From: Flaccisagitta enflata
Lineage: Eukaryota
Direction: 5' to 3'
Length of the DNA: 64,000 nucleotides
NCBI GenBank assembly: GCA_965153355.1
Contig: OZ231126.1
Coordinates: forward strand, 13,268,001-13,332,000
Positions 1 through 64,000 of the stretch are shown here, in pieces (the stretch's first letter is position 1; each line of letters starts with the position of its first letter). A model generated the notes under the pieces. It worked only from the letters and a program-made list of their open reading frames with translations. It made no database searches and had not been told where the DNA came from. The translations under genes and the position numbers were made by a program.

Positions 1-130
1 TTACCCTTTCCTTCGTTCCCTTCCTTCCTCATTGCGGTCAGGCTCCAACTTACCACTTGTCCCTGTGATTAACTCACCCGTCACCCACCCACCCGTCACC
101 TTCTATTTGAGCAGCCTTCACTGCAGCCTT

Positions 131-431
131 CACCTTACCATCCATCGCCGGAAACCTCCCACCCACAACCCACCCACCCGTCAACTTCACCCAATCACCC
201 ATCACTGTCACCCACACACCCATCACCTTTTCTTCGAGTGGCCTTCACCGCAGTAGTTGGCAAGGTAACAGTCTTAGATTCACTGTCACCTTACCATCCA
301 TCGCCGGAAACCTCCCACCCACAACCCACCCACCCGTCAACTTCACACAATCACCCATCACTGTCACCCACACACCCATCACCTTTTCTTCGAGTGGCCT
401 TCACCGAAGTAGTTGGCAAGGTAACAGTCTT
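131..431. repeat. Two-copy tandem duplication, period 156 bp
   Basis: caccttaccatccatcgccgg...ggtaacagtctt at 131-275 and 287-431, near identical. Confidence 0.9.
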
Positions 432-502
432 GGTTTCACCCACCCATGAATGTCAGCGTTCTTCGACCGGAATTTGCTCGGTAAATCTCAGACAATCTCT
501 GG

Positions 503-556
<54 letters not shown>

Positions 557-565
557 TTGTCTCTA

Positions 566-615
<50 letters not shown>

Positions 616-847
616 ACGCTGTCTGACTGATCCTCTCTCTGTCCATTTCTCCGCCTGACTTCATGTTTCTCTCCGTCTCTCTGTCCTTCTGTCTATCTGT
701 CGTGTGAGTCTGTGTGTCTATCCATCTGTCTATCTATCAATTCTATTGGTTTTTCCGTATCTCCGTTCCTCTGTTCATCGTCCTCTTTCTCTCTTCCTTT
801 GCAATGCACATGTACAGTGTTGTACACGCAAGCGTGACTTTTTTTTT

Positions 848-2012
848 GGCAGCGGCCCCAAAGGGTCGATGCCTTGTAAAACACAGGCGGGAATTTCCAG
901 ATGTCAGTCTTTCCGTCTGTTCCCCCCTCTGTTTACTATCAAGGCCTTAAACTAGTCCGCCCAGGTCTCAAATCTGCCCTCCAGGCTTCCTAATTAGCCC
1001 CATGTGCCTCAAATCTGCCCTCCAGACCTTCAATCGGCCCTCCAAGCTTAAAATCAGCCCTCCATATCCATGCCTAAAATTTGCCTTTTGGGCAGCGGCC
1101 CCGAAGGGGGACTTTCGTTCGTCCGTTCGATCGTCCGTTCCTTAGTCCCCCCCCTTCATCAAACCCCTCAGGCCTCAAATCTGGCCTTTCATGCCGCAAA
1201 TCCAGCCTCTCAGGTCTCAAATCCAGCCTCCCGGGCCTCAAATCTGGCCTCTCAGGCCTCAAATCAGGCCTCTCAGGCCACAAATCTGGCCTCTCAGGCC
1301 ACAAATCTGGCCTCTCAGGCCTCAAATCTGGCTTCTCAGGCCTCAAATCCAAATTATCAGGCCTCAAACCTGGCCTCTTATGCCTCAAATTAGGCCTCTC
1401 AGGCCTCAAATCAGCCATCTAAACCTATATTTACTGCTCCCAGGCTTCAAATCAGTCCTTTGGCCTTTCAAGCCTTAATCCAGCTCTCTCAAGCCTTAAG
1501 TTAGCCCTCTCAAGCTTCCCATCGGCATTCTGAGGCCTTATATCAGCCTTCTTAGACCTCAGTTTAGGCTCCTGAATGCCTTCAGTCAGCCCTCTATAGC
1601 ATTCCCAGTTCTTCAGGTAGGACAAATGAAAGTCCCCCTGTGTTCTACAGGATTTCGTCCCCTTCGGGGCCGCTGCCCTGCTTCCCCTCACTCCAATTCA
1701 CAATCACTCAAAGCAGGGCAACGGGTATTGCTGACCACATATTGCCCTTGGGCGACCTTTTAGATTTCAAATCTGCTACTCAAGCCTAAATTCTGCCCTC
1801 CAGCCCTCAAAAATGCCTTCAATGGCCTAAATCACTCATCTAAGGCCTGAAATATGTCCCCCTAGGACGTCTGGAAATTCACCCCTGTGTTCTAAAGGAC
1901 ATTGGTTCTTTGGGGCCACTGCCCTACTCTTACTCAACTTCTTTACTGGATCACTCAAAGTCCAAGCAGGGCATCGGGTACCGCAGACCATATACGATTG
2001 TTGGATGACTAG
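848..2012 (+). mobile_element. Family A non-autonomous element (subterminal IRs plus 21-bp minisatellite core, HINE/Helentron-like), outer copy
   Basis: ggcagcggccccaaaggg...aatttccagatgtc (848-906) is inverted to gacgtctggaaattc...ggggccactgccc (about 1866-1924). An asymmetric tail ending gatgactag follows. Flanks are T-rich. Confidence 0.65.
1090..1757 (+). mobile_element. Family A element nested in the previous copy
   Basis: gggcagcggccccgaagggg at 1090 and its inverse ccccttcggggccgctgccc at 1659-1678. Internal 21-bp repeats (ctctcaggcctcaaatctggc) and the same tail (aagcagggcaacgggta...gacca). Confidence 0.7.
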
Positions 2013-2239
2013 TTTCTCTGAAAATAGGTTATTCCATGAATAAAAGGTATTTAAATAATAAAAATTGATAACATTCAACCCCCTCAACAGTGAACACAAA
2101 TGTTTTTTCGCAGTCTCATTTATTTCTATACTTTCGTGAGAATCCGCGAGGTTGAACTAGAAGCAGAAAATAATGATCGATTTAAGACTTATCTAATTGG
2201 GAGGTGAACGCGGGAAATCGAGGGCGCGTAAATGCCAAG

Positions 2240-2345
2240 CCCAGTCGCGTGTGGGTGGGCAGGGGCACTGGGCAGTGGTTTTACTATCAAGCACACCAAC
2301 AGACACACCAACAAAGTGAGTTGTAGAATCGCGTGAAGTCACTGA
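2240..2345 (-). mobile_element. Degenerate family B HINE-like element
   Basis: agtcgcgtgtgggtgggcagggg...gttgtagaatcgcgtg resembles the reverse complement of the intact copy at 16136-16398. Confidence 0.5.
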
Positions 2346-2639
2346 ATAAAAAACGTGACAATTTCTGTGAACGATTCATCTTTTGGTCTTTCAATAGGTC
2401 AAGCGAGATCTGTGTGTCTGTCTGTCCCTTCAAGCGTTGAAGAAAAGAGATTGAGTTTCTCGGGAAGGAGATTTTTGGATGATTCTCTCTAAAAAAGTAA
2501 TTTTACTCATTTTCTCATTTTCAGCCATTGTTTCAACCTTTGAACTCACCTTCTCTCACTCACCTCACTGTGTCTCAGCTCCTCTCATCTGACCTCACCA
2601 ACCAAAATTTAACTCACATTTCCTTATCTTACTTTTTTT

Positions 2640-4370
<1,731 letters not shown>

Positions 4371-4485
4371 TTCACAATTCGTTGATGCTTCACCTACGGC
4401 GTATTATTTCTGCGTCATCGCATTCCGTTGTTGTTTTCGATAACGATCCTTGCGTCGTCGTCGTCGTCATTGTCGTCGTCATTGA

Positions 4486-4526
<41 letters not shown>

Positions 4527-5111
4527 TTGTCGTCGTCGTCGTCGTCATTGACGTCTTTGTCGTCAGCGTCCCATTGCATTGACTCTTTGTTTTCATATGT
4601 CGTAATTGTGATGATTGTTGTTGACCGCCTTCTGTCGATGTTTCTTCACCACGTTTTATTTTCTATTTTTTCCTTTTTTCTTCCTTTTATGTCTGTAATT
4701 GGCCACATGTATTTATGGGTTTCCTCTCAAATTCGATTCCCTATTCCAATACATACTCACATCCCTACCAGGCTACCCCTATTCCCTCCCCCTTCCCGAC
4801 TACCTATCCACATCCCTACCCCTTCCACCTTTCCCTTCCCTTCAATCTTACCATCTTCAATACTGTTCCTTCAAACCCCTTATTTTCATTCTGTATTCTT
4901 TTTTCCTTTCCCCCCATTTTTCTATCCCTTTCTTCCATCCTGACTTTTCCCTTCTCCCTTTTTCCTCACCATCCTCATACTCCTTTAGATACCCCTCCAT
5001 CGTCACCTGCAACGCTTTCCATGCCATGGTAACTAATATAAATTTTCAAAACCATGAACTGCTAATTAGCTAAATAGCTTCTTTAGTATCAATGCACAAT
5101 CAGGCCAAGAG

Positions 5112-6191
5112 AAACAAGGTCAACACCTACAGGGTCTTCAATCTCATTTGACACGAAAAGAACCTATATTGTGCAAAAACTAATTTATTATTCAATGTGA
5201 TTTTTTTTTCCAATGAAAGCACTATGTATGACGTTTTTTGTATCAAAATTTCATGGGACTGGGTCTTGTAGTTTGGCAGAAATCAAAATTTGAAGTTAGG
5301 CAGTGAATTCAACAAAAAATGCTGTTTTCTCGCTACTTTTGACTTAGAAAACATATAAAATTTGAGGTGCTTTGAGCCACAGATGCTTGATTTCAGGTAA
5401 GTGATAGATTGTAACTCCCCAAAGTTAGAAATTGTCAGGATTTAGCATATAACTTTATATTACAGGCAAAAACTTTAAAAATTTTAGTAGAATTCTTAGA
5501 AAAAACTGTAACAAAGATTGTTTTTTCCTAAAAAAGAAGAAAAATGTTGAATATGATAAGATTTCAAAGGACTCTTTTCTCATATACATAAACTAGATAA
5601 AATTATCTGCCATTCAAGACCAATCTCACATCTGTAGCTCAAAGCGTTCAGAAATGAGAGCGATCTAAAGATGAAAGGTCAAAACCTCAAAGTCAAAAAA
5701 ATCCGCCCGTCTCATCATGACATCTTTCACTTTAAAATGGGATATCTCTCAAACTAATTGACCCAGTACCATGAAATTTGGACACAAAAAACGTCATATG
5801 TAGTGCTTTTATGAGAAAAAAAATCAAACTAAGAAGTTGATTCATTTTTGCGTAATATAGGTTCTTTTCGTGTCAAATGAGATTGAAGCCCCTGTATAAG
5901 TCGCGTGCGGGACATAGATAACTTAGGATGACTTAAATTGACCATAGATGACTTAGGATGACGTACAATGACTTAGAAATACATGAAATGATGTAAAATA
6001 ACTTAAACGACCAAATTGACCTAATTAACTTAAGTGACTGAATATAACTTAAAATGACTTAAAATGACTTAGGGTGACTTAGAATGACAAAAATAATGAC
6101 CTAAAATGACTGGAAATGACATAAAGTGATTAAAAATAAAGTTTTACGGACGGACAAAGCGGTTTGTAGAGTCGCGATCACGCGACTAAAA
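5112..6191 (-). mobile_element. Family B HINE-like element with a 10-bp (aaatgactta) core, interrupted by the 5130-5894 MITE
   Basis: aaacaagg at about 5112, agtcgcgtgcggg at 5899, and tagagtcgcgatcacgcgactaaaa at 6167-6191. Confidence 0.6.
5130..5894. mobile_element. Tc1/mariner-type MITE, TA TSD
   Basis: TA|cagggtcttcaatctcatttgacacgaaaagaacctatatt ... aatataggttcttttcgtgtcaaatgagattgaagcccctg|TA. Imperfect inverted similarity extends about 140 bp. Confidence 0.9.
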
Positions 6192-6930
6192 ACCGTTAAG
6201 AGTTGACGGATCGGATATGTAGATAAGTCATTTCTCAGCGCACACTAAAAGCGCGCATTTCGAATTATCACACGAAGCAAATTTTTACATCCGAACATGA
6301 AATCTTTCGTTTTGGGTCACATATGTTACATCTCTATCTCGCATCATCTTCGCTTCTTTGTTTTGTTTTTCGTTCTCCGTTCTTTTTTTCAAAGAAGACC
6401 ATGACCAAAAATGACGTTTGAATAAGGCCTTGAGGCCACATTGCGCATTGCGTCAGTCCTCAATGGGACGAAAAGAATCGGATTATTTTTTCGAATGAGA
6501 TTAGGGGTGCCATTTTATTCTTTCCTTATTTTCCTCTCTTTTTTCCCTCGTCTTTCTCTTTTTTCCTCCTGTTTTCGTCATCTGTTGTCTCTTCTTTTGA
6601 TTCTTTTCTATCTTAATTCTTATCCTTGTCATCTTTCATATCTGATTAAAGACTTTGTTGTTATTAAATCTGGTTATTTCATTTTGCGTTCTTTGTTGCG
6701 ACGCCTCTTTGTTATTATAAGGAAAAAGACAACTGATCTTTCCATTTGCCCTTTCACGAGTTTCTTTTGTCCTTGTCTGTCCTTGTAGTGCTTGTGTGTT
6801 TTGTTTTCTTTGATATCTGTTATATCTGCATTTTGTCCTCCTCCTGACATCTCTGTCTATCTGTCCGGATGTTTGTCATCTCTGTTTTTGTCTTTCTGTG
6901 TTTGTCTTTCTGTTTCTGTCTGTCTGTCTG

Positions 6931-6975
<45 letters not shown>

Positions 6976-9011
6976 CTTTCCTCTTTTTCCCCAATCTCTT
7001 TCTCTTTGTGCACTTCTCTCTCTGACTCTTCTCTGTGATTCTTTCATTCTTTCTCCACTGCCGTTAGTGAGTGAGATGGTGAAGATATGGTTTTTACCAT
7101 CTCTCCATATAAATCGTTTATGCCATCTCTCTTGATGTTATCTTTTTGCCTCTGACTCTTTCTCAATCGCCTTCGATTCAAAGTCGCGCGTGCATAAGAA
7201 TGACTGAGCTAAACGAATGTGAGTGCGTGTCTACGCTGGTTAGACAAAAAATGGCGTATTCTCTGCGAAATTACGCTCAGTAACAACACATCCACTCAAT
7301 CTCTCTCTCTCATTCTTCTTCGTCTCCCTTTCTGGCTGTCATGTTCACATTCTGCAGGAAATCCTTTTTTCTTCCATATGACGTCGATGGTGATTATTGT
7401 TGATTGTCGCTACGATGGAGTGTGACTCTCTCTTATTCAACGGGACCGATTACAATAGATTCTCGTTGACCAAGAGCCTTATTGGTCTATTTCCATATTC
7501 ATATGTTCACTGAAAAGAAATGTTGAGCCTGACACAATGATGAATTGAGATTTAGCGAATTCAAAACATCTTTCGTGAACCGGTGGTCGTAAACTGGTGG
7601 TCAAACAGTTTGGTCCTGAAAGGGAAAATATTGATTGACATTAGTTACGAAAAGCACAATTGACGATACAGTGGGTTCATGCACTGGAGTATAGAACAAG
7701 ATGCTCGCCGATTGTGGTAGTAGCACACAATTGCGATATGACAAAGTTTTGAATTGCTTCCAGTATGCCCCCCTCTGAGAGCATTTGTGGAGATTTTGAT
7801 GCGAACGGGACAATGGCCCTGAAAGTGTTTGTAGTTATGAATTCAATTTTATGTTTTGGACTAGGGCTTTAAAATTGATGTCAGCTGGTTTGTGGGTCTT
7901 GAAGCTGGGAATTTGAGTATTTGACTAACTTGGGCCTGAATACTCGAGTCTGAGAATAGAACCATTTCGCTGGGACTCTTTTTCACATTATAACAGATAA
8001 GCGTTAGTGGGTAGGCTGACTTTTTTTCCCATCCGTTGGACAGACCACGACGCCGTCCCAGTTTTTAGATCGTCTTGTCGACAGGAAGGCGTGATGAGGG
8101 CGTTACAAAGGTGTATCAGCTTCAGCGCGATAAAAGTGTATCACCTCGGGCGCTCTCATAAAACATTAATTCAATTTTACACTTAAATCGTTTCTTAGCC
8201 TCGCCATTTGTTCTTCCACGGCAATAATGAAAAGCGCGTGCAAATGAGGGAGCAATTAATCGCTTCCACTTCATCGCTTCCGCCGCTTCCACATCATTGC
8301 CTCAAGTAATCGCGCTTCCGCCCATTCGGGCCTTCAGTTGCCCCCACTTGCTTTCATTGCTCACTACTGCCGATGCGTAGTTACTACGGCTTCCTTACAT
8401 TACTCACTTCCGTATCTTCCTTTTATTACGCTCGCGCGGAATCACTCTGCCAATTTGCAGTCCGCAGCCATCTACTTGTCATCTGTCTCGAAGTTTCCTC
8501 ACCGTCTCCTACTCCTCCTCCTACTCCTCTTTCTTCTCCTCCTCATCCTCCTTCTGCTCATTTTCACCTTCCCCTTCTCATTTCCTAATGCAGTCATTCA
8601 TTCCATTTTTACGCAGTGAACTTCAGTCGTGTAATTTATAAGCATATATCTTCCCTTGAAGGTCCTTTCTCTCTCTCTCTTTCTATCTTTCCTCAAATTC
8701 ACCCTTAGTTACTTTCCTTAACAACGAGACATAAATCTCCCACTCAAGCCCCCGCCTCAACTGCCACTGCTCCTCCTCCTCCTCCTCCTCCTCCTCCTCC
8801 TCCTGCCCGCCTCGACCAATTTCACTTTCCGCCCGCAAAATTGACCCCGCTTGACCGTGCACAGAACCGTAAGCTTCTACCCCTACATATACGCAGCGAT
8901 GCAGACGATGATGACGACGATGACGACAACGACGATGACGATGACGTTGATGACGACGGCAGTCCACGTTTCCACCCCATAGACTCTCTCTCTATCTCTA
9001 TCGCACTCTTA

Positions 9012-9566
9012 CAGGGCGTTTCACATCAAATTACACGAAAGAAAACGTTGCCATTTGACTTTGACTTATCATAAATCAATTCTGAAAAAAAAATTTTGTA
9101 GAAAAATAGTTCCAATTTTTTATAGAAAAATTTCATAGACCTGGGCGGAAAATTTTGACCACTAACCCAATTTGAATTACAGTCAATTTTCAGTCCAATA
9201 ATGAAAAAAATATTGAAATTGATTATTTCTAAACAATTTTTTTTGTTTTTATACTTTTTTTTTCATTTGATAGTTTAGATCATATAATTTGATAAAAATG
9301 AATAAACAGAATTTTACTAGCATTGATTCAATGTTTCTCTGTTAATATCAAGAAATGAGTGTTTTTCACCATTTTTTGTCCCTCCAAAATCTAAAGATTA
9401 TTATGAATTGATGTAGAGAACAGAGTTCTCAACTCAGCTCTATGAAATTTGGGGACAAAAAATTGGAACAATTTTTCTGCATAAAACTGTTTTCAGAATT
9501 GATCTACCCTGTTTCAAAGTAAAATGGCAACGTTTTCTTTGGTGTAATTTGATGTGAAACACACTG
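9012..9566. mobile_element. Tc1/mariner-type MITE, TA TSD
   Basis: TA|cagggcgtttcacatcaaattacacgaaagaaaacgttgccattt ... aaatggcaacgttttctttggtgtaatttgatgtgaaacacactg|TA. Confidence 0.88.
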
Positions 9567-9667
9567 TATCTGCGTTCGCCATCGATACTCTGTGGTCAGA
9601 ATTAGAAGGTGATTCTCTTCGTATCCCCTCTAATGAGTATTGGGTCACTTTAGCAAAAAGGATTTAT

Positions 9668-12001
<2,334 letters not shown>

Positions 12002-12445
12002 GAATCAGTGTGTATGCAAAGAATTAAAGTTAGATATACAGGTTGAGAGGTCCCGAATGAGCAAACCAACTAACAACACCCCTCTCCCCCCCCCCTCCAC
12101 CGCAGTTGACTTTTTGTGCCAGCATGCAGTGCGGGGTTCTCCCTCAGTAGTCCAGTTCTGCATCCTTTTCACCCTTACCCCTAAGGCTAAGGTATCCTAA
12201 ACGTTGGCTTAGTCCTAGGGTATGTTTCTGTTTCATTTGTTCCCTTATCTCCTTGCCCTTCCGATTTCGACCTGGTTTTCTTCCCAGTTTGAATTTCTCC
12301 TCCTTCTTCCTTTCTGTTTTGTTCCGACGGACGGACGCAGTTTCGCTTTTTCTACGTCGGATTTTGACGACTTCCTGAAGACGGATTCGATCAAACTTCA
12401 TCTCCTCGACTGTTTCCGTTAAACATATCGCGTATCGTCCGCTTT

Positions 12446-12484
<39 letters not shown>

Positions 12485-13283
12485 TTGTCGTCGTCGTCGT
12501 CGTCGTCGCTGTTGTTGTTGTTTTGGTTTGGTTTTGTTTTTCTTTTTGTTTTGTTAGTTTTTTTTTAAACAAAACAATATATCGATACAATCTCGCCTTC
12601 TGCCATTCGTCAACTTAACGTAGACTTGGTGTCGCTTCTCCACTCTGCATGTCCCTACCCTCCCTGTCTCCTACCCCCCTTTCATTACCCCTCCTAACAA
12701 GGTAGAGGCTATTGTTACCTGCGCAACTGTCTCACCGTGTCTCATTATGGGCGTCTGAGCGCCCTCCCGGGGCGCTTTCAAAGTCAAGGACAAGCGGAAG
12801 CAAAAACTTTTGGATTAATAAGACGATCCTAAACAGTTCAAGTGCGATTCATTTGGCGATCCTAAACCGACTTATTCGTCCTTTCTTCATTCCGATGAAG
12901 ACGAAAAGTATTCAAGTTTTGACGCAGGAAAGACTATCCAAATGGATACGTTCCCGCTATAATTTCCCTGTTCTAAAAACTTTATCGATAAGCACTCAAA
13001 ATGTCGCGAGCAGGTTTCTGGGAGCGCCAAAAACAAAGGGTTAAGAAATCGCCGCAATATGCAAATTAGATAATGTGGTTAATCGTTTACTCGATTCAGT
13101 TTCGCCTACAATCAGCGCCTTCACTGTTGCCACGATTGGCGCAGATTTGAAGATGATTTTGCAGTTTCCAAATTTACGGGAATCAAGAGTCTAAAGGGTA
13201 CTTCTGTAGTCGTAGATTGTTCAACTAAGTAAGAGAGAAACGGACGGGATAGGTACAGTTAGCAATTTAGCGAAAGGTAATTA

Positions 13284-13581
<298 letters not shown>

Positions 13582-13699
13582 ATATCAACAATGATGTGTT
13601 GCTATTTAGTCATTCGCACCTTACTAAGATAGATATATTGGCCCGTCAGTTTATCGATAAGTTGATGTGTCGGTGACAGCTTCAATTTCTTATCGATTA

Positions 13700-14523
13700 T
13701 AAGTCGCTGGTTAAGCTACAATATAAGAGGATCTGTCCGTATCTAGGTTGGCAGGTATGTAGTTAGGTAGGTAGGTCGGTTGAGCGAAATTTTGGATGAT
13801 GCAAAATTGACTAAAATAGTGAATTCTGACCATTGAATATATTTTGTGGTATAATAAATCAGTGCATGAAGACATCAGAATGAGTATTTAACCTGACTAT
13901 TGATTCGGCAGAAAATTTATTTATCTAAGATTCGAAGAATAGTTTCAGACAACTATTTTAGATGGCGGCCATTTAAAGTTTTTAAGGACAATTGTCCTAA
14001 ATTATTTTGAGACAATTGTCCTTAAAAACTTGAAATGGCTATAAAATCTGAAATAATTGTCTGACTGAGCTGTTCTTGTAGTCTAGGACAGGTAAAATTT
14101 TTTGCCGAATCTAATGGTCTGGGTTAGAACACTCAATTCGGATGTCTTCATGCACTTTGATTTCACGAGTTATTTTTTTTGACAGCCAAATATATTCAAG
14201 GAATTAAGTATCTTTTAATTAAGTTAGACACAAAAAATTAAGTTTGGGAAATGAAATTAAAGTAACAAAAATTAATCCTCCAGTTTTAGCCGGGTTTGCT
14301 CGGAAGGTACTGTAGGTTGGCAGGTATGTAGTTAAGTAGGTAGGTCGGTTGAGCGAAATATTGGATGATGAAAATTGACTGAAATAGTGAATTCTGACCA
14401 CTACTGCTCCTGCCCAGCCACATTACCACCCCCGCCCTCGCCCGCCTCCTAACTGCCCGAGTCCACCAGCGTTAGTGCCCACCCGCCAGTGACTACTTAT
14501 TGGTCGTATATCCGGCATTGTTT
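13700..14523 (+). mobile_element. HINE-like element with an internal ~88-bp duplication and a truncated pogo-like insertion
   Basis: subTIR agtcgctgg (about 13702) / ccagtgact (about 14487). 3' end cgtatatccggcattgttt. Direct repeats at 13744-13832 and 14313-14400. Confidence 0.55.
13833..14312. mobile_element. Family C long-IR Tc1/pogo-like element, truncated on the left
   Basis: The right end gccgggtttgctcggaaggtactg|TA is the inverse of the left end at 22196. It shares the central palindrome tttaaggacaattgtc...gacaattgtccttaaa with 23720-23770. Confidence 0.75.
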
Positions 14524-15477
14524 TCTTTATTCACTGGTCGAAAAATATAAGAAAAACGAAAGTTTCAGCATTTGAATCAGCAACAAAATTTACTGAAAGT
14601 TTTTTTTTTCTGGCCAAGTTAAAGAAAGAACGCGATTGAAGAACGCGTTTTAACGCGTTTTAACAACAGATTTAAATCGATGTAAGCGTAACCGTTACGT
14701 GGTCGTATATCCGGCATTGTTTTCTTTATTCACTGGTCGAAAAATACAAAAAAAACAAAAGCTTCAACATTCGAATCAGCAACAAAATTTACTGAAAGTT
14801 TTTTTTCTGGCCAACTTCCTCCCAGCCACATTAACGAACGCCTTTTAACGCGTTTAACACCACGTTAGCATATCGTGTAAGCCAGTACTAAGGTGTATAT
14901 CCGGCATTGTTTTCTTTATTCACTGGTCGAAAAATACAATAAAAACAAAAGCTTCAGCATTCGAATCAGCAACAAAATTTACTGAAAGTTTTTTTTTCTG
15001 GCCAAGTTAAAGAAAGAACGCGATTGAGGAACGCGTTTTAACGCGTTTTAACAACACGTTTAAATCGATGTAAGCGTAACCGTTACGTGGTCGTATATCC
15101 TGCATTGTTTTCTTTATTCACTGGTCGAAAAATACAAGAAAAACGAAAGCTTCAACATTTGAATCAGCAACAAAATTTACTGAAAGTTTTTTTTCTGGCC
15201 AAGTTAATCAAAGAACGCGATTGAAAAACGCGTTTTAACGCGTTTTAACAACACATTTAAATCGATGTAAGCGTAACCGTTACGTGGTCGTATATCCGGC
15301 ATTGTTTTCTTTATTCACTGGTCGAAAAATACAAGAAAAACGAAAGCTTCAACATTTGAATCAGCAACAAAATTTACTGAAAGTTTTTTTTCTGGCCAAG
15401 TTAATCAAAGAACGCGATTGAAGAACGCGTTTTAACGCGTTTTAACAACACGTTTAAATCGATGTAAGCGTAATCGT
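14501..15477. repeat. ~197-bp tandem satellite, 5 copies
   Basis: Units start near 14501, 14700, 14891, 15088 and 15285 (tggtcgtatatccggcattgttttctttattcactggtcgaaaaata...). Confidence 0.95.
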
Positions 15478-15751
15478 ACCAAGTGACACCAGGCGAAGGT
15501 TTATATCCATCTCATCTAAAAACCATATTGCATTAGGCAGTGTTGCCGTGAACCAACTAATCCATTCTCTCCTTGCTCTTTTTGGGCTACAGGTCTCTGT
15601 CTCTGTCTCTGTCTCTGTCTCTGTCTCTGTCTCTCCGAAACTATATTTGTCTCTATCTCTATCTCTATCTCTCTCCTTGCTTTTTGGCCTCACGGGCGAT
15701 CCAAAAACTCTTCAGATCACCAGAAACATCAAGCGTCTGTTGCAGACTCTC

Positions 15752-15814
<63 letters not shown>

Positions 15815-15960
15815 CTCTCTTTCGAACTCTCGTAGTAGTTGACCCATGTTGACTTAGGCCCTTTTTGACCTTTTTTTCTTCTTTTCATGCTTCTTTTTTC
15901 TTTTCTATGTGGTTGTTTTGATTTTTCAGCCTCAAAACTGAAAACCACCTCTTGAGTGAA

Positions 15961-16121
15961 ACAAGGCCGGATACACAGCAACCTCAGTCGCGTGTCCGGA
16001 CAGGAGCAGCATGCCAAAAAACCCCATGAATGCCAAAAAGTGAATTGTGATGGACGGATAGACGGACCGACGGACGGACTGACCCACATAGCGGGGTGTA
16101 GAATCGCGTAGCACGCGACTT
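15961..16121 (-). mobile_element. Family B HINE-like element
   Basis: acaaggccggatacac...agtcgcgtg...(gacg)n...gtagaatcgcgtagcacgcgact. Confidence 0.75.
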
Positions 16122-16135
16122 AAAAAGATCATTTT

Positions 16136-16398
16136 TAGTCGCGTGCTACGCGACTCTACAACCCGCTTTGTCGGTCCGTCCGTCCGTCCGTCCGTCCGGC
16201 CGTCCGTCCGTCCGTCCGTCCGTCCGTCCGTCCGTCCGTCCGTCCGTCCGTCCGTCCGTCCGTCCGGCCGTCACAATTTCCTTTTTTTTTTTTTTAACAG
16301 TCTTTGGCCTCACTGCTCCTGCCCAAATGATTGAGTGACCTCAAATACAGCCCCTGCCCACCCGCACGCGACTAGGGTAGCCGTGTATCCGGCCTTGT
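16136..16398 (+). mobile_element. Family B HINE/DINE-1-like non-autonomous Helentron, apparently intact
   Basis: 5' tagtcgcgtg with partial IR (ctacgcgact), (GTCC)n core, 3' subTIR cacgcgacta, terminal stem-loop gccgtgtatccggc and T-run flanks. This is the known HINE/DINE-1 architecture. Confidence 0.8.
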
Positions 16399-16735
16399 TT
16401 TTTCAAATATCGGCTCTACAGCATTCGATCCACATAATCGTTACTTGAATACCCTACTTTGAATTTCAATCTAGGACATTGTCTGTCATTGGTAGTACTC
16501 ACTTTTACCTGGACCGCATTCAATAATCAACATCGCTGATTCCAATTTAGAAATGATTCAAATATTTCTTGACCAAGTTGCAGATCTGACTTCAGGGGTA
16601 TCGCAGGCAGCTTTTGATTATCATCATTTTCCTCCCTCTCTTGTAAAAATACTTTTCTTTTCGGCGACCCTCGGACAAGATTTAGCCATATTGACCCGTC
16701 GATTGCAGAAAGAAGGACGCACGCAGCACGTCGTT

Positions 16736-16945
<210 letters not shown>

Positions 16946-19809
16946 AAGGAAAAAAAATTGTCATAAAGCATGCGAGCATGAAAGTATGAGAGCATAAGTT
17001 CACGTTTTCGTAACTGGCATCAGATCGTTGCTGAGATCGTCATTTTTCGACCTCTCATTTTTGGCATTGGTGGGCTCGAGGCGGAGGCGGCGGCAGTGGT
17101 GGCAGTGGCGGCGGAGGCGGCCTTTCGAACCCCGTAAAATTTGACCAAGAGGCCACAAAAACCACTCAATCTCTTTTTATTGCAGAAACATTCGTTTCCC
17201 TGCCTCCAATTCAGACAAGTGGAATTTAGATCCAGGAGAGACCAAAGACAAGAAAAAAAAAAAGGAAAACGAACAGACAGACAGGCTGTCAGTCAGACTG
17301 GCAGACAGACACACAGACAGATTGGGAGGGAAAAACCGACATACAAGTAAAATTTAACCCCAACGGAAACCGAATGGAAAACAGAATGACAGACAGGCAG
17401 ACAGGCAGACATACAGACAGACAGATAGACAGGTAGACAGACAAAAGGACGGACAGAGCCAGACTGTCAGACAGACACAGAGACAGACAGATTGACAGAC
17501 AGACAGAACGACGGACCGACAAGTAGAGTCACAGAAAAATAGAACGCGAGGCAACTTTCTATTTAGGACCAGCACGAGGTCAAAGCCGAAATGACTAATG
17601 ACGTTTGTTGCACCAACCGTGAACACCATAGATCAAATCCAATAAAAAAAACATAGATCATTGACTAATTCACAACCGATTTGGGAACTACAGCTTTTCA
17701 AAAGGAAACAATACGCCAACTTGGACGGTTACACAACCGAAGCAATTAAAAACTTTACACGAGCTGGTTTAGAGGACAATGTAACTTGGCCGGAAAGACT
17801 ACCATCGGTGGCTCCCCTTCCTTCACGATTGGCAGAAGGCGCAACGCCTCCTTCAAATAATTTATTTGTATTGTATTGACAGGAGATTCCACCAGGCGTG
17901 ACACTTATCTACCTACCCTTTTTTCTAATCCTGTGCATAAATTCACTCTCAGCCTGACAGTTTCCGTAGAATTTCTTTGTCTTCACTGACCCTTGCCATT
18001 GCCAATCCTGCTTGTCCTTGGTTAAATTTGCCCCTCATCTCCGATTGGATTAGAAATGCCCTTTGTCCATGTCCTTGTTCCCTGGTCCACTTCCCACCTA
18101 GTTTGATTCCCCTTACCCAAGCCGTACTGTCTTATCTCCCTCATCTGTAAGCCGAACTTGTTCTAATTGTCTTGTTTCGTTTTTTGCAAATTGTTTACAT
18201 TTGCCAAGTTTTCCCCTGAATTCTAAAATCTTTTTTCTTCTTTCCCATTAACCATCAGGATTGTCATCAAAGGCCGCACAGTCAGGAAACAACGACTGCA
18301 ACATGAAAATTGGGCATCGTTCCGTTGGTGCCCTCAAAACCACACTTCAAACAATCCAGGAAAGTTTATTTTCATCTACATGGTATAAAGAAAACGCGTT
18401 TAAAAAAAATCATGCATTCATTGCCACCGGATTAGAGTGAAATCTGATCCAACAGGCAATGGCCACAACTGGTGACCTTTGGTCATCGCCTTAAAAACCC
18501 TTGCGTAACCCCCTTTCTCTGGGGTAGCAACAAACTTCCTCTTTTAACTGCTCTTGAAACAAACGGAGAAACCATATGGATAGATGTGTCTGTTGAATCA
18601 TTTCAAAAAAAGGCATAATTGAATGTGTAGGCCCTTGATCGCTATTGGTTTGCTAGAACTTGTAAACATGTTAAATTAGGTTTTATGTATCTTATCAATT
18701 TGCGAATGGGGCTTATTTGAGTGGATTGAGAAGCAAGCCCTAAGTTGATTCTGTCAAATAAGTGGAAGTATCCACTCTGTAACGCGTTCAAATATGTCAT
18801 CTGTACTTATATTTCCCTCTCCTAGATTTCTTCTTCCGCCTACCGCGCAGCATCATTTGACATGGGGGCCTTTTACGTTATCCTTCAACTCTTAGGCGGA
18901 CGGGAAATCAGAACCGGGAAAATTAGCGTTAAACAACAACCTCAACAGCAACTCAAATTCAACAACAAACGTAACAACAAACGTAACAACAAACTAAACA
19001 ACAATAACAACAACAACCACAACAACAACCACAACAAACTCAACAGCAACTAAAAAGTCTTTCTCAAGAAGTCACAACTTCTTTCGGGTTACATAATCAA
19101 CAAGCTTCCATTATCGCGCTCAATGAATGCAATTCCTGAAAATAACTCTCTCATTTGCGTATCATTGTATACTGTGTCTTATAGAGTTTGGAGTTTTTGA
19201 CCAAATCACCTGGTGGCATATAACGTAAGTATATTCTGCAGTATCTGCATACAAGAGTGCGTATAAGAGGAGTGTTCAGTCTAAAATACGCATTTTTACG
19301 TTTTTTTAAGTTTCCCCACTAAAACTCTAAGTTTTCATATGAAAACCATATCCAAATAGGAGAAGAAATCTCCGAGGCATTGTCCTTATAATCTGCAATT
19401 TGTTGCGAAAAATCCATGATTGTGATAGAGGAGAAAAAGGATGTACTCGTAGTTTAAGGGCTAAGACTTAGCACAACTTGTTTAAAAGCACTGATGTCAA
19501 TGAGGTTTATATAGCATGGGTGGTGGGGTGAACCTTCTCTCTCTCTCTTTGTCACTGGAATTTTCGAGGCGGTAATTCAAAAATCGAAGAAATGGACCGC
19601 GACCAATGGTTTCTTTTCTCGGTTTTTGACTCTTGGGATTTCGGCCTCGCAAATTCACGTGACCATTGTTTCAATCTGTCTTATTATCACCCTAATCAAT
19701 CGATGTTTCTTGTAACTGGCTTTCGCCCTTCCACCTGGCCTCGAATTTTATCTGTTTTTTTTTTCTTCTGGCATATCTGTTTGTTTATCAGTTTTTCTAT
19801 CTGTCTGCC

Positions 19810-19862
<53 letters not shown>

Positions 19863-19935
19863 GCCTGTCTTCCTATCTGTCTATCAGTTTGTCGGAAAAA
19901 AATTGTCTGTCTGCCTCTGTGCATCTGTTTGCTTC

Positions 19936-20005
<70 letters not shown>

Positions 20006-20692
20006 CTTGGCAGGGCAAATGGATCATTTGCCACCTGTTCCTTTTACCTATTATGCGTCATGAATTCCATGTACCTTTTTTCATGTTTTTTATGTTCGCG
20101 CTGAATAAGACACCATTTACTTCTGCTAAACGCGTCACGAAAGATCAATGAGAAACTACAAAACAAATAATTTTTTAAAACCAAAGATGGTGGTTTTCAT
20201 CACATTTAGATTTTCATTTATTTTAATCTATTATTGCGTTTTTCGTCATGTGAATGTTATTATGCCAGTGATTACAATTATTGCCGACCGGAAAAAAAAT
20301 GTAAAAACGTTTTTTTTACTTTTTTTACCAATAATCTAGGCTGTGTCAGTCAGTCTGCATCAAGTTGCTTCAGTGTTTTTTCATTTCTTTGAGAGTGGCT
20401 TTTTTTCATCAATGCTTTGATCAAAAAACCAAAATGGCTTCTGCATCTATGCCCTTACATACCCGCTTATAATTAAAGGACTTAAAGAAAAAAAATTTGA
20501 CCTGTCATCTAAATATCTTTCCAGAAATATCCTCTTGTAGTTTATTTGTAGCTTCACCATATCACTTTGGGAATTGATGCTTATAGGATGTAAACATAGA
20601 AATATTACCATGGCTCTCTTGTTATTCTTTGCTTTTGTGTTGAATTGTCTGTGTCTCTGTGTCTGTCTCTGTGTCTCTGTGTCTGTCTCTGG

Positions 20693-20759
<67 letters not shown>

Positions 20760-21441
20760 CCCCTCTTCCTCTTCCTCCTCTTCCTCCTCCTCCATCTGAA
20801 AAAACCTCAAACCGTAAACGCATTTTGGCGCCTAATACGTTTTTGCGTCACATCAGCCACTTCCGGTAGAGGTGGCGTATAAAAAAGCGTATAGGTAAAC
20901 TCTAGTGTCTTATTACTGCTTTGGACCCATGGCTTATTTGTAATCCTTCCGATAAGTTTTATTGTAAATCGTCATTTCCCCCACACATGTTCGGAGAATA
21001 TATTCATTTTTCATTTCATTTTTCATTTGTCGATATAGGATTAAGAGACCTGATTCGACTGATTACTATGCAATTCCCGCTACATCTTAAAACGAAAGAA
21101 ATTACCATTTGAAACGGTTTATGGCCAAGAATTTATCAACTGATTATTTGTTTTTTTAAAGAGTCTTTGCACTTGGAAGGTAATACTCGTCAAATGGCAA
21201 AATCAACATTAAACTATTACAATACCATTCAAAAACTTTCAACTCCAATTCAACTGATATCCCCCAAAAGAGACCGGTTTGGATGTAAACCACATTATGC
21301 AAAGGAGTTATTTGTACTCGACTAACATTAACGTCTTGAAACATGGACTTACAGGGAGGAATCTCCACGAAGGACTTCCCTCAAAGTGTACATATCAGTG
21401 AAAGGGGTGTTTACCAGAGTGGTATTACCAGAGTGAATTTT

Positions 21442-21577
21442 TAGTCGCGGACACGCGACTCTACACCTTGCTGTGTCGGTCGGTAGGTTACGAATTTTGT
21501 TGAACTCCGAGCGATTATTGCATTACGGCCCCTGCCCAATTGTCCGCGACTGTCTTGCCGTGTATCCGGCCTTGTTT
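21442..21577 (+). mobile_element. Family B HINE-like element
   Basis: tagtcgcggacacgcgactctac ... tgtccgcgact ... gccgtgtatccggccttgttt. Confidence 0.75.
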
Positions 21578-22404
21578 CTTTAGTGGATAATACAGTCGAG
21601 GTAATGCCTCCTCCAGATAACAAAGTAAAAGGAGTAGCTGAAGAAATCTTTTTAAAAGCCCGGATAACTGATTACTGTGCTTACTGACATTCCTTGAAAT
21701 TTTGAAACTGACCATATGAAAGTCAGTACAATATTTTGGTGATTAAATGCCAAAAAACAGCATTTTTCTGTTTTAATATCGATCAAACTAACATGCAATT
21801 GATTATCTAATAACTATCAGGTCAGGTTGTAACTACAATTTGCCAATAAGTTCTGTGCATTGCCTCGGTAATCCCACAGTAGGTCACGCAATCACTGAGA
21901 GGAAGCGCCTCAAAGGTCTTCCCACAAAGACTACATAATACTGAACAAGCTGTGAGCCAGTGAAACCCTTACAATTTTTTTTTCTTTAATAAAAATGGCT
22001 CGGTGCTTACACCACTAGCAGTCGTGGTGGGAGGATATTTTCTGAAATACAGGGGTGTATAAAGTTGAGTATTCCCCCCCCGGCGGGGAGAATAAAATCA
22101 ATCATTGGAGATGGGGAAGAAAATCCAAGGGTGAAAAAGAAATAAAACAAACAAAATTTTTAAAGATTTTATACTTTTGACAGTTCCAAAAGATACAGTA
22201 CCTTCCAAACAAACCCGGCTAAAACTGGAGGATTAATTTTTGTAACCTTAATTTTACTTCTGTATCTTTGTTTTTTGTATTTGGCCTAATTAAAGGAAAC
22301 TTAATTCCTTGAACATATTTTGCTGTCAAAAAGAATAACTCGTGAAATCAAAGTGCATGAAGACATCAATTTGGAGTGTTCTAACCCAGACCATTAGATT
22401 CAGC

Positions 22405-23636
22405 CAGACTATGACAGTCAGCCGTCCAAAGGCCCTATTCCTGCCCCAGACCCTGCCCAAGAGCGATCCCTCTATTGCCGCTCCTCCCTCTTCTCCCCTC
22501 CTTCTTCCATCCTCCTTTAACTCCTCTGCCTCCACCTCTTGTTCTGCTACCTCTCACCCTCCATACTCATACACATCTTCCGCCGTCGCCTCTGCTGCCG
22601 CTACCTAGCTCCTTTCATCCACCTACCTCTTCCGCCGTCGCCGCTATTGCCGCTACCTGCTGCATATCATGCCTCTAGACCTCTTTTGCCGCTGCCGCTA
22701 CTGCCGCTACTGCCGCTACTTTCAGTAGCGGCAATAGAGGCGGCGGCGGAAGAGGTGTAGGAAGATGTTAATGGGGGTAGAGGCAGCAGAGGTAGAGATC
22801 TAAACCCCCTAAACCTCTTCCGCCGCTGCCGCTATTGCCGCTACCTTGGGTAGCGGCACTAGCGGCAGCGGCAGAGGAGGTGTAGGGGCAAAAAATTTGC
22901 GTAAGTAGCGGCACTAGCGGCACTAGGGGAGGAGGTGTAGGGGCAAAAAATTAGCCTTAGTAGCGGCATTAGCGGCACTAGCGGCACTAGCGGCAGCGGC
23001 GGAGGAGGTGTAGGGGTAAAAAATTTGTGCAAGTAGCGGCACTAGTGGAGGAAGTGTAGGGGCAAAAAATTAGCGTCAGTAGCGGCACTAGGGGCACTAG
23101 CGGCACTAGCGGCAGCGGCGGAAGAGGTGGGTAGCGGCACTAGCGGCAGCGGCAGAGGAGTTGTAGGGGCATGGTATGGGGTAGGTAGCGGCACTAGCGG
23201 CGGCAGTGGAAGAGGTGTAGGGGCATGATATGTGATAGGTAGCGGCACTAGCGGCAGCGGCGGAAGAGTAGTAGGGGCATAAGTTGGGTTAGGTAGCGGC
23301 AGTAGCGGCGGCGGTGGCGGAAGAGGTATACAGGCATGATTTGGGGTAGGTAGAGGCAGTAGCGGCGGCGGCAGAGGAGGTTTGAGGACATGGTATAAGG
23401 TAGGTAGCGGCACTAGCGGCGGCAACGGAAGAGGTATGGGGGCATGATTTGGGGTAGGTAGCGGCACTAGCAGCAGCGGCGGAAGAGGTGTAAGGGGTAG
23501 AAAGGATAAATGAGGATAGGTAGAGGCAGTATAGTCGTCGACAGAAGAGGTTTAGGGGATGGAAAGGATGCTGGGAGGTAGGAAGAGACAGAAAAGGGAA
23601 GTAAAAGAAACCAGGGTGGACCGCTGGTTGTCACTG
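22405..23636. mobile_element. Insertion with a GC-rich inverted minisatellite core (~57-bp units, gtagcggcactagcggc)
   Basis: It interrupts family C, with (g)attcagc duplicated on both sides. Imperfect TIR tgacagtcagccgtcca / tggaccgctggttgtca. Confidence 0.6.
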
Positions 23637-23968
23637 ATTCAGCAGAAAATTTTACCTATCCTAGACAACAAGAACAGCTTAATCAGACAATTTTTACAGA
23701 TTCTACAGCTATTTTAAGTTTTTAAGGACAATTGTCATAAAATGATTTAGGACAATTGTCCTTAAAAACTTTAAATGGCCATAAAACCTGAAATAATTAT
23801 CTGATTGAGCTGCTTGTTCTCTTGGATAAGTAAAATTTTCTGCTGAATCCAATGGTCTGGGTAAGAACACTCCAAATTGATGCCCTCATGCACTTTGATT
23901 ACACGAGTTATTTTGTTTGACAGCAAAAAATGTTCAAAGAATTAAGTATCTTTTAATCAAATTAGATA

Positions 23969-24542
23969 CAGTAGATGTCGTCTAGACTTGGAAATACGGG
24001 GGAATTCATTACAGGAAGACAAATTTACTTAAGAGACTGATATTTGGAATATAGATTAATAAAAGGATGCTTTCTTGCCCATGGGTGTTGGTTGCTATAG
24101 AAACACATTTTCATGTATTCACGCTAAAGTATCAACATTTTGAGAAATTTCTTTAAGGACCATTGTTTAAAATAAAATTTGCTACAACTTTCCCACAGTA
24201 TGTTCTGTAAGAATATTGCTCGTTTAGTCGTTGCTAGGGAGCGTAACTATGTGTGACAGCCCTGTGATGCTCCCTAGCAACCGCCAAACCAGCGATATTC
24301 TTACAGAACATACTGTGGGAAAGTTGTAGCAAATTTTATTTTAAAGAATGTTCCCTCAAAAAATTTCTCAAAAAATTGATACTTTAGCGTAAGTACATGG
24401 AAATGTGTTTTCATGGCAACCAACACCCATGGGCAATAAAGCATCCTTTTATAAGTTTATATTTCAAATATCACTCTCTTAACTTTATTTGTCTTCTTGT
24501 AAAGAATTCCCCCGTATTTCCAAGTCTAGACGACATCTACTG
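23969..24542. mobile_element. Near-fully palindromic pogo/Tc1-type MITE, TA TSD
   Basis: TA|cagtagatgtcgtctagacttggaaatacgggggaattc ... gaattcccccgtatttccaagtctagacgacatctactg|TA. Arms are about 270 bp. The empty site is visible in the paralog at about 14205-14270. Confidence 0.92.
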
Positions 24543-25188
24543 TACAAAAAATAAGGTTTGGGAAATGAAATCAAAATAACAAAAATTAAGTTTTTGACTA
24601 CTACAACACTATTTTACACTATTCTGACCTTTTTTATACTATATTACTAGTCCATAGGGTAGAAAATCAAACAATTTTTTAACCCGGCGGGGAAGGTAAT
24701 CAAAGACCAGGGGGGGGGGGGAAGAAATCAAAGGCCGTTCAACTTTATACACCCCTGCTGAAATAGAAATGCAACAGTAAAATTCAATTGTTTTCTCACA
24801 TCCGGAATGATCAAATGGTTTCACAGGCAATAACAAACATTTACTGGGTCTAAACGGTTACTTTAGATTGATAGTAAGAAGTTAGATGTATGCTACAATA
24901 TTCAAATGATTTTGTTGTTGATTCGAAGTTTTGTATGTCTAAGAGTTCCTGCTTTGCTTGTCGCAATGTTATCATTCAGTTTAACTCGTGATAGGTTTTG
25001 AATGCCATCAGTATTGGATGCAAAGCGTGGCGTGCAGGTGAGCGCATCTGGGCAGGGGCAGCAAGGAAAAGAAGCTTATGAGCTGTGACTGATGAGGCCA
25101 ACACCAACAGGTGCATATGACATGTATACATGTGATATATAGGGCCTAAATTAAACACAAACACATTTTCGCAAATTATTGTTATCTT

Positions 25189-25933
<745 letters not shown>

Positions 25934-26223
25934 CACACAGAGAAATACACATGAAAACCAGGTGATCGAAACATCAACATACTCCCAGCTGGAGAATCTA
26001 CTCTTGTCCACCACTGCACTGTTGCCACGCCACTCTTGGCCATATTTCGGACCAGAATGAATTTTGAAAACTTTTTTACAGAATTCGATAAATTTCATTC
26101 AATAAAACACAGATAAAGTGAGAATTGATAGTAAATTTCGCACTAACTGTAAATGAATTTTGTTAAGTTTGGTTCAGATATCAATCTTAACTTAAGATAT
26201 TGTAGTCACACACATGCTACACC

Positions 26224-27610
26224 CTGAGCCCGATCAACAAGTAGGCTAATGAGGCTTAGCCTCAGGCCTCGCGCTTTTGGGGGGCCTCGCCCTTTGAGGG
26301 GAAAAAAGATAGAAGGGAGAAGGAGAGACAAAACAAAGAGAAAAGAGAAGAGGAAAGAAAAACAAAAAGAAAAAAGAAAAAAGAATAGAAAAAAGAAAAG
26401 AGAAAAGAGGAAGGTGATGAAAAAGAAAAAAAGGAGACGAAAAAGAAGAGGACGAAGAAGAAATAAAATTGCAGGGGTGTCTATAATTCGCTTTTGATTT
26501 TCCCCCCCCTGCCTTTCATTTTCTTCCCCGCGACACATTTTAAAATCTATGATTTCCTTCCTCATAAAGCTATAAAACAGTGTAGTTAAGGTTTAGATAG
26601 TGTTAAATTGTGTTTTACTAATAAGTTTTTATGATTTGGTACTGTCAAAAGTTTTTTTTTCCCCAAATTTTCTCTTTTTCTTTTTTTCCCTCTTTGATTT
26701 CCTTCCCCATCTTCAGACCTGAAAAATTCAGGCCTGAAAAATTGACTTTAAGACCAAGTAGTAGGGTTGAAAGTAGATGGGGCCCCTGGTATAAAATTCT
26801 AAATCAAGCTCTGGTGCCCATTTCCACATCGTCTTTTAAAGTGTTTAAAACAGGCCCTGAATCTCAAATTTTAACGAGGGGCCTATGGTTTAAAGACAAC
26901 ACGTAAAACCGCTGAAAGTTATGGAATAATGCTAAAATCGATATTTCAAAAGAGATGTTCTTAATTGCGGACATGCAACTCCATAAGAGGCTTTGTCTGG
27001 TGGTCTTTACATCTGTCAGTTTATCATAATGATTGAGTCAAAAAGTGGAAAAACAATAGATGCTTGTGTCATTTTGTCTGTGGGGGAGAGTGGGGATGGT
27101 GGTTGGGCTCTCCAGCAGGCCTGATTTTAGAGCGAGCCTGCGAGCCCGATGCTCTCTATTTTGCTCTCGGGCTCTCATGTTTTGCAAACTCTGAGCCCTG
27201 CAGGCTCTCTCTCATTGGGATGGATTCAAAGCGCTCAAGCTGATGAAGTGAAATATTTGAAAAACCATCAAGTTTTAAGGCGTTTTCAGATTATTTCACA
27301 AACTGAATCATCTTAGTACTGATTATACTATCATTACATCATTTAATCAGTAGGTGCTTTAATAAATCTAGGCTAATATAATCATAAAATTTGGCATAAC
27401 ATTTTTACCGGGCTCATGGTTTTCCTCTCGGGCTCTGTCAAACTGTGGGGAGCGAGCCCGACTGGCTCGGCCAAAAAAATTACTAAAATCAGGCCTGCTC
27501 TCCAGCCCATCCGTCCACAACAATATCATGACCCCACATCACTTGCTAAAACTACAGGGGCCTCGCGGTAACCGTAGCCTCAGGCCTCGCACATGGTTGA
27601 TCGGGCCCAG
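26224..27610. mobile_element. hAT-like non-autonomous element
   Basis: TIR CTGAGCCCGATCAAC / GTTGATCGGGCCCAG (1 mismatch). 8-bp TSD GCTACACC at 26216-26223 and 27611-27618. Subterminal tagcctcaggcctcgc occurs near both ends. Confidence 0.82.
27116..27497. mobile_element. hAT MITE
   Basis: Perfect 15-bp TIR CAGGCCTGATTTTAG / CTAAAATCAGGCCTG. 8-bp TSD CTCTCCAG. Confidence 0.92.
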
Positions 27611-28368
27611 GCTACACCACACCTTGTATTGTCCGTCTCTAAGTCCTCTCCGTCCATAAGCCCGTATGTCCGTGCATTATTGAACAATTGTTGCCTGTCT
27701 TTTTATAGGGTTTTAAGTCAGTTTGATTGGCATATGAGTGAGTGTATCTTTTTTTTTACTGCCTCTGCCCAACTGTCCGCAACTGTTGCCTTTTTGTAGG
27801 GCTTATCAAAAATGAGGGTTCTGACTAGAGTAATTGGCTCCAAGCAGCCTGCTGTGGTCTTCGTGGAAGCTCACGTGGTAAAACAGGAAGAGACAATGAC
27901 ATACGGAATCGAAGAGCTAAGGCAGTAAAGGTCGGTCCTAAGTCGTAAGACTTCTTCTCATCGTTATTACTGACGTAATGCGATGTCATAAAAGATGTCA
28001 TAATCGACGTCATAATCGTTTCGATCTTACGATGCGATTTTATTGACAGAGTTTCTTCCGTACAAGTTGTAGGTCTGTCAGTTTGTCGGTGCATAGGCCG
28101 GCCGGTCGGTCGGTCGGTCTTAACTTTTAAAACTCCTTTCACTTTCGAGATTTTAATGTCTCTTCCGTTCAGTAATCCCAAGATTACGACTTTGGGCCAC
28201 ATGCCTCCATGTGTCGCACTTCCTCCGCACTCACTCATGTGTTATTTGGTAAAGCTGTATTCATATGTTCTTGAGTGTCTGATGCCCGTGTTTTGTGTGT
28301 GCGTGTGCGCGTGTGCGCGTGTGTGCGTGTGCGCGTGTGTGCGTGTGCGCGTGTGTGCGTGTGAGCGT

Positions 28369-28411
<43 letters not shown>

Positions 28412-28590
28412 TCTCTCCGTATGGTCACTCTCACTATTTTTAATGATGCGTATCATAGTCGATTTGCGTCATTTCGTTTTGACTAAAAGAGTCGTTTTGA
28501 CATTCATTGACTGAATTAATCCGTGCAGAACTTTTAATCCTGAGTATACGATCACGAAATATTGAGCATAAGTGCAATGGCCACGATTTT

Positions 28591-28655
28591 TAGTCGCGTG
28601 CACGCAACTCTACAACCCGCTTTGTCCGTCCGATCGGTCCGCACTTTACTTTTTT
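28591..28655 (+). mobile_element. Family B HINE 5' fragment
   Basis: tagtcgcgtgcacgcaactctacaacccgctttgtccgtccg. Confidence 0.6.
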
Positions 28656-29712
28656 GTTTCTGTTTCTATCTGCCTTACATCTTCTCCTAGCCTCTTCCCC
28701 TCTTCCCCTGTTACCCAACTATAATATCCATTAGGGAAATGTGTTCCAGTTATGACTTACCCCGCGTATCAAAAAAAGAGACGCAGGTTTGAATGGCTAA
28801 TTTTGGCAACATATTTGATAAAACCTATTGAAATTCTAGAACATTGGAAAGCCCTTTGAAAATATTTTCAGTTGGTTTCAATCTGGTATCTCTATCTTTT
28901 TTCTTTGGAAATGGCATTAGTTTGAGTGGAAATTTTGCCTTTTCATTTTCACAATCCCCTTGTTAAAAATGTCTAAATTTAAAAGTAAATAATTTCTTTT
29001 TTGTATCAATAAAAAGAAAAGTGCGTCTTTTTTTTTCTTATTCGCGTGGAATGAGTTAGCATTAGTGTTCTGAGTCTTAAGGATTCAAGCAAAAGCAGTC
29101 CCATCATAGTTTGAAATCGATTTTGCTATCTCCCCAAGCATGTTTTCCAAACCTATCGCTCGTGCAGTCTGGACCATTGCAATGCTAAATTTAACTTAGA
29201 TGATTATAGATATTCAAGAGAGTTGAGAGGTCTGCTCATATGTAACGTGTCTTGGTCAAAGGCCCTCAATTTTGCACAGCATCGTTTCACTTATTCCTTT
29301 GAATGTCTCATGTTGCCCTTCTGTTTCCCCCTCTCTATTTCATCGTCTCTCATCTTAGGTTCTGCCAACCCCTCTCACTTGACTTCTCTCCTCTCCTGTC
29401 TCCTCTCACCTACTCACCTTCCTCACCTTCCTCTTTCCTCCCCTCTTCCCTTTCCCTTCCTTCATTTCTACCCTCCCACAACCTCTTATTCTTTTCCCCT
29501 CAAATACTTAGCATCTTTTCTCACCTCCCATCTATTCACCCTCCTCTATTCCTTCCTCTCTTTTCTTTCCCCCTCGCTTTTATCTTCTTTCTTCCCCTCG
29601 TCGTCTTCCCCCCCCCCCTCCTCTTTTCTCCCCTCTCTACCTCAGCAGGGCGCCGTATCTCAACGGGAGTTTTAAGCGCAGTTCCGGCTGGCTAGCGCCC
29701 TTTACTGATTGC

Positions 29713-29747
<35 letters not shown>

Positions 29748-29944
29748 GCCCATTTCCATGCATCTTGGCAGCCACCCTAACAACGGCAAATAGCATGGAA
29801 TGAATCTCCCTCTCTCTTCTCTCTCTCTTTCATTCTTCCCCTGATTATCAACCACCCTCGGCCAATTTTCGTTTCACCCCATCCCCCTGCTGCTTCCTCT
29901 ACTTCACTCCCATCGAGCATCGTTTAGACTGAGCAAAAAGATGC

Positions 29945-29996
<52 letters not shown>

Positions 29997-30959
29997 GCAC
30001 GTTGGTAACGTGGCAAATGGACAACATTGTCGGTTTGTCGTCGGTTTTGTCGTTTAGCCGGTTGGAGAAAATGCTTCTTGGAGATTCTGCTTCAGTCTTC
30101 GCTGAGCAATATGGAATAAAGTGGCGTAGAGTGGAAAAGCGTGGATGAACGGAGGTCGGGCTTTCCAAAAAAAGAACGTTCGGAGGTCGGAGGCGTTCCA
30201 AAGATGGAAGAACAGAGGTCAGGCGTGTGTTTCAGAGACGAAACATTTTTTTAAGGTGGATTTGAAATGGAACATTGTCAGAAGATGACACCGTTGTCCT
30301 TTTTTTTTCCAAAGTTCAAGGTTATGATCATTTTTGTTCTACTTCCCGCTTAAACTTTAAAGGAACAAGAAAGAAAAATCCTATAAAACAGGGCCCGAGA
30401 CATTCAAAATTTGGTTTCTGATGTCAGCCAGCAATTTATGCCATGTGAAACATTTCACTAGCATTGCATGGTGGGGAGTTAGAATTCCATGGAGTATCGC
30501 AACAGACAAAAATATCGTTTATTAGAAATTTCATTTATGAATTATTTAAATCCTTCAGTACAATGGGAGCAATAACGACAGTACAAAGACGGCCTCCTAT
30601 GATCTCACAATTCAAATGAAGAACTAAAAGCTTTGATTTTACTAAAAGCTGATGATCCAAAGTATTGACTGAATACAAAATTCAATACCAAGTGATTCAG
30701 AGGAAAACTGACAATTGAATTCTCTTTACTGTGTGTGGCTCAATGACCGGTAGAATACTGAACTAGAGTTCAGAAACATTGCTATCGTCAGGGTCACAAC
30801 TTGGACTTCTTGGTCGACAATTACAGGTAAAAGTACAAAACTATATTCACTCAAAGCAACAATTATTCGGCAAAGAAAACGCGAAAGTGAACGTCACCAC
30901 ACTTTTTGGAGTGCATTTTTTGGGTCTAAAAAGCAAGGATTTGCATAAGACACATTTTT

Positions 30960-31232
30960 TAGATGCGTCCTCGCATATCTATAAGAGGGTCTGTCCGTCG
31001 GTCCGTCGGTCGGTCCGTCGGTCGGTTTGTCGGTCGGTCCGTTACGCCTCCTTGAAAATCGCAGTTTTTGGCCCTTTTCAGCCGCGAGGATGTCGTTAGA
31101 ATGTTCTGAGAGCCTCTTTTGATCTGATAATAACTATAAGTCTTTTCATCTGTCAGTCAAACCAAATCTAGTGCCGAAGTCGCTACGCACAGAGATACAG
31201 TCAGGACGCATCGTTGCCTGATCGGGCTTGTT
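30960..31232 (+). mobile_element. HINE-like element, distinct subfamily
   Basis: subTIR gatgcgtcct / aggacgcatc, (gtcg/gtcc)n core, terminal gcctgatcgggc stem-loop followed by ttgtt. Confidence 0.7.
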
Positions 31233-31456
31233 ATTCTACATTACACCGAGTACATAACTTCATCAATTGCAACGCAATGCTGATTCTTGATCACTATCAT
31301 TCATCTGTCTGTCTGTCTCTCTGTCTGTTTGTCTGTGAAACTGTTTGTCTGTCTTACTGTTTGTCTTTGTGTCTGTCTGTGTGTATTTTTCTGTCTGTCT
31401 GTCTGCCTGTCTGTCTATCTGTCTGTCTGTCAGTCAGTCAGTCAGTCAGTCTTTGA

Positions 31457-31496
<40 letters not shown>

Positions 31497-31633
31497 GTCT
31501 CTCTCCCAATCGGTTTCCTTCTTTGAAAATTTGCTGTATTCTATCAAAGCCAGCTAAAAACTTCCCTCCAGGGGTTCCGCCACATTTGCACAAATCCGCA
31601 CAACACCACCACGACGGCATCCATCCCTATCTG

Positions 31634-31666
<33 letters not shown>

Positions 31667-31773
31667 CTCCATATCCTCTTCATCCAAGCCTATCATCCTC
31701 GTCTCACCCTAACCAATTGAGGCTGTAATCCGAGCACGACATGACGTCATGGCTCGTCATGGACACCACGTAA

Positions 31774-32042
31774 GGGCGTGTTTCTAGTGAAGACCAAAAT
31801 CGCGTTTGTTCCCGACGAACGCGTTAACAGCGTGAACACATATTCAAGAATTTCAACTGTCCCACGAGGGAGTGAGCGAAGTGAGTGAGCGAGCCCGTGA
31901 ACGGAGCGAGCGAGCAAAGCGAGCGTAGCGAAGCGGAGCGCTGCGGAGCGAGTGAGCGGAGTGAGCGGTGCGAGCGAACGAACGTAGCGAGCGACCGAGT
32001 GGCCCTTTCAAAACGCGATCCTCTTTGACTAGAAACGCCCCC
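31774..32042. mobile_element. PIF/Harbinger-like MITE with a (GAGC)-rich core
   Basis: TAA|gggcgtgtttctagt ... actagaaacgccccc|TAA: imperfect TIR and 3-bp TAA TSD. Confidence 0.65.
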
Positions 32043-32526
32043 TAAGGGTACAACAGTGGAAGAGGATCAAGAACAAGAACAAGAACAAGAAGGTCTGTCA
32101 TGTTGGCTTCCGCGTCGATGCCGTAGTTCCGTTTAAAAACTGACTTGGACTACTGGATACCCGCGCGCCTCGTTTCATCCCCGCAATAATGTGAGTGTAC
32201 CATCGATGCACTTTGGGTGGGAAATTTGAAAAGTCATACGTTTATGCATTCATTGATTTCAATGATATTGTAAGTTTCAATTACCCCGACTTTGTATCTT
32301 GTAAAGCGACCATTTTCATTTTTGACGTAGGTTTAATGCGTTGCAGAAAGAGTGACAGGTTTGTGACACGCGATTAATCACTTTTTAGAAAGGCGTTATT
32401 TCTGATGAATTTGTCAATACAATCCGATCTGAGAAATAGAGCTTTACACTTTTCTGCTTCCAGCGCCATTACCTCAAACACACTAACCACAGATTGATTA
32501 AAGAAATTTGTTTATTCAGTCATTTT

Positions 32527-33180
32527 GGGCAGCTGCCCCGAAGCGGCCGATGACCTATGCTTTCACATAGGGAAAATTTTTCCTCCTTCTTCTCCTCCTT
32601 CTATGTCCTTCCCCCCCCCCCCCGCCATAAGACTCAAATCCCATTCTCAACGTTTAAATCTCAGTCTTGAGGCTCAAATCCCGGTCTTGAGGCTCAAATC
32701 CCAGTCTTGAGGCTCAAATCTCAGTCTTGATGCTTAAATCCCAGTCTTGAGGCTGAAATCCTAGTCTTGAGGCTGAAATCCCAGCCCCAAGGTCCTTACC
32801 CGAGCTGCAAGACTCAAATCCCAGTCTTGAGGCTCAAATCCCGGCCATGAGACTCTAACCCCAGTCTCAAATTCTTAAATCCCAGTCTTGATGCTCAAAT
32901 CCCAGTCTTGAGGCTCAAATCCCAGTCTCGAGGCTCAAATCCCAGTCATGAGGCTGAAATCCCAGCCCCAAGGACCTTATCCCAGCCACAAGGCTCAAAT
33001 CCCAGTCTTGAGACTCAAATCCTAGTCTTGATCCATTATTGCAATTTTGTTTGTTAGCCAGTCATATGTAGTCATTCAGTAAATCTTACTTTCATCATTT
33101 CAAAACAGCATAGGTCACCTCTCACCATCACACATCCACATACATTCAAATAAGGGCAACGGGTACCGCTGACCATCTAA
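32527..33180 (+). mobile_element. Family A element with a 21-bp (gaggctcaaatcccagtctt) array
   Basis: gggcagctgccccgaagcggccgatgacctatgctttcaca head and agggcaacgggtaccgctgacca tail. Confidence 0.7.
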
Positions 33181-33581
33181 CGAGAGATCTATTGAGAGAT
33201 AAAGATTAATAAAACCTTTCTTATTCTCATGCCATTAAACACACACAATCAATGATATTCGTCAATTCAATCCCATCTAGTAGCATTTAACATCCCGTCG
33301 TGCTTTAAACTCTCTCCCTACGCTCTGTTACAACATCCCCTTATAATCCGTATCCACTGATCACGTAATTATGCCATTAAAGTTTAACGATCGAGAGAGA
33401 GAGAGAAAGAGAAAGAGACAGAAAGAGAGAGAAAGGAGAGGAGAAGAGGACCCGGTTATAAATTGGGTTATACATTGGTAAATTTATGGGGAAATATTGT
33501 AAGACGCATAACGACCGACCGCAAATTTCTGTCACTTACGTGCGCATGCGTGTATACGACCAACTTTGTTGTAAGAAATGG

Positions 33582-33797
<216 letters not shown>

Positions 33798-34084
33798 ACA
33801 GCAAGACAGACAATAATCCAGACAGATTGAAAGTCAGACAGAATTGTATACTGTATACAGACAGACAGAGGGAGAGTTAAAGATGGCGACAGAGAGACAG
33901 TTAGAGGTGACAAAAAGGCAGTAGGAAAGACACACAAATAACAAGAGACAAAGAGGCAGACAGAAAATCAAAATGAAGAGAGATGAAATGACGTGAATGA
34001 CCACAGTAACGATGAAGGCAACAACAATTCTGAGTAATGGAGTCAAAAGCGAAAATCTTAATAAAGAATCTCAATAAAGCGATT

Positions 34085-34124
<40 letters not shown>

Positions 34125-34504
34125 GTTTCCCAGGCTCCAGTAACCAAAGAAACCGAAATCCTAAGACTTCCCCAACTGAAAGAGATTTTCATTAACCGCC
34201 GTTTCTATTTTTCATTAAGTCTACGTTGCTGGCTCTCAAAAATTGTCTCAGAAACTTTTACAATTTGCAAGGACGCAAAAATTGGACACGAAGAGACACA
34301 AAAAACGCATCTCTGGGCATCTTTCACGCATTGGCACCTATGAGAACGGTTTTTGTCCATCAACCTTAGATGAAATGACCCTTACAGTTTTGGTACGTCT
34401 GAAACCAACTTTTGCTATATATACAGACTCAAAGTTACGACCCACTGTTACCATAGAATCGATTTTCATGACCTTCGGATGAATATTTTTGTATCTGTCC
34501 GTGT

Positions 34505-34557
<53 letters not shown>

Positions 34558-34759
34558 TGTGAGTGCGTGCGTGCGTGCGTGCGTGCGTGCGTGTGTGTGT
34601 GTGTGTGTTTGAGTGACCCTGTATGTACGTGTGCGTTTGCCTATCTACTTCTCTGTTTCTGTCCTTTTATCTCTGTCTGTTAGTATGCCTATTTGTTCGT
34701 CAGTCAGTATCTTCATGTAAAACTTTCTCTCTGTCAGTCTCTGTCTCTCTCTCTGTCTC

Positions 34760-34818
<59 letters not shown>

Positions 34819-34841
34819 CTCGCTCTCGCTCTCGCTCTCTC

Positions 34842-34920
<79 letters not shown>

Positions 34921-35823
34921 CTTTTTTTCCTTTTGGTTTCAGCTTTCTTTTGTCGCTTCCGCACGTCGCCTTTGGCGCGTTGGTGAATAGATTCTTATGA
35001 TGGTCCGTCTCCTCTTTATCTCCTGCTTCTCTTCCTCCCCTTCCTCCTCTTCTTCCTCTTCTTCTTTGCCTTCTCCTCTTCCTCCTCCTCCACCACTTTC
35101 CTCCCCCTTCCCATTTTCCCCGTTTCCTCCCTCTCTTTATTTTCTCCCTTTCCTCCATTTCTTCTTCATCATCTCATTCTTCCACTTGTTCTTTAAGTAT
35201 CTCACTCCCTTCTCCACCTCCTCTTCATCTTTCTCTTCTCCTCCTCCTCCACCTCCTCCTCCTCCTCCTCTTCTTCTTCTGTAATCCTCATCATAGACCC
35301 CTTTTACTTCTCGTGCCTTGTCTTCCTCTTCACCTGAGGCCTACTGTATCCGGACATGTTGTCTGAGGTATCCTCATCTCATGTCTTGGAACTAGGGTTT
35401 GAACATTGAACAAGAGTTGCAATAACCAATGAGAGTACAGTCAGCCCAGTGCATTGACATTAAAACTGGAGTAGTATCAATACACTTCAGTAAATATTCA
35501 TCTTACTGGATTTACTAGAAGTATGCTCTTCATGGTTTATTTACATGTGTTTCACGTGCAAAAGTCTGTAAATCTGTTAAAGGCGGTATTCATGGCAGAC
35601 TAGTAAGAGAACTACCATAAGCATGAAATATATGAGACTATGATTCTCTTTTCTTCTTCTTCTTTCTTTCTTCTTCTTCTTCTTCTTCTTCTTCTTCTTC
35701 TTCTTCTTCTTCTTCTTCTCTTCCTTCTCTTTCTTCTTCTTCTTTTATCTTTTCTTCTCTTCTCTCTCTTCTTTCTCCTTCTTCTTCTCTTTCTTTCCTT
35801 CCCCTTTTTTCTTTCCTTCTTAT

Positions 35824-35855
<32 letters not shown>

Positions 35856-38281
35856 TTCTTCTTCTTCTTCTTCTTCTTCTTCTTCTTCTTCTTCTTCTTC
35901 CTCCTCTAGAACTCCTCATCCTTATCCCCTCTTCCTCCTCTTCATATCTTACTCATCTTTATCCTCCTCTTCATCTTCATCTTCATCTTCGTTTTCTCCC
36001 ATTCCATCGGACGCGTGAGTTCTTTTTTTTTCCCCTTTCTTTCTTTTCCCTCTCTCCGTCATTCTCCTCTTTGATATCATCAACTTCATCTTCATCACGG
36101 TTGTTATCAGGTTGATCGTCTTCATCGTCGCCATCGTCGTCGTCGTCGTCCTCATCATTGGTCGTATTCCATGCGCACTTACGTCACCATCGCTTACAGA
36201 CATCGACAAGTCTATCTAGTGACATCCACCCAAAGCTCCTCATGTGCCTATCTTGCGCCTATCTCTCTGTCTTGGACTGTTGAGGGTCTCAATATATTTG
36301 CGTAAATGGAAAGAACGTGTAGTACGGTACATTGTTACAATATCGAGGGAAGGCACCGGGGAAGGGTTAAATGGGCGACAATACGCGTTTTTACATTCTT
36401 TGAATCCCGCGTTTCGGACCTACAGACAGACTGATGGACCAACGGATAGACGAACGGAAAAGGCATCTTATAGAGTCTTGAGTCCGCGTCCAAAAACATG
36501 GCCAAGTCAACAGTGATGCTTGAATGAATTGCATTCGCTCCAATTACTGAATTAGCAGGTATAATTTTTGAATAACATGGGAAATTTACCAGAAGTTAAA
36601 AACATATGAAATCCCTTCTAAATAACATGGAAAATTGATAGAATTATGAAATAATTGCAGAATTCAGATATGTTAGCATGGAAAATTGAAAAAATATTGA
36701 AAAAATGCAATGTTCTCATTGAATAGGCTGTTTCTATAATCTCCTTTTTGAAATATGGCCATATAGGTCAATTTCAAAATAAAGAAAATTTGACAAAAAC
36801 ATTCATAATCAGATAGCTTATGTCAATATGAACATGGTTCAAAAACTGAATTTTGTTACTGATCCTTGATTTTCACGTAAATTAGGCTAAAATGCAACAA
36901 ATAATGATCAAAAATAAGCAAAAATTGAGTTGTTAAAGTCAGCAAAACTAAAAAAAAATGGGAATATTTTACTAAATCACAGTTCAAGAATTCAATCAGA
37001 CCTACTTCTGCTGAAAAAAATTGAGATTTCAATTTTTTTTTGAAAATTCTCTATAAGCAGCTTTTTTGGCTGGTTGGGTCAGTTGGCAAAAATTCACTGA
37101 ATCTTTTGGCAACGGTTAATTTAAGTAGGCATTCTCTGAAAGAACCACTGTGCAAAATTTCAGCCAAATTGGACAAATATTTTAGAAGTTATGCCATTTT
37201 TTAAAAATTTTGGGTGGTAGGCTGGTTGGGCCGGTTGGGTTGGTTAGATGTGTCCCAGATGCACCAAATGCTCTGTTCGTAATAGTTCCAGTACAGTATT
37301 GATCCATGCAAAAAATCTTTCGTCTCTCTCAAAGGGTTTCCAAGATATGGGCATTTCATGATTTTTTTGGTTTACTATTTTGCTGTAAGTTCATACATGC
37401 GCCGATAACAAAGAATTAACTACGAAGATTCATCTTGAAGGGTGATTATTCTGCAACAATTTACTGACCAATCACATTGAAAATTTCATTATGGCTGAAT
37501 GCCTGGGAGTTAAGACCTGAAATTTTCAGTGTAAATACAAAATTTCATGCTCTTTCTCATCGTGTTATCCAAATTTCCATCATCAGTTTCACAATGGCGT
37601 GACAGTGACAGACTTAAAGCGTGACATGAGCGTGACAGAAGAGCTGGGGGGGTGTGCGGAATAATCACGCTTGAAGAAAAGTGTCATTATGGGGGATTGG
37701 GGTGTCACAGTGGCATGAAATTTGGAGCGTATGTCCTTCAAGTAGTCCTCTATTAGGTAGAAACCTGAAAAGTGATTAACTTTGAGAATTTATAGAGTTT
37801 TAGAAAAAGATAATAGGCATACTGAGATTTTGCCATGAAATAGCAAAAAAATTGGTAGGATCAAAATTTGATGATAATACAATTTTTGAACAACTTAGCA
37901 TTTGCGCAGTAGGATGAAATTTTTTGTACATCACATCGGATTGATGATAACTGATTAAAAGCTGAGAAATGATCAGATAATCTATTTTTTGATAGGTTTT
38001 GCTTGTTATTTGCTTGTCCGGACAAAATCCGGACATGCCAATGTGGCCAATTTGACCTAATTTTTAGGCCCCCTAGGGGTAGGGGTAGTCACAAAAAATG
38101 GTTTGGCAAGGTAATCCGGGTAGTTAGGGAGGTCATCCAACTATAGAAACTTGTCACAATGCAATAGACATTGCGGTAACACTGTTAATGTGGTGGTGAG
38201 TCGGGTTCTCGCGTCGAAAAGAGATTGTGACATTAGCCAATAACATGGAAAATAGCCCCAAAGTCCAAAGGCCATCTCATA

Positions 38282-38421
38282 ACGTCTGGAAATTCACCCC
38301 TGTGCCCTACAGGACATCGGCCCTTTGGGGCCGCTGCCCTGCTCTCACCCCACTTCTTCAGCTGATCACTCCAAGCAGGGCATCGGGTACCGCTGACCAT
38401 GTGCGATCCTTGGATGACTAG
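38282..38421 (+). mobile_element. Family A 3' fragment
   Basis: Matches 1866-2012 (acgtctggaaattcacccctgtg...ggggccgctgccc...ttggatgactag). Confidence 0.75.
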
Positions 38422-39089
38422 TTCTTCTTTCCTACCGAGTAACATATCTTTTCCGTTGAGATCTTCCGATTTTTCTATCAAATTCCCTTCAAATTGGCTG
38501 GTTACCGTGAAAGCATAAGTTCGCCATCAACGTCTAGCAGAGGCGTGTAACGTCCTTCAACATCTCAAAATCTATGTGCGGATTGATGATTTGCATATTG
38601 CAGAAACAACATTTTTTTGCTGCATTTTAAACAACCTAATCTTATCTTGGATTTATCAACACGCAACTCTATTATGTGTTGTATCTTTAAGTTCCCCGAT
38701 GAAAATCTTTGTTATTTTAGATTGTTTTGACGGCGTCATGTTGATGAATGTTGATGAAGATTCTTCTGAAGTCTCATCCTCAAAGTTAGGTATTAGACAC
38801 TCGTCTCCAATTGTGACTTTGGGAAAAATCATTTCGATAGTATGCACCTTCCGGATTACCTTCTGGGGGCATTTTTAAATGGCGGGGGCCTAACCCGTCA
38901 GGAAACTACTAGCGCTTGCTTAGGTTGAAAGGTCGGAACCCTGAACCATTTTAGGCGGAAGGAAAAAAAGACGGTGTCCGAGTTAATTGGGGGGACGAAC
39001 ATGCTATGTTAAAAGAAAAGCGATTTCCATTTTCTATCTGTCTACCCATCTGCCCCTCTCCCCTTCCCGATGCCTCCTAACAAGTCCCT

Positions 39090-39465
39090 CTGACCCTAAA
39101 TCAGGCCCTCCAGACTTGAAATCAGGCCTCTCAGACCTCAAATTATGTCTCTCAGTTCCAAAATCAGGCCTCAGACCCTAAATTAGATATCTCTGACCTC
39201 AAATCACGCCTTCCAGACCCTAAATTAGGCCTCTCAGATTTTTCTCAAGCTTTTCAGACTCCAAATCAGGCCTCTCAAATCTTAGATAATACGTTTCAGA
39301 CTCCAAATCAATTTAGACTCCTGAACAGGCCTCCCCAGTCTAAAATCAGGAATCTAAGACTTCCAATCAAGCCTATCAGTCTCTACATTAGATTTTTACT
39401 TCCCTTCATTTTCCCAATTTTGTTCCTTTTTGGGCAGCGGCCTCAAAGGGCCGATGTCCTGTAGC
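39090..39465. mobile_element. Degenerate family A minisatellite and head
   Basis: aaatcaggcctctcagac-type 21-bp units, then gggcagcggcctcaaagggccgatgtcc at about 39432. Confidence 0.55.
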
Positions 39466-40888
39466 ACTGTCAGCACTGAAATGAAAAGCTGTCAAGCAAA
39501 ATAAGGATTTTTACTTGCAAATGGCATAGAAGCTAAACTATTTGACTATAGGTGCTGAAATTTTGCATGAAATAACCGCAGGTAAAATACTATCAGATGG
39601 AACAAATCCGAATGAACAGATGTGAATAGTTTTCATACATTTGCTGGTTGTTTTGTTTTCAAAACATTTGCTGGTTGCAGTTGCTTCAGGGTATGTTTTC
39701 TTAGGGACTGAACATAATTCGTATAGTTGGCCCGCCTTTTACCAAAATGAGCCTGGTTCTCTCACATTCCTTGCTAACACCCTCCCCCTCCCCCACTCCA
39801 ATCTACCTTTCCTTCTTTCTCGATCTCCTCTTCCACCACTCCGACAAACTCTACTTCCCCCGCAGTCTCCCACCCATCACACCCTTCTTTCAGAAAACCC
39901 TTCACCAATCCCCACACAAAACGACTAAATATTTCCGTTCATTTGCCTTTTCCAGCCTTTGCTCCTCTTCCTCTTCACCCTCTAATTTACAGTCATGTGT
40001 CCCTTGCTCTTCTTTTTTTCCCTCCCTTCTCTCTCTTCCTCTTCCGCTTCCTCCTCATCACTCCTATCAATTTCCATTTTGCTCTTCCTTATCGTAGAAT
40101 CCTTTACAGAGATTCCCTTCCGTTTACGCGTTTCTCTCCCCCTCCTCTTCTTTCACTTCTTCTTCTTCCTCTTCTTCTTCCTCCTCTTTCTCCTCCTCCT
40201 CTTCCTCCTTTTCCTCTGCCTCCTCCTCCGCTCTTCCCATTTCCCGACATTTTTTTTTGCCTTTTAGCAATCTCGAATTTTCCCCCGTTTGTGAATCTTT
40301 ACCGCTTTGAGAAGGCACCAACACAAAGTTCACAAATGAACAGAGAATCAACTAAAAAAACAAACAATAGAGATCTTACATTAACAAAAAACAACATTTT
40401 AATAACACTTCAAAATCATCCAAAATTTTGAAATATATTTTAAAACACAACGCAATAAACCTTTTTTTGATTCCTCAATTCACCTGTTTCTCCATAAAGA
40501 AACCATTTCGAATCAAAGGTTAGTTTTTTTTTCGTCGTATCTGTCTCTCTCTCGCACACCCAAGGAATCATGAATCAACATCGTGATTAACTAACTTAGT
40601 CTTCCGCTCATTTATTCTCACCAGCTAACGGATTTTCTGAGGCACTGGCGCACTTTGGACCTGGAAGAAAGTGCAAGGATTAAGTCAAATCATTGAGTCG
40701 TTTCAGCGGTTTCTCTTCATTCACATTTTGTCGGTAATCTTAAGCGTCATGCTTTAGGAAAATTATAATAAAGATGAATGAAAAAACTCTCGCCTGGCAA
40801 ACGATAATGAAATTATAAACGCCTAAACGGTGTTCAACCACAACATCTTTTTTCTTCTTTCTCCTTGCTTATCGGATTTGATTCTTAA

Positions 40889-43082
40889 ATGAAAAACGAT
40901 AACAATAAAAAACAACGACAACAACATCAAAAGATGGAGTCTTCTTCTTCGCGTTCAACATCAACGGCAAATTCCGGCGCCATTTCGGGCGTCACTTCCG
41001 GCCCCACTTCCGGTTCCGGTCTCCGGCGTCCGGCGCCTTCGCCGCTGCCGACTTTCGCCGCTCAAAAATCAGCCAAAATCGCCGCCGGAAATACATCAAC
41101 GTCAACATCAACGTCAACATCAACGTCGACGTCAAAATCGACGTCGTCAATTCGGAACAACAAATCAGCGTCGACATCCCCCGAGTCGAAATCGCGAAGG
41201 ACTCCGCCGCCGACGAAAATGATGCCGACGCAGATGCCGACGCCGACGACGCCGCCGACGCCGACACAAGTCGACGCCGTTTCGCCTCCGATGCCAGAGT
41301 CGCCGAGATCATCTCCTTCTCCTCCTCCTCTTCCGCCTTCATCCTCGTCTGGAAATTACTCGTCCAAGCCGACAACGACTGTTTCCTCTCTTTCTTCTTC
41401 TTCTTCTTCTTCATCGATGACAAGTTCCACTCTTTCCTCGGCATCATCCTCATCTTCCACGACTCCCCTCGCCGCCAAATCCTCACCTCTTTCCTCCACT
41501 TCCTTCGGCATTTCCGGTCACCCTAAAAGGCGTCTTTCACACGCCACTGTCATGTCGGCGCCGATCGCGTCCCGACCGAGAACAATCTCGCCAACTAACT
41601 TTGGCGGCGCCACCCCTGGCGCCAACGGAGCCGGCTATCCCATCAACAAACAAACCAACAGATACAATAATAATCACAACAATGTTCACGATAGTAAAAA
41701 CAGTAACGACGTTGTGGGAAATAACGCGGTGAATCATAACAACAATAACAACGCCGCTGATATTGACAGTGAGAATTATCATTCTCCATCGACGTCACCG
41801 AGAAACTCTGCCGCCTCCTCTCCTCTTCCCTCTCCTCATCCTCCGCCTCGTCCTTATCTTCCACGCGCCCCAAACGCTTCGTCAACTGCATCTTTGCAAT
41901 CGGCGCCTTTGATTTTGTCACCGGGATCGCCTCCCGCTCCATCTTCGCTTCCTCCACCTCCTCCTCTTTCCACAACGCCTCCCACCTTCAACAACGCCGT
42001 CGACAACGACGATGATGACGACGACGACGCTGATGTGGATCCTTGTTCATCTCCCGTGTCGTCTTCAGCGGGCCTTTCTCCCGGAGGCAACTCTGCTTCT
42101 TCTTCTTCCGCACATCTTCTTCCACCTCCCCCTCCTCCTCCTTCCGCCTCTTCCTCCTCTATGCACGCTCCACATCCGATTCATCCACTCCACGTTCCAC
42201 ATCCTCTTCAACATCATCTTTCCCAACATCCTCATAGGACCGCATCTCAACATCCTCTTCATCCACTACCGACACATCCGCATCACCACCATCATCCACA
42301 TCACTCGGCGGCCGCTGCGGCCGCAGCCGCCGCGATGCTCATGAACGGCGGGGCGTTGCATTCGAAGCATCCCTTGACGACCTCCGCCGCATCTCTGTCT
42401 GTATCTGCCTCCAGCGCCTCGTCGACTTTGAGTCTAAAGGCGTCGGCGTTTTCCATCGATTCTCTCATCGCCTCCAAGTCATCTGCGGTTGCCGCAGCCG
42501 CAGCTGCCGCGGCGGCGCTACGTGATCCTCCGCCGGCGCATTCGTCGCCGCAGCCGCCTCATCCCGGCGCCATTTCCGGTGCCTCGGCCCTGCCAGGCGC
42601 TCATTACTCTCTTCACCATCCTGCTCCTCCTCCTCCTCATCATCCTCATTCTCATCATTCTCTCTCCTCGTCTTCATCCTCCTCCACTGGTATGAGATCC
42701 CCGCCTTTGCCTCATCAGCCTTCGTCTCACGGACTTCCACCGTCTACGTCCGCCTCCTCCTCCTCATCTTCCTCTTCCTCCTCTTCCTCTTCTCCACGTG
42801 GGCGATCACCACTCCCCCCTCCATCGTTGACGCACGTTTTGTCTTCCTCCGCTTCTACTTCTTCGACGTCTCCTAGATCGCGCTCGCCGCTTCGGCCGCT
42901 CGCACATCCGCTCGCAATCCCGCCGCACGCGCAACATCAGCATCAACAACAACTACAACATCATCATCAACAACAACAACAACAACAACATCACTTTGCG
43001 GCGACGGCGGCGGGAAAAAGCGGACGTCGTGGCGTCGGAAGTTTGGACGATGTTGACGACGATCACGCCATGGGGCCGCTGG
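40889..43082 (+). CDS. Tbx20: Tbx20/H15/midline-like T-box transcription factor, predicted coding exon 1 (Ser/Pro/His/Ala/Gln-rich N-terminus with eh1 motif)
   Basis: 2.2-kb open frame. It contains LSLKASAFSIDSLIA (eh1 FSIxxLI at 42449-42469), resembling the eh1 context of Tbx15/18/20. It ends at donor G|GTAAGG (GT 43083-43084, phase 1), which joins in frame to exon 2. The start codon is uncertain (40889, 40934 or a later Met). Confidence 0.8.
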
Positions 43083-43554
43083 GTAAGGGACAAGGATATA
43101 TCATTTATTTTTCTTGTTGGTCGCTCTTGGGTATTTAGAGCGGTACCATATGCAATAATTCATGATCATTTCTATAAAATGCTAAAATACTAATCAAAAC
43201 AAACCTGTGTCAAATGTTACATGTCTAACGGCAGTAAAGCTTATTCCAAATGATCTAAAGCAATCTGCGGTGTTTAGAAAGGTATTTACTATTTAGAGGT
43301 ATGTGGCTATGAGAAATTCCAGTGATCATTTTGTAGGCCTACTTTAGAACCAGAAGTCGCCGTGATGACTTAAAAATGCCGAGATTTGGGTGCATTCGTC
43401 TGCAATGCCCTATGACTGTATCATACCTACACCCGCTCGCATTCAACGATCTGCTTTGCTGGGGAAAAACATCAAGTACCCATTAGTCAATTACCACACC
43501 GATCTTTGAGATTGTAAGAAAGAGACGTTACACAGGAAGAAGCTTTCATTCTGG

Positions 43555-43716
43555 AACAAGGCCGGATACACGGCCATACCAGTTGCGGACGGGTGGGCAG
43601 GGGCGGAATTGCGCGTTTTCACACTTTTCGACTCGTGCTCACCGACGGACGGACGGACGGACGGACGGACCGACGGACGGACAAAGGCTCTTATAGAGAT
43701 GCGTGTCCGCAACTTA
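43555..43716 (-). mobile_element. Family B HINE-like element in Tbx20 intron 1
   Basis: aacaaggccggatacacggc...agttgcggac...(ggac)n...gcgtgtccgcaactt. Confidence 0.75.
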
Positions 43717-44542
43717 AAATAAAAACACTTCGATCGGTTTCTTGAAATGAACAACTAAGTCATAATTTACATCCCTATCTCGAGTCACGACAGAATTTAT
43801 GGCGACCATTATATACATGACAAAGTTTTTACAAGCAAAAGCGCCGAACCTTAGCATGTAATCAAATATGTCATATGTCTGTTGCCAATGAGGAGGTGCA
43901 TGTCTGCATGACTGGTTTGATCTTGGCGGTTTTTTTCTCTTTATGAGTTCGTTAAAAAAGGAGCAGAATAGACTCAATCCACTTCTGCGTTTCTCGAGAA
44001 TCGCACGTTTTTGTCATTACAATTGTCGTAATCAAATTGGCAAGATTTTTTTTCCTTGTTTATGACTTGTTTTGGTCGGCCTGTTGATCTGTCTGAAATT
44101 CCGTATTATTACATACTCATGATATGAGTTGGACATCACTACATCATCAAAGTGTATGGGCCAGAACTTTAGAAATTTAATGCCTTAACTTTCGTTCTCT
44201 TCCGAGAGAAAAAAAAATACTCATTTGAAGGTCAATAAAATTTCTAATTATCTTTGAATTGTTTGATAGAAGTGATGAAGATAACGATCGAGTTCCCAAG
44301 ACCACCGTATAGTAATGACGTAATTATCAATGTTTTTACCTCCTTTTTAACGGGTTACTTTGAGCTCATAATCGACATTTTTTTAACTATGTGTAACCCC
44401 ATCACTTAAAGAGGGCCAGACCGTCAATCCGTCAAATTGGACGAAAGAAGTTCTCTCAACAAGATTTTCCCGGCCGCCCTTTCAATGTTGCCCAAAATAT
44501 TGCAACAAGGTCACATTCTCAACATTATCAACAACAAAAAGA

Positions 44543-44815
<273 letters not shown>

Positions 44816-45026
44816 ATAACATCATTTAACGCGGAAGTTACCCCTCAAAAATAGAGAACAGAATTTGATGTAAAAATCATTAATACGATGTTTAATTCAT
44901 TAATAACTTCTGCATCGCCAAAAACTGACGCGATCAACAATTTAGTTGGTCACTTTTCTTCCAAACAACACGCATCAACAATTCTGACCATCATTTGTCT
45001 CAAATAAATCTAAATGACAACAACAG

Positions 45027-45132
<106 letters not shown>

Positions 45133-45259
45133 GACAGAGACAGAGAGAGAGAGAGAGTCAGAGAACGCATAAATAGACAGATATCTTAAGTCTGCTATCA
45201 AAAATCGAGAAGGGAATCAAGTAACAAGACAGCAGACGTGGAAGAGGAAGCGGAAGATT

Positions 45260-45290
<31 letters not shown>

Positions 45291-46227
45291 CGAAGACAGG
45301 GGAATAGGATTTCGTCAGTCCGGGTTTTTGACAAATTAAGATGATTTCAGCGCTTGCATTGACTACCTGTCAACCCCTTTTCATTTATTACAACCTACCG
45401 GAGGCCAGGAGACGGAAAGGAAGGTGGATGAGGTAGGAGAAAGGAGTCCGAGTGGTTGATGTGGATATAGAGGAGAGAGTGATAGTGGTTGATGTGGTTG
45501 GAAAGGAGAAAGGGGTTGGTGGTAGTTCGGGAGGAGGAGGAGGGATTTTTAAGGGTAAACAAGGGAGTGGGGAGGGCGAGGAAATCGTGGAAAAGAGGAG
45601 CATCTTGAAGAATTTCAACCAGACACAGTTGAACTCCACTATAACGGATCCGGTTACTATGGAGCTTCGCCTACAACAAATGTTAATTCTTGGAACATTA
45701 TTTCATTTTAATTGAAATTCATTAGTCCGTTGCAATCCGTTTGAGCGGGTTTTAACCGTTTCTCTTCAAATCTAAAATCTTCAATTGAATTGATAGAAAA
45801 GCTCACTCATCTTTTCACAGGAGTCCTACATATCAAGATTTTTTTTTCTCTCAAAGGAATAAGAAATAAACACCTGGATCTTAAAGATTTAATGTGCCTG
45901 TGTATGTAATGTCTTTCCGGTGTTTGATGTCATTTGCATAGGATTTTTTATGGCGTTTTTTATGTGTTTTTTTTTTATTCAAAAAAAGAGGCATTGATCC
46001 TTTTTTTTTCTAGTGAATGATAATTCCAACACCTCGTCCTCTCTTTCATCTTAGATACTTTAAGATAGAGTGAGTTGCCTGATTGAATCAAAAACTTTGG
46101 TCAGACGGACAGACAAAACAATCTTTGAGGGAATGCGAGATCGTACTGAAACAGTGTTTTATGTAACAGTTTCTCGGTCCCCTTTTTACTTTTTTGTCAT
46201 TTTTAAGCTCAGCTCCTTCCCAAATGT

Positions 46228-46405
46228 CATTATAAGTCATTCTAAGTCATTTTAAGTCATTTTAAGTCATTCTAAGTCCTTCTAAGTCATTCTGAGTCCT
46301 TCTAGGTCATTTTAAGTCATATTAAGTTATATTAAGTCACTAAAGTCAGTAAGGTCAATATGGTCATTAAAGTCATTTTACTAAGTCATTTTAAGTCATT
46401 TCAGG
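46228..46405. repeat. 10-bp tandem repeat (aagtcatt(t/c)t), reverse complement of the core at about 5920-6130
   Basis: Directly visible. Confidence 0.8.
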
Positions 46406-46560
46406 TCACCTTGAGTAATTGTTGGCTTTGTTTATTGTTACTTTACTATTTAAGTATTCGGTTTTTCTACCACTCTATCTTTCCAATTCTGCCTCTCTAT
46501 CTATCTTATCCTTTAATTCTACCTGTCTCTCAACCATTTGCAGCTTCATTTTTCCATTTC

Positions 46561-46617
<57 letters not shown>

Positions 46618-46885
46618 AAAGTCTCTTCTTTGATAAATCGATTTTTACAACCGCATTTTTCCATTTGTAACTCTTAATCTGAAGGAATCGAAAGTTCGTG
46701 CAAGCGACGATGAGCGAAAGACGAGAGACAGAGACAGAGACAAAGGCGACAAATGAGAGATTAAGACAAAGAGTCAAGGATAGAGACAGAGACAGAGACA
46801 CCCACCACACACATACACGAGAGACCACCCAGAATATCGGATATCATCCTTCTTTCTCGTCATTTGCCTCTTCTCAGGTTCTTTT

Positions 46886-47049
<164 letters not shown>

Positions 47050-47590
47050 GACTCTGTTTCTTAGGTATATTTAAAAACAATGATCGAACAAAGTCCAGGA
47101 CATCGTCCTGCGCACTGTGGTCTGTTGTTGTTAAAACAGGAGGCATAGTACTGTTCTGACTTTATTGATTTCGCAATAAGATAATGTCCATAAAAGATAA
47201 TGATAATGAAATATCTTATTGCTTTATATATTGAAACAAAGATAACTTGGACAATAAATGTTTTAAACAAAACTAAGCAAACGAAACAATAGTGATAATG
47301 ATGTTTATTAGATTACATTTATGAATTTTTGATGGGAATTATTGCAAACTAGGAGTGATGAATGTAGAACCTGGTCCATAACTATTTGTAAGCCCTCTCC
47401 CTTATACTTTATTTTGTATGTGGTGATAGGTATCAATATACACATGTTAAAGGATAAAAGTTGAATGAAAGTAGTCCGGAATTAAATTTGCGAAGATTTC
47501 CTAATCCAACCCAGAGTGCCAACTCTTGATCTCGTTTGTCACGGTTGTCATTAAGGATCATGCATCAATTTAAATCAGTTTACTTAAAAA

Positions 47591-47674
<84 letters not shown>

Positions 47675-48393
47675 CAGAGACAGGAACAGAGAGAGACAGA
47701 CAGACATATAGAGACAGAGACAGAGACAGTGAGAGACAGTGCCAGAGAGACAGAGAGAGACAGAAAGAGACGGACAGTCAGACAGCAAGATAGAGAGACA
47801 GATGGAAACTTTAAATCAGTCACAAAGCAAGTCATTGTTACATTAGTCAACAATCGATCAATCAATGAGTGCATGTATTATTATGTATATTTCCTGAAAC
47901 ATTGACCTTCGATCTGTTATTTCCTGAATATGAAATGGTGAGAAAGTGGGAACTTCCGAAGTTGGTTGGTTATTTTTGTTTTCACAACCAACGGCATTGA
48001 TCTTTAAGATTTCAATGATTTGTCAAATTTATATGTGTCAGTTTTTTTTATGTCGTAACGACTTGTCAAGTCAATTTTTAAAGTAACAACATCAAATTTA
48101 CTTTCTGCCAATTCATGAGTAACAAAGATGTTCGTTATCTTTACAAGCGTACATGAATCTCCTTTGTAGTCCATTCTGACGTAGTTGTTCCAACGAAGCA
48201 TGACTTTTAAATCATAAAGGTTTGAATTATTCATTTCAGGCTAGTTTGGATTGTCGTGCATGGAATGACTAGTTATGCTTTGTCTCTTTGACCCAATCAC
48301 ATGTTTATGTGTATAAAACCAGTTGTGAAAGTATAAAACCTTGTCCCACACCCATTCAACACAACTTAACATAGCATAACGTTTCCCATGCAG

Positions 48394-48663
48394 AAAAATT
48401 CGTGGAGACGACGACGAAAACTTACCACCAAGAGTCCTCCTCTTCCTCCTCCTCCTCCGCCTCCGGCCACCATCACATCTCCCCTTCTCACGCCTCTCCC
48501 TCCTCCGCCTCCTCCTCCTCCAAATCGGCCGCATCTCTCAGACCGAATTTGAGTCCCAATGCTAACCAAATCTCATCCGGGTCTTCCTTCGTTTCTCCGC
48601 CGACTTCCGGGGGAAATCCCGGCATTTCACCGGGAGGATCCTCAGGAGCCGGAAGCGTGACCA
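48394..48663 (+). CDS. Tbx20: Tbx20-like predicted coding exon 2 (Ser/Gly-rich linker, 270 nt, phase 1-1)
   Basis: Acceptor gtttcccatgCAG (48391-48393) and donor A|GTAAGT (48664). The frame continues exon 1 (G+AA=E, KFVETTTKTYHQESSSS...GAGSVT) with the same low-complexity composition. Confidence 0.7.
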
Positions 48664-48721
48664 GTAAGTTGCTCGTTATTGACGGTGGATGTGTAAGTTG
48701 TTCGTTATTGACAGTTGATGA
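48664..48721 (+). repeat. 29-bp tandem duplication of the intron 2 donor
   Basis: GTAAGTTGCTCGTTATTGACGGTGGATGT followed by GTAAGTTGTTCGTTATTGACAGTTGATGA. Confidence 0.85.
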
Positions 48722-48839
48722 GTTAATGTCCGCCACTGACGAGTGATGACAAAGTGTTGACTACCGATGGGTGATGGTTGAGTGTTCGCTTCTGCCGGGT
48801 ATTTCATAAGCGTGCATTGTATGCATTGTATCTCCTTAT

Positions 48840-49291
48840 ATACTTATTCCAGATGATGGTGGTGATCATGCTTCCATGTGTTATAACTCCTGTCTTGTTT
48901 CTTCTCAATGTTGGTGGCGGATGCTTTCATGTGTTCCAACTCCTGTCTCATTTCGTCCAGATGGTGGTGGCGGATGTTTTCATGTGTTACAATCCCTGTC
49001 TTGTTCCTTCCAGATGGTGGTGGCGGATGTTTTCATGTGTTACAATCCCTGTCTTTTTTCTTCCAGATGGTGGTGGCGGATGATTTCATGTGTTACAATC
49101 CCTGTCTTTTTTATTCCAGATGGTGGTGGCGGATGATTTCATGTGTTCCAACTCCTGTCTTATTTCGTCCAGATGGTGGTGGCGGATGATTTCATGTGTT
49201 ACAATCCCTGTCTTGTTTCTTCCAGATGGTGGTGGCGGATGTTTTCATGCGTTACAATCCCTATCTTGTTTCTTCCAGATGGTGGTGGCGG
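48840..49291 (+). repeat. 53-bp tandem array spanning the intron 2/exon 3 junction
   Basis: Unit is about ATGGTGGTGGCGGATG(A/T)TTTCATGTGTTACAATCCCTGTCTTGTTTCTTCCAG. Post-AG starts are at 48961, 49014, 49067, 49120, 49173, 49226 and 49279, with diverged copies near 48853 and 48908. Confidence 0.95.
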
Positions 49292-49426
49292 TGGAAACAC
49301 AGGAGTCGTTGTTCAACAACAAGGTTCCGAAGATCTGTCTTCCATTCAATGTCATTTAGAGACCAAAGAATTGTGGGATAAATTCAACGAACTCGGCACA
49401 GAGATGATAATCACAAAGTCAGGGAG
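49279..49426 (+). CDS. Tbx20: Tbx20-like predicted coding exon 3: start of the T-box DNA-binding domain
   Basis: Encodes GGGGGNTGVVVQQQGSEDLSSIQCHLETKELWDKFNELGTEMIITKSGR. LETKELWDKF.ELGTEMIITKSGR matches the Tbx20/H15/midline T-box start as I recall it. Acceptor ttgtttcttcCAG; donor AG|GTAAGT at 49427 (phase 2), at the GR/R position where T-box genes commonly have an intron. Confidence 0.93.
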
Positions 49427-50089
49427 GTAAGTCATTTTTAAAACTCATTTTGAAACCAGCTGTCGTAAGCCACGCCACGCATTGGCATTACTCTTGGGTA
49501 GAGAAAGTGGAAAATCTGGACTTTGGATGATTGCTACTTCCCACGGGCACCACTTTTTTCATGGCCTGGCAAACTTAAGTTTCATTAACAGTGTGTGGTC
49601 CTTGTGGTCCTTACTTTCTACCCATTTCTTTAATTTCTTAAATCTCACCTAATGTCTGTCTTATGGTCAGTATGGTCACCCCTGTCCTCTACCCATATGG
49701 CCCCACTTTATCCTCTTATCATGATCATGGGATATATTTCTCAGTTTTGACCAGATTCTGTCCCAAAGAGCCTAATTCCATCACGCAAAAAGACGGTCTT
49801 GTGTAGACGTGGTATTTCGCTGCCGTCTTTACTTTATAAAAACATGAATGAGCTTCATTGATAAGTTTCGTCGTGAAAGCATGATTAGTTATATGACGAG
49901 CGGTTGTTAAAATTCCTTCGGGCATTAAATCTATGTCGACGTCTTCGTTAATTTATGACATTCAACATTTAAAGGGCAATACATGAGCCTCCATTACAAA
50001 ACGTTGTTGATTGAAATCGCAACTCAGATTTATGTTTCATGCCTTATTAATCAATTAACTATGGTTGTAGGAAAACAAGTACTTTTAAG

Positions 50090-50235
50090 TCTTCTTCTTC
50101 TTCTTCTTCTTCTTCTTCTTCTTCTTCTTTTTCTTTTTCTTTTTCTTTTTCTTTTTCTTTTTCTTTTTCTTCTTCTTCTTCTTCTTCTTCTTCTTCTTCT
50201 TCTTCTTCTTCTTCTTCTTCTTCTTCTTCTTCTTC

Positions 50236-50266
<31 letters not shown>

Positions 50267-50425
50267 TTTCTTTTTCTTTTTCTTTTTCTTTTCTTTTTCT
50301 TTTTCTTTTTCTTTTTCTTTTTCTTTTCCTTTTCTTCTTTTTCTTTTCTTTTTCTTTTTCTTTCTTTCTTTTTCTTTCTTCTTCTTCTTCTTCTTCTTCT
50401 TCTTCTTCTTCTTCTTCTTCTTCGT
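50090..50425. repeat. (CTT)n/(CTTTTT)n tract
   Basis: Directly visible. Confidence 0.95.
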
Positions 50426-51744
50426 TATTTCTCTAATCTCCGAATGATTTACACTTTCATGAAATACACAAATCTGAACAAAGCATGTAATTACATGCAA
50501 TTTGTCGAAGACGTTAAGTGCTGCTTCATGCTTCAATGTCCTCTGACTGAGTTCGTTTCATAGATTAAATCTCTGCGTAATGAAAATCGGCAGTGTTAAA
50601 GATTTCAGCAAAGGAGGAGCGAAAGAGTGTGCAATGGTTGACAAAGCAGCCGTCATGTATCATAACATTAACAGTAAAATGGCATAACCAATCAATAAGA
50701 ATAGGAAAATATATCTAGGATAAAATAAGCAAGGAATCCAAAGACTAGAAAAAAAAGAACAGAAAAAGGATCTCAAAAGGGGAAGAAATAATTACAAGAA
50801 GAAAAAAATTCAAAGAAAAAATAGAAAATGACCGGTAACAAAAAAAAAAAAAAAAAAAAAAGAAAACACATATTTCCTCCACGCTTGTCAAATTACATTC
50901 CTTTTGCCCCCCGCCGCTTTTACAACCTCTGAAGGCATTGTTGAAAATTGATATTTGGTATTCCTGTTTTGAAATTGGCAAACTATATCTACGGCTCGAA
51001 TGCGCAAAAGAAAAAAAAACAAAACAAACAAAAAAAAAAAAAAAAAAAAGAACGAGGGAAACAATATTTTGTTAAGTTTTGTGATTGTGGGAGAAATAAA
51101 AAGAACGATGTTGTCAAAAAGAAACTATATTTTACGCGGTATATCATTTGCGTTTTCTACTGGAGATTTGTTCTTGAACGTGTTTATTTTGTATTGAAGA
51201 AACTCCGTTGTTGTCGATGTTGTCATAGTCGTTGCTTGCGTATTCGTCCTTCCGTTGGTTGTTGTCGATGTTGTCATCGTCGTTGCTCACGTAGTCGTCG
51301 TTGCTATTGGTTTTGTTGTTTTTGTCGATGCCTTTGGTCTCAATTCTCAAACAGGTGTTGTCGCACTTTTATACTTTCCTACATTTTTTTAGCAATTGTG
51401 CTCGTTAGACGTAACTCACGTTTGCTTGTGATAAAACACTGTCTCGGTGTTTAACTGTAACACAACTGTCAAATGGCAAATACAAAGCCAAGAAGTCCCT
51501 TAAAAGTTGAAAGGCAGAATAGTTGATAATTGATGTTTGATAGATGATACATGATTCACCCACGTAACTTTTGTCAACAACAAAATCTGGAAAGTCAGCT
51601 TCGAACTTTAAATCGAATAGTATTGACATATTTTATGCACAGTTAGCTTCTCAAGTCCATGGCCTACACTCTCTTAGATGCCTCACCTGTGGCCCTCCCT
51701 ATTCCATCTGTCTCTTGCCCTCCTTTTCTTTTACTCTCCTCCAT

Positions 51745-51810
<66 letters not shown>

Positions 51811-52074
51811 CTAGTTCCCTCTCAATGACAGATTGGCAAATTGGCAACTTCACGAATTGGCAACATATCTTCATGCTTCATCTTCTTCGCTCTCCATCTC
51901 TTTCTCCATCTGTCTTTCTTTCCAACTGTCCTTCTGTCTCACTGTCAGTCAATGTCTTTCTGTCTATTTTGTTCTCTCAAGAATCAGTCTACTTTGAAAA
52001 ACATTTTGAAATTCCATGTTTTTCAGCCGTATGGCTCTGTATGGCTAATTTCGTCTTTATGTGTGTGAGCTAAT

Positions 52075-52920
<846 letters not shown>

Positions 52921-53959
52921 AGTTAGCGTTGTTGTTTTGATCATTTTGTTGATTTCATCAATGAATGAAACGTGTCAAAAAAACTGACGAAGTGCGAATG
53001 AAAAAGTGTCAAAAGAAGGAAAAGAAAACAAGAATCTTGAGCTTCCGTTTCTCCGCTTCAGGAATTTCTCTCCCCTTTCTCGTTCTTACTTTGGCTTGGT
53101 GATATTTCTGTTGGAGATACCAGTACAGCTACACCCCGCAATACCAAATCCAAGAGTAACGGCAATCTGACAATAAACCAACCATTAATGGACACAGAAT
53201 CTTGGTCTCTCATGTCATACCTTTTATCACATATATTGGCAATTGTGGAAATCTGTTTATAATAGATAGAATTTGTTTAGCCCGTGGAATTTGTTATTCT
53301 GGGGCTCATTTGCGTCTCTTAAGATGGAATGAGCGGATCATTCCGCTTAGGAAATTTGCGAAAGTTTCGTCCCTGGCATCCCTAGGGATGCCAGGGGATC
53401 CCTGCCTGGCCGTGGAAGACCATGCCATGGGCGTGAAGTCGCACGAAGCGTTCGACAAGTGTACTCTTGAAGCTCACTGCGCATTAAATCCAATGTCATT
53501 GATGAAAGTATTGATTCATTCGCCTCAAATATATCATCACCCAATTTTCGGGATGGAGATTTGTTACCATTCGCATTCTTTACCAAAAATTTGTCTCCTT
53601 AATTACCTGACTTTTCACTTATTCTCCGTTTCCGTCTGACAACTTCAATGAAGGAAAGGAATCCGCCTAATCGGAAGCGAAATCTGCATCACCGCAATAT
53701 GCAAATCAGACTTTTGCTTCAGCGCGCGAGCGGTCGCGCAGCTTGAATAGGCGGGGAAAGATTTTATTTGTTCTTCCTATTCAGTCTTTTCCTTTTTGCG
53801 GGTTTTCTTTGCTTCTTTTCTTTTTCTATCTTTTTGCGCGCGAGCCAAAAAAAAAAAGTGATGAACCATTATGATAAGACAAATTTATTCATTGGAGAAG
53901 GATTAGACTCGGGCCGTAAAATGGTGGCTCCTCGTCATCAACTTCGTCGCTGTTGCTAT

Positions 53960-53991
<32 letters not shown>

Positions 53992-54092
53992 ATTGTCGTC
54001 GTCGTCGTTGTCGCCGTCAATACCATGATCGCCGAAGCTATGCAAGTTGCTGCATTGAATGATGATACAGCCAGAACCCTTATCTAAAAGTC

Positions 54093-54228
<136 letters not shown>

Positions 54229-55023
54229 GTTCATTTGCGTCTCGTTTGTGTCAACCTCCACAATCGTCATTGTTTCCATGATTGATGTCCTAAGAGCGGT
54301 GACGTGTTCTGCATGTGAGGACATAATATTGTATATTTGCAGAATGGAGACTCAATTCAAAATTGGTTGCCTTTGTTAACTTGGGTTTAATGATTTAGTA
54401 ACTGATAGCAAATCTATGCAAATTAGAGGTAAATTGAAATATTGATATTCATTACGTTCTTTTCAAATCAGCTACGTGACTAATTTCAACTCAGCACCTA
54501 AGCACCTCAATATGTAATCAAGGGCTCTGGTTAGTCTGTTGGTCGGTCGGTCTGTCGTTTGGTTCGAAACGTATTAGCTCATGCCCACAAGGCGCGCCAG
54601 TTTGCCAGCTTGGGGCCTTGTTTTTCTCCAGACTAGCCGTTTAAAAAAAAAGAAATGACGCATTTTCTTTTGTCACATTGTCAGTTGCAGAGAGGCGATG
54701 ACGCGAAAGAAGATTTCCATTTCTGCTTTATTTGCGTTTTCTATTTGTTTAAGACCGACGAAAATGATAACGAAAACAACGCTCACAAAGTTGAACCGAA
54801 GATAGAAGAAAAAAGGTTATCTTGCTTTTTTCTTCTTCACGCTTTCAACGTCTGTTCTTTCTTCCCTTTATTCGTCTTTATGTTGGTTTTACTGTTGTTC
54901 GGCCTGACTCTGTTTGCCTGCTTTCATTGTCTGTTGTTCTTTCCTTCGTGGTTGTGCTTTAAAACTGTTTTATTGTTGGTCAGTCTGACTCTGTTTTGAA
55001 ATTTTGTCCCGTACTCTCGTTTA

Positions 55024-55241
55024 GTAACAAGGTGTGCAAAAAACCTTGCACTGGTACTCTAGCTTACAAAACATAAAAATCATCCTTACAGATGGCCTTT
55101 GTGATGAAATTTGAATTGAAGTATCCCTACGGTAACTATATACTATGATAAAATGTTCGTAAAACTGAGCCAAGTGGAAGCATGCTTCTTACATCCTGTA
55201 TGCTTCAGCATCTGTGCAAAATTTTTTGCACACCCTGTTAC
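55024..55241. mobile_element. Small MITE
   Basis: gtaacaaggtgtgcaaaaaa / ttttttgcacaccctgttac, a 20-bp IR with 1 mismatch. The TSD is unclear. Confidence 0.6.
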
Positions 55242-56084
55242 GGACTCGCCTGTCGCTGTCTCTGTCGCTGTCTCTGTCTTCTTTTTTTCTGAAATGGCCA
55301 TAAATCCTTGACTCATACTTTCTTTCCTACATGTGCCACCTTTTGTAAACTGACAATCATTTACACGCGAATTTGATTAGAATATAAAGAACAACCCTAT
55401 TACAGAACAAGGTCAAAATGGAGCAAAACCAGGAGAGAAAGAATAAAAGGAAGAAAACATGATAAAGCATCAAATCACACAAAAAAGTTGAACATGAATG
55501 ACCCAAAAAGAAATGGGCTAACAATAGAATAAAAAGAGGGAAGCAAAAATGCGGATGACCCATAAAAAGGAAAAGAGACGAAAAAAGAAGAGAGACCTTT
55601 ACAAGAATAGAATAGAAACCCCCAAAAAGATGGAATAGGTACGATCCGCATCCCAAACCCCCCTTCCTCCCCCCCCCCCACCCTTGAACCTCCTCCTGCG
55701 CGTGTTTTATGTTAAGGAGAGAAACGACGACTGGAATTGTCATAACAACCGACTTTTGGGTGTGGCTGAAAACGAGGCCGCGTCTCATTCAGACCCGGCC
55801 GCCGCATCGAGGCCAATCGAGGCCAAATCGGCGGTGGAGGCAGCGGTGGTGGCGGCAGCGGCGGCCGTTTTTGGGGTATCACCCTAAATCCAAAGCTTGA
55901 GGAGCAAATCAAGCGGAAAACAGGACGGAAAAGAAGAAAGGAAAAATGAAAAGGGAAAGATTTTCCATGTGTCTAAGCCTCTTTCATGCTGAAGGCTGAA
56001 GACGGGGCGCTCGTGGAATGAGAGTGTAGGAAGAAAAGTGAAATAAGAGTGAAGGAAAAGTGAAAGAAGAATAGTCGCAAAAGC

Positions 56085-56659
56085 GTTAGATGGTCAGCGG
56101 TACCCGTGCCCTGCCTAAGTTGGTTGTGGTTGAAGTTGAGGGGGGAGCAGGGCAGCGGCCCCGAAGGGGTCGATGACCTATGCTTTCACACATATGGGGG
56201 ATTTTCTCCTCCTCCTCCTTCTTCTTCTCCTCCTCCTCCTCCTCCTCCTCCGTCCCTCCCCCTCAAATCCCAGTCCCGAGGCCCAAATCCCAGCCTCAAG
56301 GCCCAAATCCTAGCCTCAAGCCCTAAATCCTAGCCTGGAGGCTGAGATTTGGGCCTCAAGGTTGGGATCTGGGCCTCCTGGCTGAGATTTTGACCTTGAG
56401 GCTGAGATTTGGGCGTCACGGCTGAAATCTGGGCCTCCAGGCTAGGATTTAGGCCTTGAGGCTAGGATTTGGGCCTTGAGGCTGGGATTTGGGCCTCAAG
56501 ACTGGGATTTGGGCCTCGAGACTGGAATTTGGGCCTCGGGACTGGGATTTGAGGGGGGTGGACGGAGAAGAAGGAGGAGAAGAAGAAGAAGGAGGAGGAG
56601 GAGAAAATCCCCCATATGTGTGAAAGCATAGGTCATCGACCCCTTCGGGGCCGCTGCCC
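56085..56659 (-). mobile_element. Family A element in foldback configuration
   Basis: About 75-bp perfect IR gggcagcggccccgaaggggtcgatgacctatgctttcacacatatgggggattttctcctcc at 56150, inverse ending 56659, continued by oppositely oriented 21-bp arrays. The tail lies at 56085-56149. Confidence 0.85.
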
Positions 56660-57215
56660 AAAAGTGAGAGAAGAATAAGGAAAATAGATTGAAAGAAGAG
56701 AAGCGAACGAAGAAGAGTAAAAAAGAGTGAAGGAAAAGTAAAACAAGGTAAAAGACAAGTGTAAGAAGAAATGTGAGAGAATAAAACTGAAAGAAGAAAA
56801 AATGAGGCGATGATGGCAAGAACGTGTAAACGCTGACAAAAATCTCAAGTCTGTGAGATTCCTGAAGGCAGAATTAGAAAAAAGTTATGAGAAATTGGAG
56901 TGTTGCGGGGTGAATTAGGACATTTCCTAAGTAGTGCTAGTGATGGAAATGGTACATACATAGAAAAGAAAGAGAGAATACAGTAGGAAAGACCTTGTAG
57001 ATGAAGCGATGGGGATTTGCAAGAAGAAGACGTAACTTCGATGAAGCTGTCGCGTTTGCGGTTTAAAGAGATGCAAAGCAAGTCTATCAGAATAAAATCA
57101 GTCTTTGGGCCTTTTTAAGGCCCAAGTAGATCCTTTATGGGGCGCACGGGTGTTACGATTACGAATTTAGGGAGAAATCCGCCCAAAATTGGACAAAACG
57201 TCGCGGTTAAGGTTC

Positions 57216-57375
<160 letters not shown>

Positions 57376-57758
57376 AGCGGGGATTGGAGGAGAGTATTAA
57401 TGGCAATTTGATCGGAAAGAAAGGGAGGATTAATATCATCTTTTGTCAAGGGAGACAGAGACAGAGAGAGAGAGTGAAAGAGAGACAGAGACAGAGACAG
57501 AGACACAGACAGAAAGAGAGACAGAGAGACAGAGACAGAGACAGAGAGATATCATGAAGGCATTTCGCCGTGTGTCACCCAAAAACACAGTCTTATGACG
57601 TCGTAAATAAGGAAAATCCGTCAACGTCCCAAATCCTTCCGTTGTTATCGTTTCCTTCATCAACGTCATCGTCGTTGTCGTCGTCGTCGTTGTCGTCGTC
57701 ATCCTCGTCGTCGTCGTTGTCGTCGTCGTCGTCGTCATCGTTGTCGTCGTCATCTTCA

Positions 57759-57791
<33 letters not shown>

Positions 57792-58396
57792 TCGTCGTCG
57801 TTCTTGTTGTTTGTGGCTTCCAAATGATAACATCGTGACGGTGTTTTGGCTCATGCAGCAAATTTCGGTCTTTACCCCATTCCATAAACACAACCACCAC
57901 CTTTTTCACCCTCCTCCCTTGCCACAACCTTTGTCACCCCCCTCTTTTCACCATCTTTGTCACCCCCTTCTTATTACAACCTTTGTCACCCCCTCCTTGC
58001 CACCAACTTATAGACCCTCTTCTTTACCTACATCACTGTCACGTCTTTTCCACAGTACCAGCTCAAGTATGAGTTGTTTCGTTTTCATTCACTATCAAAA
58101 CTGCCGTTTTTAACCGGGCTACCACAACCTCCACAGCCATCATTTTCGTAGAAATATTTCTGTTGATTCTTCAATGCGTCTCGCATTTTTGTAACCACTC
58201 GGCACACTGACGCATATGTGTGCATATACTCGCAACGTACATGCGCACATATGTTTTATATGCGCGTTTGTGTGTGCGCGTGTGTGCGCGTGTGTGTGCG
58301 CGCGAGCGTGAAATTTGCGCGGTTGCTCATCCGCGACTACGCAAATGCGCTCACAAACGCCGTAAAAAAGGGACAGAGAAAACAAAATAATGGTGC

Positions 58397-58544
58397 AGAT
58401 GTCGGCTGAGCAGATGAGCGAGTTGACGGCTCTAAAGACGTGAGTTAGCTTGAGTCTGAGATGTCGGCTGAGCAGATGAGTGAGTTGACGGCTCTAAAGA
58501 CGTGAGTTAGCTTCAGTCTGAGGTGTTGGCTGAGCAGATGAGTG
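58397..58544. repeat. 62-bp tandem repeat, about 2.4 copies
   Basis: agatgtcggctgagcagatgag... at 58397, 58459 and 58521. Confidence 0.9.
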
Positions 58545-58926
58545 TGGTGATGGCTTAATACACCAGTCGTCAATATCACTTGTTCTATTAATCCTAGTGA
58601 ATAAATTGACTCAAACGTATGTTGCATTGTTATCCACTGGCAAAAATGAATGCAATCCCTTGTAAAAAGACACGAACATTCGTTTCTTGTCAGTCTTCCT
58701 CTTATTCCAAATCCAAACAAATCTTCGCCTGGTATCTTTTAAATGGCCACCACCTGTCTACTTAATCTCTTTCCTCCTTTTGCTCCTTCATCAACTTATA
58801 TCTTCTTCTGATTCTTCTTCTGCTTCCTCTTCTTCTTCTTCTTCTTCTTCTTCTTCTTCTTCTTCTTCTTCTTCTTCTTCTTCTTCTTCTTCTTCTTCTT
58901 CTTCTTCTTTTTTTCTTATTTCCATA

Positions 58927-59018
<92 letters not shown>

Positions 59019-59028
59019 TTATTCTTCC

Positions 59029-59069
<41 letters not shown>

Positions 59070-59433
59070 TTCTTCTTCTTCTTCTTCTTCTTCTTCTTCT
59101 TCTTCTTCTTCTTCTTCTTCTTCTTCTGCTTCTTCTTCTTCTTCCTCTTCTCCTGCTTCTTCTTCTTCTTCTTCACCTTTTCCTATCTTTCTGTGGTGCG
59201 CACAGGCGCCGCGTCCATCTTTCAAGGCAGATGCATTTCAACGTCATTGAAGAGTTTTAGAAGATGGAGGAAAGTGGAGGAGGAAGAAGAAGAAGAGAAG
59301 GAGGAAGAAGAAAAGGAGGAGGAAGAAGAAGGAAAGGAGGAAAGGTAGAAAGAGATAACCGTCTTCGGTGCTAAGACGATCCATCACCTGCAGACTTGAC
59401 CGGGATGAAGACGTGAAGGAGGAAAAGAAGGAG

Positions 59434-59478
<45 letters not shown>

Positions 59479-59989
59479 AACCGACCTCTGCTGATTTTCA
59501 TGAGATAAAAAGAAACAATTTATAACGGATCCACACGCTCGCACGCGCTTACACGCGCACATGGACATGCGTGGAGTCGTGGACACACACTCGCACCAAC
59601 ACGGGCACAACATATTATGTACGCGTGTTACTGGTTCCCAGAGAACGTATGTTTAAGCGCGCGTTTGTGCATCTTTTGACGTTATCTAAAGGTACTCATC
59701 CTATTTCATTCATGTGCAAATCATCAGATTTTTGTTCTATTCAGTTCTCACAGCCATTTTAGTAACCCTTTACGCTCCATCTCAACTGACCCAGACCCAT
59801 TGCAACTGAATCCCATATCAACCCTTTAAACCCATTTCAACGATTTCAGCCTCATTTCTACTTCACTTCTCTCACACCCCCATTTCAAATGATTCCCATT
59901 TCAGCCGCCTCAAGAGACCCTAAAACGCGTCTCGCCTTTCTTCAACTCAAGTGGCAAAATCGACCTTTGCGAAATTCTTTCACTGTCGC

Positions 59990-60104
<115 letters not shown>

Positions 60105-60379
60105 GCCTTCTCCGTCACTTTCTCACTCTCTCACGGTCCCGCGTGTTTTCTAATTCAAGAGGGAGATCGATTTTGTCTGGCACTATGCATATAATCAAAT
60201 TTCTATTTGTACTAATCATATCTTCTTCTTCTTCTTTGTCACTTCTTCTTTCCTTCTTTCTTCATCTTTCCTTCTTTCTTCATCTTTTCATCTTTTTTTT
60301 ATTCTTCCTTCCCTCTTCAAACCCTTCTTTCATACTCTGTTGAGTTTCTTCTCATAGCTTTGACAACCCCTTTGCGGCG

Positions 60380-60394
60380 TTGTTGTCGTCGTCG

Positions 60395-60458
<64 letters not shown>

Positions 60459-60466
60459 GGTTGTGG

Positions 60467-60557
<91 letters not shown>

Positions 60558-60670
60558 GGTCGTCGTGGTTGTTGTCGTGGTTGCGGTTGTGGTTGTGGTT
60601 GTGGTAATTGTTGTTGTTGCTGTTGTTGTTGTGGTTGTGGTTGTGGTTGTGGTTGTGGTTGTGGTTGTGG

Positions 60671-60732
<62 letters not shown>

Positions 60733-60733
60733 A
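60380..60733. repeat. (GTT)n/(GTGGTT)n microsatellite
   Basis: Directly visible. Confidence 0.95.
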
Positions 60734-61036
60734 GTGTTGTTATGGTCTTGGTTGTTATTATTTCTATTCTCGCCGTCCCCCTTCTACGCTTCCTGCGATT
60801 CCTTGGAGGAAGGAATTGAGTTTTAAAGCTGTCACATTGTTGATGTTTCAATCACGTTTCTCGTTTCTTCCTTGTCTATCACCGCCAACCTTATCTCTCT
60901 CTGTCTCTCTCTCTTTAACTTTCTTTCGTCCTTTACAACTTCGCTACTTCATTTACATGTCCACTTTCACCAGTTTAACCACTTCATTCTCTCTCATTTC
61001 TACAAACTTATGTTTGTGTTTTTATAGTATAATTTT

Positions 61037-61229
61037 TAGTCGCGTGCTACGCGACTCTACACCCCACTTTGTCCGTCAGTTGGTCTGTTGGTCTGTTGGT
61101 CACACTTTACTTTTTTTATATTTTTTGTTCTTTAACCGAACTACTCCTGCCCAAATGCTCTGATGACCTCAAATATGGTCCCTGCCCACCCGCACGCGAC
61201 TGGGGTAGCCGTGTATCCGGCCTTGTTTT
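61037..61229 (+). mobile_element. Family B HINE-like element
   Basis: tagtcgcgtgctacgcgactctaca ... cacgcgactggggtagccgtgtatccggccttgttt, a close paralog of 16136-16398. Confidence 0.8.
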
Positions 61230-61305
61230 CTAATAATCTCCTCCCTTCTTCTATCTCCCCCTGTGTGTCTGAATCAATGCCTGTCTGTTTTTCTGTCTCT
61301 GTCTC

Positions 61306-61409
<104 letters not shown>

Positions 61410-63073
61410 TCTCTCTCCTTCTCTTTGCTTGTCATTGGTGTTCTTGTCGGCTCCTCTTTCTTCGCTGCACCTTTGGACCAGATTGTGGACACACTCTGTC
61501 TCTGTCTCTGTCGCTGTCTCTCTCCATATCTACCCATGTCTCTGTCTCTGTCTCTTGGACCAGATTGCGGACACGTGAGTTTGCCAAAAGCGGGCAAAGC
61601 AGGAAAGCCCCTAATGGCCTTTTAAAGGCATTTCATGGAGGGGCAAGAAAGACAACAACGGGACAACGATTAGGACAAGGGAGAGAGAGAGGGAGGAGGA
61701 GGAGGAGGAGGAGGAGGAGGAGGAGAATGAGAAGGTGGGGTAGGAGGAAGAAGAGGTGGAGAAGCAGAAGAGGAGGAAGATCAAGACTAGACCCAATTGG
61801 ATGAGGACCAAATGGGAGAATGCATGCCTATGAATGCATTGGTAGTATTGCAGTATGAAATCACCCATCATTTAGAGGAGGGAGGTGGAGTTTGGAGGAG
61901 TTTGGAGGAGAAGGAGGAGGTCATTTGTGAGATCATGCCATTATTGGCAGTGTGAAATCATTGAATAGAAATCACCTCCTATTTCCTCATATGCAAGCAA
62001 AAGATTTTCATCATTACAATAATGTGTCATCCTAAAAGCATTTTCATCATAAAAACCATATTCATTGAGAAAAAAAAATTCCATCCAGAAAAAAATTTGT
62101 TTGTATAGAAAGATTTTAATCTTGAAAACAATTGCAAAACTGCTAAATTTCACTTATTCTAATAAAAAAGTTTATCATGACAATTTTTTTATCACAGAAA
62201 AAATGTTCATGATTAAAACCATTTCATTTAAATTTCTTTCAAACATTTTCAATCATTCATCTTAATAGTTATCATTTCCAACTATTTTTTATCATTTTCA
62301 AGCTTTCATCTTAATTGATATATTCATTATGAAGACATATTTATTATGAAAGATCTTTTCAATGTGGAAAAAATAGTTCCTATGAAAAAATGCGTTCTTA
62401 AAATGGTCAAAGAAAATTGTATAAAAAAATACAAAAAAAAATCATGTTACCATGATTGAATAGTACTTGGTGAGTAGAAGAGTATGGTCACCCTAACTTG
62501 ATATTTTCTGTGTAGCTGAGGACTAGGGGGGGTTGGGTCACCCTAACTTGAACTTTTGACTGCTGTTTATAGCCATCGGCGCTGAGGCGGTTTCAAACGA
62601 TAGATAAGAGCATTGTCGGTCAAACAAAATGACAACCCTTTTCCTTGCAGGGTGGTGCAAAGAAGTCCAATTGGTAGATAAATGTCATAAGTAACTGATC
62701 AAGGCAAAAAAATGTGTTTTGACTTTCAAACTGGTAATTTTTCTCACTTTTTAGGTCAACGGCCATATAACAAAAAATAACAAGAAAATAGTGTTGAGTT
62801 TTAGATTTGAAGCCTTTGTGAAAGTTTGTGTGCGTAGATGTTTCTCCAAAGCCCCTAATCAACTTGTACCACCATTGTGACCAAATTAGACAAGGAGGAA
62901 GCTAATCCTATGACCAGTTTTTGCTGCAGCTATGGCGCTAGTACCATATGTGCAGGCCTTTTTTTAGTGATTTTTTTGGCATAGCCAACCGGGCTCTCTC
63001 CTCATAATTTTACAGAGCCCGACGGAAAAACAGCGAGCCCGGCAAAAAAACAATGCTGGATAAAAGGCTACCT

Positions 63074-63183
63074 AAGTCGTGTGAGGGTGGGCAGGGGTAA
63101 TGACGGACGGACGCATGAACAGATTGACGGACAGATGGATCGACCGATGGACAGACAAAACGAGGTGTAGAGTCGCGTGCTCG
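63074..63183 (-). mobile_element. Degenerate family B element
   Basis: agtcgtgtgagggtgggcagggg...gacggacg...gtgtagagtcgcgtgc. Confidence 0.55.
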
Positions 63184-63558
63184 TCAAGCCTGGGATTTTC
63201 AGATTTTTTTTTTAGTAACATAGGAGAATTTTTCAAGGAAAAAGATGGAGATAAACAAGAAGAAAAAGAAAACAAAAAATAAGAAGAAGAAGGAGAAGAG
63301 GAAGAAGAAGAAGAAGATGAAGAAGAAGAAGAAGAAGAAGAAGAAGAAGAAGAAGAAGAAGAAGAACCTTGTCTATTGCGCATCTGCCTCGGTGACAGGT
63401 GCCCCTACGAGGCATAAAATAGTGGTGTTTAGTGCCTGCTTAAGCATTATTGGAATAAGAAGAAGAAGGAGAAGGATAAGAGGGAGAAGAAGAAGGAGAA
63501 GGAGATGAAGATGACAGAATAAAAGATTATGATGATGATCTGGAGGAATTCCAAGTTT

Positions 63559-63607
<49 letters not shown>

Positions 63608-63832
63608 TTGGATTAACGATGTCTCTAATTTCAGCCATGAGTACCAAATGCCACACCATAACTTTGAATCCCAGTCTTGAAGTTTAAATCCCAACCTTTT
63701 CACCCAAACATCATCTTTTTCCACAACCCCATGACAGATTGTGAACCGCAAGCTACAGCGGATAACAAGAGATCAAATAACTAATTATCCATGTTTTAGG
63801 CGGATTTCCATTTCTCTCATCAGAAAAAATAA

Positions 63833-64000
63833 CTGGTCGCCCAAGGACAATATGTGATCAGATATACCCGATGCCCTGCTTTGCATGGTTGTGAATCAGA
63901 ATGGGGGAAGCAGGGCAGCGGCGCCAAAGGGGACGGAGTCCAGTAGATCACAGGGGACTTCCATTCGTTTTTTCCATCCGTCCGCTCCCCAGGCCCTCTC
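63833..64000 (-). mobile_element. Family A element, tail end (runs off the window)
   Basis: Reverse-complement similarity to 1620-1757 (ggtcgcccaagg...gcagggcagcggcgccaaagggg). Confidence 0.7.

What the first reader, a model, noticed from the sequence alone, without database searches (positions are those of the whole stretch)
48840..49291. The 3' splice site in front of the T-box is amplified into an array of decoy acceptors
Seen: each 53-bp unit is the last ~40 nt of intron 2 (pyrimidine tract plus CAG) and the first 13 nt of exon 3 (ATGGTGGTGGCGG). This gives candidate acceptors at 48853, 48961, 49014, 49067, 49120, 49173, 49226 and 49279. Manual translation from the phase-1 donor at 48663 shows that every upstream acceptor hits a stop before the T-box (TGA at 49081, 49134 or 49187; TAG at 49357). 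Only the last acceptor is productive. Inference: the spliceosome must skip about 7 near-identical sites, or the array diverts part of the transcripts into NMD or into truncated proteins that keep eh1 but lack the T-box. Repeat copy number could then tune the dosage of a developmental transcription factor.
Basis: partly seen in the sequence, partly recalled or inferred. Interest (0 to 1): 0.85.

Follow-up and report, generated by a model that had tools for sequence, protein, structure and literature searches.

The report
Repeated splice acceptor before T-box exon
A 53-base minisatellite has copied the end of an intron and the first bases of the next exon eight times in front of the T-box exon of a TBX20-like gene, giving seven look-alike splice acceptors that would all wreck the reading frame, but whether the cell ever uses them could not be tested.

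Summary
TRF finds a 53-bp x 8.4 array at 48847-49291. Each unit has one AG, a pyrimidine tract and a branch-like motif. The gene is a TBX20/H15-type T-box gene, and the exon model is supported by conserved motifs, synonymous variation and a relative's mRNA-like protein. The array is not purely an assembly artefact: unitigs of three samples and four independent ENA contig proteins contain it. Their unit make-up differs, and two read as four units shorter. A 98%-identical gene copy has no array. Tandem repeats cover 27% of the window.

Decoy use, NMD and dosage tuning remain untested: no RNA holder was listed and the one RNA run gave no usable reads. Best reading: a young, lineage-specific, probably length-variable minisatellite spanning the boundary. 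It mirrors the donor-side arrays of human F7, 6-16 and CBS (PMC1557585). Interest is moderate.

The parts
40889..43082 (+). Exon 1 (coding part): 731-aa low-complexity N-terminus with an eh1-like motif (FSIDSLI); phase-1 donor G|GTAAGG
   Evidence: Open frame; donor read. Named TBX20 proteins carry FSIAAIM at the matching N-terminal place. No Pfam family and no database relative.
48394..48663 (+). Exon 2, 270 nt, phase 1 in and out
   Evidence: Acceptor CAG|AA read. The P-L-E-K-F-V motif of insect TBX20 (P0043, P0108) is reconstituted across the exon 1/2 junction. 4 of 5 variants seen in other samples are synonymous third positions.
48664..48720 (+). 29-bp x 2 duplication that repeats the donor GTAAGT (48664 and 48693)
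   Evidence: TRF; donor-like sites.
48664..49278 (+). Intron 2 (615 nt if the last acceptor is used)
48847..49291 (+). 53-bp minisatellite, 8.4 units. Each unit has a branch-like TTCAT 31 nt upstream, a pyrimidine tract, a single AG and 13 nt of exon 3. Identity at lag 212 (94.3%) exceeds lag 53 (91.3%).
48851..49225 (+). Seven upstream pseudo-acceptor AGs (first exon base 48853, 48961, 49014, 49067, 49120, 49173, 49226); all give premature stops with donor 48663
49279..49426 (+). Exon 3, 148 nt, start of the T-box; donor AG|GTAAGT. The rest of the T-box lies outside the window.
   Evidence: Pfam PF00907 positions 1-26, E 4.9e-8. tblastn of P0002 finds only this exon in the window. 0 variants in 148 nt in the other samples.

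Best explanation
This is a young, lineage-specific minisatellite, probably variable in length. It arose by tandem duplication (slippage or unequal exchange) of a 53-bp segment spanning the intron 2 / exon 3 boundary of a functional TBX20/H15-type gene, in a genome very prone to tandem repeats. Each copy kept a complete acceptor module: branch-like motif, pyrimidine tract and a single AG. The authentic acceptor (49277-78) is therefore preceded by six near-identical pseudo-acceptors and one diverged one. Productive mRNA joins 48663 to 49279 (shown by frame and conservation; inferred for this animal's RNA). I infer that the last copy is preferred because it alone is followed by the real exon body and lies closest to the downstream donor at 49427 (exon definition). 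I also infer that any use of upstream copies is unproductive leakage removed by surveillance, not a dosage-setting device. The array is most likely neutral or slightly deleterious.
For: Structure. Frame: 7 of 7 upstream acceptors give stops and only 49279 is open with donor 48663. The gene is real and constrained. T-box Pfam match; best named relatives are TBX20/H15. The PLEKFV motif is restored across the exon 1/2 junction and S-E-D-L...C-H-L-E-T-K is conserved in exon 3. Exon 3 has 0 variants in 148 nt. Exon 2 has 5, of which 4 are synonymous. The introns laid (1, 2 and 3) have 19 variant positions. A relative's mRNA-like protein, P0002 (660 aa on a 2903-nt contig, complete T-box at E 4.8e-76), begins MTNGSG and runs straight into exon 3. 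That fits the T-N codon made by 48663+49279. The array is young and variable. Units are 89% alike. ENA proteins P0121, P0171, P0172 and P0173 carry array units before exon 3 with different unit variants. P0121 and P0173 read as window units 4-5 joined directly to exon 3. P0001 and P0174 are 98% identical in exon 3 and show no array in the 150 nt upstream. Repeat-prone background: 26.9% of the window is tandem repeat, with 29 loci of period 15 or more. Precedent: donor-side boundary minisatellites in which only the authentic site, or it plus one or two more, is used (PMC1557585, introduction and discussion read).
Against: There is no RNA from this animal, so preference for the last AG is inferred, not seen. 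The upstream copies are not intrinsically weaker: pyrimidine fraction is 0.76-0.94 against 0.88 for the real site, with the same branch-like motif. They are also transcribed first. With short introns (189-562 nt), intron-definition pairing could favour them. The globin duplication experiments cited in PMC1557585 gave conflicting results. The shorter alleles may be collapsed short-read assemblies, since only 23 nt are shared at the relevant joint. P0001/P0174 could be a paralogue and not a sister lineage. It is not known whether P0002's species has an array.
Confidence: 0.6

Rival explanations
1. One reading: the upstream copies are real decoys used at an appreciable rate. They divert TBX20 pre-mRNA into PTC-containing, NMD-targeted or eh1-only products, so array length sets the dose of the transcription factor.
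For: Six upstream copies match the real site in pyrimidine tract, branch-like motif and the 13 nt after the AG. All seven upstream copies, counting the diverged 48853, give stops at least 70 nt before the exon 3 donor. The array seems to differ in length and make-up between contigs. The human ABCA7 intronic VNTR shows length-dependent mis-splicing, with one retained unit giving a PTC (PMC5954066, passages read). In the human 6-16 and CBS genes two pseudo-sites are used (PMC1557585).
Against: No RNA evidence exists at all. The array is absent from a 98%-identical copy, so it is not a conserved regulatory feature. The repeat-rich background makes a chance origin likely. In F7, LMNB2 and PDGF the reiterated sites stay silent. 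Adaptive tuning is an extra assumption.
Confidence: 0.2
2. Assembly artefact: the array, or its length of 8 units, is produced or inflated by mis-assembly.
For: Copy number could not be confirmed. No contig piece spans the whole array. X2 and X3 have empty bins inside it, and some bins are thin (for example 9.3 at 49143-49189 in X1). ENA contigs suggest shorter versions.
Against: X1 unitigs cover 30 of 30 bins, and all 8 listed X1 pieces have at most 2 differing letters. An 83-nt piece longer than one unit (48992-49074 / 48997-49079) is present in X2 and in a marine metagenome, X3. Four independent ENA proteins contain two to four units. Unit variants are distinct, not identical copies.
Confidence: 0.05
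3. Part of the array is coding in an alternative isoform: the duplicated donor at 48692/3 joined to acceptor 49173 adds 45 residues to the non-conserved linker before the T-box.
For: This is the only other open combination among the 16 tested. The second donor is a perfect GTAAGT. The linker is not conserved among TBX20 proteins.
Against: No protein with such an insert was found among hits to exon 3 (87-2000 aa). In the F7 array the most upstream of the identical donors is the one used. The inserted peptide is repeat-derived and hydrophobic.
Confidence: 0.05
4. The gene copy is decaying or redundant (a paralogue does the work), so the array is tolerated because splicing no longer matters.
For: P0001/P0174 could be an array-free paralogue. 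The 731-aa low-complexity exon 1 has no relatives.
Against: Exon 3 is invariant in all laid samples and in 4 of 4 ENA array-bearing proteins. Exon 2 variants are 4 of 5 synonymous. Frames and splice sites are intact.
Confidence: 0.05

Closest known systems
Human F7 intron 7 37-bp VNTR, and the similar arrays in the interferon-inducible 6-16 gene, CBS intron 13, LMNB2 and PDGF (Borensztajn et al. 2006, PMC1557585; abstract, introduction and discussion read)
   Same: A minisatellite whose monomer spans an exon-intron boundary. The authentic splice site is reiterated several times in the intron as identical, potentially functional pseudo-sites. F7 is polymorphic in copy number (5-9), and use of a pseudo-site changes the frame.
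   Different: All those cases reiterate the 5' splice site, and the first (exon-proximal) copy is the real one. Here the 3' splice site with its branch region is reiterated and the last copy is the real one. Selection must therefore rest on 3'-site rules (branch-point choice, exon definition), not on 5'-to-3' donor scanning. The organism is a non-model marine invertebrate and no transcript data exist.
Human ABCA7 intron 18 25-bp VNTR (De Roeck et al. 2018, PMC5954066; passages read)
   Same: An intronic VNTR starting at a splice site. Retention of one unit gives a frameshift and PTC.
   Different: It is donor-side. It is far longer (0.8-10 kb), and its effect includes skipping of the next exon via bound splicing factors. 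It was shown by experiment, whereas nothing is shown here.
Expanded CAG repeats acting as arrays of splice acceptors (bioRxiv 10.1101/2023.10.16.562581; search listing and abstract start only)
   Same: A tandem repeat that offers many AG acceptors to an upstream donor and yields aberrant mRNAs.
   Different: It is a trinucleotide repeat without its own branch or pyrimidine modules, and it is pathological. Here each 53-bp unit is a copy of a complete natural acceptor.
TBX20 / H15 / midline T-box genes
   Same: T-box start, eh1-like N-terminal motif, PLEKFV motif, and best named hits.
   Different: Very long low-complexity exon 1 (731 aa), and the acceptor array.

Membership tests
Boundary-spanning minisatellite that reiterates a splice site (F7 IVS7 type) | Tandem array of several similar monomers in an intron | tested here: met
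   53 bp x 8.4, 89% matches; 6 pattern hits against 0 expected.
Boundary-spanning minisatellite that reiterates a splice site (F7 IVS7 type) | One monomer spans the exon-intron boundary, so the authentic splice site is repeated in the intron | tested here: met
   The last unit ends 13 nt into exon 3. Seven upstream CAG|ATG[G/A]TGGTG copies. This is on the acceptor side, unlike the described cases.
Boundary-spanning minisatellite that reiterates a splice site (F7 IVS7 type) | Copy number polymorphic among individuals | tested here: inconclusive
   P0121 and P0173 read as four units shorter, and unit variants differ among 4 ENA proteins. Short-read collapse is not excluded, and no spanning read was available.
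Boundary-spanning minisatellite that reiterates a splice site (F7 IVS7 type) | Pseudo-sites silent or nearly so in normal mRNA | not testable with these tools
   No RNA holder was listed, and the one RNA run gave 3 reads on a low-complexity stretch only. Only indirect evidence: a relative's protein P0002 shows the productive junction.
TBX20/H15/midline subfamily of T-box factors | T-box DNA-binding domain | tested here: met
   PF00907 positions 1-26 in exon 3, E 4.9e-8, 33.5 bits against a cutoff of 26. The rest is outside the window. Relative P0002 has the full domain.
TBX20/H15/midline subfamily of T-box factors | N-terminal eh1 motif and closest similarity to TBX20/H15 rather than other T-box classes | tested here: met
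   FSIDSLI in exon 1 against FSIAAIM in P0043, P0108, P0111 and P0031. PLEKFV motif shared. Every subfamily name given among the listed hits is TBX20, H15 or T-box protein 20. No tree was built, so orthology is inferred.
Regulated unproductive splicing coupled to NMD (AS-NMD) | PTC-containing isoform observed in RNA and stabilised when NMD is blocked | not testable with these tools
   No usable RNA data.
Regulated unproductive splicing coupled to NMD (AS-NMD) | Alternative site conserved among related lineages | tested here: not met
   P0001/P0174 (98% identical in exon 3) have no array in the 150 nt upstream. The array units are young (89-96% alike).

The most novel reading that the evidence does not exclude
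This would be a natural acceptor-side counterpart of the F7 donor array. The copies are functional 3' splice sites used at a rate that depends on their number. Wild individuals carrying about 4 versus about 8 units would then make different amounts of productive TBX20 mRNA. Upstream-acceptor transcripts also carry an ATG (49173) in frame with the T-box, which could give an eh1-less form.
Probability: 0.1. Interest if true: 0.7.

Novelty: new variant of a known kind. Interest (0 to 1): 0.35.

Why it matters
Arrays of identical splice sites are natural experiments on how the spliceosome chooses among equals. The donor-side cases (F7 and others) led to the oriented-scanning model. An acceptor-side array could test branch-point and first-AG scanning against exon definition and first-come-first-served co-transcriptional choice. 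Each unit here carries its own branch region, pyrimidine tract and single AG. If the copies leak, array length would be a heritable, fast-mutating modifier of a key heart and neural patterning factor. As things stand it is a well-documented structural oddity in a very repeat-rich genome, with no functional evidence.

Tried and rejected
RNA test: the look-up of sequencing runs listed no RNA holder. The one RNA run of the same study (X9, about 6 in 100 of it read) gave 3 reads, all partial and all on the TCC low-complexity stretch 48485-48531. This says nothing on expression or splicing.

Exon 2 peptide against 1.84 billion representatives: 0 hits. Exon 1 residues 470-731 against the 5.8-billion set (402-1280 aa): none of 8000 candidates scored. 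No transcript-derived protein carrying exon 1 or 2 could therefore be examined for a decoy-type end.

JGI metagenome contigs: 0 matches to an exon 3 35-mer and 0 to a unit pattern.

Whole genome: none held, so I could not test whether the 53-bp unit is a dispersed family. Within the window it occurs only in the array.

Masking by RNA structure: MFE -139.9 kcal/mol against a shuffle mean of -144.3, z +0.69, so rejected. Rfam: 0 families in 47500-50500.

Recursive splicing: rejected, because no GT follows any AG of the array.

Homology of the P0001 upstream part to the window intron: only non-significant matches (E 17).

Literature on an acceptor-side boundary minisatellite: 8 searches found none. 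The library lacks most subscription journals, so this is weak evidence of absence.

Full report
**Observation.** Tandem Repeats Finder reports an array at 48847-49291 with period 53, 8.4 copies, 89% matches and score 646. A unit pattern allowing 3 mismatches matches 6 times, all within the array, against 0 expected in 100 shuffles. AG followed by ATG[G/A]TGGTG occurs with the first exon base at 48853, 48961, 49014, 49067, 49120, 49173, 49226 and 49279. The copy near 48906 has lost its AG. Each unit is about 40 nt of intron end plus ATGGTGGTGGCGG, the first 13 nt of exon 3.

Each unit contains exactly one AG, 53 nt from the previous one. It also has a TTCAT branch-like motif 31 nt upstream and a pyrimidine fraction of 0.82-0.94 at -20..-4. 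The authentic site scores 0.88, and the diverged first copy at 48853 scores 0.76. By these simple measures the six near-identical upstream copies are complete acceptor modules, no weaker than the real one. Identity at lag 212 (94.3%) exceeds that at lag 53 (91.3%) or at lags 106 and 159 (89%). This suggests the present array arose partly by duplication of a four-unit block.

**Gene model.** Exon 3 (49279-49426) matches the first 26 positions of the Pfam T-box model (E 4.9e-8, 33.5 bits, cutoff 26) and ends at AG|GTAAGT. No further T-box exon lies in the window.

- Every subfamily name given among the hits listed for exon 3 is TBX20, H15 or T-box protein 20. The named ones are mostly insects, plus an ostracod.
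- Exon 1 is a long open frame (40889-43082) with an eh1-like FSIDSLI. It corresponds to FSIAAIM in the named TBX20 proteins P0043, P0108, P0111 and P0031.
- Exon 1 ends G-P-L plus one base at G|GTAAGG. Exon 2 begins after CAG at 48394 with the rest of a Glu codon and K-F-V-E. This restores the P-L-E-K-F-V motif present in P0043 and P0108.
- Exon 2 is 270 nt and ends at 48663 in phase 1 before GTAAGT.
- Variation seen in other samples supports coding constraint. Exon 3 has 0 differing positions in 148 nt. Exon 2 has 5, of which 4 are synonymous third positions. Intron 2 upstream of the array has 11, and intron 3 has 6 plus one indel.

**Consequences of each acceptor.** Splicing from 48663 to the seven upstream acceptors gives stops at 49134, 49134, 49187, 49081, 49134, 49187 and 49357. 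Only 49279 is open. A 29-bp x 2 duplication also repeats the donor, with GTAAGT at 48664 and 48693. Of the 16 donor-acceptor combinations tested, the only other open one is 48692 with 49173 (+135 nt).

**Is the array real, and how old is it?** The DNA run X1 may be the source sample. Its unitigs cover 30 of 30 bins, and all 8 listed pieces have at most 2 differing letters. A second sample (X2) and a marine metagenome (X3) hold an 83-nt piece longer than one unit (48997-49079 and 48992-49074). They also hold pieces running from the last unit into exon 3. X3 holds a 455-nt piece from exon 2 into the first, diverged units. No piece spans the whole array, so the count of eight is not independently confirmed.

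In the protein collection, four ENA proteins read from genomic contigs contain array units directly before exon 3: P0121, P0171, P0172 and P0173.

- The first 40 residues of P0121 are identical to the window's units 4-5 but are followed by exon 3.
- P0173 reads as units 2-3-4-5 then exon 3, four units fewer than the window.

This fits the four-unit block and suggests length polymorphism. Collapse in short-read assembly is not excluded, because only 23 nt are shared at the joint.

Two other ENA proteins (P0001, P0174) are 98% identical over exon 3. They have an unrelated, non-repetitive 50 residues upstream. A very close gene copy, either a sister lineage or a paralogue, therefore lacks the array.

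P0002 is 660 aa on a 2903-nt Logan contig and has a complete T-box (E 4.8e-76), so it is mRNA-like. It begins MTNGSG and continues into exon 3. The T-N matches the codon created by joining 48663 to 49279.

**Context.** Tandem repeats cover 26.9% of the window (120 loci, 29 with a smallest period of 15 or more, covering 6% of the window). A splice junction inside a minisatellite is therefore not improbable in this genome. The array has no unusual RNA structure (z +0.69) and no Rfam match.

**RNA evidence.** None could be obtained. No RNA holder was listed. The one RNA run laid gave three partial reads on a low-complexity stretch. Searches with exon 1 and exon 2 peptides found no transcript-derived proteins.

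**Mechanism.** Shown so far:

- the array and its complete acceptor modules;
- the frame outcome of each acceptor;
- the constraint on the gene;
- the presence of array units in independent samples;
- the absence of the array in a close copy.

Inferred: the array arose by slippage or unequal exchange across the boundary. The last copy is chosen because it alone is followed by the exon body and is nearest the donor at 49427. Upstream use, if any, is unproductive leakage.

Against this inference, the copies are equally strong and are transcribed first, and with short introns they could be favoured. The donor-side precedents differ among themselves. Pseudo-sites are silent in F7, LMNB2 and PDGF, while two are used in 6-16 and CBS (PMC1557585, introduction). 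Early duplicated-site experiments gave conflicting answers (same paper, discussion). I put about 0.6 on the neutral by-product reading. I put 0.2 on appreciable decoy use with dosage consequences, and within that much less on adaptive tuning.

**Comparison and novelty.** The closest known kind is the boundary-spanning minisatellite that reiterates a splice site: F7 IVS7 and the cases listed with it. The ABCA7 VNTR is also close. There one retained unit gives a PTC, and length correlates with splicing and dosage. All of these are donor-side. Eight literature searches found no acceptor-side equivalent. The library omits most subscription journals, and supplements were not consulted. I therefore call this a new variant of a known kind.

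**Limits.**
- The organism is coded. That it is a marine planktonic arthropod is my inference from arthropod best hits and marine metagenome holders.
- Copy number, polymorphism and all splicing outcomes need long reads and RNA.

Noticed in passing
window 48664-48720: The donor end of the same intron is also duplicated. A 29-bp x 2 direct repeat gives two perfect GTAAGT donors (48664, 48693). The second donor with acceptor 49173 is the only other open-frame combination.
   Followed up: partly
window 1-64000: The window is extremely rich in tandem repeats: 26.9% of bases, 120 TRF loci, 29 with period 15 or more, and many long (AG)n, (TCT)n and (GTT)n tracts.
   Followed up: partly
window 1167-1412, 32633-33031, 39092-39277, 56264-56551: A 20/21-bp minisatellite with related units (CTCAAATCCCAGTCTTGAGG-like) recurs at four places and in both orientations. 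It may be a dispersed, element-borne array family.
   Followed up: no
window 40889-43082: Exon 1 encodes a 731-aa low-complexity N-terminus rich in Ser, Pro, His, Ala and Gln runs. It is far longer than the roughly 60-200 residues before the T-box in named insect TBX20 proteins, and it has no database relatives.
   Followed up: partly
window 48546: The window has A (Asn codon), but all three DNA runs laid, including the likely source sample, read G (Asp). This is a rare allele or a consensus error in the assembly.
   Followed up: partly
window 49173-49427: The ATG at the start of array unit 8 opens a frame that runs through two units into the T-box. Prokaryote-style gene callers have deposited this as an 85-aa 'protein' (P0121 cluster) in public collections.
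   Followed up: partly
window 14501-15477 and 23126-23497: There are other sizeable minisatellites: 197 bp x 5.0, and 54 bp x 6.8 with a 108/165-bp higher order. Their nature is unknown.
   Followed up: no
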